A stretch of 64,000 nucleotides of DNA from Fistulifera solaris (Eukaryota), in contig AP026147.1 in assembly GCA_030295235.1 (NCBI GenBank), positions 124,001 through 188,000 on the forward strand, in the 5' to 3' direction. The notes beneath the pieces were generated by a model. That model searched no databases and was not told where the DNA came from. It saw nothing but the letters and a program-made list of their open reading frames with translations. The first letter of the stretch is position 1, and every line of letters starts with the position of its first letter. This document shows positions 1-64,000 of the stretch, piece by piece. Both the position numbers and the translations under genes were made by a program.

Positions 1-1965
1 ACGAATTGAGCTTTTGTATACCTGCAATGCACCGAAACAGACACTGAGGTAAGTAAATGCTACATAAGCAACAAAAAGAAGGCCCGCGAGCTTCAAATGG
101 ACCCCGAATCAATATCTCCATGGTGACTTACCTCTCAACAGCGCTTTCTGCGAGCGATAACAAAAATATACTGTATCCAAACATTCTGTATCGTATATCT
201 CGTATCATACATAGAGTGTAGGCACGTAAGTGTCAGTACGAAAGCTACATACGCAAGTCTTGGTACTCAAAATCACGTACAAAATTCTACAGCGTCAATA
301 CATTTTTCACACAATCTTTGCTTTGAAACGCAAATCACACCATGGTGTCTTCTTGCTCTCAAATCAACGCTTTTTCCTCTGATATGCTTTCGCATCATCA
401 CCAATCGACTCCTGATCGTCCCGGTTATCGTGAAATGGCGCAGACTGCCGCGCCTCTCACTCCTCGTACGATCAAAACTCCAGTTCCTCGCATGCGCTCG
501 AGTGCTCATCATCGTCGTCGTTTGTTGACGCCTCAAAGTGGCTTTCGTGAAGATCTGGATCGCTTCATTCCGTCTCGTGGTCGCATGAACATCGACTTGT
601 GTCGTCGAAAGTTGAATTCTGTCTCGAAACCTCGTGAATCGTCAAGTAATTCTTCCTCCGGTCCTCCTTCCGCAGCTCGTTCGACAAAGCTCGCTTACGA
701 GAAGCATTTGCTGAGTACGTTATGCAATGTTTCTGCGAATGATCTTGATGATGAACTGCAATTGAAGTCTATCTTCCAGTACGGTAATGTTTCGTCTTCC
801 GAGATGCACAATCGTCGTCCTATCGTTGCTGCGGACCCTTTCGCGATGGACTTCTTGCGGTCCTCCACGTTGTTAACGGCGGAGAAGGTCAGCGCAACTC
901 CCGCTCGTGTTATCCATTGTCGTCCTGAGGTTGTCCTTGATGCACCGGATATTGTGAATAACTTTTACGCTCATCCGCTCAGCTGGAGCAAGGATAATGT
1001 TCTCGCAATAGCGCTCGGGTCGGTCGTTTACCTCATGAACGTGTCTACCGAAGCAGTGCACGAGCTGGTCGATTTGAAAACGGTGTCTCACAGCCGAAGT
1101 GAGACTTCAAACCACGTTCGGGCAGTGAAGTGGTGCACAGTGAAAGGATTGACACACTACCTAGCTGTGGGAACCGACTCGAGTTCGATTGTACGACACC
1201 ATTTGCAAGAAGGAAGTTCATACTTCTCTCAGAGTTGGAGGAGGTACGGTTCACGCGCTTTCCTGGAATGATGCTATGCAATGGTTGACAGTCGGCGACC
1301 ATACGGGAAAGATTGTGAGCCTTGATTGGCGTAGCCGTTCGATGACAGGAATGACTCGACGCGGACCACCGTCATCGTCAATGTCGTCTTCAGTATGCAA
1401 CCTTGCATGGAATCCTGCAGGCACAAGTCTCAGCGAGTGGACGAGGCGATAACACAGTTCACCTGTGGGATGCTTCTATGATGAGGAGTCTCCAAGTAGG
1501 CGGCGCTCCCCGTCTTGTATTGGAATCGCACACGGCGGCTGTCAAGGGACTGGCTTGGTGTCCCTATCGTAGTGACGTACTTGCCAGTGGGGGCGGAACC
1601 GCAGATCGTTGCATCAAGCTGTGGGATACCTGCTCAGGACGTATGATACACAGTGCCTGTGCTGGAAATCAAGTATCCTCGTTGATCTGGGGCCAGCACC
1701 ACCAGGAGCTTTATTCCGGTCACGGCTTCACGGACAACGAAGTCGTGGTCTGGAGCTACCCTAAGATGCAACGCATTCAGACGTTGTCGTATCACAAAGA
1801 TCGCATCTTGTCAATGGAGTTGAGCCCCGATGGCAACCGGTTGGCATCGATAGGCGCCGATGAGAATTTGTGCCTCTGGAAAATTGATGCCGCTTCACCT
1901 CGTCCTCGTACAGCCGTGTCAGCCTCCCCATCCTTCGGTCCTCAATTCACCATCCGCTGAAAGAA
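1..1965. repeat. Left arm of a ~2-kb near-identical inverted segmental duplication (partner arm ~18005-19975)
   Basis: Bases 1-200 and the CDC20 CDS match the reverse complement of 18010-19975 almost base for base. Confidence 0.93.
342..1960 (+). CDS. CDC20: CDC20/Fizzy-family APC/C co-activator, copy 1 (two frameshifts near 1183 and 1430; assembly error or young pseudogene)
   Basis: C-box DRFIPSR, VLDAP, WD40 repeats with HTAAVKGLAWCP..LASGGGTADRCIKLW, ADENL, C-terminal IR tail (FTIR*). Three ORF pieces join when aligned to intact copy 3. Confidence 0.88.
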
Positions 1966-2442
1966 GTGTCTATCGTTCATTACGATTTGTTGACGTTTGC
2001 ATATTATGTGCTAGTTATTGTCATTCAAACTCCACTCACACTCAATCGCCATCCAGAAAAGTAGTCTCTAGATTTTACTCCGTATTAATCATCATTGTTT
2101 TGTCTCGAATTGATTTTGGTGTTTCATTAGATGATGGTAGACTACAATTAGATAAAGCACAACGCAGTTACCGCATTGTCTACTATACGAGGATTCGCTT
2201 GTGGCCCGGCAACTCAAGCAATAAGAGAACTAAAATAACCACTCACACCTTGTCTTCTCAGCTTACGTGGCATTCGTCTTCGACCGCACATCATTGACAG
2301 CATCATTGCTAACCTGATAATCGATAAATTCATTCTCAAAGATTCTCCATACATCTTTTTAGTGTTAACGCAATGTGCAATTTACATTTATGAAACATTT
2401 CGCCTCATGTTTCGTCTTAGTGCTCAGAAGACATCGAGCAAT

Positions 2443-4811
2443 CTAATTTTGAATGAGACTGCTAATCATTCCGAGCAATGCATCATCATCTAGATCGAAT
2501 TCTGCCCCGATATTGTCGATATCGGTGTCAAGCTCTCCCATCTCGATCGCCTGGGCCTCATGTTGCAACTCAATTTCCATTCTTTTGGTCGCGTCTCTTG
2601 CCCTCTCGGCCGCCACACAAGGGCTACATGCCATTAGAACAAAACCTTGACATCCTCGGCAAGCACACAAGAGAGTCTCACCCAAGTCAACAATAGGTGC
2701 AGAGGCGTCTGTACTGGTTAGATTAGGCCGAGGAATTCCATGGCACCGGAGCTTTACTGGCAACTTTCGTCGATGAATCGTAAGTAATTTACGGATGGCG
2801 ATAAAGGTATCCAACACTTCCTCAAACATAGCAACTTCCATGTCTTCTACTTGGCCCGACTGTTTCATGGCATGCATCGCGTTCAGTAGGTGGCACAGTA
2901 AAATGGTTGCGTTCGTTACCATGTGATACGTGGGACCGGCATGGTGTAACAAGAACGGGTTCGCAACAGCCGTGTTGCAAACAGAAAGTAAACTTTGAAT
3001 TTGGCTGTCGGTAAAACCAGTACCTCCATCTTCGTCGCTGTTTTCCAAGAAAGCATCCATTGCCGAAATTACCATCTGATGCCCCTCACTATGATGCCGC
3101 CCTCTCGTAGATGACTCTTGCTGCTGCATCAAGGTGTACGCAGAAAGAACCATGTTACGGCTGCAAAGTTCATTCTCGTGATGCATGACGGCGGTGGCTG
3201 TCGGGGTGAGGATCGTCGCTTGTGGAATCATGTTGTCCGACTGAGTACCTTCAGATTTCATCATCTGGGCGAAGCGACTATTGGCTTGATCACAACAAGA
3301 ACGAACAGCGCACGCTAAAGCATCTAAAGAACGCGCATGAGGCGGTGCCTCATTGTTAAGATAAACCGGTGGGGCTCCTTGAATCCAGTTTTTGTTCTTG
3401 GGATCAGATACGACGGCTGGTACACTAGTCTTTGTGTTGTATTTCATTTCAATTGGGTTCACCATCCCGTTGCTAGCACATCCAGAAGGCGGAGGCAAGG
3501 TGCGGTCCACATCCGGTACCTTTGATTCATTGCCGTTATAAATCATGTACGCCCAGGCATCTAAATAGGAGATGGCAGATGTCAAAGTTGCTGTTCTGCT
3601 GCTATTCTGTGACGCATCGCCAAGCGTCAGAAAAACTATAACGAATTGCGCACAGTTAAACTCAGTATCAAGCACAACTTACCTCCAGCTTCCCCAAGTA
3701 CGTCATGCAAACCCGACGGTACTTAAAGTAACGAGCCATATCCCCACGACACGCCCGAAAGACTCCCAAAAGGAAGTACGCTTTCGACACCTCCAACATG
3801 ATAGGTGTTTGAACAGGTTCTTTCACAGACTCGCGCAAACAGTGTACCACCGCATTGCATAATTCCATGGCTAGACTAATCTCGTTGTGCACCATGGCCC
3901 CCAAGGCGATTTCGGCAAAGCGCGCCGCTGACAAGGCGGCCAAGTGAGTGCCCGGGATCATGCGAGGCGTCATTCCGGGTATATTCAAGCGCAAGCAGTA
4001 CTCTTCATCGGTCGGTGTTGGAGGCAAACGAAAGAGTTCATCAATGGATAGTTTGAAGTAAGAGAACAAACGCGATCCATCTGGATCGTTCCGATCCAAC
4101 AAATGCGTGTGATCGCTCACGGTGCGAGGAACTCCACCCGGTGCACTCGGAACATCTTCCATCTTCATTCGGCGCGCCGATCGTTCGCTAACTTCCGAAG
4201 TGTCCATCATGTGCGGTTGCTGTTGTTGCTGTTGATGATGCTGCAACGACATCTGCTGCTGTTGTAAAGGCAATTGCTGCTGGAGCTGCATTTGTCTCAT
4301 CAGATTGAACTGATTTAAGATATTGCCATCCAAACCACCCGTGAAGGACGACATGATCGGTTGCTGCTGTTGCGATATGAGGTCTGTATTCCAATCAAAG
4401 TTGCTGCCACCGGTCATGTTGACGTTGTTGTGATGCCCACCGTTCACATCGTTCAAAGAACGTGCTTGAGAAGGAGTACGCCCGGGGACCGGGCCTCGAC
4501 GTTTCGCCGGAGAATAGACGCATTCAAACGCAGCGTCGGGTACACCTTCGACACTATTCAGTGTTTGAATCGCAAGAAAAAGGAAACCGTGAGAATAAGG
4601 AGATAACATTTCGTGTCAAAAGCGGGAAAGATACGCTTCTCAACATGATTCACAATGGCTGTATTTACCTCGTGACTTTGTACTTTTTCATATACTTCGC
4701 CACACAATTCCCACAGGGACGTTTTCCGTCGCATTTCGTTTTACGCGATCGACAGCGATCACAACTCGCGCATAGCTTTTCATCATCTTGCTGCTTGTTA
4801 AGATCGTCCAT
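2443..4811 (-). CDS. Zn(II)2Cys6 binuclear-cluster transcription factor; introns 4554-4668 and 3607-3682
   Basis: Exon 1 (missed by the ORF track) reads MDDLNKQQDDEKLCASCDRCRSRKTKCDGKRPCGNC, spliced to ...FECVYSPAKRRGP; Q-rich region follows; both GT-AG introns restore frame. Confidence 0.85.
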
Positions 4812-5544
4812 GATTCTCAACAATAAGCTTTTGTATCTGTGATTCCTTGTAGCTTCGTATCAGAAGCACGCTTCGACTCTTTAAAGGGATCCAACCACAG
4901 CAATGCTTGCATATAGATCGTTCCGATGCACGTCAATCGTTTGCTGAAACGTACTTTGGTTTGGAATATTCAATATTCAAAATCAAAATAGCGGAGTAAA
5001 TAAAACACCGCAGCAACACTCGTATCCTTGTGACCGGAAAAAGACTGCGAAGGCCATCGATGCTTTTGCCTCTTGCTTCGTCGTGGAAGCGCGTTCCGCG
5101 TTTCCTGCTCGTAGTACTCTATCTATTACAGTGGTAGTGTCGGACTGGCGACGAACAATCAGCGAAAATGAGTTCCGTTTCCGTTTGAAGGTCAACGAAC
5201 AATTTGCAGTACTCTCACAACCATACCCGAAGGATAGTTTCTGTAGTTTCGTTCGTCTTTGTTGCTACTATCCACTGAAAGTTATCTCTTAGTTACAAAT
5301 CGTCTTATGACGTCAAATGACTCGTTGTACTCTCTTTATGACAGTAATGAATTGAGAGGGGGAGTTCTTTTCCCATCACAAGACTTTCGCACTTTTTCGA
5401 CTTCACAAAATTTGTCTGTTGCAACGACGACAAGCAACTTGGCCACCAAAAACGCCGGACTGCTTCTATAAGCGCCCCCTGACCACATAAATGAACCATG
5501 AGTGCGTGAAAAGGCATTTCACCGTCATTCATGCAACATTTAAC

Positions 5545-7684
5545 ATGAGATCGCGCCATTGGCTATCTCGCTTGTCGTTCGCCGTACTCTTGGTTCGATC
5601 GACGCGAGCGCAATCCGAAAATGCGACCTGTGTTTGTTCTCCGCGCGTCTACGATATCACGCTCGATTTTTCCAGAACATGCAACGACAATAGTGGATAC
5701 GGCACTGGAGTTCAAGAGACGCGATGTAATATTGTGCCTTTGATGATCCGAGTGACACCGATTTGGTCCCCGAACTGGTCACTCTGATTGATGTGTCGGA
5801 ACTGGGACAGAATTTACAATCTGTGGTAGGTTCACAGCGGCTGACTGGGAAATATGAAAATGGAGCTACCATTACAATATCTTCGGTGAGCGACAAGCAG
5901 GATGACTTGGACATGAACGATCTACCGAAGGCATTTCAGATGAGCATGATCGGTGTGAATGCGAACGGAGGCACTATCGTTTTTTCTGCACTTATTATTT
6001 ACACTGGCAGTTGTGATGATTATCCAGTGCTTCTCTTTGGTACATCGAATGGGTGGGCCTTGCTGGTAAGTACCTGGAATGTTTTGATTTTGGCTTCAAA
6101 AGCACTATTCGCCCTCACGTCACCACATTCAACGCTTTTTAAAAGACGGAGCAAGTGGGCCCTCATGCCGATCTTTGTCCCGCAGCAGACAGTACAGGTT
6201 CGTCGTCACCAGCACCCTCCATTGCTTTGACGTTGCCGCCAGTCTCGGACGCAACCGGCATCCCTACAGTAGCACCGATCGGCAGCCCGTCAGAGACAAC
6301 ATTAACGCCATCGATCGCACCAGCTGTATCAAGAACACCCATTGGAGCTCCGAGTTCTTCCACACCCGTCCCAGATAGTCCCACGCCTATGCCCGTAACG
6401 TCGATGACTTCAGCTCCTACCACTCTAGCGGGTACGTCAATACCAAGCCCACTGTCACAGGAAACGCCAGCTCCTACCACCACATTGGGCACCTTGATTC
6501 CCACGCAGTTGTCACAAGAGACGCCAGCTCCGACCGCCACATCGGGAACGTCGATCCCAACACAGATGTCTCAGAAGACAGCAACTCCTACCACTATAAC
6601 GGGCACTTTGGTGCCTAGCCAACTTTCACAAACAACAAGTAGACCTACGATGGCACGGACACAGATCCCAACAATGGCTCCGGTCAAGGAATCGACGCCG
6701 GGAAAAAAGAAAATGGTATGTACGCATATCAAAAAAGACAGACAAAGCAAGAAAAGCAAGAAAGTCAGCAAGAAAGACAGCAAGAGTGGTAAGGGCGGTA
6801 AAGGCAGTGAAATGAGCGACCACGTTAGCGAGAGCGGTAAAGGAAGTCAAAGTAGCAGTAGCAGTAGCAAGAGCGGCAAAAAAGGCAAAAAGAAAAGAAA
6901 CAAACGGAAAAGGAAGAAAAAGAGCAAAACAAGTGAAATCGAGTGGGGAAATATTTGGTCGAAAAGCGGCAAACGTCGATTACTGAATGAGATGGAGAAA
7001 CGTGAAATTTACTTTCGAGTTCACGGCGATGTATTTCGAGATCGAGTGGTGGATATTTCTACAAACAACTCTACTTCGCTGACTCCTCCAGGCGTCCTCG
7101 AGGAAAAAGAATATGTTGCAATCTACAAAGAAGTCTTCAAAGACGTGGAATGTTATGAGATTGATGTCGAGTCGGATGGATTACCCCCAGCTTTTTCTCC
7201 AGGCGCAGAGATGCCCAGCCCGAAGAAACCCAACTTGTCTTCCAACGCTCCTGTATCACTTTCTCCTATTGCTGCACCGCTACCGACCCTCAATTCGTCT
7301 TCTAGCGCCGCTCCCGCTATCGGGTCTACTGCAGCCCCAACTTTAGCCGTCATGACGACTCCTTCCGCGAGTCCAACCAATGTGACCGACTCTTTCGATA
7401 ATCTCGTGTTAGAGCGCGCCAACATGACGTTGGAGGATCGTTCCAGTATGGTCAACACTACGGGGACCGCAGCGCCTCAGCGTCACCGCACAATACTGAT
7501 TCATGCATGGGTTATCTTGGCTACGTTTGTGGGTGGAACCCTTTTGATGAGTGGGTTACTGATACGATGGTACGGTCCCCGGAAGCCCATGTGGCATATA
7601 CGGATACCGAGTACAGCGAGCGGTAGTGGCAAAGACGAGAGTGTCGAAAGTCGATTGACCGATGACAAACGAATGGGGGTGTAG
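5545..7684 (+). CDS. Secreted/type I membrane protein with Cys-containing N-terminal domain, Pro/Thr/Ser repeats and Lys/Ser-rich KxxK block (silaffin-like features); intron 6066-6145, frameshift near 5745
   Basis: Signal-like N-terminus MRSRHWLSRLSFAVLLVRSTRA, CVCSP..C domain, 19-aa repeats, KSGK motifs, RRL site, hydrophobic TM segment near C-terminus. Confidence 0.75.
6431..6655 (+). repeat. Four degenerate 57-bp (19-aa) coding tandem repeats, GT(S/L)IP(S/T)QLSQETPAPT
   Basis: Visible in translation of ORF 6155-7684. Confidence 0.8.
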
Positions 7685-7825
7685 ATAGTAGAGGGTATAA
7701 TATAAACAAATAATTAAAGTCATCATTATTAGCAATTGTTTGTTAAAGGACATTTTGCTGCACTGTAATCACGTTTTTAAAAGATCAAGCGAATAAATCA
7801 TTCTTCTCTTTTGCTTCTTTTGGAG

Positions 7826-8722
7826 TTAAAAGATAACCCAGTTGTCCTTGTTGTAGCCGGCTTGCTCCAACGCGGGCAAGCAAGCAAATTTGATCATGGG
7901 TGCTGGACCACACAGGAAGAATTGAGTCTGTGATTTGTTGGTATCCTCAGCAAATACCAAATGCTGTTCTACCATTTCGGGTGTAATAAATCCGGTACTG
8001 TACTTCCACCCCTGTGCCGGTGGACGATCCAACGTATACCACAACGAAAAGTGTTGTGGGAATTGCTGTTGCAAATGCTCCAATTCCTGTCGTACCAAAA
8101 TATCATCTTCCGTTTGATTCGCGTAAATCAGTTTGACTTTCAACGATGGTGTTGGATCAGCAAAAATGGCATGCAAAAGTTGCAGCATGGGAGTAATTCC
8201 CGTCCCTCCGGCCATCATGCCGACATATTGACACGTTCGCTGTTCGAGTGGTTTTCCCAACGGCTTGACGGAGAATTGTCCGGCAGACAACCACTCAATA
8301 TGACCTTTCGGTCCTTTCATGGCAATGGTATCTCCGATCTGCAATGCATCCAAATGCTGCGACAAGGCCCCTCCCGTGGGAAATTTTGGGGGTGCCGGTG
8401 GATAGACTTTGACCACGAGAGAAAATTCACCGGGCACCGATTGTTGCGTCGGCGTATAACTGCGTTGGACCCAGGTTGCGTCGGCTTGTTGAAAGCGCAA
8501 GGCGACGTGTTGGCCGACGGGCAATCCGAGGACAGCATCGGGTCGAGGCAAAGCAAATGTAAAGCGACGTGTATCATGCGATAAAACTTCTTTGCGAATC
8601 AAAGGAACATGTACGAAATCGTCGAGTGGTAATATCTTGGAGGGTCGCCGGACGAGTTGATAGAGATAGACGGAGCTGAGAAGAATGGTTATCGCCACAA
8701 GAATTCCAATCCATGCGGGCAT
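7826..8722 (-). CDS. CYB5R: NADH-cytochrome b5 reductase, N-terminally anchored
   Basis: HDTRRFTF, LGLPVGQH, RSYTP, GGTGITPM, CGPAPMI motifs; start at MPAWIGILV (hydrophobic anchor). Confidence 0.93.
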   Translation of the reverse strand: MPAWIGILVAITILLSSVYLYQLVRRPSKILPLDDFVHVPLIRKEVLSHDTRRFTFALPRPDAVLGLPVGQHVALRFQQADATWVQRSYTPTQQSVPGEFSLVVKVYPPAPPKFPTGGALSQHLDALQIGDTIAMKGPKGHIEWLSAGQFSVKPLGKPLEQRTCQYVGMMAGGTGITPMLQLLHAIFADPTPSLKVKLIYANQTEDDILVRQELEHLQQQFPQHFSLWYTLDRPPAQGWKYSTGFITPEMVEQHLVFAEDTNKSQTQFFLCGPAPMIKFACLPALEQAGYNKDNWVIF

Positions 8723-9239
8723 TTTTGTGATAGAATCGATTCGTATAGCGCGCGATAGAAGACAATGTGGCAATTTGCAGCAACTTGATAAAATAGTGAG
8801 AAATGAGCTTGACGTCTCGAAATACTCTCGATCTCCACGCGACGACACTTTTCTTGTCAAGATTTTGCCGATGAAAATGAGGGCAAAAGTGGGACGAATG
8901 ACGTTCGGTCTTCCGACAAACTGACAGACGAATGGTACAGACAGACGTACGGACGTGATTACGTACTTTTGTCTTAGTACTCTTTGATCCATACAGAACA
9001 CAGACACGACATCAACCGCGACACATCGTCCTTTTTTTTGCTTACGTCGTTCGAATGATGGCGTTCATCGACCTTTTTTTTCTTCTTCGTCGTCTTCATT
9101 TTTGTTTTTCTCCTTTCCTTCTATTTTCATTGCGGAGAACAATTTGAAGTTTAAAAACATTAAATTATAGACTAGACAATCTACTTGTCAACGACAGTAT
9201 TCATTCTTTCGCAATAATTTACCCAATAATCTATAAAAA

Positions 9240-10463
9240 ATGACTGCCATTCGCTTCTTGGTCGTCGTCATGACATTCCTATTCCCTTCCGCCTATGCTT
9301 GGGTTCCCTCACGCATGACCACCACTTCCTACCGCATGGCTTCCGTCGAAGAGGATATTTCTACTACTACTAAAACAGCAGAAGAAACATTACTCCCCGA
9401 ATTCGCTCAAGCGCTCGAAATGGCACAAACGAAATTGCTGCAAAGCATTTCTCCCGAAATGAAGACTAAACTATCGTCTTCTTCGATGCTCCCCTTATTG
9501 CAACACTTCTTGCAAGAATACATGACGGCCAGTCAAAAGGCTTTTCTCGATGGACAAACCGAAGTGTGTCATCCGCAACAAGTCGTACAACGCATTTTGA
9601 CCGCCATTCAATACGGCTTTCAGTTTGGGATGGGTCCCAACAAGTACCAATTCGATGTGTCGCATACGGCCTTGCGGGGTACGGAAGAGGGGAATACGGT
9701 AGATTATTACGCATTCGGCTGTGATTTCTTCCGGCCCGTCATGAATTTGAAAAAATCGCAAGTGTTGGGCAAAGACAATCTACAACAAGCCATGGAGCAA
9801 TTGCAACGCGGAGAAAATGTCGTCTTGCTGGCGAATCATCAATCGGAAGCGGATCCACAAGTCGTGTCGGTGTGTTTGGAATTGGCCGGATATGCCCAAC
9901 AAGCGGCCGACATGGTCTATGTGGCGGGACACAAGGTCACGACCGATGCTTTGGCCATTCCCTTTTCCATGGGACGCAATCTCATTTGCATTCATTCCAA
10001 GAAACACATCAATGCCGATGCGGAAACAAAGCCATTGAAACAGAAACAAAACTTGAAAGCCATGAGTGCCATGCTCAAATCCTTCAAGGAAGGAGGAACT
10101 CTGTTATGGGTAGCTCCGTCGGGAGGCCGGGATCGTCGGGACACGGCGACCGGAGCAGTGCCGTGCGCGCCCTTTGATAGTAAAACCATTGATATGTTCC
10201 GCCTCATGGGCAACAAATCGGGTGTACCCACACATTACTATACCTTGGCCATGGTGTCGTACGATTTGTGTCCGCCACCGGATTACGTCGAAGCCGGTAC
10301 GGGGGAACAGCGCAATGTGCGCTATGTGCCCGTCGGCATTCATATGGGGCAAGAACTCGAAAGTGTCGGTGGATTGGAGTCTCGGAAAGACTTTTGTGCG
10401 CATGCCTACGAGCAATGTGTGGCCGATTACGAAACGTTGTTGCAGGCCATGCAAGAAGATTGA
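9240..10463 (+). CDS. ATS1: Plastid glycerol-3-phosphate acyltransferase
   Basis: NHQSEADP (HxxxxD), PFSMGRNL, APSGGRDR; signal peptide ending SAYA-WVP, like diatom plastid-targeting motifs. Confidence 0.93.
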   Translation: MTAIRFLVVVMTFLFPSAYAWVPSRMTTTSYRMASVEEDISTTTKTAEETLLPEFAQALEMAQTKLLQSISPEMKTKLSSSSMLPLLQHFLQEYMTASQKAFLDGQTEVCHPQQVVQRILTAIQYGFQFGMGPNKYQFDVSHTALRGTEEGNTVDYYAFGCDFFRPVMNLKKSQVLGKDNLQQAMEQLQRGENVVLLANHQSEADPQVVSVCLELAGYAQQAADMVYVAGHKVTTDALAIPFSMGRNLICIHSKKHINADAETKPLKQKQNLKAMSAMLKSFKEGGTLLWVAPSGGRDRRDTATGAVPCAPFDSKTIDMFRLMGNKSGVPTHYYTLAMVSYDLCPPPDYVEAGTGEQRNVRYVPVGIHMGQELESVGGLESRKDFCAHAYEQCVADYETLLQAMQED

Positions 10464-10907
10464 GTTTGTCGTTCGTATACATACAGAATAAAAGAAGAAT
10501 AAGTAATTACTGAATTGAATACATTTAACATATTAGTCAATACGATCAGGTGTCATTGGGCAACGTTGCGCAGTCTTGTTCGGGTTGACCGACACTAGTA
10601 GTCTACTCCGTGCGTAACACCTCTAGAATCAGTAACTTAAAAGGAAGATATGATGTACGAAAAACACACTTTACTTTATTTGCTAGGGAGATGGTAAAAG
10701 AAAGGAGCAAGACAGTACGAAATTGACACTAGGCGGGATAAAAGTGGAACAAATTGTTAATGTGACGACGACGGAAAACGATTCAAACTGCGACGGAACG
10801 TGGAAGTCAACGACAAACGAAACCCAGTCTCAACGTGCAATACGGAAAGAGATCGAAAGAGAGAGATAAGGGGACCGACAACTAGCACAGATCGAAAGAT
10901 CGCAAAA

Positions 10908-12170
10908 CTAGTCAAGAAGTGCGAACAAACTTTCCAGCGAATCGGACCTGAAACGTTTGGATGGACGATGAAGATGACCTTCGCATTCGTTAACGCCGCC
11001 ATTATCCAGTGGCGACAAAAGATCTGCGAATAGTTCATCCTCTTCGAGGTTTGTCATCGACTTTTCGCAAAGGGCATCGTTTTTCTGGATGAAATTTTTA
11101 GCTTGAAGGCTATGAGACGAACTCGAAACTTCCGAACTCAAATCCAAATTCCAGAACCAACGATTCCAAGGAACTGTTTTCAGCTTCAAAGAGATGAGCT
11201 TCCTTTTCGTCTTGTTCCGTGCTATGCGGTTTGAGAGCAGGCTGACCCCGAGTGTCATTTGCAATGAACGCAGCGCCATGAGCGTCGATGTCATCAGCGA
11301 GCTCCGGGACACTGTCCTCGTCCTCATCCTCGTCGATACAAATCACTTCATTGCGGAGCGTCGCAATTCGTCCTCCCAGCTCTGCGGTACAGGCAACTAT
11401 CTGAGATGGCATCACGCCGGTACTCTCGACCAGCTCGTCAATCGCCGCCCAACTAGGAGAGGAACTGTAATCGTTGTTCTTCATCCAATCCACCAGCTTG
11501 TCAATCTGCCATTTCTGGAGATAAGGATCTTGACTACCATTGGCAGCACCAAAAAGTACCGGTATCTGATTAGAAGAGAAATCGCGACGATCACGAGACG
11601 CAAATGCACGGGGTGGTTGCGGATGATCTGCTAAAAAGGAGCCCCCTTCGGAACTTTCCGGCTCTTTTTTGCAGCAGCATCGTCCTCATTCACGACCGAG
11701 TAGGAACGTTTGCGAGACACCAAAGCCGTAGCCGTAGCATCAGCAACTGCTGTAGTTTCAAGTGTGTCAACTGAAGCTGCGGCAGAATTGGTACGCTTAC
11801 CGGTACCGCGGCGACGATCAGAAGGTGCACGTGAAACCGCGACGCCCTGTAGAAAACCGCTCAAATCGCTCCGCTCCTCTCGTAAAATCTTCTCACAATC
11901 GTCTATGAGCGCGTCAGTGATAGGAAATACACCGCGACGGACGCAAGAACGATCCTGACCCTGCAATGACTTCAGTTTCTCGCCAAACGAAAGGACAATC
12001 GTCTCCGTTTCCTCAACAGACAGTCTGCTCGCTGCAAGCCGCTGCTTCGATTTCCAAGAAAGCCCGTGCAATACGCGGAATTCTTCTTTTAATTTCATCA
12101 CTTCACTATCAAAATGAATCAAGGTCAGCATAGCTTCGTGACGAAGCATACAATCTGTGCTTTCTGTCAT
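10908..12170 (-). pseudogene. Degenerate TALE-like homeodomain gene divergent from CDC20 copy 2 (frameshifts near 11635, 11600, 11140; functional status unclear)
   Basis: Frame of ORF 11110-11493 extended upstream reads LQKWQIDKLVDWMKNNDYSSSPSWAAIDELVESTGVMPSQIVACTAELGGR, matching TALE helix 1-3 spacing; helical N-terminal domain; paralog at 20030-21081 shares start MTESTDCMLRH and end ESLFALLD*. Confidence 0.55.
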
Positions 12171-12573
12171 GATATAGGTTGTTTTTGTTTTACTTTTGCT
12201 TATTGCTGCGGACGTTCACAATGCAATGAGTTGAGCTTTAAAAAACCTAAAAAGCACCGAAACAGACACCGAGGTAAGTAAACGCTACATAGGTAACAAA
12301 AGAAGGCCCGCAGGCTTCAATTGAAGCCCGAATTGACCCCCATGGTGACTTACCTTTCAACACGGCTATTCGTTCGAAAAGTCAGCGAGCAACAACTAAA
12401 TTATACAGTACCCATACATTCTGTATCGTATCGTATCATACATAGAGTGAAGGCACGTAAGTGTCAGTACGAAAGCTACATACGCAAGTGGTGGTACTCA
12501 AAATCACGTACAAAATTCTACAGCGTCAATACATTTTTTCTTACAATTTTTGCTTTGAACCGCAAATCACACC

Positions 12574-14240
12574 ATGGTGTCTTCTTGCTCTCAAATCAAC
12601 GCTTTTTCCTCTGATATGCTTTCGCATCATCACCAATCGACTCCTGATCGTCCCGGTTATCGTGAAATGGCGCAGACTGCCGCGCCTCTCACTCCTCGTA
12701 CGATCAAAACTCCAGTTCCTCGCATGCGCTCGAGTGCTCATCATCGTCGTCGTTTGTTGACGCCTCAAAGTGGCTTTCGTGAAGATCTGGATCGCTTTAT
12801 TCCGTCTCGTGGTCGCATGAACATCGATTTGTGTCGTCGAAAGCTGAATTCTGTCTCGAAACCTCGTGAATCGTCCAGTGTTGCTTCCTCCGGTCCTCCT
12901 TCCGCAGCTCGTTCGACAAAGCTCGCTTACGAGAAGCATTTGCTGAGTACGTTATGCAATGTTTCTGCGAATGATCTTGATGATGAAGTTCAATTGAAGT
13001 CCATGTTTCAGTACAGTAATGTTTCTTCTTCCAAGATGCACAATCGTCGTCCTATCGTTGCTGCGGACCCTTTCGCGATGGACTTGTTGCGCACATCCAG
13101 CTTCGGCGTTGGTAATTTTGACCAAAAAATCGGCGCTGCCCCGAGCAAGCGAACGATAAACTGCTATCCGGAGAAGGCCTTTGCAGCCCCGGGCATTGTG
13201 AACGATTATTACAGCCATCACATCAGCTGGAGCAAGGACAACGTTCTTGCTGTGGCGAAGGCACGTCCGTGTTTCTCATGAACATGTCTAGCGGTGCTGT
13301 GCACGAAGTAAAGGGCGCTGGTATTACGCCCTGTTGACCAGAGAGGCCTTTCAAACCACATCCGTTCCGTGAAATGGTGCACATTCGACGGAAACGCACA
13401 TCACCTTGCTATAGCGACGAGTGTCGGATTTGTTCGAGTGTTCGACACGACGTGCGACAAAGAGGTGGTTCGGACCAACATGGGCTGTCGAAACACTACG
13501 ATGCGCACCGTGTGCTGGAATGATTCTCACAAGTGGTTGACTGCAGGGTACGCAAATGGTAAGATTGGGAATCTGGACTTCCGCAGTGGCTGCGCGACTG
13601 ATTTGACGATGGAACAGTCTGGAGTAGGTTCTGCGTCGTCTGTTTGCAATCTAGCATGGAACAATGACGGCACGTGTCTTGCCAGCGGTCGGAACGACAA
13701 TATGGTACATCTTTGGGATGCATCCATGACGCGGAGCGTGGATTTCGGCCGTGGTCCCCGACAAGTTTTGCAATCGCACACAGGGGCCGTAAAGGGACTG
13801 GCGTGGTGCCCCTATCGACGCGATATGCTCGCCAGTGGCGGAGGGACGGCAGATGGATGTATCAAACTTTGGAATGCGTTCTCGGGAAGTTTGTTGAAGA
13901 GTGTGCCTACCGGAAGTCAAGTATGCTCGTTGATATGGGGTCAGCACCATCAAGAGCTGTATTCCGGTCATGGCTATGCGAATGCAACGAATACCTCAAT
14001 GAACGCCATTGTCGCTTGGAGCTATCCCAAGATGGAGCAGATACAAACTTTGCGTCCTCATAAAAGCCGTATTTTGTCAATGGAAATGAGTCCCGACGGT
14101 ACAAAGCTCGCATCGCTTGGCGCCGATGAAGTGTTGTGCACTTGGAAAGTCGATGCAGTCCCAGATTCCTCTCGGTCGCGTTCTGTTACGGGAGGCTTCC
14201 TTGCTTCCCCTTCGTTTGGTCTCGCTTCTCCATCCGCTAA
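12574..14240 (+). CDS. CDC20: CDC20/Fizzy-family co-activator, copy 2 (chimeric; frameshifts near 13260, 13310-13330 and 14220)
   Basis: C-box DRFIPSR, HTGAVKGLAWCP..LASGGGTADGCIKLW; restoring 1 nt at ~14220 gives GSRFSIR* ending at TAA 14238-14240. Confidence 0.85.
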
Positions 14241-14619
14241 GCGCATGGAGCACGCAACTCGTCCATTATCGTATGTATCGTTGCAGTTATTTTCTTTTTC
14301 GTTTCTTTTTAATTTGTGTTGCTACCACGCCTTCCATTAATAATGATTTTAACTGTCGTCGTGAATTAATAAAATAATGCGTTTCTCAAAAATATTTAGA
14401 CTGTAATCTCTATTCTGTACGTGATTTTAGACGAGCTACATGATTAGACAAACGACACATACCAGTAAGAATTATGAGCTTAATAGACCTGTCTGGTTGT
14501 CGCGGTTGCCATACTACAAGCTGATTATTAATTATATAAAGAAAGCGGCCGGCTTACAGTTCGCTTTGAACGAATACAGGTCAATTCTATTAATTATTAC
14601 GTTCGCCACAAATTACTGC

Positions 14620-15750
14620 CTAAGAGCTCTCCAGCAGTTCGATACACTCTCGCAGTGAAGCTTTTCGTTCCATCGCTTGGACGATCTTTTCGTACGCCTC
14701 CTTGTTTTGCCGCAACAGCAACCCCGCCGTCAAAGCACCCCACCGCGTCAAATCTTGTTGCGCCACGGCACCCAAAAAGTTCTCCGACCGACGAAAAACC
14801 TGTTGTTCCAGTTGCAACAAATCCTGTGTGGCACTACCGGGAATGACCGAACCAAACGTCAAGGCTTCTCCAAGGACACCCGAAAGTGCTGTTACGGTCA
14901 AGGCAGCGACTTGTGTGGACGTGTATTCCCCTCGCTCCGTTCCCGGAGCCACACTAAATTCGACACACATATCTCCGTCCTCCACACGGTACTCTTGCAC
15001 GGGCAATCCACACCAATACCCACAACAGAAATGAGCCGCTTCGTGTCGCAGCATGCGCTCTTGTGCCGATATAATATTGTCACGATCTCCTCCTTGTCCT
15101 TTGATTGTCTTGATGGCACCGGCAATTGCCGCGGGCGCGGTCGACCCGACGGCCAAGAACAAGACCGGAATCAATGCCACTAAGTAACAGACGGTCGCTC
15201 CCACGTTCGGAGGCAAAAACGCCAAACTAGCAATCCCCGTCAGAGTGCAACCACCCGTCACAAACAGCGTGGCGTATTTAAAATCATCCAAATTGACATC
15301 TTCGTCGGATTCGGCCAATCCCAATTGTGCGGCCGTAATGTTGAGACGCGATTGTAACATGGGTAAACCGACGGGGAATGTTCTTAAGTTTGCCGAACCA
15401 AATTTATCAAAAGTTTGATCTTCCGCAAAGGCTACATCCATGACGGTAGGTTTGGGTGCAATTTTTGGTGCTGCTGGCTTACTGGTTGTGGTCGATTGCC
15501 CCAGTTCCTAAAGAAAATTGAATGGTTCAGTGTACGGAGTATTCAAGCATGTTCTGTCTTCATAAAAGATACGCACCTGACGCAATCGCTCTGCTTCTTG
15601 TCGGGCTTTCGCTGCGGCTTCGCGCAAGGCCTCAATGCTTGGCTCTTGAGACGCCATCGAAAGAACGGATTTCGTCGTTTTCGTCATGGGAACGATGAAA
15701 GCCTCATGGCTTGAAAACAGGAGAGAGAATAGGAAGGCCTGTAGTTTCAT
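14620..15750 (-). CDS. Plastid-targeted membrane protein with FtsH/M41-like HExxH domain and no AAA domain; intron 15508-15576
   Basis: Signal peptide ending SHEA-FIVP, two TM helices, RHEAAHF motif. Confidence 0.75.
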
Positions 15751-16154
15751 GATGGCTAAGTTAATGGAAAATAAGATGGCTGCTGAACAGGATGACTCAA
15801 ATGAGTTTTATAGTGTCTCTTTCTTCTTTTTCTTTGCAATGAGATGCATCGGAATGAGAAAATGCGAGAAAACACGTCAAGAAAATCGTCAGTCGTCGCG
15901 CGCAAAACGTGGTCAACTTTACTATGTTGTCGCAACGGGTTCAAAGCCTTATGTAATGCCTTCCTGACGTGTCTCAGTGACGAAAGTCACCGTTGGGGTC
16001 ATTTATGAAAACCGCAGAGACGCCAATGCCGGATTGGCTCGCACAAAATGTCTCTTTATTGACTTTTCTTTTCGACAATACAGAAAAAACCCTGAAGATC
16101 TATCATTGCCATAGTCTCTTTGTGAATGTCCTTTGTTGTTGATCGCTCTTCATC

Positions 16155-17723
16155 ATGACGAATTTCACGCTCATTTTCATAGTTTTTGTTCTGTGGAATG
16201 CGGCGATTACGTTGCGATCGAGCGGTCTCTGGAAAACGAGCACGAGCCTTACTTCGACCGACGCCGCGGAACTCGCGAAATGGAAGACGCTGCTGCGCAA
16301 ATACTTGCCCGTCTATTTGTTAGCGACCTTGTCGGATTGGTTGCAGGGACCGTATGTGTATGCCCTCTATGCCGATTACGGATATTCGCAACACAGTATT
16401 GCCATTCTTTTTGTAGCGGGCTTTGGGTCTTCCATGATTTTCGGGAGTTTCATTGGGGGGATGGCCGATTGGGGTGGTCGCCGAGCCTTTGTCGTCATCT
16501 TTGCACTCGTCTATGCGGCTTCCTGTTTTACCAAGCGTAAGTTGTGTCTGTGTGTGAGAGACTTGGAGAGCCCGACACTGATATTATCATTACAGACTTT
16601 AAAAGCTTTTATATACTCATGTTAGGACGATTGTTGGGAGGTGTCGCCACAAGTTTGCTCTTTTCCGTTTTTGATGCCTGGCTGATTCGTGCGCATAGTG
16701 ATGCACAGCTCAAGCAGTATTTGGGAAAGTCGTTTAGTTGGGCTGTCTTTGGCAACTCGTTGGTGGCCATTATGGCGGGCTTACTGGCCAACAAAGCAGC
16801 TTCGGCAACCATGCCCATGGTTGGATTCCGAGAAGGTGTCTTTATTGGTGGTTACTTGACTCCATTCGACTTAGCGTTGGCTGCTTTGGTCGGCTGTGGC
16901 TTTTTGGCGGCTACGACGTGGGAAGAAAACTATGGCGACACGGATAGTGCCAAGGAAGGTGGAGAAGTCACGGGGAAAGCGCAATGGCACGACGGCTTGA
17001 AGAATGCTCTGACGACTACGATTCGAAGTACCGACATTTTGTTGTGTGGCATCATCAGCAGTCTCTTTGAGGGAAGCATGTATGTAAGTTATTTCGCAAT
17101 AAACAGGCTCGGTGCGAAACCTACGATTGTCACTTAATTTGCTGGCGGACGCATTTTTACAGGTTTTTGTCTTCATGTGGACTCCTGCGTTGACATCCGG
17201 TGATGACGAAGACACGGAATTGCCATTTGGACTCATCTTTAGTACATTCATGGTTTGTTGCATGGCGGGATCGAGCATATACAGTATCTTGAGCGAGAAA
17301 ATCAAAGGAGAACAGCTTGGTGTACTTTGCTTTGCCGTCGCGTCGGTCTCCATGGCACTTGTGGCGATCAGTCCTAGCAACACTTTGAAATTCTTGGCAA
17401 TGAATGTCTTTGAAATGACCGTGGGCATGTATTGGCCCATCATGGGTACCATGAAAGGGTCCATTGTGCCTGAGTCGATGCGGGCGGCGATTTATAACCT
17501 TTACCGCATTCCGCTGAACTTCATTGTCTTATTCAGTCTGTTGACGGATTTGACACCCACAACATCATTTTGCTTGAACGCCACGATGCTGGCGACTGCG
17601 GCAGTTCTACAAATCGTTTTAATGAAACGAAGGGAATTGCATCTGGGTGCCTCACATCAGGCATCACCACAAAGTGAATTAGAGGACGCGCGACCTTTGG
17701 TTGCCAAAGATGAATCGGTTTGA
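16155..17723 (+). CDS. MFSD5: MFS transporter of the MFSD5/MOT2 (molybdate-anion transporter) family; introns ~16537-16595 and 17083-17163
   Basis: DWLQGPYVYALY, GRLLGGVATSLLFSVFDAW, SLFEGSMYVFVFMWTP, NLYRIPLN. Confidence 0.88.
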
Positions 17724-18009
17724 TATACCGCATTTTTTTAAAAGCACCGAATAAGCCTATTGTTTTCTTTCATGGAAAATGGAGCACAAAGTATGTCCAG
17801 ATGCCATCATTTCTAAATAGAAAAACTACGGAAGGAACAAAGAACTTAACGACAAATCACATTTTTTTAAGTAAATATTCCGTATAGATTCAAAGCTAGG
17901 ATCATCGAAGCGCAAAAAGACAAAACGAATAGTAACGACAGACGACGAAGACAGTAAAACACGCTCGGAAACAAATAATCATGTAATTGCGAAAAGCAAA
18001 TCGTAATAC

Positions 18010-19629
18010 TCAGCGGATGGTGAAACGAGAACCGAAAGATGGGGAGGCTGACACAGCTGTACGAGGACGAGGTGAAGCGGCATCAATTTTCCAGAGGCAC
18101 AAATTCTCATCGGCGCCTATCGATGCCAACCGGTTGCCATCGGGGCTCAACTCCATTGACAAGATGCGATCTTGGTGATACGACAACGTCTGAATGCGTT
18201 GCATCTTAGGGTAGCTCCAGACCACGACTTCGTTGTCCGTGAAGCCGTGACCGGAATAAAGCTCCTGGTGGTGCTGGCCCCAGATCAACGAAGATACTTG
18301 ATTTCCAGTACAAACACTGTGTATCATACGTCCTGAGCAGGTATCCCACAGCTTGATGCAACGATCTGCGGTTCCGCCCCCACTGGCAAGTACGTCACTA
18401 CGATAGGGACACCAAGCCAGTCCCTTGACAGCCGCCGTGTGCGATTCCAATACAAGACGGGGACCGCCGCCTACTTGGAGACTCCTCATCATAGAAGCAT
18501 CCCACAGGTGAACTGTGTTATCACCTCGTCCACTCGCGAGACTTGTGCCTGCAGGATTCCATGCAAGGTTGCATACTGAAGACGACATTGACGATGACGG
18601 TGGTCCGCGTCGAGTCATTCCTGTCATCGAACGGCTACGCCAATCAAGGCTCACAATCTTTCCCGTATGGTCGCCGACTGTCAGCCATTGCATAGCATCA
18701 TTCCAGGAAAGCGCGTGAACCGTACCTCCTCCAACTCTGAGAGAAGTATGAACTTCCTTCTTGCAAATGGTGTCGTACAATCGAACGCCCGAGTCGGTTC
18801 CCACAGCTAGGTAGTGTGTCAATCCTTTCACTGTGCACCACTTCACTGCCCGAACGTGGTTTGAAGTCTCACTTCGGCTGTGAGACACCGTTTTCAAATC
18901 GACCAGCTCGTGCACTGCTTCGGTAGACACGTTCATGAGGTAAACGACCGACCCGAGCGCTATTGCGAGAACATTATCCTTGCTCCAGCTGAGCGGATGA
19001 GCGTAAAAGTTATTCACAATATCCGGTGCATCAAGGACAACCTCAGGACGACAATGGATAACACGAGCGGGAGTTGCGCTGACCTTCTCCGCCGTTAACA
19101 ACGTGGAGGACCGCAAGAAGTCCATCGCGAAAGGGTCCGCAGCAACGATAGGACGACGATTGTGCATCTTGGAAGAAGAAACATTACCGTACTGGAACAT
19201 GGACTTCAATTGCACTTCATCATCGAGATCACTCGTCGGAACATTGCATAACGTACTCAGCAAATGCTTCTCGTAAGCGAGCTTTGTCGAACGAGCTGCG
19301 GAAGGAGGACCGGAGGAAGCAACACTGGACGATTCACGAGGTTTCGAGACAGAATGCAGCTTTCGACGACACAAGTCGATGTTCATGCGACCATGAGACG
19401 GAATGAAGCGATCCAGATCTTCACGAAAGCCACTTTGAGGCGTCAACAAACGACGACGATGATGAGCACTCGAGCGCATGCGAGGAACTGGAGTTTTGAT
19501 CGTACGAGGGGTGCGAGGCGCGGCAGTCTGCGCCGTTTCACGATAACCGGGACGATCAGGAGTCGATTGGCGATGATACGAAAGCATATCAGAGGATAAA
19601 GCGTTGTTTTGAGAGCAAGAAGACACCAT
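18010..19629 (-). CDS. CDC20: CDC20/Fizzy-family co-activator, copy 3 (intact, intronless CDS)
   Basis: Uninterrupted ORF from MVSSCSQ with C-box DRFIPS, WD40 repeats and IR tail. Confidence 0.92.
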   Translation of the reverse strand: MVSSCSQNNALSSDMLSYHRQSTPDRPGYRETAQTAAPRTPRTIKTPVPRMRSSAHHRRRLLTPQSGFREDLDRFIPSHGRMNIDLCRRKLHSVSKPRESSSVASSGPPSAARSTKLAYEKHLLSTLCNVPTSDLDDEVQLKSMFQYGNVSSSKMHNRRPIVAADPFAMDFLRSSTLLTAEKVSATPARVIHCRPEVVLDAPDIVNNFYAHPLSWSKDNVLAIALGSVVYLMNVSTEAVHELVDLKTVSHSRSETSNHVRAVKWCTVKGLTHYLAVGTDSGVRLYDTICKKEVHTSLRVGGGTVHALSWNDAMQWLTVGDHTGKIVSLDWRSRSMTGMTRRGPPSSSMSSSVCNLAWNPAGTSLASGRGDNTVHLWDASMMRSLQVGGGPRLVLESHTAAVKGLAWCPYRSDVLASGGGTADRCIKLWDTCSGRMIHSVCTGNQVSSLIWGQHHQELYSGHGFTDNEVVVWSYPKMQRIQTLSYHQDRILSMELSPDGNRLASIGADENLCLWKIDAASPRPRTAVSASPSFGSRFTIR

Positions 19630-20029
19630 GGTGTGATTTGCGGTATAAAGCCAAAAATTGTGTGAAAATGTATATTGCCGCTGTAGAATTTTGTACGTGA
19701 TTTCGAGTACCAAGACTTGCGTATGTAGCTTTTGTACCTACAGCTACGTGTCGTCGTTCTATGTATGATACGATATATTATACGATACAGAATGTTTGGA
19801 TACAGTATATTTTTGTTATCGCTCGCAGAAAGCGCTGTTGAGAGGTAAGTCACCATGGAGATATCGATTAGGGGTCCATTTCAAGCTCGCGGGCCTTCTT
19901 TTTGTTGCTTATGTAGCATTTACTTACCTCGGTGTCTGTTTCGGTGCATTGCAGGTATACAAAAGCTTAATTCGTGTCAGTGTGAACGTGCGCAGCAAGC
20001 AGCAAAAAACAACAACAACAACAATAAGT

Positions 20030-21081
20030 ATGACAGAAAGCACAGACTGTATGCTTCGTCACGACGCTATGCCAGCCTTGGTGCAATTAGCTATTGAAGT
20101 GAGTTGTTTTTTACAGAACCTCTCGACTTCACGTGCACCTTCTGATCGTTATTGTCGTCGCATTACCGGTACCGGTACCAATTCTGTCGCAGCTTCAGTG
20201 GGCAAAGTTAAAATTTTAGCATCGCTGATGCTACGACTACGGCTATGGCGGCTCGCAAACTTGTGAATGAGGACGATGCTATTGCAAACGAGAGCCGGAA
20301 AGGTCCGAAGGGAGCTCGTCGTGTCGTAACAAATCATCCGCAGCCATCCTTGCCTGTTCGCGATCGTCGCTATTCTTCTTCGGATCAGATAGCGGTACTT
20401 CCTGGTGCTGCAAATGGTAGAAAGGTTTTGTAGCTGCAAAATGGCAGATTTGAAAAGCTGATGGATTGGATAAATGACTACGATGACAACTCCTCTCCAA
20501 GTTTGGCTGCGATTGATGAGCTGGTCGAGAGTACCGGCATGAAGCCATCTCAGATAGTTGCCTGTACCGTAGAGCTGGTGGACGAATTGCGAAGCTCTAC
20601 AACGTGTGTGTTGATGCTGGAGTTGCCATGGAAGTGATCTGTATTGACGAAGACGAGGACAAGGAGAGTGTCCCGGAGCTCATTGATGGCATTGATGCTT
20701 ATGGCGCTGATCTCATTGCAAATGACAATGCGGGACAGGCCGCTCTGATGATTCAGAACACGGAACAAGAGGAAACGGAAGCTCATCCTTTTGGCGCTGA
20801 AAATAGTTCTTTAGAGTCGTTGGTTGTTAGTTCTGGATTTTTGGATTTGAGTTTGAAAGCTCGAGTTCGTCTCACAGCCTCGAAGCTGGGCAGGCTATTC
20901 AGAACCTAGATGCATGGTGTGAAAAGGCGATGACTGGATTTGAAGAGGATGAGCTTTCGCAGATCTTTCGTCGCCAGTGGATGATGACCGTGTTATATAA
21001 CAAATGCGAAGGTCATCGTAGGTTCCATCCAACCGTGTTAGGTCCGATTTGTTGGAAAGTTTGTTCGCCCTGCTTGACTGA
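20030..21081 (+). pseudogene. Pseudogene paralog of the TALE-like gene, divergent from CDC20 copy 3
   Basis: Same start and end as 10908-12170; lacks ~79 codons of the N-terminal domain, in-frame TAG at 20431-20433, several indels; homeodomain-like remnant at ~20438-20592. Confidence 0.7.
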
Positions 21082-21518
21082 TGCTGATTTGTGACGGCGT
21101 TTGTCTCGTTCGCACACCTCTTTTCTTCCATGGTACCCATAGTCTCGTGGTCTTTGTCAGCGCGCTTTTTCGTGATCGTTTATCGTTGCCTTGGGTTCTC
21201 CATGCCTTCTTCGAGCAAAAGTTGTCTTCTCATCCTTACAAAGCTGTGTTGATTTGCCCCTAGTTTTTCAATAGTGTAGCAAAAGAGATTCTGTCGTAGT
21301 TATTATTCGTCGCCACTTGCCTACTATCTAAAGAACTTTGACTTTTTCGTTAGTTGAGATTGCCGGCAAAACGTTTGTTCTGCTTTGATGATGTATCGAA
21401 TTATTACACATTATTACTCTATATGAAAAGCAGAAGCAACGGTGAATTTGAAGGTATTCCGTTCACGTTTTTGATCGTGACTATCTAGCATCTATTTTTA
21501 AAATCCCCTTATTTATTT

Positions 21519-23955
21519 TCACATCGAACAAGGAAGGCACGTGGACAGTTCATTCCGGACCACCGCCGTGGCCTCGACCATGTTACGCAAGGCTGCAATC
21601 GTTTCAGGCCATCCTCTTGTTTTTAAACCGCAATCAGGATTCACAACTGTCTGATCCAAATCAAGCACCGTCAGAAAGCTCCTAAGCTTTGCCTCGATTT
21701 CATCTCTGGAAGGCACGACTGGGGAATGAATATCATACAATCCAGGACCAAAGCCTTTCGTGTACCCAATGCTTTTGAATGCCTTGAGAGTTGCATTGTC
21801 GCTGCGAGCATTTTCAATCGAGTTCACATCCGTGTCCATGCGATCGATTGCTGTTAAAGGGAAAAAAACAAACATTAGTGTCCCAAGTACCCGCGTCCTC
21901 GAATAGGAATTGTGTACGCACCATGCATGCAATCCTGGAATTCGCAGTAGCACATGTGAGTATGAATCTGAGTTTCACTCTTTGCGCCAGCTGTGGATAG
22001 ACGAAATGCATCTACTGCCCAGTTGAGGTACTCATCCCGCTCTGCTGTACGAAAAGGCATTCCTTCTCGCAGTGCAGGCTCATCAACTTGAACAACTATG
22101 CACCCCGCTTCCTCCAAGTCCCGAATTTCGTCGCGAATGCAAAGGGCAATTTGGAATGCTTGATCCTTGCCAGAGATGTCGATACGCGGGAAGGACCAAT
22201 TGAGAATGGTAATGGGACCCGTCAACATTCCCTTGACAGGTTTTTCAGTGAGCGACTGCGCAACCTTAAACTCACGCGTTGTCATAGGAAAAGGACGAGA
22301 GATATCGTTCCAAAACACCGGGGGTCGCACGCAACGACTTCCAAACGACTGTACCCATCCATGCTGCGTAAAAAGAATACCCTCCAGTTGTTCCCCGAAA
22401 AATTCCACCATGTCCGTGCGCTCCGGTTCTCCATGCACCAAAATGTCCAAGCCCAACGTCTCCTGGACACCAATGCAATAAGCAATCTGCTGATCCATAG
22501 CCGCCTGATACTCGGCATCATTCAACAAGCCTTTCTTCCAGGCCGCGCGAACACGACGAATCGCCGAGGTCTGTGGAAAGGAGCCAATCGTGGTCGTCGG
22601 TAGAGCTGGCAACCCTTTTAGTTGCTGCTTGCGACGCTCGAGATAGTCCGTGCTGCGACGAAAGTCGCTTGGTTGAACAGCTTGGAGACGATCTCGAACA
22701 GAAGAGCTTTGAGAAGTCTGTCGCGATTCGACAAAGCTTTTCCATGCACTTTCGTGATCTGAGAGCAAGTGTTCGCTGTCCTCGCCATCCAACAAGCACC
22801 CGGCAACCTTAGCAAGTCGAGCGACTTCCTGTAGCTTCTCTTTGGCAAATGCCAAGACCTGAAGAGCGGGGTGACTCTCTGCAATCAACTTGTCTTCGCG
22901 CTCCACCGTCCAGGGAAGAAACTGCAAAGTGCTGGATGGTTGGATACGGAATATAACGCCTTTGTCTACCAAGCACTTCAAAACGGGCAACGCTGTGGCC
23001 GGATCAAATTTCCAAACATTTCTCGCGTCCACAAGTCCACAGCCGATCGTCTTGGTAGCGCCATACTTCTGCACCAAAGCCAGCGTGTCACCTCGAGTGA
23101 AATCCAGAGACACCACATGAATTCCGTTGGCGGCCGACATGAGCCACTGGTAGTTGGTATCCCCCACATCGTCCATGTACGAGACCATGTTGATCGTTAC
23201 ATCCGGCGCAAGGATCTTGGGATACGCTGCATCCAGGAGGGGATTGATGCTGGGATCATTGAACACCAGACACGGCTCATGAATCTGGATTTCCTTGACA
23301 CCCAGACCCACCAGCTCCTGTATCAACGCCTCATAGACCGGAAGCAACAAGTCGACCAGTGTACTTCTCGATACACCGGGAGCGGAGATCTTGGTCAAGT
23401 AAGCAAACGAAACTGGACCCAGAAGAACGGGAGTCGCACAGTCCGCTCCCAATGTCGCGACACCGCGGCGACAGTCCTCGAGGAAGCGAGAGAAATCCGC
23501 GTGGATTTGAGAGGTTTCATCGTACTCGGGGACCATATAATGATAGTTACTCGTGATCCACTTCTTCATGCCTAGATGTTTTTTGTGTGCGTGAGAGAGT
23601 GCCAGTGATCGAAAAAAAACAGAAAGGTCGACTTACTCAATGCCGGAGCGCCGTCGACGCCACGCGCCATCGCAAAGAGACGATCGATGCCGGGAGGAAG
23701 GTGCGCAAAGCGTTTTGGGACCATTCCCAAGCTCTCCGTCATCATGAGAACAAAGTCGTAAAGATACTGATCACCTACAGTAATCTTGGTGAGTCCAACT
23801 TGCAACGCCCAAGCCGCGTCTTCGACCGAACGAGCAACTTGCAACAAATCATGTTGAGAAATGGTTCCTTTCCAATACTTTTCCAAAGCAAACTTGAGTT
23901 CGCGGTTCGGGCCTATGCGAGGGAAACCGAGCGAAGAAGTGGGAACAAGCTTCAT
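21519..23955 (-). CDS. METE: Cobalamin-independent methionine synthase; introns 23572-23636 and 21851-21921
   Basis: GFPRIGPNRELK, MKKWITSNYHY, PTTTIGSFPQT, HGEPERTDMVE, THMCY zinc ligands, NPDCGLKTR. Confidence 0.97.
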
Positions 23956-24181
23956 GATGATGCGACGGATACGGTTGGAGGCAAAGGAGAATGCAATTGA
24001 GAATGCGTTGTCTGAAATAAGTCAGATCTGTTTTTGTGAGCCGATTCGAGAGAGCGATTTGTCGTTTACGGAATTCAAGATACCGAATCATTTGATTCAA
24101 CAAGGAACGTTTCGGCACTTTCATTTGCCGAAGAGCCATCAATTTATCTTTTGTCGGATCAAGAGGTTTCGGAATCGGAAA

Positions 24182-24398
24182 CACGTTCTCTGGTCTCGTT
24201 CTTTGATAGACGTAGACTCCTCGCTAGCACCGTGTGACCTTGTTGTGTTCGAAGAACGTGTCACATGAAAGAGACGTCATATCTTGCATCGAACGGCAGA
24301 TGATTTTTTGCGCTCTTTATTTGAAGGCGAAATCACACCAGGCACTCAATGCACGTTCTTTGTGTCAATGGTGCGATATGCGGAAGAACGTGCTTCCG
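24182..24398. promoter_or_regulatory. Four copies of AGAACGTG core upstream of METE (best copy is the near-palindrome CGGAAGAACGTGCTTCCG)
   Basis: Cores at 24182-24189 (-), 24253-24260 (+), 24352-24359 (-), 24385-24392 (+). Confidence 0.65.
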
Positions 24399-24692
24399 AT
24401 GCAACAAAAATGAAAATGAAAAAAGTGCGACGAGACTTGCATTTCATTCACGCGTAGTGGCTCATGAATAAGGCGTCATCATTAATTTTGTCGACGAAGG
24501 ACAGACACACGATATGACGTCACGACGCTCTCGTGACTCGTGACTGACTCGCGCTTGGAGGATATCGCCGCGTTGATCGCATGAGATGTGTTATTGTTTT
24601 GCCTAATATACTTTGTATTAGGTCTATCATACTGCTTGCTTCCATCTTTTCTCTTTATTCAATTGTTTCATCAAATACCTGGTACACACGAA

Positions 24693-25019
24693 ATGGCGTC
24701 ATTGCAGCAAATTACTGATGCCATGACCCTTGCCGTCGAACAAGACAAAACGATCCGCAGCAAATTCCCGACGAATGTGCAGTTCAATGTCGACGGAGAG
24801 ACGTATGTTTTGCAAATTCTAGAGGACGGTCCTGTCGATTTGCACGTCAAGACTTCGATCGAGACATTGCACGATTTACTGGAAAAGAAAATATCACCGC
24901 AACAAGCTTTTATGAAAGGGAAATTGAAAATCAAGGGTAAAATGGCCCTGGCGATGAAATTGTCGTTGGTCCTCGATGCTACCCGTAAGCACCTGGCCCT
25001 GCAAACGTCCCGACTATAA
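24693..25019 (+). CDS. SCP2: Stand-alone sterol carrier protein-2 domain protein, probably peroxisomal
   Basis: ISPQQAFMKGKLKIKGKMALAMKL; C-terminal SRL (PTS1-like). Confidence 0.88.
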   Translation: MASLQQITDAMTLAVEQDKTIRSKFPTNVQFNVDGETYVLQILEDGPVDLHVKTSIETLHDLLEKKISPQQAFMKGKLKIKGKMALAMKLSLVLDATRKHLALQTSRL

Positions 25020-25081
25020 GCAACACGAGTTGAGCAATGTATGTGTTTGTTTATGTCGTGCAATTAGCCAATCTACTATCC

Positions 25082-26058
25082 TTAGGATTTCCCAAATATT
25101 TTGTTCAATCGATCTAAATCTTCATCGCTGGGCTTTCCGTAGCCAGGATCTTTCTTGTCGTCCGTGCTACCACCACCACCACCACCACTTGAAGATGGAC
25201 TACCACCATCGCCGCTCGGTTTTCGTGGAGTATCTTTTCTTCGTCGGGGAGGCTCATCTTCTTCGTCGTCGTCATCGTCATCCTCTTCATCGTCCTCCGC
25301 ATTCGTTTCATTGTTCTTTAATTTCTTCAATTCATCCGAGACATCCGAATCTTGTGTCGAACTGGTAATATTGAAATATTCCGCCTTTTGGGCTTCCAAT
25401 ATTTCCAAACCTTTTGCACGTACGCTTCTTCGCGTCGACGACGGTACCATTCTCGCACAATCAGTGTCCCGTACGTGGGCAGAAAGAAGGCGACGCCCAC
25501 TTTGAGGGTCAGTCCCTTGTGCTGGTTGGGTGATTGATACGTGGCGAACTGGCGTTTGGTGGCAGTGATTTTGGGGGCGTCGGTGGTCGTCGTTGTTTGG
25601 TCGAGAAGTAAATCATCATCATCGTCGTCATCTTCGATGTCACCGTAATCCAAGGACGGTTTCGTCGTTTTGGGAGTCGTCGTCGTCGTGGAAGGCGATG
25701 CTGTACGTTCGACAACAGGAAGATCACTCGCTTGCAAGGCACCTTCTTCCAACAGTTGTGCTTGCGTTTGCGTCATACCCGGCCGCAACGAATGGGTCAC
25801 TTCATTGCTGCGAGCCTGTACCGGCGACGCACGTGTCAAGGCCACGGCGACCGCGATGGGTCCTACTTTGCGTTGGAACCATTGCCGGATGCGTCGACGC
25901 CGACTGGGTGGTGGTTGTGGCGTCGCTCGTAATGCCGAACATGATTGCCTCGCAAGACTATTGGTGAACGGAATGTGTCGACGACATACGGGCGGTTGAA
26001 AACTATGTGAACGGAGTAATATGCCCGATAGCAAGAATGTGATGGTCGCCCAGTTCAT
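25082..26058 (-). CDS. Hypothetical plastid-targeted single-pass membrane protein with acidic tail (frameshift near 25411)
   Basis: Signal peptide ending SHS-FQP; ORFs 25327-26058 and 25082-25450 join at YVQK/GLEILE. Confidence 0.65.
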
Positions 26059-26620
26059 GATGGCGAATGGATTGTGTTCTGTGTGTGATACGCCGACGAG
26101 AGATACGCTGTGGGCGCTGTTCTGTTTCTTTGTTGAGTATGAGTACTGGGGACGTCTCTCACAATCTTACGACTCTATTGTTTGTGTTACTAAATTATTA
26201 TGCGAAGTGATGTATCTCGCGTCGTCATCGTCGCGACTTGAATGTTTTTGGCGTTGCGGTTGATTGATGATCTATTCGTCGGCATGTGTTCGCTCCACGT
26301 GTCACGGGTCACGGACGGGGCGTCTGTCGCAGTGAAAACCGCTTTTGATGGAATGACCTCAGTGAGGAGTCATTTGTCAATTGACTATGACTTACGAAGT
26401 ATACTACCCGGCACTGATTACTACAAGTTAGATATTACTCGTGAGACAGTCTTTGTTTTACTTTTAGTTAACTACATACCGGTACGAACCTAAAGAAGTG
26501 TGATAATACTACGTACTATACGTAGAGCAACAAACGCAAACACAAAAACAAAACGTTTGATTGTCGTCTTCTTCTTCTAGTCTATTTTGAAAATATTTAA
26601 TTTCTTTCTTATACACAACC

Positions 26621-28907
26621 ATGGGCAACGCAGCAACCTCACTGCCCTACGCCATTGGTAATCCTGTATCGACTACAAAAGACGGCTGGGCGTTGCACGT
26701 CGGATCGCGCAAATCGGACAATGCCGCCGTCTCGGTCTTTGTGGCCAAAAAGCCGGCACTGCAAAAAGCGTCACAATTGACACCCGCCTTGCATCATTTT
26801 CATCATTGCAAACGACTACGACATCCGCATATATTACAAGTCTACGCAACATTAGATACCGACAATCCGACCGAACAAGGTAGTGCACCGCCAACGACGA
26901 AAACCACCGAGACGGGTGATTTGATTGTCGTCACCGAACCGTGCATACCACTCGAAGCGTGGCTACAAACCCGTCCCCCACCGGAACAAGTGGCGTGGGG
27001 GTTAGAGTCCGTCGTAAGAGCGTTGCATTTTTACACGCGTCCGCGAATTTGGCCCACGGCAATGTATCACCGCAATCCTTTTACGTCACGCCCGCAGGGG
27101 ATGTCAAATTGTGGAATTTTTCACTAGTGACAACCATCGAAGACGGACAATTGTCACGGCACTTCAAGGAATGGGAAGGACGGCTCACACCGCAGCCGTA
27201 CCGGAGTCCGGAACGACACGAAAATCGATGGGATGCCTTGGCGGCCGCCGGAATTCACGCCATGGATACGTACAGTGTCGCCGTACTCGTTAGTGACTTT
27301 TTGGTGGAACCATACCCACGCCGTTGGTAAAAGCCTGTCAACGAATGCAAACGCCCAACCTCAAACTGCGACCGCGATTACAACCACTGCTGAAATGTCC
27401 CCTCTTTGATACACCCTATCAGAAATTGCAACTGCAATTGGAAGAATTTACCGTCCAACCGGTCGAACAAAAAATTGCTTTTTGGCAAAATTTGACGCCG
27501 TCCATGCAAGCCGGATTGTTGCCACAAGAATTGGCCGTGTACAAATTGTTGCCCATCATTCAACAAACCATTACGACCTTGTGTCAAAGCGATGCCCTCA
27601 AAAGTCAAGACATGTACCGGAGAGAAGGTACGTATTTGTGGAGTTGTTTTTGTTCCGTTGACTGAAAACATTTCTTTGTGCCTTACCCCCCTTGTTGACT
27701 CTTAGTACTTGCCACCATCCCGCCTTTATTCTTTATTGCGGAAGCGTATTTGGGAAACAAGACCAGTCAGGAACTAGGACCCATGGTCGCCATTTTATTC
27801 GAAATGAACGATCGGGCGATTCGTGGGTCATTGTTGCAGAAAACTGCGTTCCTGCTGCAGCATTTGGACAATCAAATGCTGAATCAATCAGTGTTTGGGC
27901 CCGCGTGTGGTGGTTTCTCGGACAGTAGTCCCACTTTGCGCGAATTGACCTTAAAGGCCACCGTAGAAATTATGCCCAAATTGACACAGCCCAATTTGGA
28001 AAAGTTATCGCGCTATTTGGTCCGACTCCAAAGTGATCCAGAGCAAGGGATTCGGACGAATACGGTCATTGTATTTGGCAAGCTGGCGCCTTTTCTGACC
28101 GAAGTGTCTCGTCAGAAACTGCTGTTGCCCGCATTTGCTCGTGCCTTGAAAGATCCGTTTATTCCGTGCCGGCTGTCGGCACTAAAATGCTTGTTGAAAG
28201 TGAAACAGTTCTTCACCCCGGCGGAGATTGCCGGAAAAGTATTACCGGCAGTGTCACCTTTCTTGCTCGATGGATCCAAAGATGTTCGTAAAGAAGCTTT
28301 TCTCGTGCTAGATGATTTCCTGTTTTCGTTAAAACAAGAAAGTGAGAAAATGGGAGACGCCAAACCAATGCCGGCTCCCGGGCAGGTAGCACCCCAAGCT
28401 CCGCCGCCGCAACCAAAGGCCGCGGCGCCAGTCGCTCCTGCTCCCAGTTCCGGAGGATATTTATCCGGATTGTCGTCTTGGGTGACATCTTCCGCCAAAC
28501 CAACCGAGCCACCGCCAGTTGCTGCACCCCAACCGGTGGCTCCACATCCGCCTCCACGATCCGCTCCGCCGCCGCAAACCGTCGCGTCCTTGCAAATCAA
28601 CGATATTGACTTATCGGATGGATGGGGAGATGAAGATGATGCGCTCGATCAAATTAAAACCGAGATTTCTCCCGTCGCACAGGCCAAAATTCAATTTGTA
28701 TCGCCACCGCCACTTCCTCCGGCACCGGGCGGCGAGGATGACTTTTTTGGAAGTTTTAATGCTAGCAAGCCAGCTGTCAAGTCGTCTTTGGGAATGCCCA
28801 AAGGCAAATTAGCTGTCCCGAAACAATCTATCTCCTTAGCACCCAAACCGGCTATAAAAAAGCTCTCTGTGGATGACGACATGGAAGACGGATGGGACGA
28901 TTTTTAA
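26621..28907 (+). CDS. SCYL1: SCY1-like pseudokinase with HEAT repeats; intron 27629-27706, frameshifts near 27030 and 27300
   Basis: MGN start, KRLRHPHIL, GFSDSSPTLRELTLK, IRTNT, RALKDPF, C-terminal DGWDDF. Confidence 0.88.
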
Positions 28908-29096
28908 AAGTAATTATATAAATGTTACAAAATAAATTTCATTGGCAATTCTTCTTTGGCTTCTGACTCCTCTGTATCTGAGTAATCTATTATCGAACTC
29001 AAACAAACACCTGGGGCCAAAGGGTGGAGTGAAGTCATCCATTTTTGAACATGTTCATCGGTTTTTCATTATACATGAAGTATGGGAGCGGCAGTC

Positions 29097-30563
29097 TCAA
29101 ACTGTTTCCTGTATTATTCCTCCATGTGAATCAGGCATCCTACTTGCCACATCCGGGCAATCGCCTTGCGTGGATTCTATCGTTGCTTCAGGAGTAGCGA
29201 CTCCTCTTTCAACCTCGGAAAGTAAGGGCTCCGTCAACATTTCAGCTACAGACTCTTCGACCAGTGGAGGCGGTGATGATCGCGACGAGACGATTCTCCT
29301 CCACCAAGAGGGCTGACGTTCGGTTTCATCCGTGTTCTCATTATGCATCAAAGCAGATGTTGTATCTGCCACTCCTACTTGCTCAATTGCATCCGTGCGA
29401 CCATGAAATAATCGTCCCCACCATCCTTCGTTCGCAATTTGTGTGGATGCTCCGACAGGATGGCTTGTCTCGACCGAGTCTTCCTCTTCCTCCTCTTCGG
29501 GAAGTAACTCAATTTTACACAAGGGGCAGGTCGCTGATCGTTCCGAAAGCCACTTCCCGATGCAGTTCGCATGAAACGCGTGCTTGCAAGGCAAACAACG
29601 GAGCTTGTTCCCCGTCTCGTAGTCATCGAGACAAATGGCACAACAGTCCATTTCCTGCTGGTCCGGAAGGATCGGAATTTCGGACTCCAGCGTAGGACCG
29701 CCATCTTCTACAATGAGCTCCAAGGAATGCGCCTCGGCATCGTACAAGTACTTGGGCAACAACTCCCGGACCTGTTCGCGCGTGAGCCGACGACGCGTCG
29801 GACGCTGTTGCGCCGCGTGACGCGCTTGATCTTCGGCTTCAGCCCATCGATTACTGTTCAAGATCAGCATGAATGAACACAAACAGGCACTGAGTAACGA
29901 GACGAGAGAAAGAACGAGGGCACCGGTATCGCCATCCATGGTCCGGGAATCCAACGAAATACGTGGTCCGCCCATTTTTCGCATTTCACTGGATTGCTTC
30001 TGAATCAGTTCGTAGATCATTTCGGAGACTGTTCGTTGCGAGACTCGTACTATATAGAGAGGAATGTCACCCTCCCGTGGATCGCGGCGTCGTGAGATCC
30101 AGGTGTCCCCCGAAAAGATGGCTTTTTTCAAGCTATTCGGCAACAGCGCAGCGGCTAATTCTGATAGTACCAATTCCTCGTCGTCCACCTCCTCTTCTTC
30201 CTGATCCAGCGCGCTGTGTCGGCTGTTCCCCACAATCAAATAACGAACGACGTTGTTGGGTGACACATGCTGCAACGCCGTGTCGACTTTGTCTTGCAAC
30301 GAACAACCTCCTCCACCTTGGACTAACAGCGCCACCGGTAAACCATCGGACGGTGTAATGATGTTGTATTCTGTATTCGAAGGACACAGATACGGATTCT
30401 CTTCGATATACTGCAACCGACCCATATATTCGTACCCACGCCAGAACTGTTTGCACGGAAGTTCGTTTTCGGGTTGCGATCGAAACCGTCGTCCCGTTTG
30501 CATGTCGGTAATTTCTCCGCGGGTTACGCCGAGAAGTATGGCGCACCAGATAAGGCTTTTCAT
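29097..30563 (-). CDS. Signal peptide + PA-like domain + TM + RING-H2 E3 ligase (RNF13/RMR-like architecture)
   Basis: CAICLDDY...LPCKHAFHANCIGKWL...CPLCK; GGCSLQDKV PA-like segment; TM helix; start MKSLIW. Confidence 0.85.
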   Translation of the reverse strand: MKSLIWCAILLGVTRGEITDMQTGRRFRSQPENELPCKQFWRGYEYMGRLQYIEENPYLCPSNTEYNIITPSDGLPVALLVQGGGGCSLQDKVDTALQHVSPNNVVRYLIVGNSRHSALDQEEEEVDDEELVLSELAAALLPNSLKKAIFSGDTWISRRRDPREGDIPLYIVRVSQRTVSEMIYELIQKQSSEMRKMGGPRISLDSRTMDGDTGALVLSLVSLLSACLCSFMLILNSNRWAEAEDQARHAAQQRPTRRRLTREQVRELLPKYLYDAEAHSLELIVEDGGPTLESEIPILPDQQEMDCCAICLDDYETGNKLRCLPCKHAFHANCIGKWLSERSATCPLCKIELLPEEEEEEDSVETSHPVGASTQIANEGWWGRLFHGRTDAIEQVGVADTTSALMHNENTDETERQPSWWRRIVSSRSSPPPLVEESVAEMLTEPLLSEVERGVATPEATIESTQGDCPDVASRMPDSHGGIIQETV

Positions 30564-30881
30564 TGTTGATATACAAGTAGAAGAGTCAGTAACAATAGAA
30601 TCAAAGAAGCAAAAGTGACTTTCGTCACGCTGCTTTAGCTTCATCAAACGGAACAGCGGTGCGCGAGGAGTCTTGCGAGACGCAGAGAACCGTTTGCTTT
30701 TTTCGATGCTTCTTGACTGTATGGCGAAGTGTACAATAAGCCGCAGAAGGAGCCGCCACGCATGACGTCACCATCGGCACTCAAATCAGCCATGACCAGC
30801 AGACAGACGACTCTAGAGGATGATGATGATCTTCTAAATTCATTAACGGACGTCCATAACCTTATTTCTTATCTTCTGTAT

Positions 30882-33874
30882 TTATTCACTCTTAGCTTTC
30901 TGTTCCACCTGATCGACAAATTTCAAATCACCCACTTGCGTTTGTGCAAAGTCCGCCTTGCCACCACCTTTGCCGCCCGTGCCTTCGGTAACGGCAGCGA
31001 CCCACTTTTGGCAATCGACAACTCCCTTGGGAGAAAAGGCCACGACGGAAAATTTATCCACATCCACCGCAATGAGCATCAGGGCCTTGTCGGTGACTTT
31101 CTTGCCAAACGCCTGGGCCACGGACTTGGCCGTTTTGCCATCCATCGCCAAATCGACGCGGAGTACCACCTTGGACCCCGCCGTCGTCCCCGCCAACGCC
31201 ACCGCCTGGTTGACAATTTCATCGGCCATACCCGCCACCTTTTGTTTCTTGTAGGCAACGACGGCTTTGGACAGTTCTTGCAACTTTTCTCGGAATTCAA
31301 TCTTGCGAATAGCGGATACGTTGAGACCATCCAATTCGGTCGACAACACTTTTACGGCAGGTTCCAAAACATCCCCTTGCAACGTTTCGGCGTTCCTCAA
31401 CTTATCGGCAAACGAATCGGCCAACGCCATGCATTTCTTGGCATCGTCCATAGTGACACCGACAATGCGTCGCACACCTTTGGCGATACCTTCTTCCGAA
31501 AGCAAGACGAATGCTTCCGCCTCGGATGTGTTGGTCAAGTGAGTGCCGCCGCAAAACTCGACACTGTATTCATTCCAGACAGCATCTTGAGGGTTCGCGA
31601 GCATATCCGTGACAGGCTGGTCGGCGACTGCGACGACTCGAACGGGATCCGGATACTTTTCACCGAAAACGGCGCGTAACGAAGAAATCTTTTCCGCATC
31701 GGGCAAGGGGGCGACGTAACAGTCCACAGGAACTTTACGGTCGATGAAGCTGACGCAGTGTTCCTCCACTTTCTTGAGCTGTTCCGGTGTCAGTCCACCA
31801 TTCCACGAGAAATCAAAACGCAACTTTGTCTCGTCTACCAAACTGCCCTTTTGCTCAACTGTCATGCTTTCATCGTTCACCAAGACAGCACGAAGCGCGT
31901 GGTTCAGGACGTGTGTCATGGTGTGATTAGATGCAATGAGCTGACGACGCACATAATCGACTTCACAGGTGACGCTATCGTTCACTGATACGGTTCCTTG
32001 TTCGACCACGCCAATGTGCAAGACGAACTTCCCATACAGTTGCACGTTCTGCACTTTGACTACGGCGCCACTCGTCGTTTTGAGGAAACCCGTGTCATTG
32101 ATCTGTCCACCCTGTTCGGCATAAAAACTAGTCTGATTCAAAATGACACCAATCGTACTACTTTCGGGAGTAATGACATCCACAAACCCAATTTTGTCTT
32201 CGGTTTCATTGCGACCCAGGAAAAGAGCTTCCACTTTGCAATTTTCCAAAGGTTGATTCCACACGTACTTGGGAGAATCATCGGTCGACGGTACATTCTT
32301 GCTGACCAAGTGAGCCGTCTGTTCCGCGACCATTCGCATGTCCTTTCCGCTATCGCCGGCCATCTTGGCGAGGTGTGCTGCCGCACTCAATTCTTGTTCT
32401 TGCTTCATGCGCGCTTCAAAGCCAGCAACGTCAACTTTCAGCCCACGTTCTTCGGCCATGAGCTCGGTCAGGTCAAAGGGGAAACCCATGGTCGTGTATA
32501 AATAGTGCGCGTCTTCACCGGGAAAGACACCATCCGTGCATTTTTCGGCCAATTCCTGGAATTTCTGCAAGCCCTTGTCGATGGTTCGACTGAATGACTC
32601 TTCTTCTTCTCGAATGACTTGCGTCACGCGCAATTCTTTCTCTTTCAGTTCTGGAAATACGTCACCCATCAGTTCAATCAATGTGGGGACCAATTTTGAA
32701 AAGAATCCCAATTCCGCGTTGAGATTCTGTCGACCGTATCGTACCGCTCGACGCAAGACACGACGAAGAACATAACCACGTCCATCGTTCGAAGGAGTCG
32801 CCCCATCCGCAATGGCAAAGCACAAAGTTCGAATGTGATCGGCCACGACACGGTACGCCATGTCAATGAATTCGGGATCTTCTTTGCCAATCTTGCCCTG
32901 ATAGGGCCGAGCTCCCGTTTCGCGTTGAATGGCGGCAAAGAGGGGCAAGAAGATATCCGTGTCGTAATTGCTATCGACGTTTTGCAAAATACTAGTGAGT
33001 CGTTCAAATCCCATCCCCGTGTCCACATGCTGTGCCGGAAGAGGACGAAGTGAACCATCCGCCTCTCGATTGTATTGAATGAATACATTGTTCCAAATTT
33101 CAATGACATCCGGCAGATCGGCATTCACCAGCTTGGCGGCATCACGCCCGCCGATACGATCGTAATGAATTTCCTGTAACGACAAAAACATTAAGTCAGC
33201 GGCGTGACAGAAAAGAGTATTCATGACATGACAACACACGTACCGTACAAGGCCCACAGGGTCCCGTCGCCCCCATTTCCCAAAAATTGTCCTTGGCGTC
33301 AAAGGGCAACACACGATTCTCGGGCAAATACTTGAGCCAAATATCCCGGGCTTCCGTATCGCACGGAGTCTGTTCATCTCCACCAAAATACGTCGCGTAC
33401 AAACGATTGGGATCCAACTGGTAGACTTCCGTCAAACATTTCCACGCCAAATCGATGGCTTCTTCTTTGAAATAATCACCGAACGACCAGTTGCCCAACA
33501 TTTCAAAGAAGGTATGATGATAAACATCTTTGCCGACATCATCTAAATCATTGTGCTTTCCTCCGGCGCGGATGCACTTTTGACTGTTCACGGCGCGTTT
33601 CAAGGAAGCCATTTCCAAATTGGGGTCGCACGTTCCTGCCGACAGTGTGTGAGACCTGGAATTTCCGTACGCACACTGCGCCACAAGACTTACCCAAAAA
33701 GAGAGGCTTGTATTGATTCATGCCCGCATTCGTAAAGAGCAACGTCGGATCATCGACCGGAACACACGGCGAAGACGGCCAGAAAGTGTGCCCGTTCGCT
33801 TGGAAGAATTCAAAGAAGGTCGTACGCACTTTGGCCATGGGCCATTTGAGTTCTTTCGTTTCTTCGGAAGTCAT
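30882..33874 (-). CDS. AARS: Cytosolic alanyl-tRNA synthetase; introns 33636-33693 and 33174-33243
   Basis: [40 protein letters not shown], editing-site NHTMTH and EFCGGTH, C-terminal GKGGG. Confidence 0.97.
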
Positions 33875-34280
33875 TTTGTTTATTGAAGAAAAGAAAGAAG
33901 ATTAATAAGGAATGCGACTCGAATGCTTTCGTTCGTTCGTTTTGTCGTCGCCGACGATGCGTGTTGCGACGCGAGAAACAAAAGTTCAACCGCATCCACG
34001 GAAAAATGTGCGGCGCGGATGGAAGGACTGCATTCAGTATAAAGCTGGGTGTAACCAAACCGGTTATAAACACGTTGTATACTTAACATATACGACACGG
34101 TCGTCCGATGCTTCCGACAACAGGTTATGAGGTCAACATTTCGACCGTTCATAAAACATGGACGCGATCGCGATCTCGCATCGTCGTTTGTTTTACTTTT
34201 TGATAACCAAGAGAGACGGCTGGAAACATAATTGTCTCGATTCTTATCATCGTGCTTGTTTGAAGAACTAAAAAGTCATC

Positions 34281-35878
34281 ATGTCAGATACAGAGGACGA
34301 CAAAGTAGCGACGGAAGAAGAGAAGGAAGAAGTTACGGATCTTTCCGATAGGTACGTAAAGGCAGGTTGAGGTTCCCATTGGGGCGATGCGGCTCTCTCA
34401 CTTGTCACAACACAAACAGCGATGTCTGCACGAAATACCAAGAAGCCGCCAAGATTGTCAATCTCGCTCTGCAGGGATTGGTATCGCAATGCGTTCCCGG
34501 CGCCAGTGTTTTGGATTTGTGTGAATTCGGACACACCGTCATCCACACGCAAGCCCAAAAACTCTTTACCAAAAAAAGTCGATGGACGCAGTATCGATCG
34601 GGGTGTCGCGTTCCCGGTTTGCATATCGGTGAATGATGTGGTTTGTAACTTTAGTCCTTTGCCGACGGACGAAACGGTGAGTTCCTTGTTCGTCAACGTC
34701 ATCCTTTTTCGTCCTGTCTCGGTCACTATCAAGTGCGAAACGAATGTATGCTGTCGTTTCCTTTTATAAGGAAACCGGTATACTGTGACCCTCGTACAGA
34801 CCCTTGGCAAAACGGCAGGTATAGAAACGCACAGGTAGTTGATCTCGTTTGAGTTGACTCTTCGAAAGATTGTCCTTGAATCGACGATCCTGCTTGCATT
34901 GGAAGGGCTTTCTCATCCGATACTGGAGTGTTTTTCACTCGAGACCCTCTGTTATCATGGTTGCATGCTCTATTGGAAGGTGCCTCACCCACATTACTAA
35001 TATTACTACAGGCCCCTCTCAAAGCGGGAGATGTCGTCAAGATGGATTTGGGATGCCACATTGATGGATACATTGCGGTGGCGGCGCATACGTGTGTTGT
35101 GCCCGCAGCACCGGATGCTCCTCCCACGGTCGAAAAGGAAGATACGGGAAAGGTTGCAGTCGCGGCTTACAATGCCATGTTGGTGGCGGCGGCCGCCATT
35201 TCGGCCGGTGCGAAAAACACGGATGTCACGGCGGCCGTGGAGCGTGTCGCGAAAGCCTACGGGGTCACTCCCATTCATTCCGTGCGCATGCACCAAATGA
35301 AACGTTATGTACTCGATGGCGTCAAGGAAGTGGCCTTGAAAGCACCCAGTCCGGACGATGACATGGAAGAGAAGTTGCCGGAGTGCACATTTGAACAGTT
35401 TGAAGTGTATGCGGTGGATGTGGCGATGAGTACGGGAGATGGCAATGCTCGTCCGGGGGACTTGCGCACGACCATCTACAAGCGCAACGTGGAGCAGCAG
35501 TATTCACTCAAGGTACAAGCGAGTCGTGGTCTGCTGGCAGATGTGGACAAGAACTTCCCCACATTACCCTTTACAATGAGACATTTACAAGACTTGCGCC
35601 GGGCTCGCTTGGGATTGCCGGAATGTGTGTCACACGGTCTTCTGACACCCTATCCCGCCTTGCACGATCATTCCGGTGTCGTCGCCCACTTCAAATGCAC
35701 CGTCCTATTGCTCCCTTCCGGAAATACCCGAGTCACTGGATTAGATCTACCCGGATATTTCACAACCACTGTGGAACCAGATGCTGACACTGCCACAGTT
35801 CTCAAACAACTCGAAGAGGAAGCTGCCAAGAAGGCTGCACGAAAGGCTGCCAAGAAGAATAAGAAGTCGAAAAAATAA
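34281..35878 (+). CDS. PA2G4: PA2G4/EBP1 (M24-fold ribosome-associated protein); introns 34352-34419 and 34677-35011, frameshift in A-run near 34575
   Basis: TKYQEAAKIVN, GVAFPVCISVN, DLGCHIDGYIA, FEVYAVDVAMSTG, Lys-rich tail. Confidence 0.92.
34745..34996 (+). ncRNA. Candidate intronic box H/ACA snoRNA (5' boundary uncertain)
   Basis: Multiple hairpins; ACA at 34991-34993 before branch point; 3' hairpin pocket UUUCUCA (34909-34915) / AGGUGC (34978-34983) complementary to 18S GCACCU-UA-UGAGAAA; possible H box ATAGAA 34821-34826. Confidence 0.65.
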
Positions 35879-36073
35879 GCGGAGTGACAGGTATTTTTAT
35901 TGAAATCTTTATCACTCTAACGAATGGCGGATAGAAATAAAAAGGCGATTAACAATGGAGACGTTACAAGCTTATGTTGTAGACACTCTTCAAGTTACAA
36001 TACATGCGCGTTTTGGGGAATTACACGAGAAATGATTACAACTTGGACGTCAAGCTATGCGAGATCACCGAGA

Positions 36074-36850
36074 TCATAAATCAGTGCGACAAAAGGGGAT
36101 GATTACTATTGTGGGCTTGCGCCTAGTATGAGGCGTAAAAGTGAATCCGTGAATGATTGTTGATCGTGAATGAATCGCGACGATCCTCAAAGCTTTCGCT
36201 TTTTGTTGAGGAGTAAACGGGCCCGACAGGACACAGAAAATAGTAGGTCTTGCGATAGCAACTTCTAACGTATTCAGCGCCGCAATTGTATGACTAACAT
36301 CATTGACATACATCTTATGCCACGTCTTCATCGACTTATGAGCACCACCATAAATCGTAAAGATATGTCGTGAAACTCTTCCCATGGTGATTAAAGCAAG
36401 CTCAACATCATTTAACGAAGCTAAAATCTCGGGCTCTCTTCCGATGGGAATATTGACAATTGATTTTTGTGGCTTTACTTCTCAGGCTCTCTTCCGATGG
36501 GAATATTGACAATTGATTTTTGTGGCTTTACTTTTGACTTATGACATGAATTACATATTGATAGATTTAAAGATTGATTTTTCCTTTCAAAGCACGTTCG
36601 TGGGGATATAATAACTTTAGATAGTAACCTTCTTTCTTCCGTAGATAGTCTTGACGTAATATCTGCAGGAACCTGATACTCTCTCTTGAAAAATGGAACT
36701 GGTACATCTAACGAAGAATCAGGCGTAAACCAATTCCTTTCTGATAAGGCCTTCAAAGATATCGTAGCTGCATTTCGATGATCTAGTTGCGTGTTGCAAA
36801 TGCAGCACGCTTTCTTTTAGCAACCACAGACGCACCATCCATATCTACAA
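36074..36850 (-). mobile_element. Degenerate Helitron-associated coding fragment (CxxC...CxxC plus DUF6570-like region)
   Basis: Pieces read CCICNT...IISPR...ICNSCH...IVNIPIGREPEILASLNDVELALI...RHIFTIYGGAHKSM, resembling the region N-terminal to Helitron Rep-Hel domains; disrupted and low GC. Confidence 0.5.
36428..36533. repeat. 53-bp tandem duplication (36428-36480 / 36481-36533)
   Basis: One mismatch; non-triplet length breaks the remnant ORF. Confidence 0.93.
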
Positions 36851-36960
36851 ACAGAGACTTCGCGCGCTTCGTCTTCACCGCTTCTCGGATTCTATTTTTC
36901 TTGGTAGAGCTGATCATAATACTCGCGGTCTAAATCCAAAAACGTTGAAATCGAAGTTAT

Positions 36961-37056
36961 CGCACGATTCCGGATCACATGCAATGATGTTACGGCATGA
37001 ATAGATGAAAGCGAACGCACGATTCCGGATCACATGCAATGATGTTACGGCATGAA
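36961..37056. repeat. 41-bp perfect direct repeat with 55-bp period
   Basis: cgcacgattccggatcacatgcaatgatgttacggcatgaa at 36961 and 37016. Confidence 0.93.
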
Positions 37057-37653
37057 CACGATACGCGACGGTTGCGGCGAAAAAACAAAAACCAGAGAAC
37101 ATCGAAATGAATGTGAAGATCGCATGGATCACGGATCACGGAAGCCGCAAAGAAGAAAGAAACAAAACTCAGTAGGAAATAGGCTAAATTCATATTGTAT
37201 TTATTAAATAGAAATAGTCATTGCTAACATCTCCTTTACAATACGGAATATAAAGTTAGAAGCTATAGGCTACTTTTCATCAGAGACTACATGTTTCTAC
37301 GCTGTCATGATCAAATTAAGACGATACTAGATAGGCTGTTTCTTGTTCTTTCAAATAATTTAGCTGTCTATTTTAATACAAAATAGTAATCTTCTTAAAA
37401 ATGACCGCAATTGACTATACTTCTTCTAAGTAGTCGAAAAAACCTTGCCCGATTTTTTTAGTACCTTCTGAACTATAGTAAATAGCCTAAAAATAGCCTG
37501 AAAAATAATGATGACTTCAAAAACCTCACCCCCCAAACCCCCCCTTCATCATCGAGCCGGTACACCAAAACGAAACGTTTCACTTTTTCGGATTACTTGT
37601 ACAGTACCTTTTACAGTACTCCGGCACCGGTATTATTTTTTGTCAACCTCAAA

Positions 37654-37796
37654 TCTATCTATCTATCTATCTATCTATAATAGCGCGCTGTGTCCGTGTG
37701 TGTGTGTGTGTCACGTAACGTAACGCGCTCCCGGGTGTCTGAATCACGGGTGTGACGTTATCCCCGGGGATCGAGCCCCCGCTTGCGGCGGGCTAG
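37654..37796 (+). mobile_element. 143-bp non-autonomous mini-Helitron
   Basis: A|TC start with (TCTA)n and (GT)n microsatellites, GC hairpin 37776-37793, terminal CTAG followed by T; no TSD. Confidence 0.7.
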
Positions 37797-38491
37797 TAAT
37801 AATAATGTCCCAAACCTTGATCGTTTTCGCGTTTCGGGGAGAAGTACTTTTCACTGCAGACTGTTCGCCTTCTTTGACTTTGTAGGGACAAGATACTTTT
37901 CTGAATTCTGATTGGCTCAAAAAAACCTTAAGTGTCCTTTACTCTGATTTCTGATTGGCTCATAGATCCTAGCTACAACTTCGCTACAGTTTGTACGACA
38001 CTACAAATCGAAACGCCAATGGGCCAGAAGAAAGTGGAAAAGACCCGCGAAAACGCCTCGTAGTTTGGTTTTCGCTCGTTGGGATGATTCTCGTTTGTCA
38101 CCGCGTTGGCAGACAATTTTATTGATTTTGTGGCCATCGTCTTCGAACGACCATGGCCACTACCATGAAAAAAGCATTTGTCGGAAAAAGCACAGATGCA
38201 CGGTTTAAAAGAACTAGTAGCGTATGTGGCAAACGAAAGTCGGATACAAGTCGGTGACGAAGAGAGGTACGTTTCAGAAATGTTAATGTGACTCTATGGC
38301 ACCAATCCGAACACCTCGCCACAATACGAATTTCGGGGGTTGTTTGACACGTGCGGTTTGTTTGCTTCTCGGCAGAGCAAGACGCTCTCGGACCCGCTTT
38401 CTTGCATCGGGGTGGACCACCAAGCACATCACTTGTACATAGACACATTGGCTAATATTCACACTCTTGTTTTCTCCTACAATCAACAAAA

Positions 38492-39409
38492 ATGGATTCA
38501 CAAACGGACGGCAACCCATTGATGGACAACCCATTCTTTCCTGTACCCATCAGATGGAATATCCCTGAAATAGCCAAACATTCCGAATGCGGACTCAGCT
38601 CAGTATCGGTTTCTACGTTGCAAAAGTGCTTACAACCGGTCTTGGAGGGTCTGGGGCAGATTGACGCTACCGAATTGCTCGGTTTGGAACAAGTGGCTGC
38701 TGGTATGGGTCCTCAAATCAAAGAAGGGTACGTGTGATAGAGGGTTTCTGTAACGTTCGTTGAGTAACGCTGAGGGCTCAAACCTGCATAACTGACTTTA
38801 CACAAACCAGTATCCATGTGCGCCCTATTCATGATCTCATTACACCGAGTTGTGATCCTGGGACAGTTCGATACATTCACCTTTCCGAAGTAGAAGGTCA
38901 ATATAGCATGGGTGTTTTCATTTTCCCTCCCCCTGGCGGTCATCCCTTTGCACGATCATCCGGGTATGTGTGTTCTCAGTCGTGTTCTATACGGCGATTT
39001 GCAACGGAAGAGTCTCGATTTGGCACGCGAACAACCGGACGAGGAACCTGAAACGAGATCATGGATTCCTTGGACGCGGTCGGGGAAGCGGCGGAGAGAC
39101 TCGGACGTTCCGAAAGGCTCCAAACTGGCTTACAGGAATCGTGTCGACAATTTGCGCGCCCCGGATTGTACCATTCTATTCCCGTTCGAAGGAAATTTGC
39201 ACGAATTCGTCGCCGGCCCCCACGGTGCGGCAGTATTGGACGTGCTGCTGCCTCCGTACGATCATCAACACCACCGGGACTGTACATTTTTCGAGATCCG
39301 TGAGTGTGCCGACAAACTGGATGGCAATCGAGATAAAGTATGGATCACACCCACCGGTCAACCGGAAAACTTTCACTGCATTTCGGGAAGCTACGATCAT
39401 CTGGAATGA
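38492..39409 (+). CDS. ADO: Thiol dioxygenase of the plant cysteine oxidase / ADO family; intron ~38728-38810, frameshift in C-run near 38930; start uncertain
   Basis: YSMGVF, IPLHDHPGMCVLSRVLYG, GNLHEF, AVLDVLLPPY..RDCTFF. Confidence 0.88.
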
Positions 39410-39949
39410 CCAAGCAATTCGAATGCTCATCTACGCCATGTACCTAATCACACTCAATTTAACTTTCAACCTCTTCTTACAATAAAGCTACTCCTGTTGA
39501 AGATGCTCTTGTCCTAAATACAAAGTTACGTTACTACAAACCATCAATCTGTCGAGCGACAAAGAAATAAGTGCTGTTGATCCACAATTCATTGGCCTAT
39601 CTTGGGCCTAGAGACATAATGAACCTTAGCATTGTTTCGTCGAGCTCACTCCTCTTCGACCAGGCAGACAGGCGACAGGAAATCATGCGCGCGGGTAGCG
39701 CGTACGTCACGATCATTTTCATTCACGGTGCTCCTTGACTCAGAGCACCGAACATGACGTACCGGTACTACTACTATATACTTTCTGCTGGACAGTTCAA
39801 AACTTGAAACTAAAGTGTCGTCATCTGCCTCCAACACATCGTTGATGACTTGATGAGAGGCAGAAATAAAAAGCCATTCAACCTCTTGTTGTTAAAGTGC
39901 AATTCATAGTCCAGTCTCACCCAATTTATTCAAATACAACAATAAAATA

Positions 39950-40633
39950 ATGATTCGATCTCTTCTTTTCTCTTCCTTACTTGTCACGATGACTGCCGCA
40001 TGGACGATGACGGGCACTGCGGTATCGGGCTTTCACGGAGCCGTCGTGATGAGTCGTATGCCTTCGTCTTCCTCTTCAACGCTCCAAATGAAGAAAGGAA
40101 AATCCAACGTTCCCATCCAAATGCGCGGTCAATACAAAAGGCACAAGAATTGTCGCAAATGCGCCAAGAAATGATCGCGGCGAGTCAAGCGGGCGATGAT
40201 GGTTTGCCCGTCTTCAATCTATTTGTACGAACCAAACGTGGGAATGTAAGTCCAATTCGGGTAGGTGATTTGATGCACGACGAGTTCTCATTCTTTTTTG
40301 TGACAGATGTGGTACCCGTGCGGAAGCTTCAAAGGCGACGACCGATCCGCGGCCTTGACCAAGAGTTGGGCCGACAACGGGTTGTTGGCAGGTATTAGCA
40401 AAAAGCAATTGGATGGAGGTATTGCCGGTAGCTTGTACCGTGACTTGGACAAATTGAAAGAAACTATCTTGCGAGCGTTCCCGCAACTTCGCAAAAGTAA
40501 AGATGAACTGGAATTCGGGTACAAATTGTCCTTCAAGGGACTGGATGAAGAGAAGGCCAAAGAAATATTCGTTGTCGAGCCCAAGGAGAACAAGGGAGTA
40601 CTTGACAACATTAAAGATATTTTTAGCGGTTAA
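39950..40633 (+). CDS. HHL1: HHL1-like plastid protein; intron 40246-40306, frameshift near 40140
   Basis: Signal peptide ending TAA-W; DDGLPVFNLFVR..WYP..G...LYRD...LEFGYKL pattern. Confidence 0.7.
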
Positions 40634-41131
40634 ATAATGGTGGTGCAGGAGTGGGGCAGAATAGAGATAACGGTTGGTATAGCTGTTCTAATTAGCGCGC
40701 AAAAATTTATTTTCTCGTTATTTTCGGTTACCAGAAGTATTTAGAGAGTATGGTGTGAACAAAAGTGATTGATTATGTAGCTAGATGATGAAAACGAATG
40801 AATGCTAATTGAGAGAAAAGAGAGATAAGAATTTGTAGACGACAAGATGTTGAGAAGCAAAAATAAGCACGAGGCTCCTAAAACCAATAACAGTGCGATA
40901 CGCTTTTCATAGTACAAAGTACAGTAGGAAAACCCAGCATTTTCTCCAAGGTTCGGAGCGGATCGCGACGACCATGACAGGGAGACCTCGATCCAAAGAA
41001 TCGCCGCGCTAGCGTCATTTCTTATCTTCACAGCATTTTCCTTGCGTGAATTATACAGTGCACAAGCCATTCGTGAGGCTTTGTAATATATATTATATCG
41101 CAAAAGTAAACAACACATTCTATTTGAAAAC

Positions 41132-41929
41132 ATGGCATCCTCCGGTGCCGGCTACGATTTATCGGCTTCGACGTTCAGTCCCGACGGACGCATCTTCCAA
41201 GTCGAGTACGCCTCAAAAGCCGTCGAAAATGCCGGAACGGTCATTGGCATTAAAGCCTCGAACGGCATTGTTTTGGGCGTCAGCAAACCGTTGTTGCACA
41301 AAATGGTGGTCCCCAGCACGTGCAGTTACAAACGCATTCATTCCGTCGATGAACACGCGGGGATTGCCAGTACGGGCTTTTTGCCCGACGCCCGTCAACT
41401 GGTCGGTCGGGCCATCGATGAAGCCGCGAATTGGGAAGATCAGTATGGTGTCAAAGTGCCACCCGAGGTGTTGGCGGATCGATTGGGTTATTTCATGCAT
41501 TATTACACACTCTCGGGGGGATTGCGTCCCTTCGGGGCTTCGTGTGTGATTGGCGCATACGATCAAGACACGAAGCAATACAAATTGCACATGGTCGAAC
41601 CCAATGGTTCGGCGGCGAGTTATTATGGAGTGGCCACGGGCAAAGGCAAACAAGCGGCGAAAACGGAATTGGAAAAGTTGAATCTGCACAAGGAACCGTG
41701 TACAGTAGACGAAGCCGTCAAACATATTGCCAAGATTCTTACCATGCTGCATCAAGAAAACAAGGATAATGAGGGCAAGCCGTTGGAAATGGAACTCAGT
41801 TGGATCTGCGAAGCCAGTAAATACAAACATGTTGGTGTACCGAAAGCACGAATTGCGGAGGTAACGGCTTGGGTGCAGGAACAGCTGGAAGAAGAGGACG
41901 ACGACGAGGAAGAAGCCATGGAAGAGTAA
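41132..41929 (+). CDS. PSMA3: 20S proteasome subunit alpha-7 (alpha type 3)
   Basis: GAGYDLSASTFSPDGRIFQVEYA, RPFG, AAKTELEKL, ELSWI, acidic tail. Confidence 0.96.
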   Translation: MASSGAGYDLSASTFSPDGRIFQVEYASKAVENAGTVIGIKASNGIVLGVSKPLLHKMVVPSTCSYKRIHSVDEHAGIASTGFLPDARQLVGRAIDEAANWEDQYGVKVPPEVLADRLGYFMHYYTLSGGLRPFGASCVIGAYDQDTKQYKLHMVEPNGSAASYYGVATGKGKQAAKTELEKLNLHKEPCTVDEAVKHIAKILTMLHQENKDNEGKPLEMELSWICEASKYKHVGVPKARIAEVTAWVQEQLEEEDDDEEEAMEE

Positions 41930-42061
41930 TAGCTTTACAACTCATACTGCTCATGGTATAATACTCTAATATTCATGTAATAAATGCAATACTAGAAAAT
42001 AGCCAGGTGAATCATATTTAGTGCACGCTCTCGTGCAGATGAGTGCAATATAACACAAATG

Positions 42062-43555
42062 TTATTCGGTCTTCTTTTCTTCCACGGTAGCCGAAGGAGT
42101 GAATTTACTTTTCAAGCAACCTTGCTGGAGCGCCAGGTCTTCAAAAGCTGCCAACAAGCTGGGTGCCGTCGGAACATCCAATGTCAAATCAGGCAAGATG
42201 GTATGAAGTCTATCAATTCCTTTCTTCACCTGATACTCTGACACGATGGCATTGCGCACGAGGAAGCCAAATAGCGCCACCATGGCATCCAGATTCGAAT
42301 GGGCATCGGGATCCCCATCTGCCTTCTTGCCATCTTTTTCCATGGCAGCGAAAACGCCTCGCTTGACCAATTCGTGATGAAAGTGCGCTGCTTCCAGCTC
42401 TTTCACGCAACGAGCCGCCTCGTCGAGCTCACAACTAAGCAAGTACTCTTGCAAAAGCTGGTCCATATCCTTCTTGAGATCTTCCACCGGACGGCCGTCA
42501 CCAGGTCCCCAGACTTTCTCTAAACGAGCCGTGCAATGTTCCCGGCTGAGCAAAGTCAAGGCCTTCTCAATCACCACATCTCCGGGACGATTGTTGTTCT
42601 GGTCGGACATGAATGCCGGAGGGAGTACCTCGTCCACTACAGCTCGTGCAAGGAATGAAGCCACAATCGTCTGTTTTTGCAACAGTACATGAGCTACGAT
42701 TGTACAATATTTTGAGCGACCAAAATCTTTTTCCGCCACTTACCGCCGCATCCGGTACATCTGTTTGCAAATCTTCCATAGAATCCAAAAGTTTCTCAAA
42801 TCCGGTCGTCATATCGGACATGGTCATCGGGGTGGGGTGTAAGCAGGTGAGCAGGCGACTGGTCAATTCACGAGACCGCGAACTCTTGTCGAGCGCCAAA
42901 CTGACGGCCTTTTGACAATTTCCGAATGGTATTCTTGACAACCTAGTTCCTCCAAAGTTCGAATCACTTCATCGGTATCCGCGGAATCGTAATACTCGTG
43001 GAGGCACTCGGTCAACTGGAGTTTGAATTCACTCAAGGTGAGGAGAGGACCATACACAGCTTTCGACGTTCCCGGATCGTATCCACGCTTCTCAACAACG
43101 TCAGACTCCATGCTACTCAGAATGTACCGAGACGAATCTTCCGCTTCATCGTAAATCGGATCTTTCTCATCAATGGGGTCTTTCTCGGCGTAAGAAGGAT
43201 CCATCAATTCTTTCCATTGACCTTTCCCGTGTCCGCCTTGTTTTTTGAAAGCGCTGTTGTAATTACCCGAGTCTTTGTCGGCGGTCTTTTTACGAGTAAT
43301 ATTTCGTTTCGCGGTGCCCTCGACGACCTTAGTCTCGTGTTCGTCTGGTTCGGTCGTCTTGGCGATAATCTTGGCGGCCTTGGCTTGAACTTCAGTAGAA
43401 ATGGCTCGAACACCTTCACCCGTAGGATTGTGCACTTTGCCCTAGATAGGAGGCACGTGTAAGTGTTTGTTGCGGCCGAATTCACGCAAAAGGGGGCCAG
43501 AGTGACGTACCATGGTGCTGACAGTAATTTCAGGACGCTTCGCGAATTCGGCCAT
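42062..43555 (-). CDS. PDCD4: PDCD4-like protein with two MA3 domains; introns 43442-43510 and 42671-42743, frameshift near 42915
   Basis: KKQGGHGKGQW, IDEKDPIYD, FLARAVVDEVLPP, VWGPG, HFHHELVK, DLTLDVP. Confidence 0.9.
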
Positions 43556-44297
43556 GACAATAATAATGATATTGTGACGGTAGTAAATTGAATTAATAAG
43601 GGTTGCTTTGAAAAATGATTTCTCTTTCCTTTTATCAATCAGCAGGAGAAGGGGTAAGGGTTGATGACAATTTTACTCACGATCGCGCTCGACTTGCGTG
43701 TCAAATGGATCTTGGATCCTCACAACAACGAAAAAATAACAACAAAACCGGCTCTTCGCAAAAAGCTCGTTATTTTGCGCTTCGTCGTATGACCGAATGT
43801 CATGTTCTGTTCCGGTGACACTTTTCTATCGTCTTTGGAGTGCAAATGGAGTCATGGTACGACGTTTTGACGTAATACGAAGGCTACGACCGAAATTCGC
43901 CTTCGTGCGCGGCATGTGCGCGGCACGTTGCTAGGATCCGAACACCTTCCTTGCCGAACACTGCATCCTGGCTTAGTTTTTTTTTGTCAAATATTCGTCC
44001 AAAGAGCGAGATAACGGTCTCTCTCTAGCTTGACAAGAGAGAAGAGAGCGATCAATCACATTAGGCTACTGACAAAGTTGAAAACAAAAGCTGCAAGTGA
44101 TGCAATAAGAGAGATCCATGCATCGTCGGCGAGGTGCAGTTCGAAAGAACATTATTTTATCTAACTTCAATCCGTCGAGCGCAATACATATATTTGCCGA
44201 TACTCCATACAAGAAAACTATAAGATTGGAGAAATTTATCAGCATTTATTCCGATAGGATAAAAGGTTCCTCTCGGTCACGATGGTGCTTCTACTCC

Positions 44298-44825
44298 CTA
44301 TTCGTCGGTCGAACCATCGTCCAAGTCGTTCCATTTGCCTTTACCACCGCCTCCGCCGCCTTGTTTCTTGTCTTTGCGGTTAGGGTCATGATCATGCTTT
44401 CGTTGAATGTTTCGCTTGGCGGAGCCTTCTTCCCCAACCACGGTTTCGGGAATGTCGATTTTGCCCTTGTGATGTTCTTCTCTGCAAGGAAATTGCCGAT
44501 GAAAGAAAATGTGAGCCAGTGAGCAGAATATACGAGAACGAAAAGGAGAAAAATAACCATCGGCTTTCACACGACGGTGACATTGAAATAGAATTCAAAA
44601 GTCATATACACCCCGTCCTCAAAAAAGTACCGATTGCGGAACGTGCACCCGAATGGCGATGGCGATTGCTTTCGTAACAAGCTGTTGCAACGTCAGTCTT
44701 GAACATCAAAATTGTCCACTCCCTGTTGTCTAAACAATCTTTCGGTCGCATCGTGTCATCGTGCGAAACCGGAACCCATTGTTGCATCCAAACGAACCGC
44801 CGACTTACTCTTTGGGGTGTACCAT
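44298..44825 (-). CDS. 66-aa microprotein homologous to the N-terminal region of the adjacent PDCD4; intron 44482-44808
   Basis: Exon ATGGTACACCCCAAAGA|GTAAGT splices in frame to TTGCAG|AGAAGAA giving MVHPKEEEHHKGKIDIPETVVGEEGSAKRNIQRK...KKQGGGGGGKGKWNDLDDGSTDE*. Confidence 0.72.
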
Positions 44826-45645
44826 GGTAATAAAATTTAACGTTTTCTATACAGCAGGTAATGGTTTGTTTAAGGTTGTATTTTGGGATTTGGGATGTTT
44901 TCGAGAATTATGGATCTTGGTGATGGAGATGTCATCCATCATCGCCACAACAAGATCGCCCTCGCGTGATTGTCTCGTTCGAAGCGAACTGTTCTTTCTC
45001 ACGTGTGCGTACACAATGGTACATTTTGTACGTACGCGTGGAAGCTCGAGAGAAAAATGCGAAGCTTCCACGGACGAACAAACGATCCATTCAGTCACGC
45101 GCCACCTGGTCCCTGGCGACGGACAGATCGAAAATTCGCGGTGCCGACGATTGTTCGTCGTCCGACGACGACCATTGAGAAATACTCCGTAATGGAGTAA
45201 AACAAGAAACAAAGCTGCAAGTGACTTCTTCTTACCTGGGCACGGCGTTACAAATTCCCCGCCTTGCTGTCGCTGCTTGTCGGGAAAGACTTTTTCGATT
45301 AGGGTTTTTCATTTCCGTCGCACAGTCTCTCACCGTGCGGAATTTTGTAGCGGCTGTGTTACTACGTAAAAAAGACCTCGTACTTCGTCTCCAAAGGTGT
45401 TCTACTTACTAAGTCTATATAACTTGGTAAGGTGTTTCATATTATATGTTTTATTTGTCCTATAGCTTTTACTGTAGTCTTGGGGGACATCTTGCTCTAT
45501 AGTCGATCTAGTTGGTGTTTCAACGGCTCGCCAACGGATTTCATGTGGCACTCGCTAATCCGGCATTTTAGCGGCCTCTCCAAATATCTACGTTTATTTG
45601 AGGCCCGATAATGCAAACTACGTTTGGCTCTCAAGAATGTGCGAC

Positions 45646-45732
45646 TTCCCCAACTTTCCCCGCCGTTCCCCAACTTTCTCCGCCGTTCCCCAACTTTCCC
45701 CGCCGTTCCCCAACTTTCCCCGCCGTTCCCCG
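45646..45732. repeat. 20-bp minisatellite (TTCCCCAACTTTCCCCGCCG) x ~4 inside the transposon
   Basis: Directly visible. Confidence 0.92.
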
Positions 45733-46299
45733 TACTTCCCAGATTTCTCGCATTAGCTGAAAATTTCCTGGAATACATCCGTGAATTACCAGTCACGAAT
45801 TGCGCATTGGGGTCTGTTTTACCTTGAAAAATGACAAGTAATCTTATTGATAGCTGAGGCAATTAACGAATTTTATTAAAGTAAGTATTATCATGAATAG
45901 AACTGATGCTCTACAATAGCCTTCCGTTGCTTCCGCGACGTCGTTCGAATGTCTAGCTCTTCGCCACGTGCTACACCATCGATTGCTCCTAACGCGGGCC
46001 CGTCGTAGAGTCCAATAGCAGTCCGCGTGCTGCGCCAAGCATTTCTGCCAGTGCTGTTCCGGCAGCGGAAGACTCCGAGTAAAGTGCCCAGCTCGTCTGC
46101 CACGGATAGTCCTCACCCTCTAGCGGAGCTCCAAGGATCCTAAAGTACCAGGTATGCCCTGTGGTCGAGATGTACAAGTACCGGTACTATGTAAGGTTAG
46201 TCTGTATCTTTTGATGATTCATTCAAATTTGAGACTTGGAAAGAGATCTCTTTGTTCACATAGGACAAGGGTAAAAACGCCCTGACATGTCTTTCATAC

Positions 46300-46438
46300 T
46301 TCCCCGGAAATCTCCTATAATCTCCGGGATTCTCGGGGAATCTCGGGGATTCTCGGGGATTCCCCGGGATTCTCGGGGATTCCCCAACTTTCCCCAACTT
46401 TCCCCAACATTCCCCATCTTTCCCCGGAATTCTGGGGT
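46300..46438. repeat. 10-bp-period array (TTCTCGGGGA / TTCCCCAACT variants) x ~14 inside the transposon
   Basis: Directly visible; shares TTCCCCAACT unit with 45646-45732. Confidence 0.9.
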
Positions 46439-47003
46439 TTAGCGAAACGTAATTTACACCGAGGTAAATTCACGTAAACATAGTTTTTTGCGATGCGACA
46501 GGCAAAAAAGCTTTTTTGGTAACGAGTGCCACATGCAATCCGTTGGCGAGCCGTTGAAACACCAACTAGATCGACTATAGAGCAAGATGTCCCCCAAGAC
46601 TACAGTAAAAGCTATAGGACAAATAAAACATATAATATGAAACACCTTACCAAGTTATATAGACTTAGTAAGTAGAACACCTTTGGAGACGAAGTACGAG
46701 GTCTTTTTTACGTAGTAACACAGCCGCTACAAAATTCCGCACGGTGAGAGACTGTGCGACGGAAATGAAAAACCCTAATCGAAAAAGTCTTTCCCGACAA
46801 GCAGCGACAGCAAGGCGGGGAATTTTAACGCCGTGCCCAGGTAGGCTTTTTGTTTGAGGTTTGTTAACTCGTCAAAAGCTTTGATTAAAAGTTAAAAGCC
46901 TTTGTAGAAATAATAGCATTCAAGCGAGCTGCGCCGTCCAGAAGGGTTTTGTATTAATTTTATTGCAACAACAACACACGCCGTCGTTGTCAGAATATTT
47001 AGC

Positions 47004-47582
47004 ATGAGTCATACGAATCAAAACAGCCATAATACACCGCCACGACCGGGAAGAAACAGCAATACAGCACCTCGCAATACTCCTGTACAACTGCATTCCG
47101 ATTCGGGTGTTCCTCATGGTCACGTGCCGGCTTATTTACCCGGATCCGCTAGTTTAGTCGAAGAACTCGATCAACCCGTTTTGGTGGTATTGAGAGACGG
47201 AAAGCATCTCGTTGGGGTGAGTTTATAGATGCAGAATAGCTATCTCTTGAACGAAATTCATTTCGGCTGGGCTCAACCCCGCTTTCGCTTTTCTCTTTCC
47301 TCTTTTGTCGCAAAGACACTTTGTTCCTACGATCAATACAGCAATCTTGTATTGGGGGATGCCGTCGAACGAAGAATTGTGCTAGAAGATGGAAAAACGC
47401 TCTATACCGACATTCCTCTGGGGTTGTATGTCGTGCGGGGAGATACCGTGGTGATACTAGGGCAGATTCCCTCGACGGCCAATCCGCAATGGATGCAACC
47501 GGTCACGGTCGAAGAGATCAACGAACGAATGGAACAAACGACGTCGTTGCAGTGGGACTTTGACAATGATCTGATAGCGTAA
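47004..47582 (+). CDS. LSM1: LSM1 (cytoplasmic Lsm1-7 decapping activator); intron 47217-47315
   Basis: YLPGSASLVEELD..LVVLRDG..LVGTLCSYDQYSNLVL...GLYVVRGDTVVILG. Confidence 0.92.
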
Positions 47583-47800
47583 TTGATAATGAATGGTGTT
47601 GTTTTCTTTTGCAATTTGGCACGAAATAAAAGAACGTATACTCAGAAAAAAGTGTGAAGGGATGATGATTCAATCCCTTTGTTTGGCTAAGGCACGCTTA
47701 ATAAAAACAAACATGCACTATTTTAATGGTTGATAATCTTTCCCGAAAAAGAACTATATGTGACTCTTCTTGATTCTCCTTCTCATCATCGCTACGCCAT

Positions 47801-48349
47801 TTAACTCTCCGTTACTTCCTCCGAAGGATGCTCATTGGTGATCACCGTCCCAGTGGGAGGAGGAATGTTGTTTTTCGCGGGCTTACCGTGTTCGGCATCC
47901 ATGACGGCCATTTCTTCCAATTTACAGTCTTTCTTGGCCTGAAAGACGGCAATGTCTTTTCGCGCGGCGTCAAAGATCGCGCGAATCTTTTGTTCCTTCT
48001 CTTCGGCCGAGAATGTATCATTCGTTTCCAATTCCGCCATCATGTCGTAAATGTCGATTCCGAACGTTTGCTTGCGCGTTTTGATTTCGCGGTCCAAGAG
48101 GGTAATGTCCATCTGTAGAGTGAAGCGTTATGTTTGTATGAATGGATCATTGATACAATTCATTAAGAAATAGAATGTTTGTTAGATAAAAGGGAGTAAT
48201 GAGAAACAGAAAACACCAAGTAAAATGTTTATCGACGACAAGATATCCTCAAATGAGTGACGAATACAAGTCCTTACCTTGAGCATCGATTTTGCACCAG
48301 AGGACATGACTCCTTTGCCTGCTTTCTTCAGGTTGTCCATCCAACTCAT
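47801..48349 (-). CDS. Small hypothetical coiled-coil protein; intron 48113-48277
   Basis: MSWMDNLKKAGKGVMSSGAKSMLK splices in frame to MDITLLDREIKTRKQTFG. Confidence 0.7.
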
Positions 48350-49268
48350 GTTTAGATGATGTCTTTTTAAATAAGAAAGGAGGGCAAAGAAACTGAAACT
48401 AAAGGATAAATACGTTCTTGTTGCGTTGGTGTTGTGCGATTGTTTGTGTTGCAACGCAAACAAAGCACGACGAGAAGCCTTTTTCGTCTTTGCTATAGCT
48501 ATATACATCATAAAGTACTAAGTGCTGTCACAGCATGACCAAAGTCTTCCAACGGTCACACTTCAATTGATGTCGCAGCGGTCTTGAAGAGCAATCTAGA
48601 TTAAACAACGAAAGCAACGACCCGATGCCATAGAAGAAAAAGACCTGATTTTCCCTACGGTATCTGGTAACAAATAATTTGGAGTAATAAAAAAGCTCGG
48701 TGGACGGAAAAGCTATGTCTTCTGCAATCAACGTGTTGAGATGAAAAAATGGAAAAGATCCACAAAAATGCTTGCTACATTTGGTGTTGCCACTACGACG
48801 TAGAATGGATATTGATGAGAACCGCTCCGATACGAGTCATTCCCGGACGTCTTGCGGTCTTGCGCGAAGAACACGCGCCGACGACGTCGTCGGCCTCACG
48901 TTTTTCACCATGCCGACGGCGGAGCGCAGTTTCTGTGGTTTTCTCCCTTTTATCGTGAGGCGGACTGTCGCCCTCGAGATCCGTCTCGAAAGCCGTCCAT
49001 ACCATTCACGTGCAACGAGACCACACAACAGTTCGGTGTCTCAAGCTATTAACTATCCGAGAGAGAAGCTGCTACGATTGCTGATTGATATCGGCTTTTT
49101 GTAACAACAATTATCTCTTTTTCACAAAGTGTGTTTCTTCTTCGTCAATTCGTCCGCCTTGAGAAGAAGAAGCCGCACATTCAAGAACCGATCGATCACG
49201 TTTCACCCTCATTCGTCTCAACAACAGTACGGTACTTTTGAGACTTGCATTACGTTTTCCTCGTAACG

Positions 49269-52200
49269 ATGTCACAACAATTCCCTCCTCAGCAGCCTCC
49301 GCCGGGTCGAGGAGCACCTCCGCAACAACAGGGCCGTAGTCGCGGTAATTCGTACTACAATGCGGCGGGGCGCGGAGCTGCTGGCCGCGGCGGAACAGGA
49401 GCCTGGCAACCGACTCCTCCTCCGCAATCTTCATTGCAGCAAGCGGCGGCCGGTCCCTATCCGGCGCAGCAACAACGTCCACCCTACGGCGCTGTGCCGT
49501 ATTACGCTACTCCGTACGGTGCGCCTCCCTTTCCACGTCCGTGGCAACCGAATTATGCGGGCCCGCCTCCGAATGCTCGAGGAGGTGTGTTCTATCCGCC
49601 AGGAACTCCGGCGGTTCCGGGACAGCCGGTGCCCATGACTCCAGCGGTTCCTCCCGCCGCGGCTGCCACAACACCCCCGGTGGTTGTGCCGCCCCGGGCG
49701 CGCAAGCCGTTGGTGATTACGGTGAGTCTCGTTTTGTTTCTTTCCTATGATTGCTCAATACACTTTATACTAACGCTGTATCTTCAGGATAAGGATGGAA
49801 ATGTGATTGATTTCTCCAAGACCGCCACCAAGCCCAGCTCTTCCTTGCAAACAGCTGCGGCAGCCGTTACTCCAGATTCGTCGTCCACCGATGCCGGAAA
49901 CAAATTGAAACAAGCCGTCATGGATCGCATGAACAAGGATGAAGAAGAGAAGAAAAAGAAGGAAGCGGAAGAAAAACAAATAGCCGAAGAAAACGCTAAA
50001 AAGGAAGCGGAAGAGAAGGCGAAAAAAGAAGCCGAAGAGAAAGCTAAATTGGAAGCCGAAGAAAAGGCCAAACAGGAGGCAGAAGAAACAGCGAAAAAGG
50101 AAGCTGAAGAGAAAGCAAAGAAAGCAAGTGCCCCGAAATCGTCATTAGCCAAAATACTCAGCCAGTCACCTGCACCGGCCCCTGCTGTTGCAGCTCGTGG
50201 CACATCCAACCGTATTGTTTTTACAAAAACCGCCCTATTCGAGTAAGTTGACCAATGTTTTTGACACGCTAACGACTATTCGCAAGCTAACCATGCACCA
50301 CCACTTCTTTCTTCCGAGCAGCTTCAAGAATTTGCCCCAGTGCACCGAGCGACCGTCGACACTGCCGGACTTTACTATCACGCGAGGACCATCGAAACGA
50401 CGAGACAGTCAAAAGGGCGGCCGTGGCAATCAAGACGCGAATAACGGCGGTGACTGGAGTCGACAATCCGGACGTCGCCAAAGCACTGGCGAAGGTTCAC
50501 AATGGAGTCGTGGGCAAGCGCCACCCAAAGGCCAGAGTCAACAACGTGGCCGCGGGGGACGTGGAGGCAAAGAACTTCCCGCCTATGATGGCCCACCGTT
50601 GGTCAAATCTGAAAATCATTGGAAGCCACGAAAGAATACATCGGCTTTAATCATTGCCGAAAAGCAAGTCAAATCGATTCTGAATAAGATGACCAAAGAA
50701 AAGTTCGGTCGACTGTCTGCACAAATGCTGGAGATCCCCATTTCAACGTACGAAACATTGAATATGATGATTGACAACGTTTACGACAAAGCTATTGATG
50801 AACCAGCCTTTGGGGATATGTATGCTGATCTATGTGTGAAGCTGTCTCAATCTGTCCATGTCGCAAAGTTGGTACATTACATTGAATCGGACGAGGAACC
50901 GCCTACTGAGGATGGCGTCGAAGGCAGTGCCGATAACGCGGATGTTTCGCATCACACAGTGTATCGTTGGAGTAATGATGTGAGCACCAACGATGAGCAG
51001 GTTGTTGGTCCTCTCGCTTCTGAAGAAGAATGCCTTGACGCGGCCCTCGATGAGGGAAGAGCGCACTCCTGTCGAGCGTGGGGAGATGCAGTTGGAACTG
51101 GTCAAGGTATTGATCAAGCGAGGTATTTTCATCAAGATAATGAAACAAAAAGACGCTGGAGATACTGATATTTTCTACACCGTTTATTTTCCTGTCGGAG
51201 AGGCCAAGGATTTGGGACAACAGCTATCTGATATCTTCCTTAGCCAGATGGAGTGCGAATCTGACGCAAATAAGAAGAATAGTTTTAAGCGATCTCTTCT
51301 CAACAAGTGCGAGGAAGAGTTTAACAAGCAAGATATTTACGTGGAATGGAAGGAAGAAAAGAAAGCATACGAGGAGACCAAGAGCTCGTTGTCTGCTGCC
51401 GAAATCGCCGAAAAGAAGAGGAGCTAGATTTCCGACGCATCCGAATCAAGAAGCAGATGCTTGGAAACGTGAAGTTTATTGGTCAGCTCTACAAGAAACG
51501 CTTATTGAAGGAGAAGATCATGCGTTTCTGCATCGGTTCATTACTGAAGTTGGAGCAGATACCGGCAGATCAGGTGGCCAGCAAGAACCCGGAGTATCTT
51601 GACAAGGGAAATTATGAAATGGATGAAGAAGATCACGAGGCTATTTGCAACATGTTTACAACGATTGGGCAAACAATTGATACATCTGCTGCTAAGAATT
51701 TCATGGATGTTTGCTTTGAAAAGATTAAGCTATTAAGTACAATGAAGACACTTCCCTCGAGATCCCGATTCATGTACAAGGACCTGTTAGATTTGCGAGA
51801 AAATAAATGGGTACCACGGCGGAAGGAAGAAAAGGCTAAAACTCTTGAAGAAATTCGCAAGGATGTGGAGCGAGAAGAGCGCAAGCAGGCGCAGGAGTCG
51901 CAGCAAAATCAACGAGGCGCGGGAAATTTCAATCCGAAGGGCAGTGGAAGAGGAAGTTCGAACGATCTTCGCTCCAGCGGTCGTCAGCCACAGAGAACTA
52001 GTGTTCGACAACCAAAGCCTGCTACCGAGACCGACGAGGACGGCTTTACAGTCGTGAGCCAAGGAGCGAAGGCCGCGCCCGTTATTTCCAAAAGCTCTTT
52101 ATCACAAAAATTACAGCAGTCTCAGCAATCGTCTTCGACATCTTCCAAACAAGCATTTTCGGCTTTGGCCAAGCCTGAGCCGCTCAGTGAGGACGAGCTC

Positions 52201-52749
52201 ATGCGCAAGATTAAGAGTATGAGGGCTGATTTTCTTACTGATGGAGGAAACGTTGATGAGCTTATCATGTCAATGGACGAGATTTCAGGAACTCCTGATG
52301 CTGGCATTGTTCTTGTATCCAAGAATGCTGATCACATGATGGAGTGTAAGGATGACGAGAGAAAAGCCATATACCAGATGATTTCAATTCTGTTCGAGAA
52401 GGACAAAATAACGAAAGGTGATATCATGGAAGGCACAAAAGACGTAATTGAATTGATTGACGACTTGGTCGTGGACTCACCGCGTGCGTATGAATATCTT
52501 GGCGATTTTCTTGGATTGTTGCTGAGATTGAAGGCTGTAGACCTAAACTGGATTTGTGAAGAATGCGAGAAGACGAAAGAATTCAATCCCCACACTCAGG
52601 CACCCGAGAAGCTGATTCAATTTGCTCTGCTGAATTTAAAGAAAACCAGCGGAAAGCAGGCTGTTGCCGATGTGGTTGCGAACGACAACGGTGTGACCAG
52701 CCTGCTTGGTGACAAGTGGACAGCCTTGCGTGCTGAAGTTATTAGCTAA
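49269..52749 (+). CDS. EIF4G: Translation initiation factor eIF4G (MIF4G + MA3); introns 49722-49787 and 50243-50321, frameshifts near 51058 and 51415
   Basis: VKSILNKMTKEKF, KAIDEPAFGDMYADLC, FKRSLLNKCEEEF, MLGNVKFIGQLY, SRSRFM..DLLDLR..W, DLVVDSPRA. Confidence 0.94.
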
Positions 52750-53271
52750 ACTTAATTCTTTGCTTTAACACATCTAATGCGAGTATCGTCTTTTTCTTGG
52801 TTTTGCTATAATTCTATTCCGGCGATATGTCAATGTGCAATGTGATCCTCACCTTGCCTATGTTCTATGTCCCCTCTATGCTTGATGTTTGCTAGAGATA
52901 TTCTTCTCGTGACTACTGACTACTCTTGACACAATCAATACTGGTAAAGCGTACAGTTTGAATGTAGAGTTGATTTCCTCGGCGAAGAAAAAAGAGTCTT
53001 CGCTTTTCCGTTGAAGTAACTAAATTCTGTTGAATCATTTCAACGGATTGTTTCCTTTAAGCAAAGAACGCGCTCCGCGTCTCCGGTCTCCGGTTCTCGT
53101 CCGGTTCTTCGCTGCAAAAAGACACGCCATTCTTCGGCATTAAAACGACCTGCATAACTATTCTGGTTTATGGCATTGCTGAACAGAATATTCAAGTTAC
53201 ACTATCCTACCACACTTTTGAATGAATCATAGCTTAAGCTACTTAGAGCGACAGCAAGTTAAAGGGGATTG

Positions 53272-55020
53272 ATGAGAATCGAAGGGCAGAAAACGCCTTG
53301 TGCCGACGGCAAAGAAGCGCCGTATCTGGATGTCGAAACAACAACCACCTCATCCCTGGACGAGTCAGACGACCCGCATGGTTCCGAGAAGGTGCAAATT
53401 CAATTCGAAATGCCCGAGATTTATTTGTACGAAAACATATGCAGCGCAGCCGACGATGACGAAGAAATTCATCGTCATTTTAGTGCTTGTTCGCCAAAGA
53501 CACCCTCTCGCTTATCAGAATGGTTCCTTGCAAAAGCAACGTTTCAACAAGATCAGAGAGCAAAAACGGATGAGGAATCGGTCGGGTCTGTCAATTCTGT
53601 AACCTATTTTGAGCCTGCTGATTTCAACCGTAGCAATTGGGAGTCGGTTATGAATGCTCCCACCATGGGTTTAGCCTTTGTGGGGATTGCCATGGCATTG
53701 ACTCATCCTCTTCTCTTCGTGGCCGGGTTAATCACCGCAGTCGGTACAGCAACGGCGGCTTCACGTGGTTATGAATGTATCGACAAAGATATGTATTCGC
53801 AGATCTGGGAGTCACTCTTTCATTCTTCCGGTGCCGTGGCCCACGATGCTTTAGAAAGTAGTACCACAGCAACCGTTGACGAGGCCCAACAGAAACAGAA
53901 TCCAGAAAGACCAGAAGTCGATACGTCGGCCGAGATGGTAAAAAGTGCAATTGAGTCCGATAGAACACCCGCTGGGGAACAGCAAACCCTTAAGACATCT
54001 CCGCGAAAGCGTAAAAACCACAAACTTCCACCTTGCGGGCCATCGATACCAATCACTTCAAAGGAAAGCAAACCTCCTGTCGATTGGATAACGGAAAACT
54101 TCACGGATCTCAAACACCAGGTTGTGACGGATAGAGAATTTATTGGACTCAATGTGATCGAGTTCTTTCATGTTTTCTTTGGCGACGATGCACCGTACAG
54201 CTTCAAGGAGTTTCAAAAGAAACGCGGCGACTTGGACATTCAATACGGATCATGGAGCGATGAACTCGCCAAAGGTCCCTTATCATTACATCCACCATCT
54301 ACAGCGGGAGATTTTCCCTTCGACGCGACTACCTATGTCTCTTACCAGACTCGAACGCTTAATTTCAAAGCAAAAACCAACAACTCCAATTTACTCGGGC
54401 CCGCCTTTGCCACAACGACGAAAGTGCAGCGGTTGTTTATACTATCCAAAAGGTGTGCTGTTTTGGAAATGAAAACAACGCTACGTGATATTCCCTTTGC
54501 AGACCGGTTCTTTGTTCTCGAACGTTGGGTGGTGAATGCTAAGAAAGATGAATACGGCTTGTATACGATTCTGCTATCCATTTCAACTGGCGCTGTATTC
54601 ACAGGAAGTTGCCCGTTTGAAAGTCCTATCCGATCAAGATCTGCTGCAGCAGTTTCTGATGTTGTGAATGCTTGGTGCGCAATGGCGACCGAAGCTCTGA
54701 AACTAACGGAACAGACCAAAATCTCGCGTCTCGATCACATAGCGGACTCTCATGAAAGCGGTGAAACGGCAGCCGAAATCTTGCAGAAGAATATCTTGTA
54801 CGGCGAAGGCGAACTACCCGTGGAAGTTAGTATTGACAGCTACTTGGGAACGGCAAACACTAAAGATGACTCCGTACGATCTTTAAAGAGGTCCGTGTCA
54901 GATCCTTTAGAACATACAAGGCGGCGTTCGTTAGGCGGAATTGGACGATCCATATCCCAAATTTGGACACGAGGACAAAGAGACTCACTGCCAAAGAGCT
55001 CCTCGGAACAAGAATTTTGA
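53272..55020 (+). CDS. VASt/StART-like lipid-transfer domain protein with hydrophobic hairpin
   Basis: FFGDDAPYSF, TTLRDIPFADRFFVLERW, VFTGSCPFESPI. Confidence 0.72.
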   Translation: MRIEGQKTPCADGKEAPYLDVETTTTSSLDESDDPHGSEKVQIQFEMPEIYLYENICSAADDDEEIHRHFSACSPKTPSRLSEWFLAKATFQQDQRAKTDEESVGSVNSVTYFEPADFNRSNWESVMNAPTMGLAFVGIAMALTHPLLFVAGLITAVGTATAASRGYECIDKDMYSQIWESLFHSSGAVAHDALESSTTATVDEAQQKQNPERPEVDTSAEMVKSAIESDRTPAGEQQTLKTSPRKRKNHKLPPCGPSIPITSKESKPPVDWITENFTDLKHQVVTDREFIGLNVIEFFHVFFGDDAPYSFKEFQKKRGDLDIQYGSWSDELAKGPLSLHPPSTAGDFPFDATTYVSYQTRTLNFKAKTNNSNLLGPAFATTTKVQRLFILSKRCAVLEMKTTLRDIPFADRFFVLERWVVNAKKDEYGLYTILLSISTGAVFTGSCPFESPIRSRSAAAVSDVVNAWCAMATEALKLTEQTKISRLDHIADSHESGETAAEILQKNILYGEGELPVEVSIDSYLGTANTKDDSVRSLKRSVSDPLEHTRRRSLGGIGRSISQIWTRGQRDSLPKSSSEQEF

Positions 55021-55263
55021 AAGAATAGAGAAATGATAGTCTAGTATTTGTAAAAATAAAGAAAGTGTGAACATTGTCAACCTGAGAGTGGACTATGATA
55101 TCATACAAATCCTTGCTTTACGCTAAAATAGCTTCCATTCCAGAAAGTCTAGGTGCATTTTTGCAGGAAGTGCTACTAGTCGGCATGTATGACAAAAATA
55201 CTGTAGAGCCAGAAACTTTGTGATCTATGAGTTACATTATTCCATTAAAGGGGTTAAAATGGC

Positions 55264-56656
55264 TTAGGCTTCATCCAAAGCGGCAACACCCGGAAGGACC
55301 TTGCCCTCAAGGAGTTCCAAGGAGGCACCTCCACCCGTGGAGATGTGGGACATGTCTCCGGCGCGTCCCGAGAGCTCGGTGGCGGCAACGGAGTCTCCAC
55401 CACCAATGATGGTAATGGCACCCTTCTCTTTTGTCAAGTCAGCAAGGATGTTGACAAGGTCGAAAGTTCCCTTGGCGAACTTTTCGAATTCGAACACACC
55501 CATGGGACCGTTCATGATGACGGTTTTGCAGTCCGAAAGAGCCTCCTTTTGAAGCTTGGTGGACTCCGGACCGTTGTCAAGTCCCATCCATCCGTCGGGG
55601 ATCTCTTCGGCAGAAACAACCTTGGTGTTGGCCTCCTTGTCGAACTTGTCGGCAACAACAATGTCCACAGGAAGGATGATCTCCTTGCCGAGCTTCTCCG
55701 CCTTGGCCAAAACTTCCTTGGCAGTGTCAACAAAGTCGTCCTCGACCAAAGAGGTACCGACGCTGAAACCCTTGGCCTTCAAGAAAGTGAAAACCATACC
55801 TCCACCAATGATCACCTTGTCGCACTTGTCGAGAAGGGCCTCCAAGACGGTGATCTTGCTGGAAACTTTGGATCCACCGACGATGGCAGCCATGGGCTTC
55901 TTTCCGCTGGTGACAGCTCCATCCAAGTATTCCAGCTCCTTGGCGAGCAAAAATCCACCCACCGAGGGTTTGAGGAACTTGGTCACACCCTCCGTCGAGG
56001 CGTGCGCACGGTGGGCCGTACCGAACGCGTCGTTGACGTAAAGGTCGAACGGAGCGGCGAGCTTTTCAACAAAAGAAGGCTCGTTCTTTTCCTCCTCCTT
56101 GTAAAAGCGGGTGTTCTCGAGCATGATAACATCACCTTCCTTGGCGGCGGCGACCATCTTGGCGACTTCCTCACCGATGCAGTCGGGGGCCAACTTGACT
56201 TCCTGGCCCAAAAGCTCTCCCATGCGTTCCGCGCAAGGTCCGAGAGAGAACTTGTCCTCGGGGCCCGACTTGGGGCGACCCAAGTGAGAGCAGACAGTGA
56301 CGATGGCACCCTTGCTCTTCAAGTATTCGATGGTGGGGATCGACGAGCGGATACGGGTGTCGTCGGTGATCTTCTTTCCGTCGAGGGGAACGTTCACATC
56401 ACAACGAACAAGGACTTTCTTTCCCTTAAGATCAGCCTCCGAAAGGTCCTCAATGGACTTTTTGGCATCCAACTCAATCAAAGAAGGAGCGGCAACCGAG
56501 CGGACACCGAAGGTGGCTGCAAGGCAATGTGAGTGAGACGACGAAAAGCATTCCGACGACGAAACGCCGATCGACGACTCGACTTACCGGCAGGGTGAAG
56601 GCAGCAGCAGAGCTGCAGGCAAGAAGGGCGAGAACGGCAGAGTTGATGAACTTCAT
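55264..56656 (-). CDS. PGK: Plastid phosphoglycerate kinase; intron 56517-56587, 1-nt loss near 56593
   Basis: [45 protein letters not shown]; signal ending AAA-FT; strong codon bias. Confidence 0.97.
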
Positions 56657-57075
56657 GTTGACGGTTGGGATGTTGTTATTATCTTTTGTGAGAAGACTTG
56701 GGGCAAGGAATCTTTTGCGTGTCGACGACCGATCTGCACCTACGTAAGTGGCTCACCGCACTTTTTTGGCCCTTCCCCACCGTAGAAAATGTAGGCGGAC
56801 GAGGGCTTTGTCCACGAAAAGGACAGACGAACACGTATGCATGCGACCCGTGAACCGCGCGAACTTGTAGGCGGGAGTGACGAACGGTGCGCGACGTCAT
56901 TTTTTCGCGCCAGATGACGTTCGTCTTGCCGTCGTCCGTGGCGGGAGCGTCCATCCTTCGACCGCCAGTTCGCGTTGGTTCCATCCATCCAACACTTTTC
57001 TCATCAAACAAAAAGTTCTGTTGCAACTCCATCGAAGCGATAGAGGCAACCCAAGACAATACAACCACCGACAAA

Positions 57076-58524
57076 ATGGGCAAGAAATCCAAACGCGGAC
57101 GCACCAAACAGCCCGAAGAAGAGCGGGTAGCCCCAGCGCTCCGCGAACCACAAGAAGAAACACTCGACAACCTGCAATTCCAAGATCCTTATCCGGAAGA
57201 ATACATTTTGGACGATGAAGCCGAAGGTTCTGAAGAAGAAGGCGCGGATATGGAAGTGATACAATCATGGAATCCTCTTTCGGGTCAACCGTTGGAAGAC
57301 GGGCAAACCCTCGAAATGGATCCTACGGCGTACAAAATGTATCACGCCTTGACACCGGATTGGCCGGCCTTGAGTTTTGATTTCATTCGCGACGACTTGG
57401 GAGAAGCACGGACACGGTTCCCGCATTCGCTCATTGCGGCCATTGGAACCCAAGCCGATCGACCCGATCAGAATCAATTGACGATTTTGAAAATGTCGGA
57501 TTTAGCTCGCATGCATGTGGAGACGGATGACGATATATTGGGTGAAGAATACAATCCAGACAAAGAAGATGACAGTGACGAGGACGATGATTCGGACGAT
57601 GAAGTCGAACTCGATCCGATCATTGAGCATTTTTCCATTCCACACTACGGTGGAGTGAATCGGGTGAGATGTATGCCGCAGCAGTCCAACATTGTAGCCA
57701 CTTGGAGTGACGCCGGAAAGGTTCACTTATTCAACGTCGAAAGCATATTACAGAGATTCAACATGGGAGAAGGAAAAGCCGTCGCATCTCCTCATGATAT
57801 TCCGAAGAAACCATTTTACAGCTACGACCAACACGGATCCGAAGGTTACGCGCTGGATTGGTCCCCGGTACGCAAAGGCGGCTTGGCGACGGGGGATTGC
57901 ACCGGCAACATTCATTTGTGGGATCCCCGACCCGAGGGAGGCTACGCCGTTTCACGGTTTTACGAAGCCATAGACACACCACGGTCGGTGGAAGATTTGC
58001 AATGGAGTCCTTCCGAAGAAACCGTGTTGGCCTCGGCCGAATGTGGTGGCTATGTCCGCATTTTCGACTCGCGCGCTCCGCAACGCGCCATGTTGAGTCA
58101 CAAAATCCACAAAGAGTCGGCGGATGTGAATGTCTTGTCGTGGAATCGCTTGGTCACGAATTTGATCGCCACCGGTGGCGATGACGGTGCCTTGTCGGTC
58201 TGGGATTTGCGACATTTTTCGGGCGAAGCCGTCAAGCCACTGGCTCGCTTTACGCCCCACAAGACCCCCATCACTTCCGTGACGTGGCATCCGACCGATG
58301 AATCCATGTTGGCCGCGACCGATGACGATGGCGCGTATATATACGACCTTTCTGTCGAAGAAGACGAGACTTCTGCTGGGCAGTTGGATGTTCCACCCCA
58401 GCTGTTGTTTGTGCACTGCGGCAGTCAGCAGTTCAAAGAAGTGCATTGGCATCCGCAAATCACGAGCTGTTTGATGACGACGGCATTGACGGGATTTTCG
58501 GCCTTTATTCCATCGAATTTATGA
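57076..58524 (+). CDS. GRWD1: Glutamate-rich WD40 protein GRWD1/Rrb1
   Basis: WPALSFD, GTQA, EGYALDWS, SVEDLQWSP, DVNVLSWN, PPQLLFVH, KEVHWHPQ. Confidence 0.94.
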   Translation: MGKKSKRGRTKQPEEERVAPALREPQEETLDNLQFQDPYPEEYILDDEAEGSEEEGADMEVIQSWNPLSGQPLEDGQTLEMDPTAYKMYHALTPDWPALSFDFIRDDLGEARTRFPHSLIAAIGTQADRPDQNQLTILKMSDLARMHVETDDDILGEEYNPDKEDDSDEDDDSDDEVELDPIIEHFSIPHYGGVNRVRCMPQQSNIVATWSDAGKVHLFNVESILQRFNMGEGKAVASPHDIPKKPFYSYDQHGSEGYALDWSPVRKGGLATGDCTGNIHLWDPRPEGGYAVSRFYEAIDTPRSVEDLQWSPSEETVLASAECGGYVRIFDSRAPQRAMLSHKIHKESADVNVLSWNRLVTNLIATGGDDGALSVWDLRHFSGEAVKPLARFTPHKTPITSVTWHPTDESMLAATDDDGAYIYDLSVEEDETSAGQLDVPPQLLFVHCGSQQFKEVHWHPQITSCLMTTALTGFSAFIPSNL

Positions 58525-58816
58525 GGAACTAATCATTCATTTTCTAACACACTAGACTAATTAAAATAGGCGTGCAATTCTCATGGTCATCGATATAGAG
58601 TATCGTAGCGGTACTATTCACGGTATACGGAGTACTTTTTCTTGCACACTACACAATCCGACGAAACGAGCGCAAAAAAAGAAACGGTCACATCGTCATA
58701 CATCGCATTGCGCCTTTATTATTTTTTCTTGTTCATCGTTCATTCTCTTGTTGGCAAAGAAGTCATCAGTCGTTAAAAAGGTTTTCCTTTCCTTACGTGC
58801 ATCGAATAAAGGAAAA

Positions 58817-60655
58817 ATGTGCCGGCTGTACGCACTTTTCTGCATCATAATATCCTTCGCACCGCTCGCTGCGGCAATCCGCGTTCTGCCGAACGATCCT
58901 CGTCGGAGTTCCGTGCGTTACAGTGAAGAACATCGAAAACTGTTGGAACAACGATCCACAACAACCGCTACACATCCCGATGAGCATTTCGTGAAGGATC
59001 TACCGCTCCTCGATTCTCAGCAGTTTTCGACACAACAATGGGCCGGGTTGTTGCCGGCATCCCCACACGGTGACAAGTATTTCTTTTATTGGCTCTTTGC
59101 GCCCTCACCCTCGGAAAAGCCCGATGCCGAAATACCCTTACTGATCTGGTTAAATGGCGGACCGGCGTGTTCCAGTATGGATGGTTTGTTTTTGGAAAAT
59201 GGACCGTTCCGTTTTGTCGTCCAAGACGGCGAATATCAACTCCAACCCGACGACCAGTACAGTTGGCACCGATTACCCGCGTATACCTTATATATTGATC
59301 AACCCGTCGGAACCGGTCTCAGTTATACGACGTCTCGCAAATATCCGACCAATGATGCCGAATTGTGTACCGATTTTTATTATTTCCTTCAAAGCTTTTT
59401 GAGATTGCATTCCGACAAGTTTGTTAAAGAGCAAGAAATGAATCGGGCCCTGTATTTTTCGGGAGAAAGTTATGCAGGACATTACAATATTATTTACACA
59501 AATCACATTTTACAACAAAACAAAGATCCCAACAATATACGCATTCGTGTTCAAGGGGCTGCCATTGGGAATGGTTGGGTCGATCCGTATTATCAATACG
59601 CCGGTGCGGAAGCCGCGTACGGACACGGATTGATTGGCATCAGTGAAGTGGCGGCCTTTAAAGAAAAAGAACAGCAATGTCAGCGCAACTTGGAGCAAGA
59701 AAAATTCAATACCGGTATCTGTTTTGATTTGGTCGACGAGATTGTCAGTCAATCCTTCGGGAAGGGTTCCAAATACCAAGTCAGCAGTTACGACATTCGA
59801 CGCGTGGAAGGTCCCGGTTTGGCCAAATTCCCACCAGGACACACCATTGTGGAAGCCTATTTGGGACATTGGACTTTGACCGGAGAACAAGAAGGGACAC
59901 TGCCGGACGATATCACGCCCCGCGTTATCCAAGCCTTGCATGCGGAAGCCTCCGTCGCCTCCGGTCAGCGCTATAAAGAATGCACGGATCCACCGTACCT
60001 GGCGCTCGCCAAATTGGATGGCAAAGGTGTCGTTCCGGAAATGGTGCAAGTACTAGAACATCCCGATCAAGTTCAATTACTATTTTTCAATGGGATTCAA
60101 GATATGGTGTGCAACCACGTGGGCAATGAGCGATCCCTCGAAAAATTACCCTGGAAACACGCGGACGATTGGAATGCGGCACCGCGGTACGCCTGGTCCG
60201 CCGTATCACCCACCCAAGTATCGGGATACATGCGGGAATATCAAAATTTAAAGTATTTGAAAATATTGGATGCGGGGCACATGGTTCCTTTGGACGTACC
60301 GGAAGTGGCATTTAAAATGATGCAAACCTTTCTGTATGGAGGATCCTTTCAGAACAGTCAGCAAGTACTGGATCGAACGAAGAGTGCAGAGTGTCCCGTG
60401 TGTCCCCAATGTCCTGTTTACAACACCGACAACAACGAAAACAGGGGCACATCAGGGTCTCCCCTGCTCTGGCTAATGGCGGGTACCATTGTGACAGGAC
60501 TGTTACTGTTCGTGATGTTGCATCGAAAAGCGGCCGTCGAACATCGAGTCGTCAGAATTCCACAACATCATGGACTCGAGCTACAAGAATCTCATTACAC
60601 GGATGAACCCGAAAATGATGATGATGAAAATGAATCACCCACCAGAGTAATATAA
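58817..60655 (+). CDS. Serine carboxypeptidase S10, type I membrane (Kex1-like)
   Basis: WLNGGPACSS, DQPVGTGLS, GESYAG, D and AGHMVP catalytic motifs; signal peptide and C-terminal TM. Confidence 0.92.
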   Translation: MCRLYALFCIIISFAPLAAAIRVLPNDPRRSSVRYSEEHRKLLEQRSTTTATHPDEHFVKDLPLLDSQQFSTQQWAGLLPASPHGDKYFFYWLFAPSPSEKPDAEIPLLIWLNGGPACSSMDGLFLENGPFRFVVQDGEYQLQPDDQYSWHRLPAYTLYIDQPVGTGLSYTTSRKYPTNDAELCTDFYYFLQSFLRLHSDKFVKEQEMNRALYFSGESYAGHYNIIYTNHILQQNKDPNNIRIRVQGAAIGNGWVDPYYQYAGAEAAYGHGLIGISEVAAFKEKEQQCQRNLEQEKFNTGICFDLVDEIVSQSFGKGSKYQVSSYDIRRVEGPGLAKFPPGHTIVEAYLGHWTLTGEQEGTLPDDITPRVIQALHAEASVASGQRYKECTDPPYLALAKLDGKGVVPEMVQVLEHPDQVQLLFFNGIQDMVCNHVGNERSLEKLPWKHADDWNAAPRYAWSAVSPTQVSGYMREYQNLKYLKILDAGHMVPLDVPEVAFKMMQTFLYGGSFQNSQQVLDRTKSAECPVCPQCPVYNTDNNENRGTSGSPLLWLMAGTIVTGLLLFVMLHRKAAVEHRVVRIPQHHGLELQESHYTDEPENDDDENESPTRVI

Positions 60656-60786
60656 AGACTACTACTCTAAAATAATCAGTGAATCGATTCCACTCTATTT
60701 TGATATCTGCTACGTGGCTTTGGTTAGGAAATACATGGCTTCATTTACGAAATGATGCTTCACAACTGGGTGTGAGTTCACTCCTT

Positions 60787-61892
60787 CTAAGGAAACTTGA
60801 TACCGGGACGCATCGCTTCCGTATTGGCAAAATACCCTTCAAAAGTCTCCGGTTTACGTCCAATCAACTTTTCCAAATCTTTCGAATACGACTCTTTCAT
60901 TTCATCAATCCCCGAAGCTTTGATTTTTTCAAACGTCGCCGAATCCTTGACCAACCACGTCGGCAAACCCCGCTTCTTGACGCTCTTGACATAATCGTGA
61001 TAGCCCAAGGAGACGTGTTCAATTTCGGTTTGATACGCTTTCGACAACAATTTGCAAACTTCGGCATCGGTAATCGGCCCAGGTCCCGTCAAATTGTACA
61101 CTTTATTGCGATGTTCTTTGCGATTCAATATGACGACGACCGCGGCATCGGCCACATCGTTCGGACTGACGTAATTGACGCCCATCCCGTACGATGCCGT
61201 GACGAATTTGTGTTCCTTGCGCAACAAATCCCCCCTGATGCAAGAGTGGTGTCGTCATCAGGTGCGACGCACACAAAATAGTGTAACTGATGCGCGAATT
61301 GAGCGGTGCCTGTTCCAATAAATCATCGCACGTGCAATGGAATTGCACAAAGGGTACTTTTTCGCGATAGACCATACCGGCCTTGTTGTGCAAAAACGAA
61401 ATTTTGATGAAATGTTCGACTTTCATGTCTTTGCATTTGAGCAAAAAGGCGGGAAAGACGGACGCCCAATCATCGAGATTGGGTAAACTACAAAATACCG
61501 TATTGACTCCTTGTAAGACAGTATCATAGCAGGCAGCATCGGTCCAATCAAAGTCCACGACTTCGGCTCCTTTTTCTTCCAACGCGGCGACTAATCCGTC
61601 GACAAAGGGTTTATCCCCACCTCCCGGAATTTTCCCACGATCTCCTTTCCAGACACCGACACGAACATTTTTGTGTCCGGCTTCGAGGAGGCCTGTGATA
61701 GAGGTGTGTGTGTGTGAGTGGTGTACTTTGGAGAGGATCGAACACTCGTAACTTACTCGCCGCGACACGATATCCGATGACACCCGTCCCGGATGTCACA
61801 AAGACTTTTCCCACATCAGCATCAAAGGTGAAACGTCCCAATCCAGGAATGATGTCGGCTAATCCTTTTTGTGTTTTCTTGAGCAAACTCAT
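60787..61892 (-). CDS. NmrA-like NAD(P)-binding Rossmann protein; intron 61693-61756, frameshift near 61232
   Basis: VFVTSGTGVIG, YVSPNDVADAA, YNLTGP. Confidence 0.85.
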
Positions 61893-62309
61893 ATTGTTGC
61901 TTTTGTTTTGTTTGTTGCTAGGTTCTTGTTTTTTGTGAGACGTGTGGGAAACGCTTTTTGGGTGTCACCTGCAAGGTGGAGAAACGTGGAACATCGTTCG
62001 CTGACCTTCTGCCACGTCATCTTTTTTACAGTCGAGTATCCATGTGCGCATCATGTTACGTCAGATGTGTGACGTCAGTGACCGGATGAGCTTCAAGTTG
62101 TTGTCCCGAACCCGAACCGTAACGGCCACAAGCATTCATTGCCAGTCCGACACATAATGCTTCCAACGGTCCGAACATAGATGAAAAACGCCCACGACCA
62201 TCACGACGACCATGACGCCCTCGATAAAACATTGCAAGTGTTTGCTCCAAGGAAACATTTCTTTATCATCAACCCGTAATCTTTGTAGAGACGTTTCTTC
62301 ACGATAAAA

Positions 62310-63785
62310 ATGACACAAGATGATTCCGATCTAGTCGATCTCCTCGCGAATACTAAGGACCATCACGCTACAGAAACGATGAATTTGGATCATTTGACAA
62401 CCTCGGGAATCCGTGTGAAAAGTCCGAGTCACAACAAGAACAACAACAAAAAGAATTATCATTCTTCCGCGCCCATGTCCTGTTGTGACTTTGTGATATC
62501 CTATACGTCCCAGTTGTGTCAATATTATCCCAAATGTTGTGCTGGCATCATCACGACACTTCTGGTGGTGTTCGGCCTGCTCCTCAGCAATCTTCTCGTT
62601 CACCCCGCTCCTCCCGTCTTATTGGATGAACACGCCGTATTGCAAATTCATTCCAAATACGACCTGACGATCAATCAGGTCGATCATTGGTGTCTCAAAG
62701 GTGGCAATGAACATTGTCGTTGTGAAGATCCCTTACAACCTGTGGGCCGGACCGAACACGCGTCCTGGGTGCAAGCCGTGAAAGCCAATCAGCTGTTGGT
62801 GAAAGAAACCCCTGCTAACACAGATATAGCGATTGTGGGCGAGTCTGTGGTCGAAGCCATGGGAGGACGATGGATGGGGAAATCGCGATCTTCCTTGAAA
62901 TCTGTGGGAGATTTGTTTCAACGCACCTTTCGACATCAGGCCGTCGCGTTGGGTGTCGCGGGCGACACCGCTCCCAACGTCTTGTGGCGCTTACTGCACG
63001 GTGAATTGTCCATCAAACCCAAAATATGGTGGATTTCCTTGGGAATGAATGATTTGGCCCGGATGGGATGTTCGGAAGAAATTGTCGTGTTGGGCCTACT
63101 GAGGGTGGTCGAAGAAATCATGGAACAACAACCGGCCGCACACATTGTCATTAATTCGGTCTTGCCCATGGTGAATGTACGGGGTGGGGCGTATCCGTTG
63201 GTGACGGATTACGAGGATGCCTTGCATTCGCGGCATTTGTTGGTGAGGGAAGCATCGGGTCCAATGAGCCGACATTTGGATCGCAAGAGAAAAAAGCAAC
63301 TTGATGTGACAGTTGAAGAAATCAAGGACCCGAAACAACTTGCCAAATTGCGAGCTGAACAAGCGGAACAAGAAGAAGAACAACGCGCGAAGAAACAGAA
63401 ACGTTGGAGGAAAAAACGTCGCGAACCGGTCAACGCGAAACTCAACGCCCCCACCCTCTTTCATCAAATCCCACTTTGGACCAGCATTCAAGTGATCAAT
63501 CAACAATTGCGGCGTTTTACTGAAAACCAGCCGTCGCGGGTTCATTTCTTTGATGCCACGCCCTTGTTTGTTTCCGAAAAGAATGGCAAATCGCGGATCC
63601 GCAGTGATCGCATTACACCCAAAGGCTATCCCCGCCTCGCCGGTTTTGAAGCATGGGAAGAAGCCATTTTGGCGTTTGCACAACCGATTCTGGACGCACT
63701 GAAGCCTCCCGATAAGGACGACAGTCCGGCGGATGATGATGATGACGAAGATGATTTGATTCCTTTGGAAGATGACAGTGTATAG
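62310..63785 (+). CDS. Type II membrane SGNH-hydrolase-like protein (PAF-acetylhydrolase-like fold)
   Basis: IVGESVVE, LGVAGDTAPNVLWRL, LGMNDL; N-terminal TM; block V DxxH is not conserved. Confidence 0.78.
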   Translation: MTQDDSDLVDLLANTKDHHATETMNLDHLTTSGIRVKSPSHNKNNNKKNYHSSAPMSCCDFVISYTSQLCQYYPKCCAGIITTLLVVFGLLLSNLLVHPAPPVLLDEHAVLQIHSKYDLTINQVDHWCLKGGNEHCRCEDPLQPVGRTEHASWVQAVKANQLLVKETPANTDIAIVGESVVEAMGGRWMGKSRSSLKSVGDLFQRTFRHQAVALGVAGDTAPNVLWRLLHGELSIKPKIWWISLGMNDLARMGCSEEIVVLGLLRVVEEIMEQQPAAHIVINSVLPMVNVRGGAYPLVTDYEDALHSRHLLVREASGPMSRHLDRKRKKQLDVTVEEIKDPKQLAKLRAEQAEQEEEQRAKKQKRWRKKRREPVNAKLNAPTLFHQIPLWTSIQVINQQLRRFTENQPSRVHFFDATPLFVSEKNGKSRIRSDRITPKGYPRLAGFEAWEEAILAFAQPILDALKPPDKDDSPADDDDDEDDLIPLEDDSV

Positions 63786-64000
63786 AAATATTGTGCCAAA
63801 GACAGAATCAGTTGCTACTACCGAATATCGTTTGCTTTTTTGCTAGATTTATATGTTAGAGGAGGACGTCTTTTGCGCCTGAGATGCATGCGTGACTTCC
63901 ATGACACCGAGTGAGTCGTGAGTCGCGATGCGATCTTTTGGATCCGAGATGCGCGAAAAAAGCGACGACGCGATGACATTTTTCTTTCCAAAATACGGAA

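What the first reader, a model, noticed from the sequence alone, without database searches (positions are those of the whole stretch)
34677..35011. Long PA2G4 intron hides an H/ACA-like RNA with an 18S rRNA-matching pocket
The 335-nt intron is ~4x the local norm and highly foldable (CTGTCGTTT/AAACGGCAG, GTGCG/CGCAC, GAGTG/CACTC). The 3' hairpin has upper stem TCCGATA/TATTGGA, pocket strands TTTCTCA and AGGTGC, basal GGG/CCC, then ACA 13 nt after the pocket top, fitting the 14-16 nt rule. The pocket pairs 6+7 nt around UA in the 18S segment GCACCU-UA-UGAGAAA (rRNA sequence from memory), predicting a pseudouridine. The branched, three-domain structure is larger than a standard two-hairpin snoRNA. 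Ribosome-biogenesis genes are typical snoRNA hosts.
Basis: partly seen in the sequence, partly recalled or inferred. Interest (0 to 1): 0.75.

Follow-up and report, generated by a model that had tools for sequence, protein, structure and literature searches.

The report
Probable snoRNA inside a diatom intron
The unusually long intron of a diatom ribosome-related gene very probably carries a small guide RNA of a well-known kind (box H/ACA) aimed at one uridine of 18S ribosomal RNA, but nobody has yet shown that the RNA is made.

Summary
The 335-base GT..AG intron (34677-35011) of a PA2G4/EBP1-type gene is real and about 4-5 times longer than neighbouring introns. These are GGG/CCC, the pocket strands UUUCUCA and AGGUGC, the 7-bp upper stem, and ACA 14 positions after that stem.

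The pocket pairs 6+7 (7+7 in plant-type 18S) around U-A of a 15-base motif that I confirmed in real eukaryotic 18S rRNAs. I could not check this species' own 18S.

Chance is small for this intron: 6 of 6000 shuffles scored 13 or more. Window-wide it is not negligible, at about 0.12 expected.

The strongest new evidence is conservation. Against a second copy and a metagenome population, a block at 34709-34999 varies only at hairpin tips or by pair-preserving changes, while the flanking exons differ by 4-6.5%. Relatives with only 81% protein identity keep the 3' pocket strand.

Against the reading:
- folding energy is no better than shuffles;
- the lower stem is 3 bp;
- the only ANANNA box lies one hairpin upstream;
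- two relatives change a guide arm;
- there is no Rfam hit and no RNA evidence.

Verdict: probably an intron-encoded H/ACA-type guide RNA (about 0.6). It is an ordinary kind, but new for diatoms.

The parts
34281..35878 (+). Host gene: PA2G4/EBP1-type ('curved DNA binding protein', Peptidase_M24 fold). Exons are 34281-34351, 34420-34676 and 35012-35878.
   Evidence: PF00557, E 2.9e-08; 978 homologues; the best are diatom sequences at 93% identity or less.
34677..35011 (+). Intron 2, 335 nt, GT..AG.
   Evidence: The junction agrees with transcript-derived homologues.
34709..34999 (+). Conserved block, taken as the likely extent of the RNA (mature 3' end expected near 34996, which is ACA+3).
   Evidence: The second copy (X1 record 3/5) differs at 34679-34708, at 34754-34776 and at 35000/35006 only. 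X5 differs at 34691-34703, 34753-34776, in D2, at the D3 tip, and at 35000/35006.
34713..34819 (+). Domain D1, the candidate 5' hairpin. Its tip (34753-34776) is variable. No rRNA target was found for it.
   Evidence: helices; variation; best bipartite match 10 or less, with G-U pairs; most of the LSU rRNA was not available.
34821..34826 (+). AUAGAA, the only ANANNA (H-box consensus) lying between hairpin domains.
   Evidence: ANANNA in the intron at 34738, 34821, 34991 and 35000 only. It is unpaired in the folds.
34832..34896 (+). Domain D2, an almost continuous hairpin without a pocket.
   Evidence: Three substitutions in X5 (34834, 34850, 34877) each turn a G-U pair into a Watson-Crick pair.
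34897..34904 (+). Hinge CAUUGGAA between D2 and D3. It has no ANANNA. AUUGGA here is an alternative partner for 34916-21.
   Evidence: (direct repeat ATTGGAAGG at 34898-906 and 34972-980).
34905..34907 (+). Lower stem, 5' strand GGG.
34909..34915 (+). 5' pocket strand UUUCUCA. It pairs with UGAGAAA, 3' of the target U-A.
34916..34922 (+). Upper stem, 5' strand UCCGAUA.
34923..34970 (+). Apical part, with small hairpins GAGUG/CACUC (34926-40) and CAUG/CAUG (34956-67). The first tip is variable.
   Evidence: In X5 a 6-base insertion after 34930 and 34934 T>C both fall in the loop.
34971..34977 (+). Upper stem, 3' strand UAUUGGA.
   Evidence: No amino-acid-changing difference in any of the relatives read.
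34978..34983 (+). 3' pocket strand AGGUGC. It pairs with GCACCU, 5' of the target U.
   Evidence: It is kept in the relatives read, except for G34979>A inferred in P0130.
34988..34990 (+). Lower stem, 3' strand CCC.
   Evidence: C34989>T inferred in P0129 would keep a G-U pair.
34991..34993 (+). ACA box, 14 positions after the last upper-stem base.
34994..35011 (+). Intron tail with a branch-site-like UACUAAU. It varies between copies (35000, 35006).
34571..34577 (+). A7 run that breaks the reading frame of exon 2 in the window.
   Evidence: both frames needed. In one search one A is left out in X1, X5 and X6.

Best explanation
Intron 2 of the PA2G4/EBP1-type gene encodes a box H/ACA-type guide RNA of roughly 290 nt, about 34709-34996.

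Proposed mechanism (inferred, not shown):
- The intron is spliced out and debranched.
- It is trimmed back to the base of the first hairpin and to 3 nt past the ACA, because the H/ACA proteins protect the RNA.

The ACA-proximal hairpin (34905-34990) opens into a pseudouridylation pocket. Its 3' strand AGGUGC pairs with GCACCU of 18S rRNA, and its 5' strand UUUCUCA pairs with UGAGAAA. The U-A between them stays unpaired at the foot of the upper stem. The U sits 14 positions from ACA, where Cbf5/dyskerin would isomerise it.

That U is position 1084 of the 1808-nt plant-type stand-in. It lies in the junction just before the small GAAA-capped hairpin, upstream of the conserved run of G.

The upstream domains (D1, then AUAGAA, then D2) would supply the 5' hairpin, an H box and an extra hairpin.

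Shown: the sequence geometry, the rarity by chance, and the conservation.

Inferred: expression, processing, protein binding, the target in this species, and the modification itself.
For: 1. Geometry.
- My scanner recovers the hairpin with a 7-bp upper stem, a 3-bp lower stem and the ACA.
- It finds 7+7 Watson-Crick pairs to SSU position 1084 of L073.
- The arm orientation is the canonical one.

2. The target motif is real.
- The 15-mer is followed at the right distance by a second conserved 18S motif in at least 57 loci.
- Eight of eight of those loci tested are SSU_rRNA_eukarya, with the alignment.
- The motif is also printed in a Chlamydomonas 18S sequence (PMC6245355, passage).
- It also forms part of a Sarcocystis 18S primer (PMC5683627, passage).

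3. Rarity.
- Of 2189 hairpin+ACA candidates on both strands of the window, this one scores 14 and the next best 10.
- 150 shuffled rRNA sets give a mean of 0.12 candidates at 13 or more, and 0.027 at 14 or more, per window.
- 6 of 6000 shuffled introns reach 13 or more.

4. Conservation at nucleotide level.
- A second copy has 11 substitutions in 250 nt of exon 2 and 17 in 262 nt of exon 3.
- The same copy has none in 34709-34753 and none in 34777-34999.
- All its intron differences lie at 34679-34708, at 34754-34776 (the D1 tip) and at 35000/35006.
- In X5 the three changes in D2 stems each convert G-U to Watson-Crick, and the D3 changes lie in an apical loop.

5. Conservation in other taxa.
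- Gene calls that read through the intron on relatives' contigs show matches to 34929-34995. The tblastn E-values against the intron alone are 9e-10 (P0003), 2e-10 (P0129), 4e-07 (P0130), 3e-05 (P0010, which is only 81% identical in exon 3) and 1e-04 (P0103, 74%).
- In 34971-34993 the inferred changes are 0 (P0126, P0131), 1 (P0003/P0133, in the spacer) and 2 (P0129: one in the spacer, one keeping a G-U pair).

6. Context.
- It lies on the sense strand, in an intron 4-5 times the local length, in a ribosome-biogenesis-linked host.
- In Ostreococcus tauri 72 of 131 snoRNAs are intronic, and 33% of the hosts are ribosome-biogenesis genes (PMC7671301, passages).
Against: - No RNA evidence. The only runs holding the stretch well are contigs that run straight through the intron, with no joint.
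- No Rfam match at the gathering threshold in the window, and only noise at E up to 10.
- Folding energy is not better than shuffles.
- In the whole-intron and the 288-nt MFE, UCCGAU pairs with the nearer AUUGGA copy (34898-903) instead of forming the H/ACA upper stem.
- The lower stem is only three G-C pairs.
- There is no ANANNA in the hinge next to the guide hairpin. The only one (34821-26) is separated from it by a whole extra hairpin.
- No rRNA target was found for D1 or D2.
- P0130 implies G34979>A, a mismatch at the second pair of the 3' arm. P0132 implies a 3-nt insertion and two substitutions in the 5' arm, and its T34900>C would strengthen the competing helix.
- 30 of 33 genomic-type N-terminal extensions showed no similarity to the intron. 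This is uninformative if their frames or tail lengths differ.
- The target U is not among the known or predicted Arabidopsis 18S pseudouridines.
- Window-wide the complementarity alone could be chance about once in 4-8 windows (scaled by me to a full rRNA set).
- The species' 18S was not seen.
Confidence: 0.6

Rival explanations
1. A conserved structured intron element has another job, such as control of splicing or host-gene expression. One possible mechanism uses the two mutually exclusive helices that UCCGAU can form with the two AUUGGAAGG copies. The 18S complementarity would then be a coincidence.
For: - The direct repeat ATTGGAAGG is at 34898-906 and 34972-980, with a longer imperfect repeat around it.
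- The MFE of the intron and of 34709-34996 uses the nearer copy.
- P0132's T34900>C would turn that helix into six Watson-Crick pairs, while its 5' guide arm is altered.
- The most conserved stretch (34953-34993) includes an apical mini-hairpin. An H/ACA model does not require that hairpin to be conserved.
Against: - A 13-14-bp bipartite match with correct arm orientation, an unpaired U-N and ACA at 14 has p of about 0.001 for this intron.
- The ends of the conserved block coincide with the base of D1 and with ACA+3 to +8, as expected for a trimmed snoRNA.
- The intron's 3' tail, with its branch-site-like motif, is the least conserved part.
Confidence: 0.2
2. An ordinary long intron resembles H/ACA by chance. 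The apparent conservation would reflect recent common descent or gene conversion between copies.
For: - Window-wide expectation of a match of 13 or more is 0.12 for 2.65 kb of rRNA, and by my scaling about twice that for a full set.
- Fold energies are unremarkable.
- The lower stem is weak.
- The closest relatives (P0126, P0131, X1, X5) are near enough for neutral similarity over much of the intron.
Against: - There are zero differences in 223 nt (34777-34999) beside exons at 4.4-6.5% divergence. At the flank rate about 13 would be expected (my arithmetic).
- Similarity survives in P0010 and P0103, whose exon-3 proteins are only 81% and 74% identical.
- Variation is confined to hairpin tips and pair-preserving changes.
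Confidence: 0.1
3. An H/ACA-class or related RNA is present but has a different role: a scaRNA acting on snRNA, an rRNA-processing snoRNA, or a guide whose true target lies elsewhere, for example in the 25S/28S rRNA that I could not search.
For: - Only 688 nt of LSU rRNA were available as a stand-in.
- D1 and D2 have no identified targets.
- The predicted site is unmodified in the Arabidopsis list.
Against: - The 18S match is a far outlier among 2189 candidates.
- The pocket strands are not those I recall as the conserved 18S-processing motifs of snR30/U17. This rests on recall; I read only the abstract listing of PMC7601244.
Confidence: 0.1

Closest known systems
Intron-encoded box H/ACA snoRNAs of animals, plants and green algae (for example the intronic Ot-HAsno RNAs of Ostreococcus tauri, PMC7671301)
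   Same: - It lies in the sense strand of an intron of a ribosome-biogenesis-linked host.
- It has hairpins with an internal pocket and ACA near the 3' end.
- It has bipartite complementarity around an unpaired U-N of rRNA.
- The upper stem lies 14 positions from the box.
- Conservation is highest in the guide and box.
   Different: - There is no match to any curated Rfam H/ACA family.
- It has three domains and about 290 nt, against the usual two hairpins and 120-160 nt.
- The ANANNA box is not next to the guide hairpin.
- The lower stem is 3 bp.
- Expression is unproven.
Long, irregular H/ACA snoRNAs of budding yeast with extra stem-loops, and three-hairpin archaeal H/ACA sRNAs
   Same: It has more than two hairpin domains, of which only some carry a usable pocket.
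   Different: Those RNAs are experimentally defined. The archaeal ones carry a box after each hairpin, whereas D2 here is followed by AUUGGA and not by ANA or ACA.
Human 18S pseudouridine 1136 (Taoka et al. 2018, PMC6182160: newly found, 7% modified; passages seen)
   Same: By my hand alignment from recalled sequence, it lies in the same junction of 18S, at the U immediately 5' of the U predicted here.
   Different: - It is one position off.
- The human sequence in this stretch differs.
- The equivalence is recalled, not tested.
- No guide RNA is shared.
Earlier scan findings of snoRNA-like RNAs in outsized introns (Ostreococcus MIC60 intron, Cryptosporidium SDA1 intron)
   Same: - Each is an outsized intron of a housekeeping gene holding a conserved folded RNA of H/ACA type.
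- Public gene models partly translate it as protein, as P0126 does here.
   Different: They come from other organisms and other host genes. They are unchecked AI notes, and there is no sequence relation (one search found none).

Membership tests
Box H/ACA guide snoRNA | Hairpin-hinge-hairpin-tail secondary structure | tested here: inconclusive
   The 165-nt stretch 34832-34996 folds as two hairpins plus a tail in its MFE. The conserved block holds three domains. In longer contexts D3 refolds with the alternative AUUGGA copy. All z-scores are non-significant.
Box H/ACA guide snoRNA | H box (ANANNA) in the single-stranded hinge after the 5' hairpin | tested here: inconclusive
   AUAGAA at 34821-26 directly follows D1 and is unpaired. 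An extra hairpin (D2) separates it from the guide hairpin, and the D2-D3 hinge (CAUUGGAA) has no ANANNA.
Box H/ACA guide snoRNA | ACA box 3 nt from the mature 3' end | tested here: inconclusive
   ACA is at 34991-93. The conserved block ends at 34999, which fits. The RNA's 3' end itself could not be observed.
Box H/ACA guide snoRNA | Internal pocket whose two strands pair with rRNA on both sides of an unpaired U-N | tested here: met
   There are 6+7 pairs to the 15-mer, and 7+7 to the plant-type stand-in SSU. It is an outlier against 2189 candidates and against shuffles. It was tested on stand-in 18S, not on the species' own.
Box H/ACA guide snoRNA | Target U 14-16 nt from the H or ACA box | tested here: met
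   The last upper-stem base is 34977 and the first base of ACA is 34991, so the distance is 14 with 13 bases between.
Box H/ACA guide snoRNA | Lower stem closing the pocket next to the box | tested here: inconclusive
   It has only three G-C pairs (34905-07 / 34988-90), with 4 unpaired bases between the guide and the stem. C34989>T in P0129 would keep the pairing.
Box H/ACA guide snoRNA | Accumulates as a stable RNA bound by Cbf5/Nop10/Gar1/Nhp2 | not testable with these tools
   The one read-laying run showed contigs that cover the intron without a joint. No raw RNA reads were available.
Box H/ACA guide snoRNA | Pseudouridine present at the predicted rRNA position | not testable with these tools
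   No modification data exist for diatoms in what I searched. The Arabidopsis list has no pseudouridine at this site.
Any curated Rfam snoRNA family | Covariance-model match at the gathering score | tested here: not met
   There were 0 matches in the window. At E up to 10 on 34500-35200 there were 3 unrelated minus-strand chance matches.
Box C/D snoRNA | C box RUGAUGA and D box CUGA | tested here: not met
   Neither motif occurs in the intron.

The most novel reading that the evidence does not exclude
A eukaryotic three-hairpin H/ACA RNA of about 290 nt would have several unusual features. Its guide hairpin is separated from the H box by an extra hairpin. That guide hairpin can switch between the pocket-forming fold and a competing helix built from a duplicated AUUGGAAGG element. 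This would tie snoRNP assembly to the splicing or expression of its ribosome-biogenesis host. It would install a pseudouridine in the 18S junction that is unmodified in Arabidopsis and yeast.
Probability: 0.12. Interest if true: 0.55.

Novelty: new member of a known kind. Interest (0 to 1): 0.35.

Why it matters
My searches of the held library found no catalogue of diatom snoRNAs. Rfam also finds nothing in this window. A validated example would give a first anchor for annotating H/ACA guides in diatoms, and it would predict a new 18S modification site to test.

There are two practical lessons:
- Public gene models can translate such introns as protein. The named Fistulifera solaris model in the same 90% cluster carries about 69 intron-derived residues.
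- Such read-through gene calls can be mined as a proxy for orthologous intron sequence when the DNA itself cannot be fetched.

Beyond that, this is an expected kind of gene in an expected place.

Tried and rejected
- **Orthologous introns by DNA.** The search for related loci on metagenome contigs gave only 2 loci (L001, L002), both short and cDNA-like without the intron.
- **18S from viral contigs.** There were 62 matches to the 15-mer, none in an 18S context.
- **Own genome.** Not held, so the species' 18S and 28S were never seen. The stand-ins are mostly plant-type contaminants in prokaryote assemblies. No locus could be assigned to a diatom.
- **RNA evidence.** The look-up of sequencing runs labelled X1-X4 as 'RNA?'. 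X1's contigs cross both intron borders with no joint, so they say nothing about splicing or a stable RNA. X6 covers only 9 of 30 bins and X7 only 2 of 30.
- **More read-through peptides.** A profile of three intron-derived peptides recovered only P0003 and P0010 among 52 candidates.
- **D1 as a guide.** No convincing rRNA target was found. With AUAGAA as the box, the large 7+7 internal loop of D1 lies 24 positions away, which is too far.
- **D2 as a guide.** It has no internal loop.
- **C/D boxes.** None.
- **Literature.** The O. tauri supplement that is held contains only read counts. The Chlamydomonas snoRNA paper (PMC2390600) is not held. None of the papers printing the 15-mer concerns a diatom 18S.
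- **Earlier scan notes.** None for this genome or this sequence.
- **Covariation in the GAGUG/CACUC hairpin.** I considered covariation from P0003's first five residues. I dropped it because that part was not aligned by tblastn.
- **First protein search.** It used the wrong length class and was uninformative.
Full report
**What is there**

The + strand at 34281-35878 encodes a PA2G4/EBP1-type protein. Sources name it 'curved DNA binding protein', and Pfam gives Peptidase_M24 at E 2.9e-08. It has three exons: 34281-34351, 34420-34676 and 35012-35878.

The finding's interval is exactly intron 2, from GT at 34677 to AG at 35010-11. Splicing joins ...SPLPTDET to APLKAGDVVK.... Transcript-derived diatom homologues have no extra residues at this junction.

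Intron 1 is 68 nt. A rough ORF-joining heuristic finds other likely introns of 58-80 nt in the window.

The nearest relatives are all diatoms. The 90% cluster of the best hit contains a protein that its source names Fistulifera solaris GAX25156.1.

All are at the stated coordinates:
- GGG 34905-07
- UUUCUCA 34909-15
- upper stem UCCGAUA 34916-22 / UAUUGGA 34971-77 (seven pairs, one of them G-U)
- AGGUGC 34978-83
- four spacer bases
- CCC 34988-90
- ACA 34991-93

The first base of ACA is 14 positions after the last upper-stem base. The arm orientation is the canonical one. The 3' pocket strand pairs with the rRNA 5' of the target, and the 5' strand pairs with the rRNA 3' of it. This leaves U-A unpaired at the foot of the upper stem.

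'Highly foldable' is not borne out. MFE z-scores against dinucleotide shuffles are:

| Stretch | z-score |
|---|---|
| intron, + strand | -1.04 |
| intron, - strand | +0.16 |
| 34709-34996 | -1.20 |
| 34832-34996 | -0.61 |
| 34897-34996 | -0.50 |

**Is the 18S target real?**

No genome is held for the window, and the window has no rRNA. I therefore looked for the 15-base motif elsewhere.

- In viral contigs it occurs 62 times, never in an rRNA context.
- In prokaryote assemblies I searched for the motif followed, at 14-22 bases, by a second conserved 18S motif that I recalled.
- All eight loci that I gave to Rfam are SSU_rRNA_eukarya, six of them full length.
- In L073 the motif is at 18S positions 1078-1092 of 1808, and the predicted target U is 1084.
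- The Rfam alignment places the motif at the 3' strand of a variable helix, a short single-stranded junction and a small GAAA-capped hairpin. The consensus there is largely lower case, so the stretch is not universal.
- Most loci are one plant-like type, but at least six have clearly different neighbouring sequence.
- The motif is also printed in a Chlamydomonas 18S sequence (PMC6245355, passage) and forms part of a Sarcocystis 18S primer (PMC5683627, passage).

The motif therefore spans green plants and algae and alveolates. I recall it in diatom 18S too, but that is memory and not a test.

In plant-type 18S the base before GCACCU is G, which gives 7+7 pairs. In Chlamydomonas it is A, which gives 6+7.

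**Chance**

I wrote a simple scanner with these rules:
- ACA;
- an upper stem of 5 or more pairs ending 12-16 bases before it;
- a lower stem of 3 or more pairs;
- pocket strands scored for contiguous Watson-Crick pairing to both sides of a U-N.

The targets were 2652 nt of stand-in rRNA: the L073 SSU, 5.8S and the first 688 nt of LSU.

- The window holds 2189 hairpin+ACA candidates on both strands, 5 of them in this intron.
- This candidate scores 14. The next best score is 10, reached by four candidates.
- With 150 dinucleotide-shuffled rRNA sets, the mean number of candidates per window was 0.12 at 13 or more and 0.027 at 14 or more.
- The maximum reached 13 or more in 17 of 150 sets and 14 or more in 3 of 150.
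- Shuffling the intron 6000 times gave 13 or more in 6 and 14 or more in 3.

So the match is rare for this intron (about 0.001). It is not negligible window-wide, and a full rRNA set about twice as long would roughly double these figures (my scaling).

**Conservation, nucleotide level**

The single read-laying run (runs X1, X5, X6, X7; likeness 80 or more) gave no joint. X1's contigs cross both intron borders, so it gives no evidence on RNA. It did give a variation map.

X1 holds a second, divergent copy:
- Record 3 (34427-34969) has 19 substitutions and 10 gap bases. Eleven substitutions are in exon 2 (250 nt).
- Five substitutions and four indels lie in 34679-34708.
- Three substitutions and two insertions lie in 34754-34776.
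- There are none in 34709-34753 and none in 34777-34969.
- Record 5 (34940-35059) adds differences at 35000 and 35006, and then in exon 3.
- Record 6 has 17 differences in 262 nt of exon 3.

X5, a metagenome, differs as follows:
- at 34691-34703 and at 34753-34776;
- in D2 at 34834, 34850, 34866-67 and 34877, plus six bases inserted after 34857;
- in D3 only by six bases inserted after 34930 and by 34934 T>C;
- at 35000 and 35006.

One X5 contig (record 10) has seven further differences somewhere in 34783-34925 that the table did not list.

I mapped these onto the fold. The three D2 stem changes each turn a G-U pair into a Watson-Crick pair. The D2 and D3 indels fall at hairpin tips.

The result is a block at 34709-34999 whose only variation is at the tips of three hairpin domains. 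The intron's two ends and both exons diverge around it. At the flank rate (36 substitutions in 612 nt) about 13 differences would be expected in 34777-34999, and none is seen (my arithmetic).

The block starts at the base of D1 and ends 3-8 bases after the ACA. That is what a trimmed intronic snoRNA would look like.

**Conservation, other taxa**

The DNA of relatives could not be fetched. However, many homologues in the protein collection are gene calls on genomic contigs that read upstream from exon 3 into the intron.

- Among the 122 homologues held, 33 had such non-cDNA extensions. Three of them matched the intron by tblastn: P0003 (19 residues, 34939-34995, E 9e-10), P0010 (11 residues, 34957-34989, E 3e-05; exon-3 protein only 81% identical) and P0103 (34929-34967, E 1e-04; 74% identical).
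- Of the 12 members of P0003's cluster I fetched 8, and 7 read through parts of the intron.

Parsimony back-translation shows only changes that alter an amino acid. For 34971-34993, which holds the upper-stem 3' strand, the 3' guide, the spacer, CCC and ACA, it gives:

| Relative | Inferred change in 34971-34993 |
|---|---|
| P0126, P0131 | none |
| P0003/P0133 | T34985>C (spacer) |
| P0129 | T34985>C and C34989>T (keeps a G-U pair) |
| P0130 | T34985>C and G34979>A (guide) |
| P0010 | one change, at 34987 or 34988 |

- P0132 also shows T34985>C, by my reading.
- C34970>G in five relatives would add a C-G pair on top of the upper stem, if C34923 is unchanged (inference).
- P0126 and P0131 may be the same sequences as X1's second copy and X5's contigs, so they should not be counted twice.
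- The other 30 extensions showed nothing. This is uninformative, because a match needs an open frame and a similar tail length.

**Architecture**

The stretch 34832-34996 folds in its MFE as hairpin, hinge, hairpin and the tail ACAUUA. Forcing the pocket open costs 5.6 kcal/mol.

The hinge next to the guide hairpin (CAUUGGAA) has no ANANNA. The only ANANNA between domains is AUAGAA at 34821-26, directly after D1.

The best-fitting picture is D1 - AUAGAA - D2 - D3 - ACA, about 290 nt.

No rRNA target was found for D1 or D2, but most of the LSU was unavailable.

**What speaks against it**

- No RNA evidence, and no Rfam match.
- Unremarkable folding energy.
- A three-pair lower stem.
- An H box that is not adjacent to the guide hairpin.
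- A competing helix. ATTGGAAGG occurs twice, at 34898-906 and 34972-980, and longer folds pair UCCGAU with the nearer copy.
- P0132 implies T34900>C, which would perfect that competing helix. It also implies a three-base insertion plus two substitutions in the 5' guide arm, and an extra base in or next to the upper-stem 3' strand.
- P0130 implies a mismatch at the second pair of the 3' arm.
- The predicted U is not among the 18S pseudouridines listed for Arabidopsis, with their human and yeast counterparts, in PMC8351944 (section 10 and Supplementary Table 3 read). The nearest entries are U1025, a predicted U1090 and U1104.
- Human 18S has a pseudouridine 1136 at 7% occupancy (PMC6182160, passages). 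By my recalled alignment it is the U just 5' of the one predicted here. That equivalence is not tested.

**Comparison and verdict**

It works like, and most probably is, an intron-encoded box H/ACA guide RNA. That arrangement is normal. In Ostreococcus tauri 72 of 131 snoRNAs are intronic, and a third of the hosts are ribosome-biogenesis genes (PMC7671301, passages).

I found no catalogue of diatom snoRNAs in three searches (listings only). Earlier notes of this scan describe similar intron-hosted H/ACA-like RNAs in Ostreococcus and Cryptosporidium (unchecked).

| Reading | Probability |
|---|---|
| H/ACA-type guide for the 18S uridine | about 0.6 |
| Conserved intron element with another role | about 0.2 |
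| H/ACA-class RNA with another target or role | about 0.1 |
| Chance | about 0.1 |

Novelty: a new member of a known kind, with a possibly unusual three-hairpin layout. Interest is modest, at 0.35.

Noticed in passing
window 34571-34577: A run of seven A breaks the reading frame of exon 2, and both halves match PA2G4 homologues in different frames. Contigs of three runs (X1, X5, X6) have one A fewer there. The window's frameshift therefore looks like a homopolymer error of the assembly and not a pseudogene.
   Followed up: yes
window 34677-35011, compared with protein P0126 (Fistulifera solaris GAX25156.1, 461 aa): The named public gene model in the same 90% cluster translates about 46 residues of the intron's 5' part and about 23 residues of its 3' part. 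It skips only about 125 nt in between. The long intron therefore seems to be mis-modelled as mostly coding.
   Followed up: partly
window 36427-36533: There is a perfect-looking tandem duplication, two copies of a 53-nt unit at 98% match, in the region downstream of the host gene. Its function is unknown.
   Followed up: partly
window 34887-34908 and 34954-34983: An internal imperfect duplication lies within the intron: ATCCTGCTTGCAT / ATCATGGTTGCAT, each followed by ATTGGAAGG. It gives UCCGAU two alternative pairing partners. This may mean D2 and D3 arose by duplication, or it may form a structural switch.
   Followed up: partly
window 34400-35300, runs X1 and X5: Two sequence versions about 6-7% apart occur side by side in one run of 'organism A' over parts of this locus. 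Only one version was laid over 34457-34939. This is consistent with two diverged gene copies, either homeologues or haplotypes.
   Followed up: no
loci L065-L121 (prokaryote genome assemblies): At least 57 bacterial and archaeal assemblies, including isolate genomes, carry short contigs of eukaryotic 18S rDNA that is mostly plant-type. This looks like contamination in the public records.
   Followed up: partly
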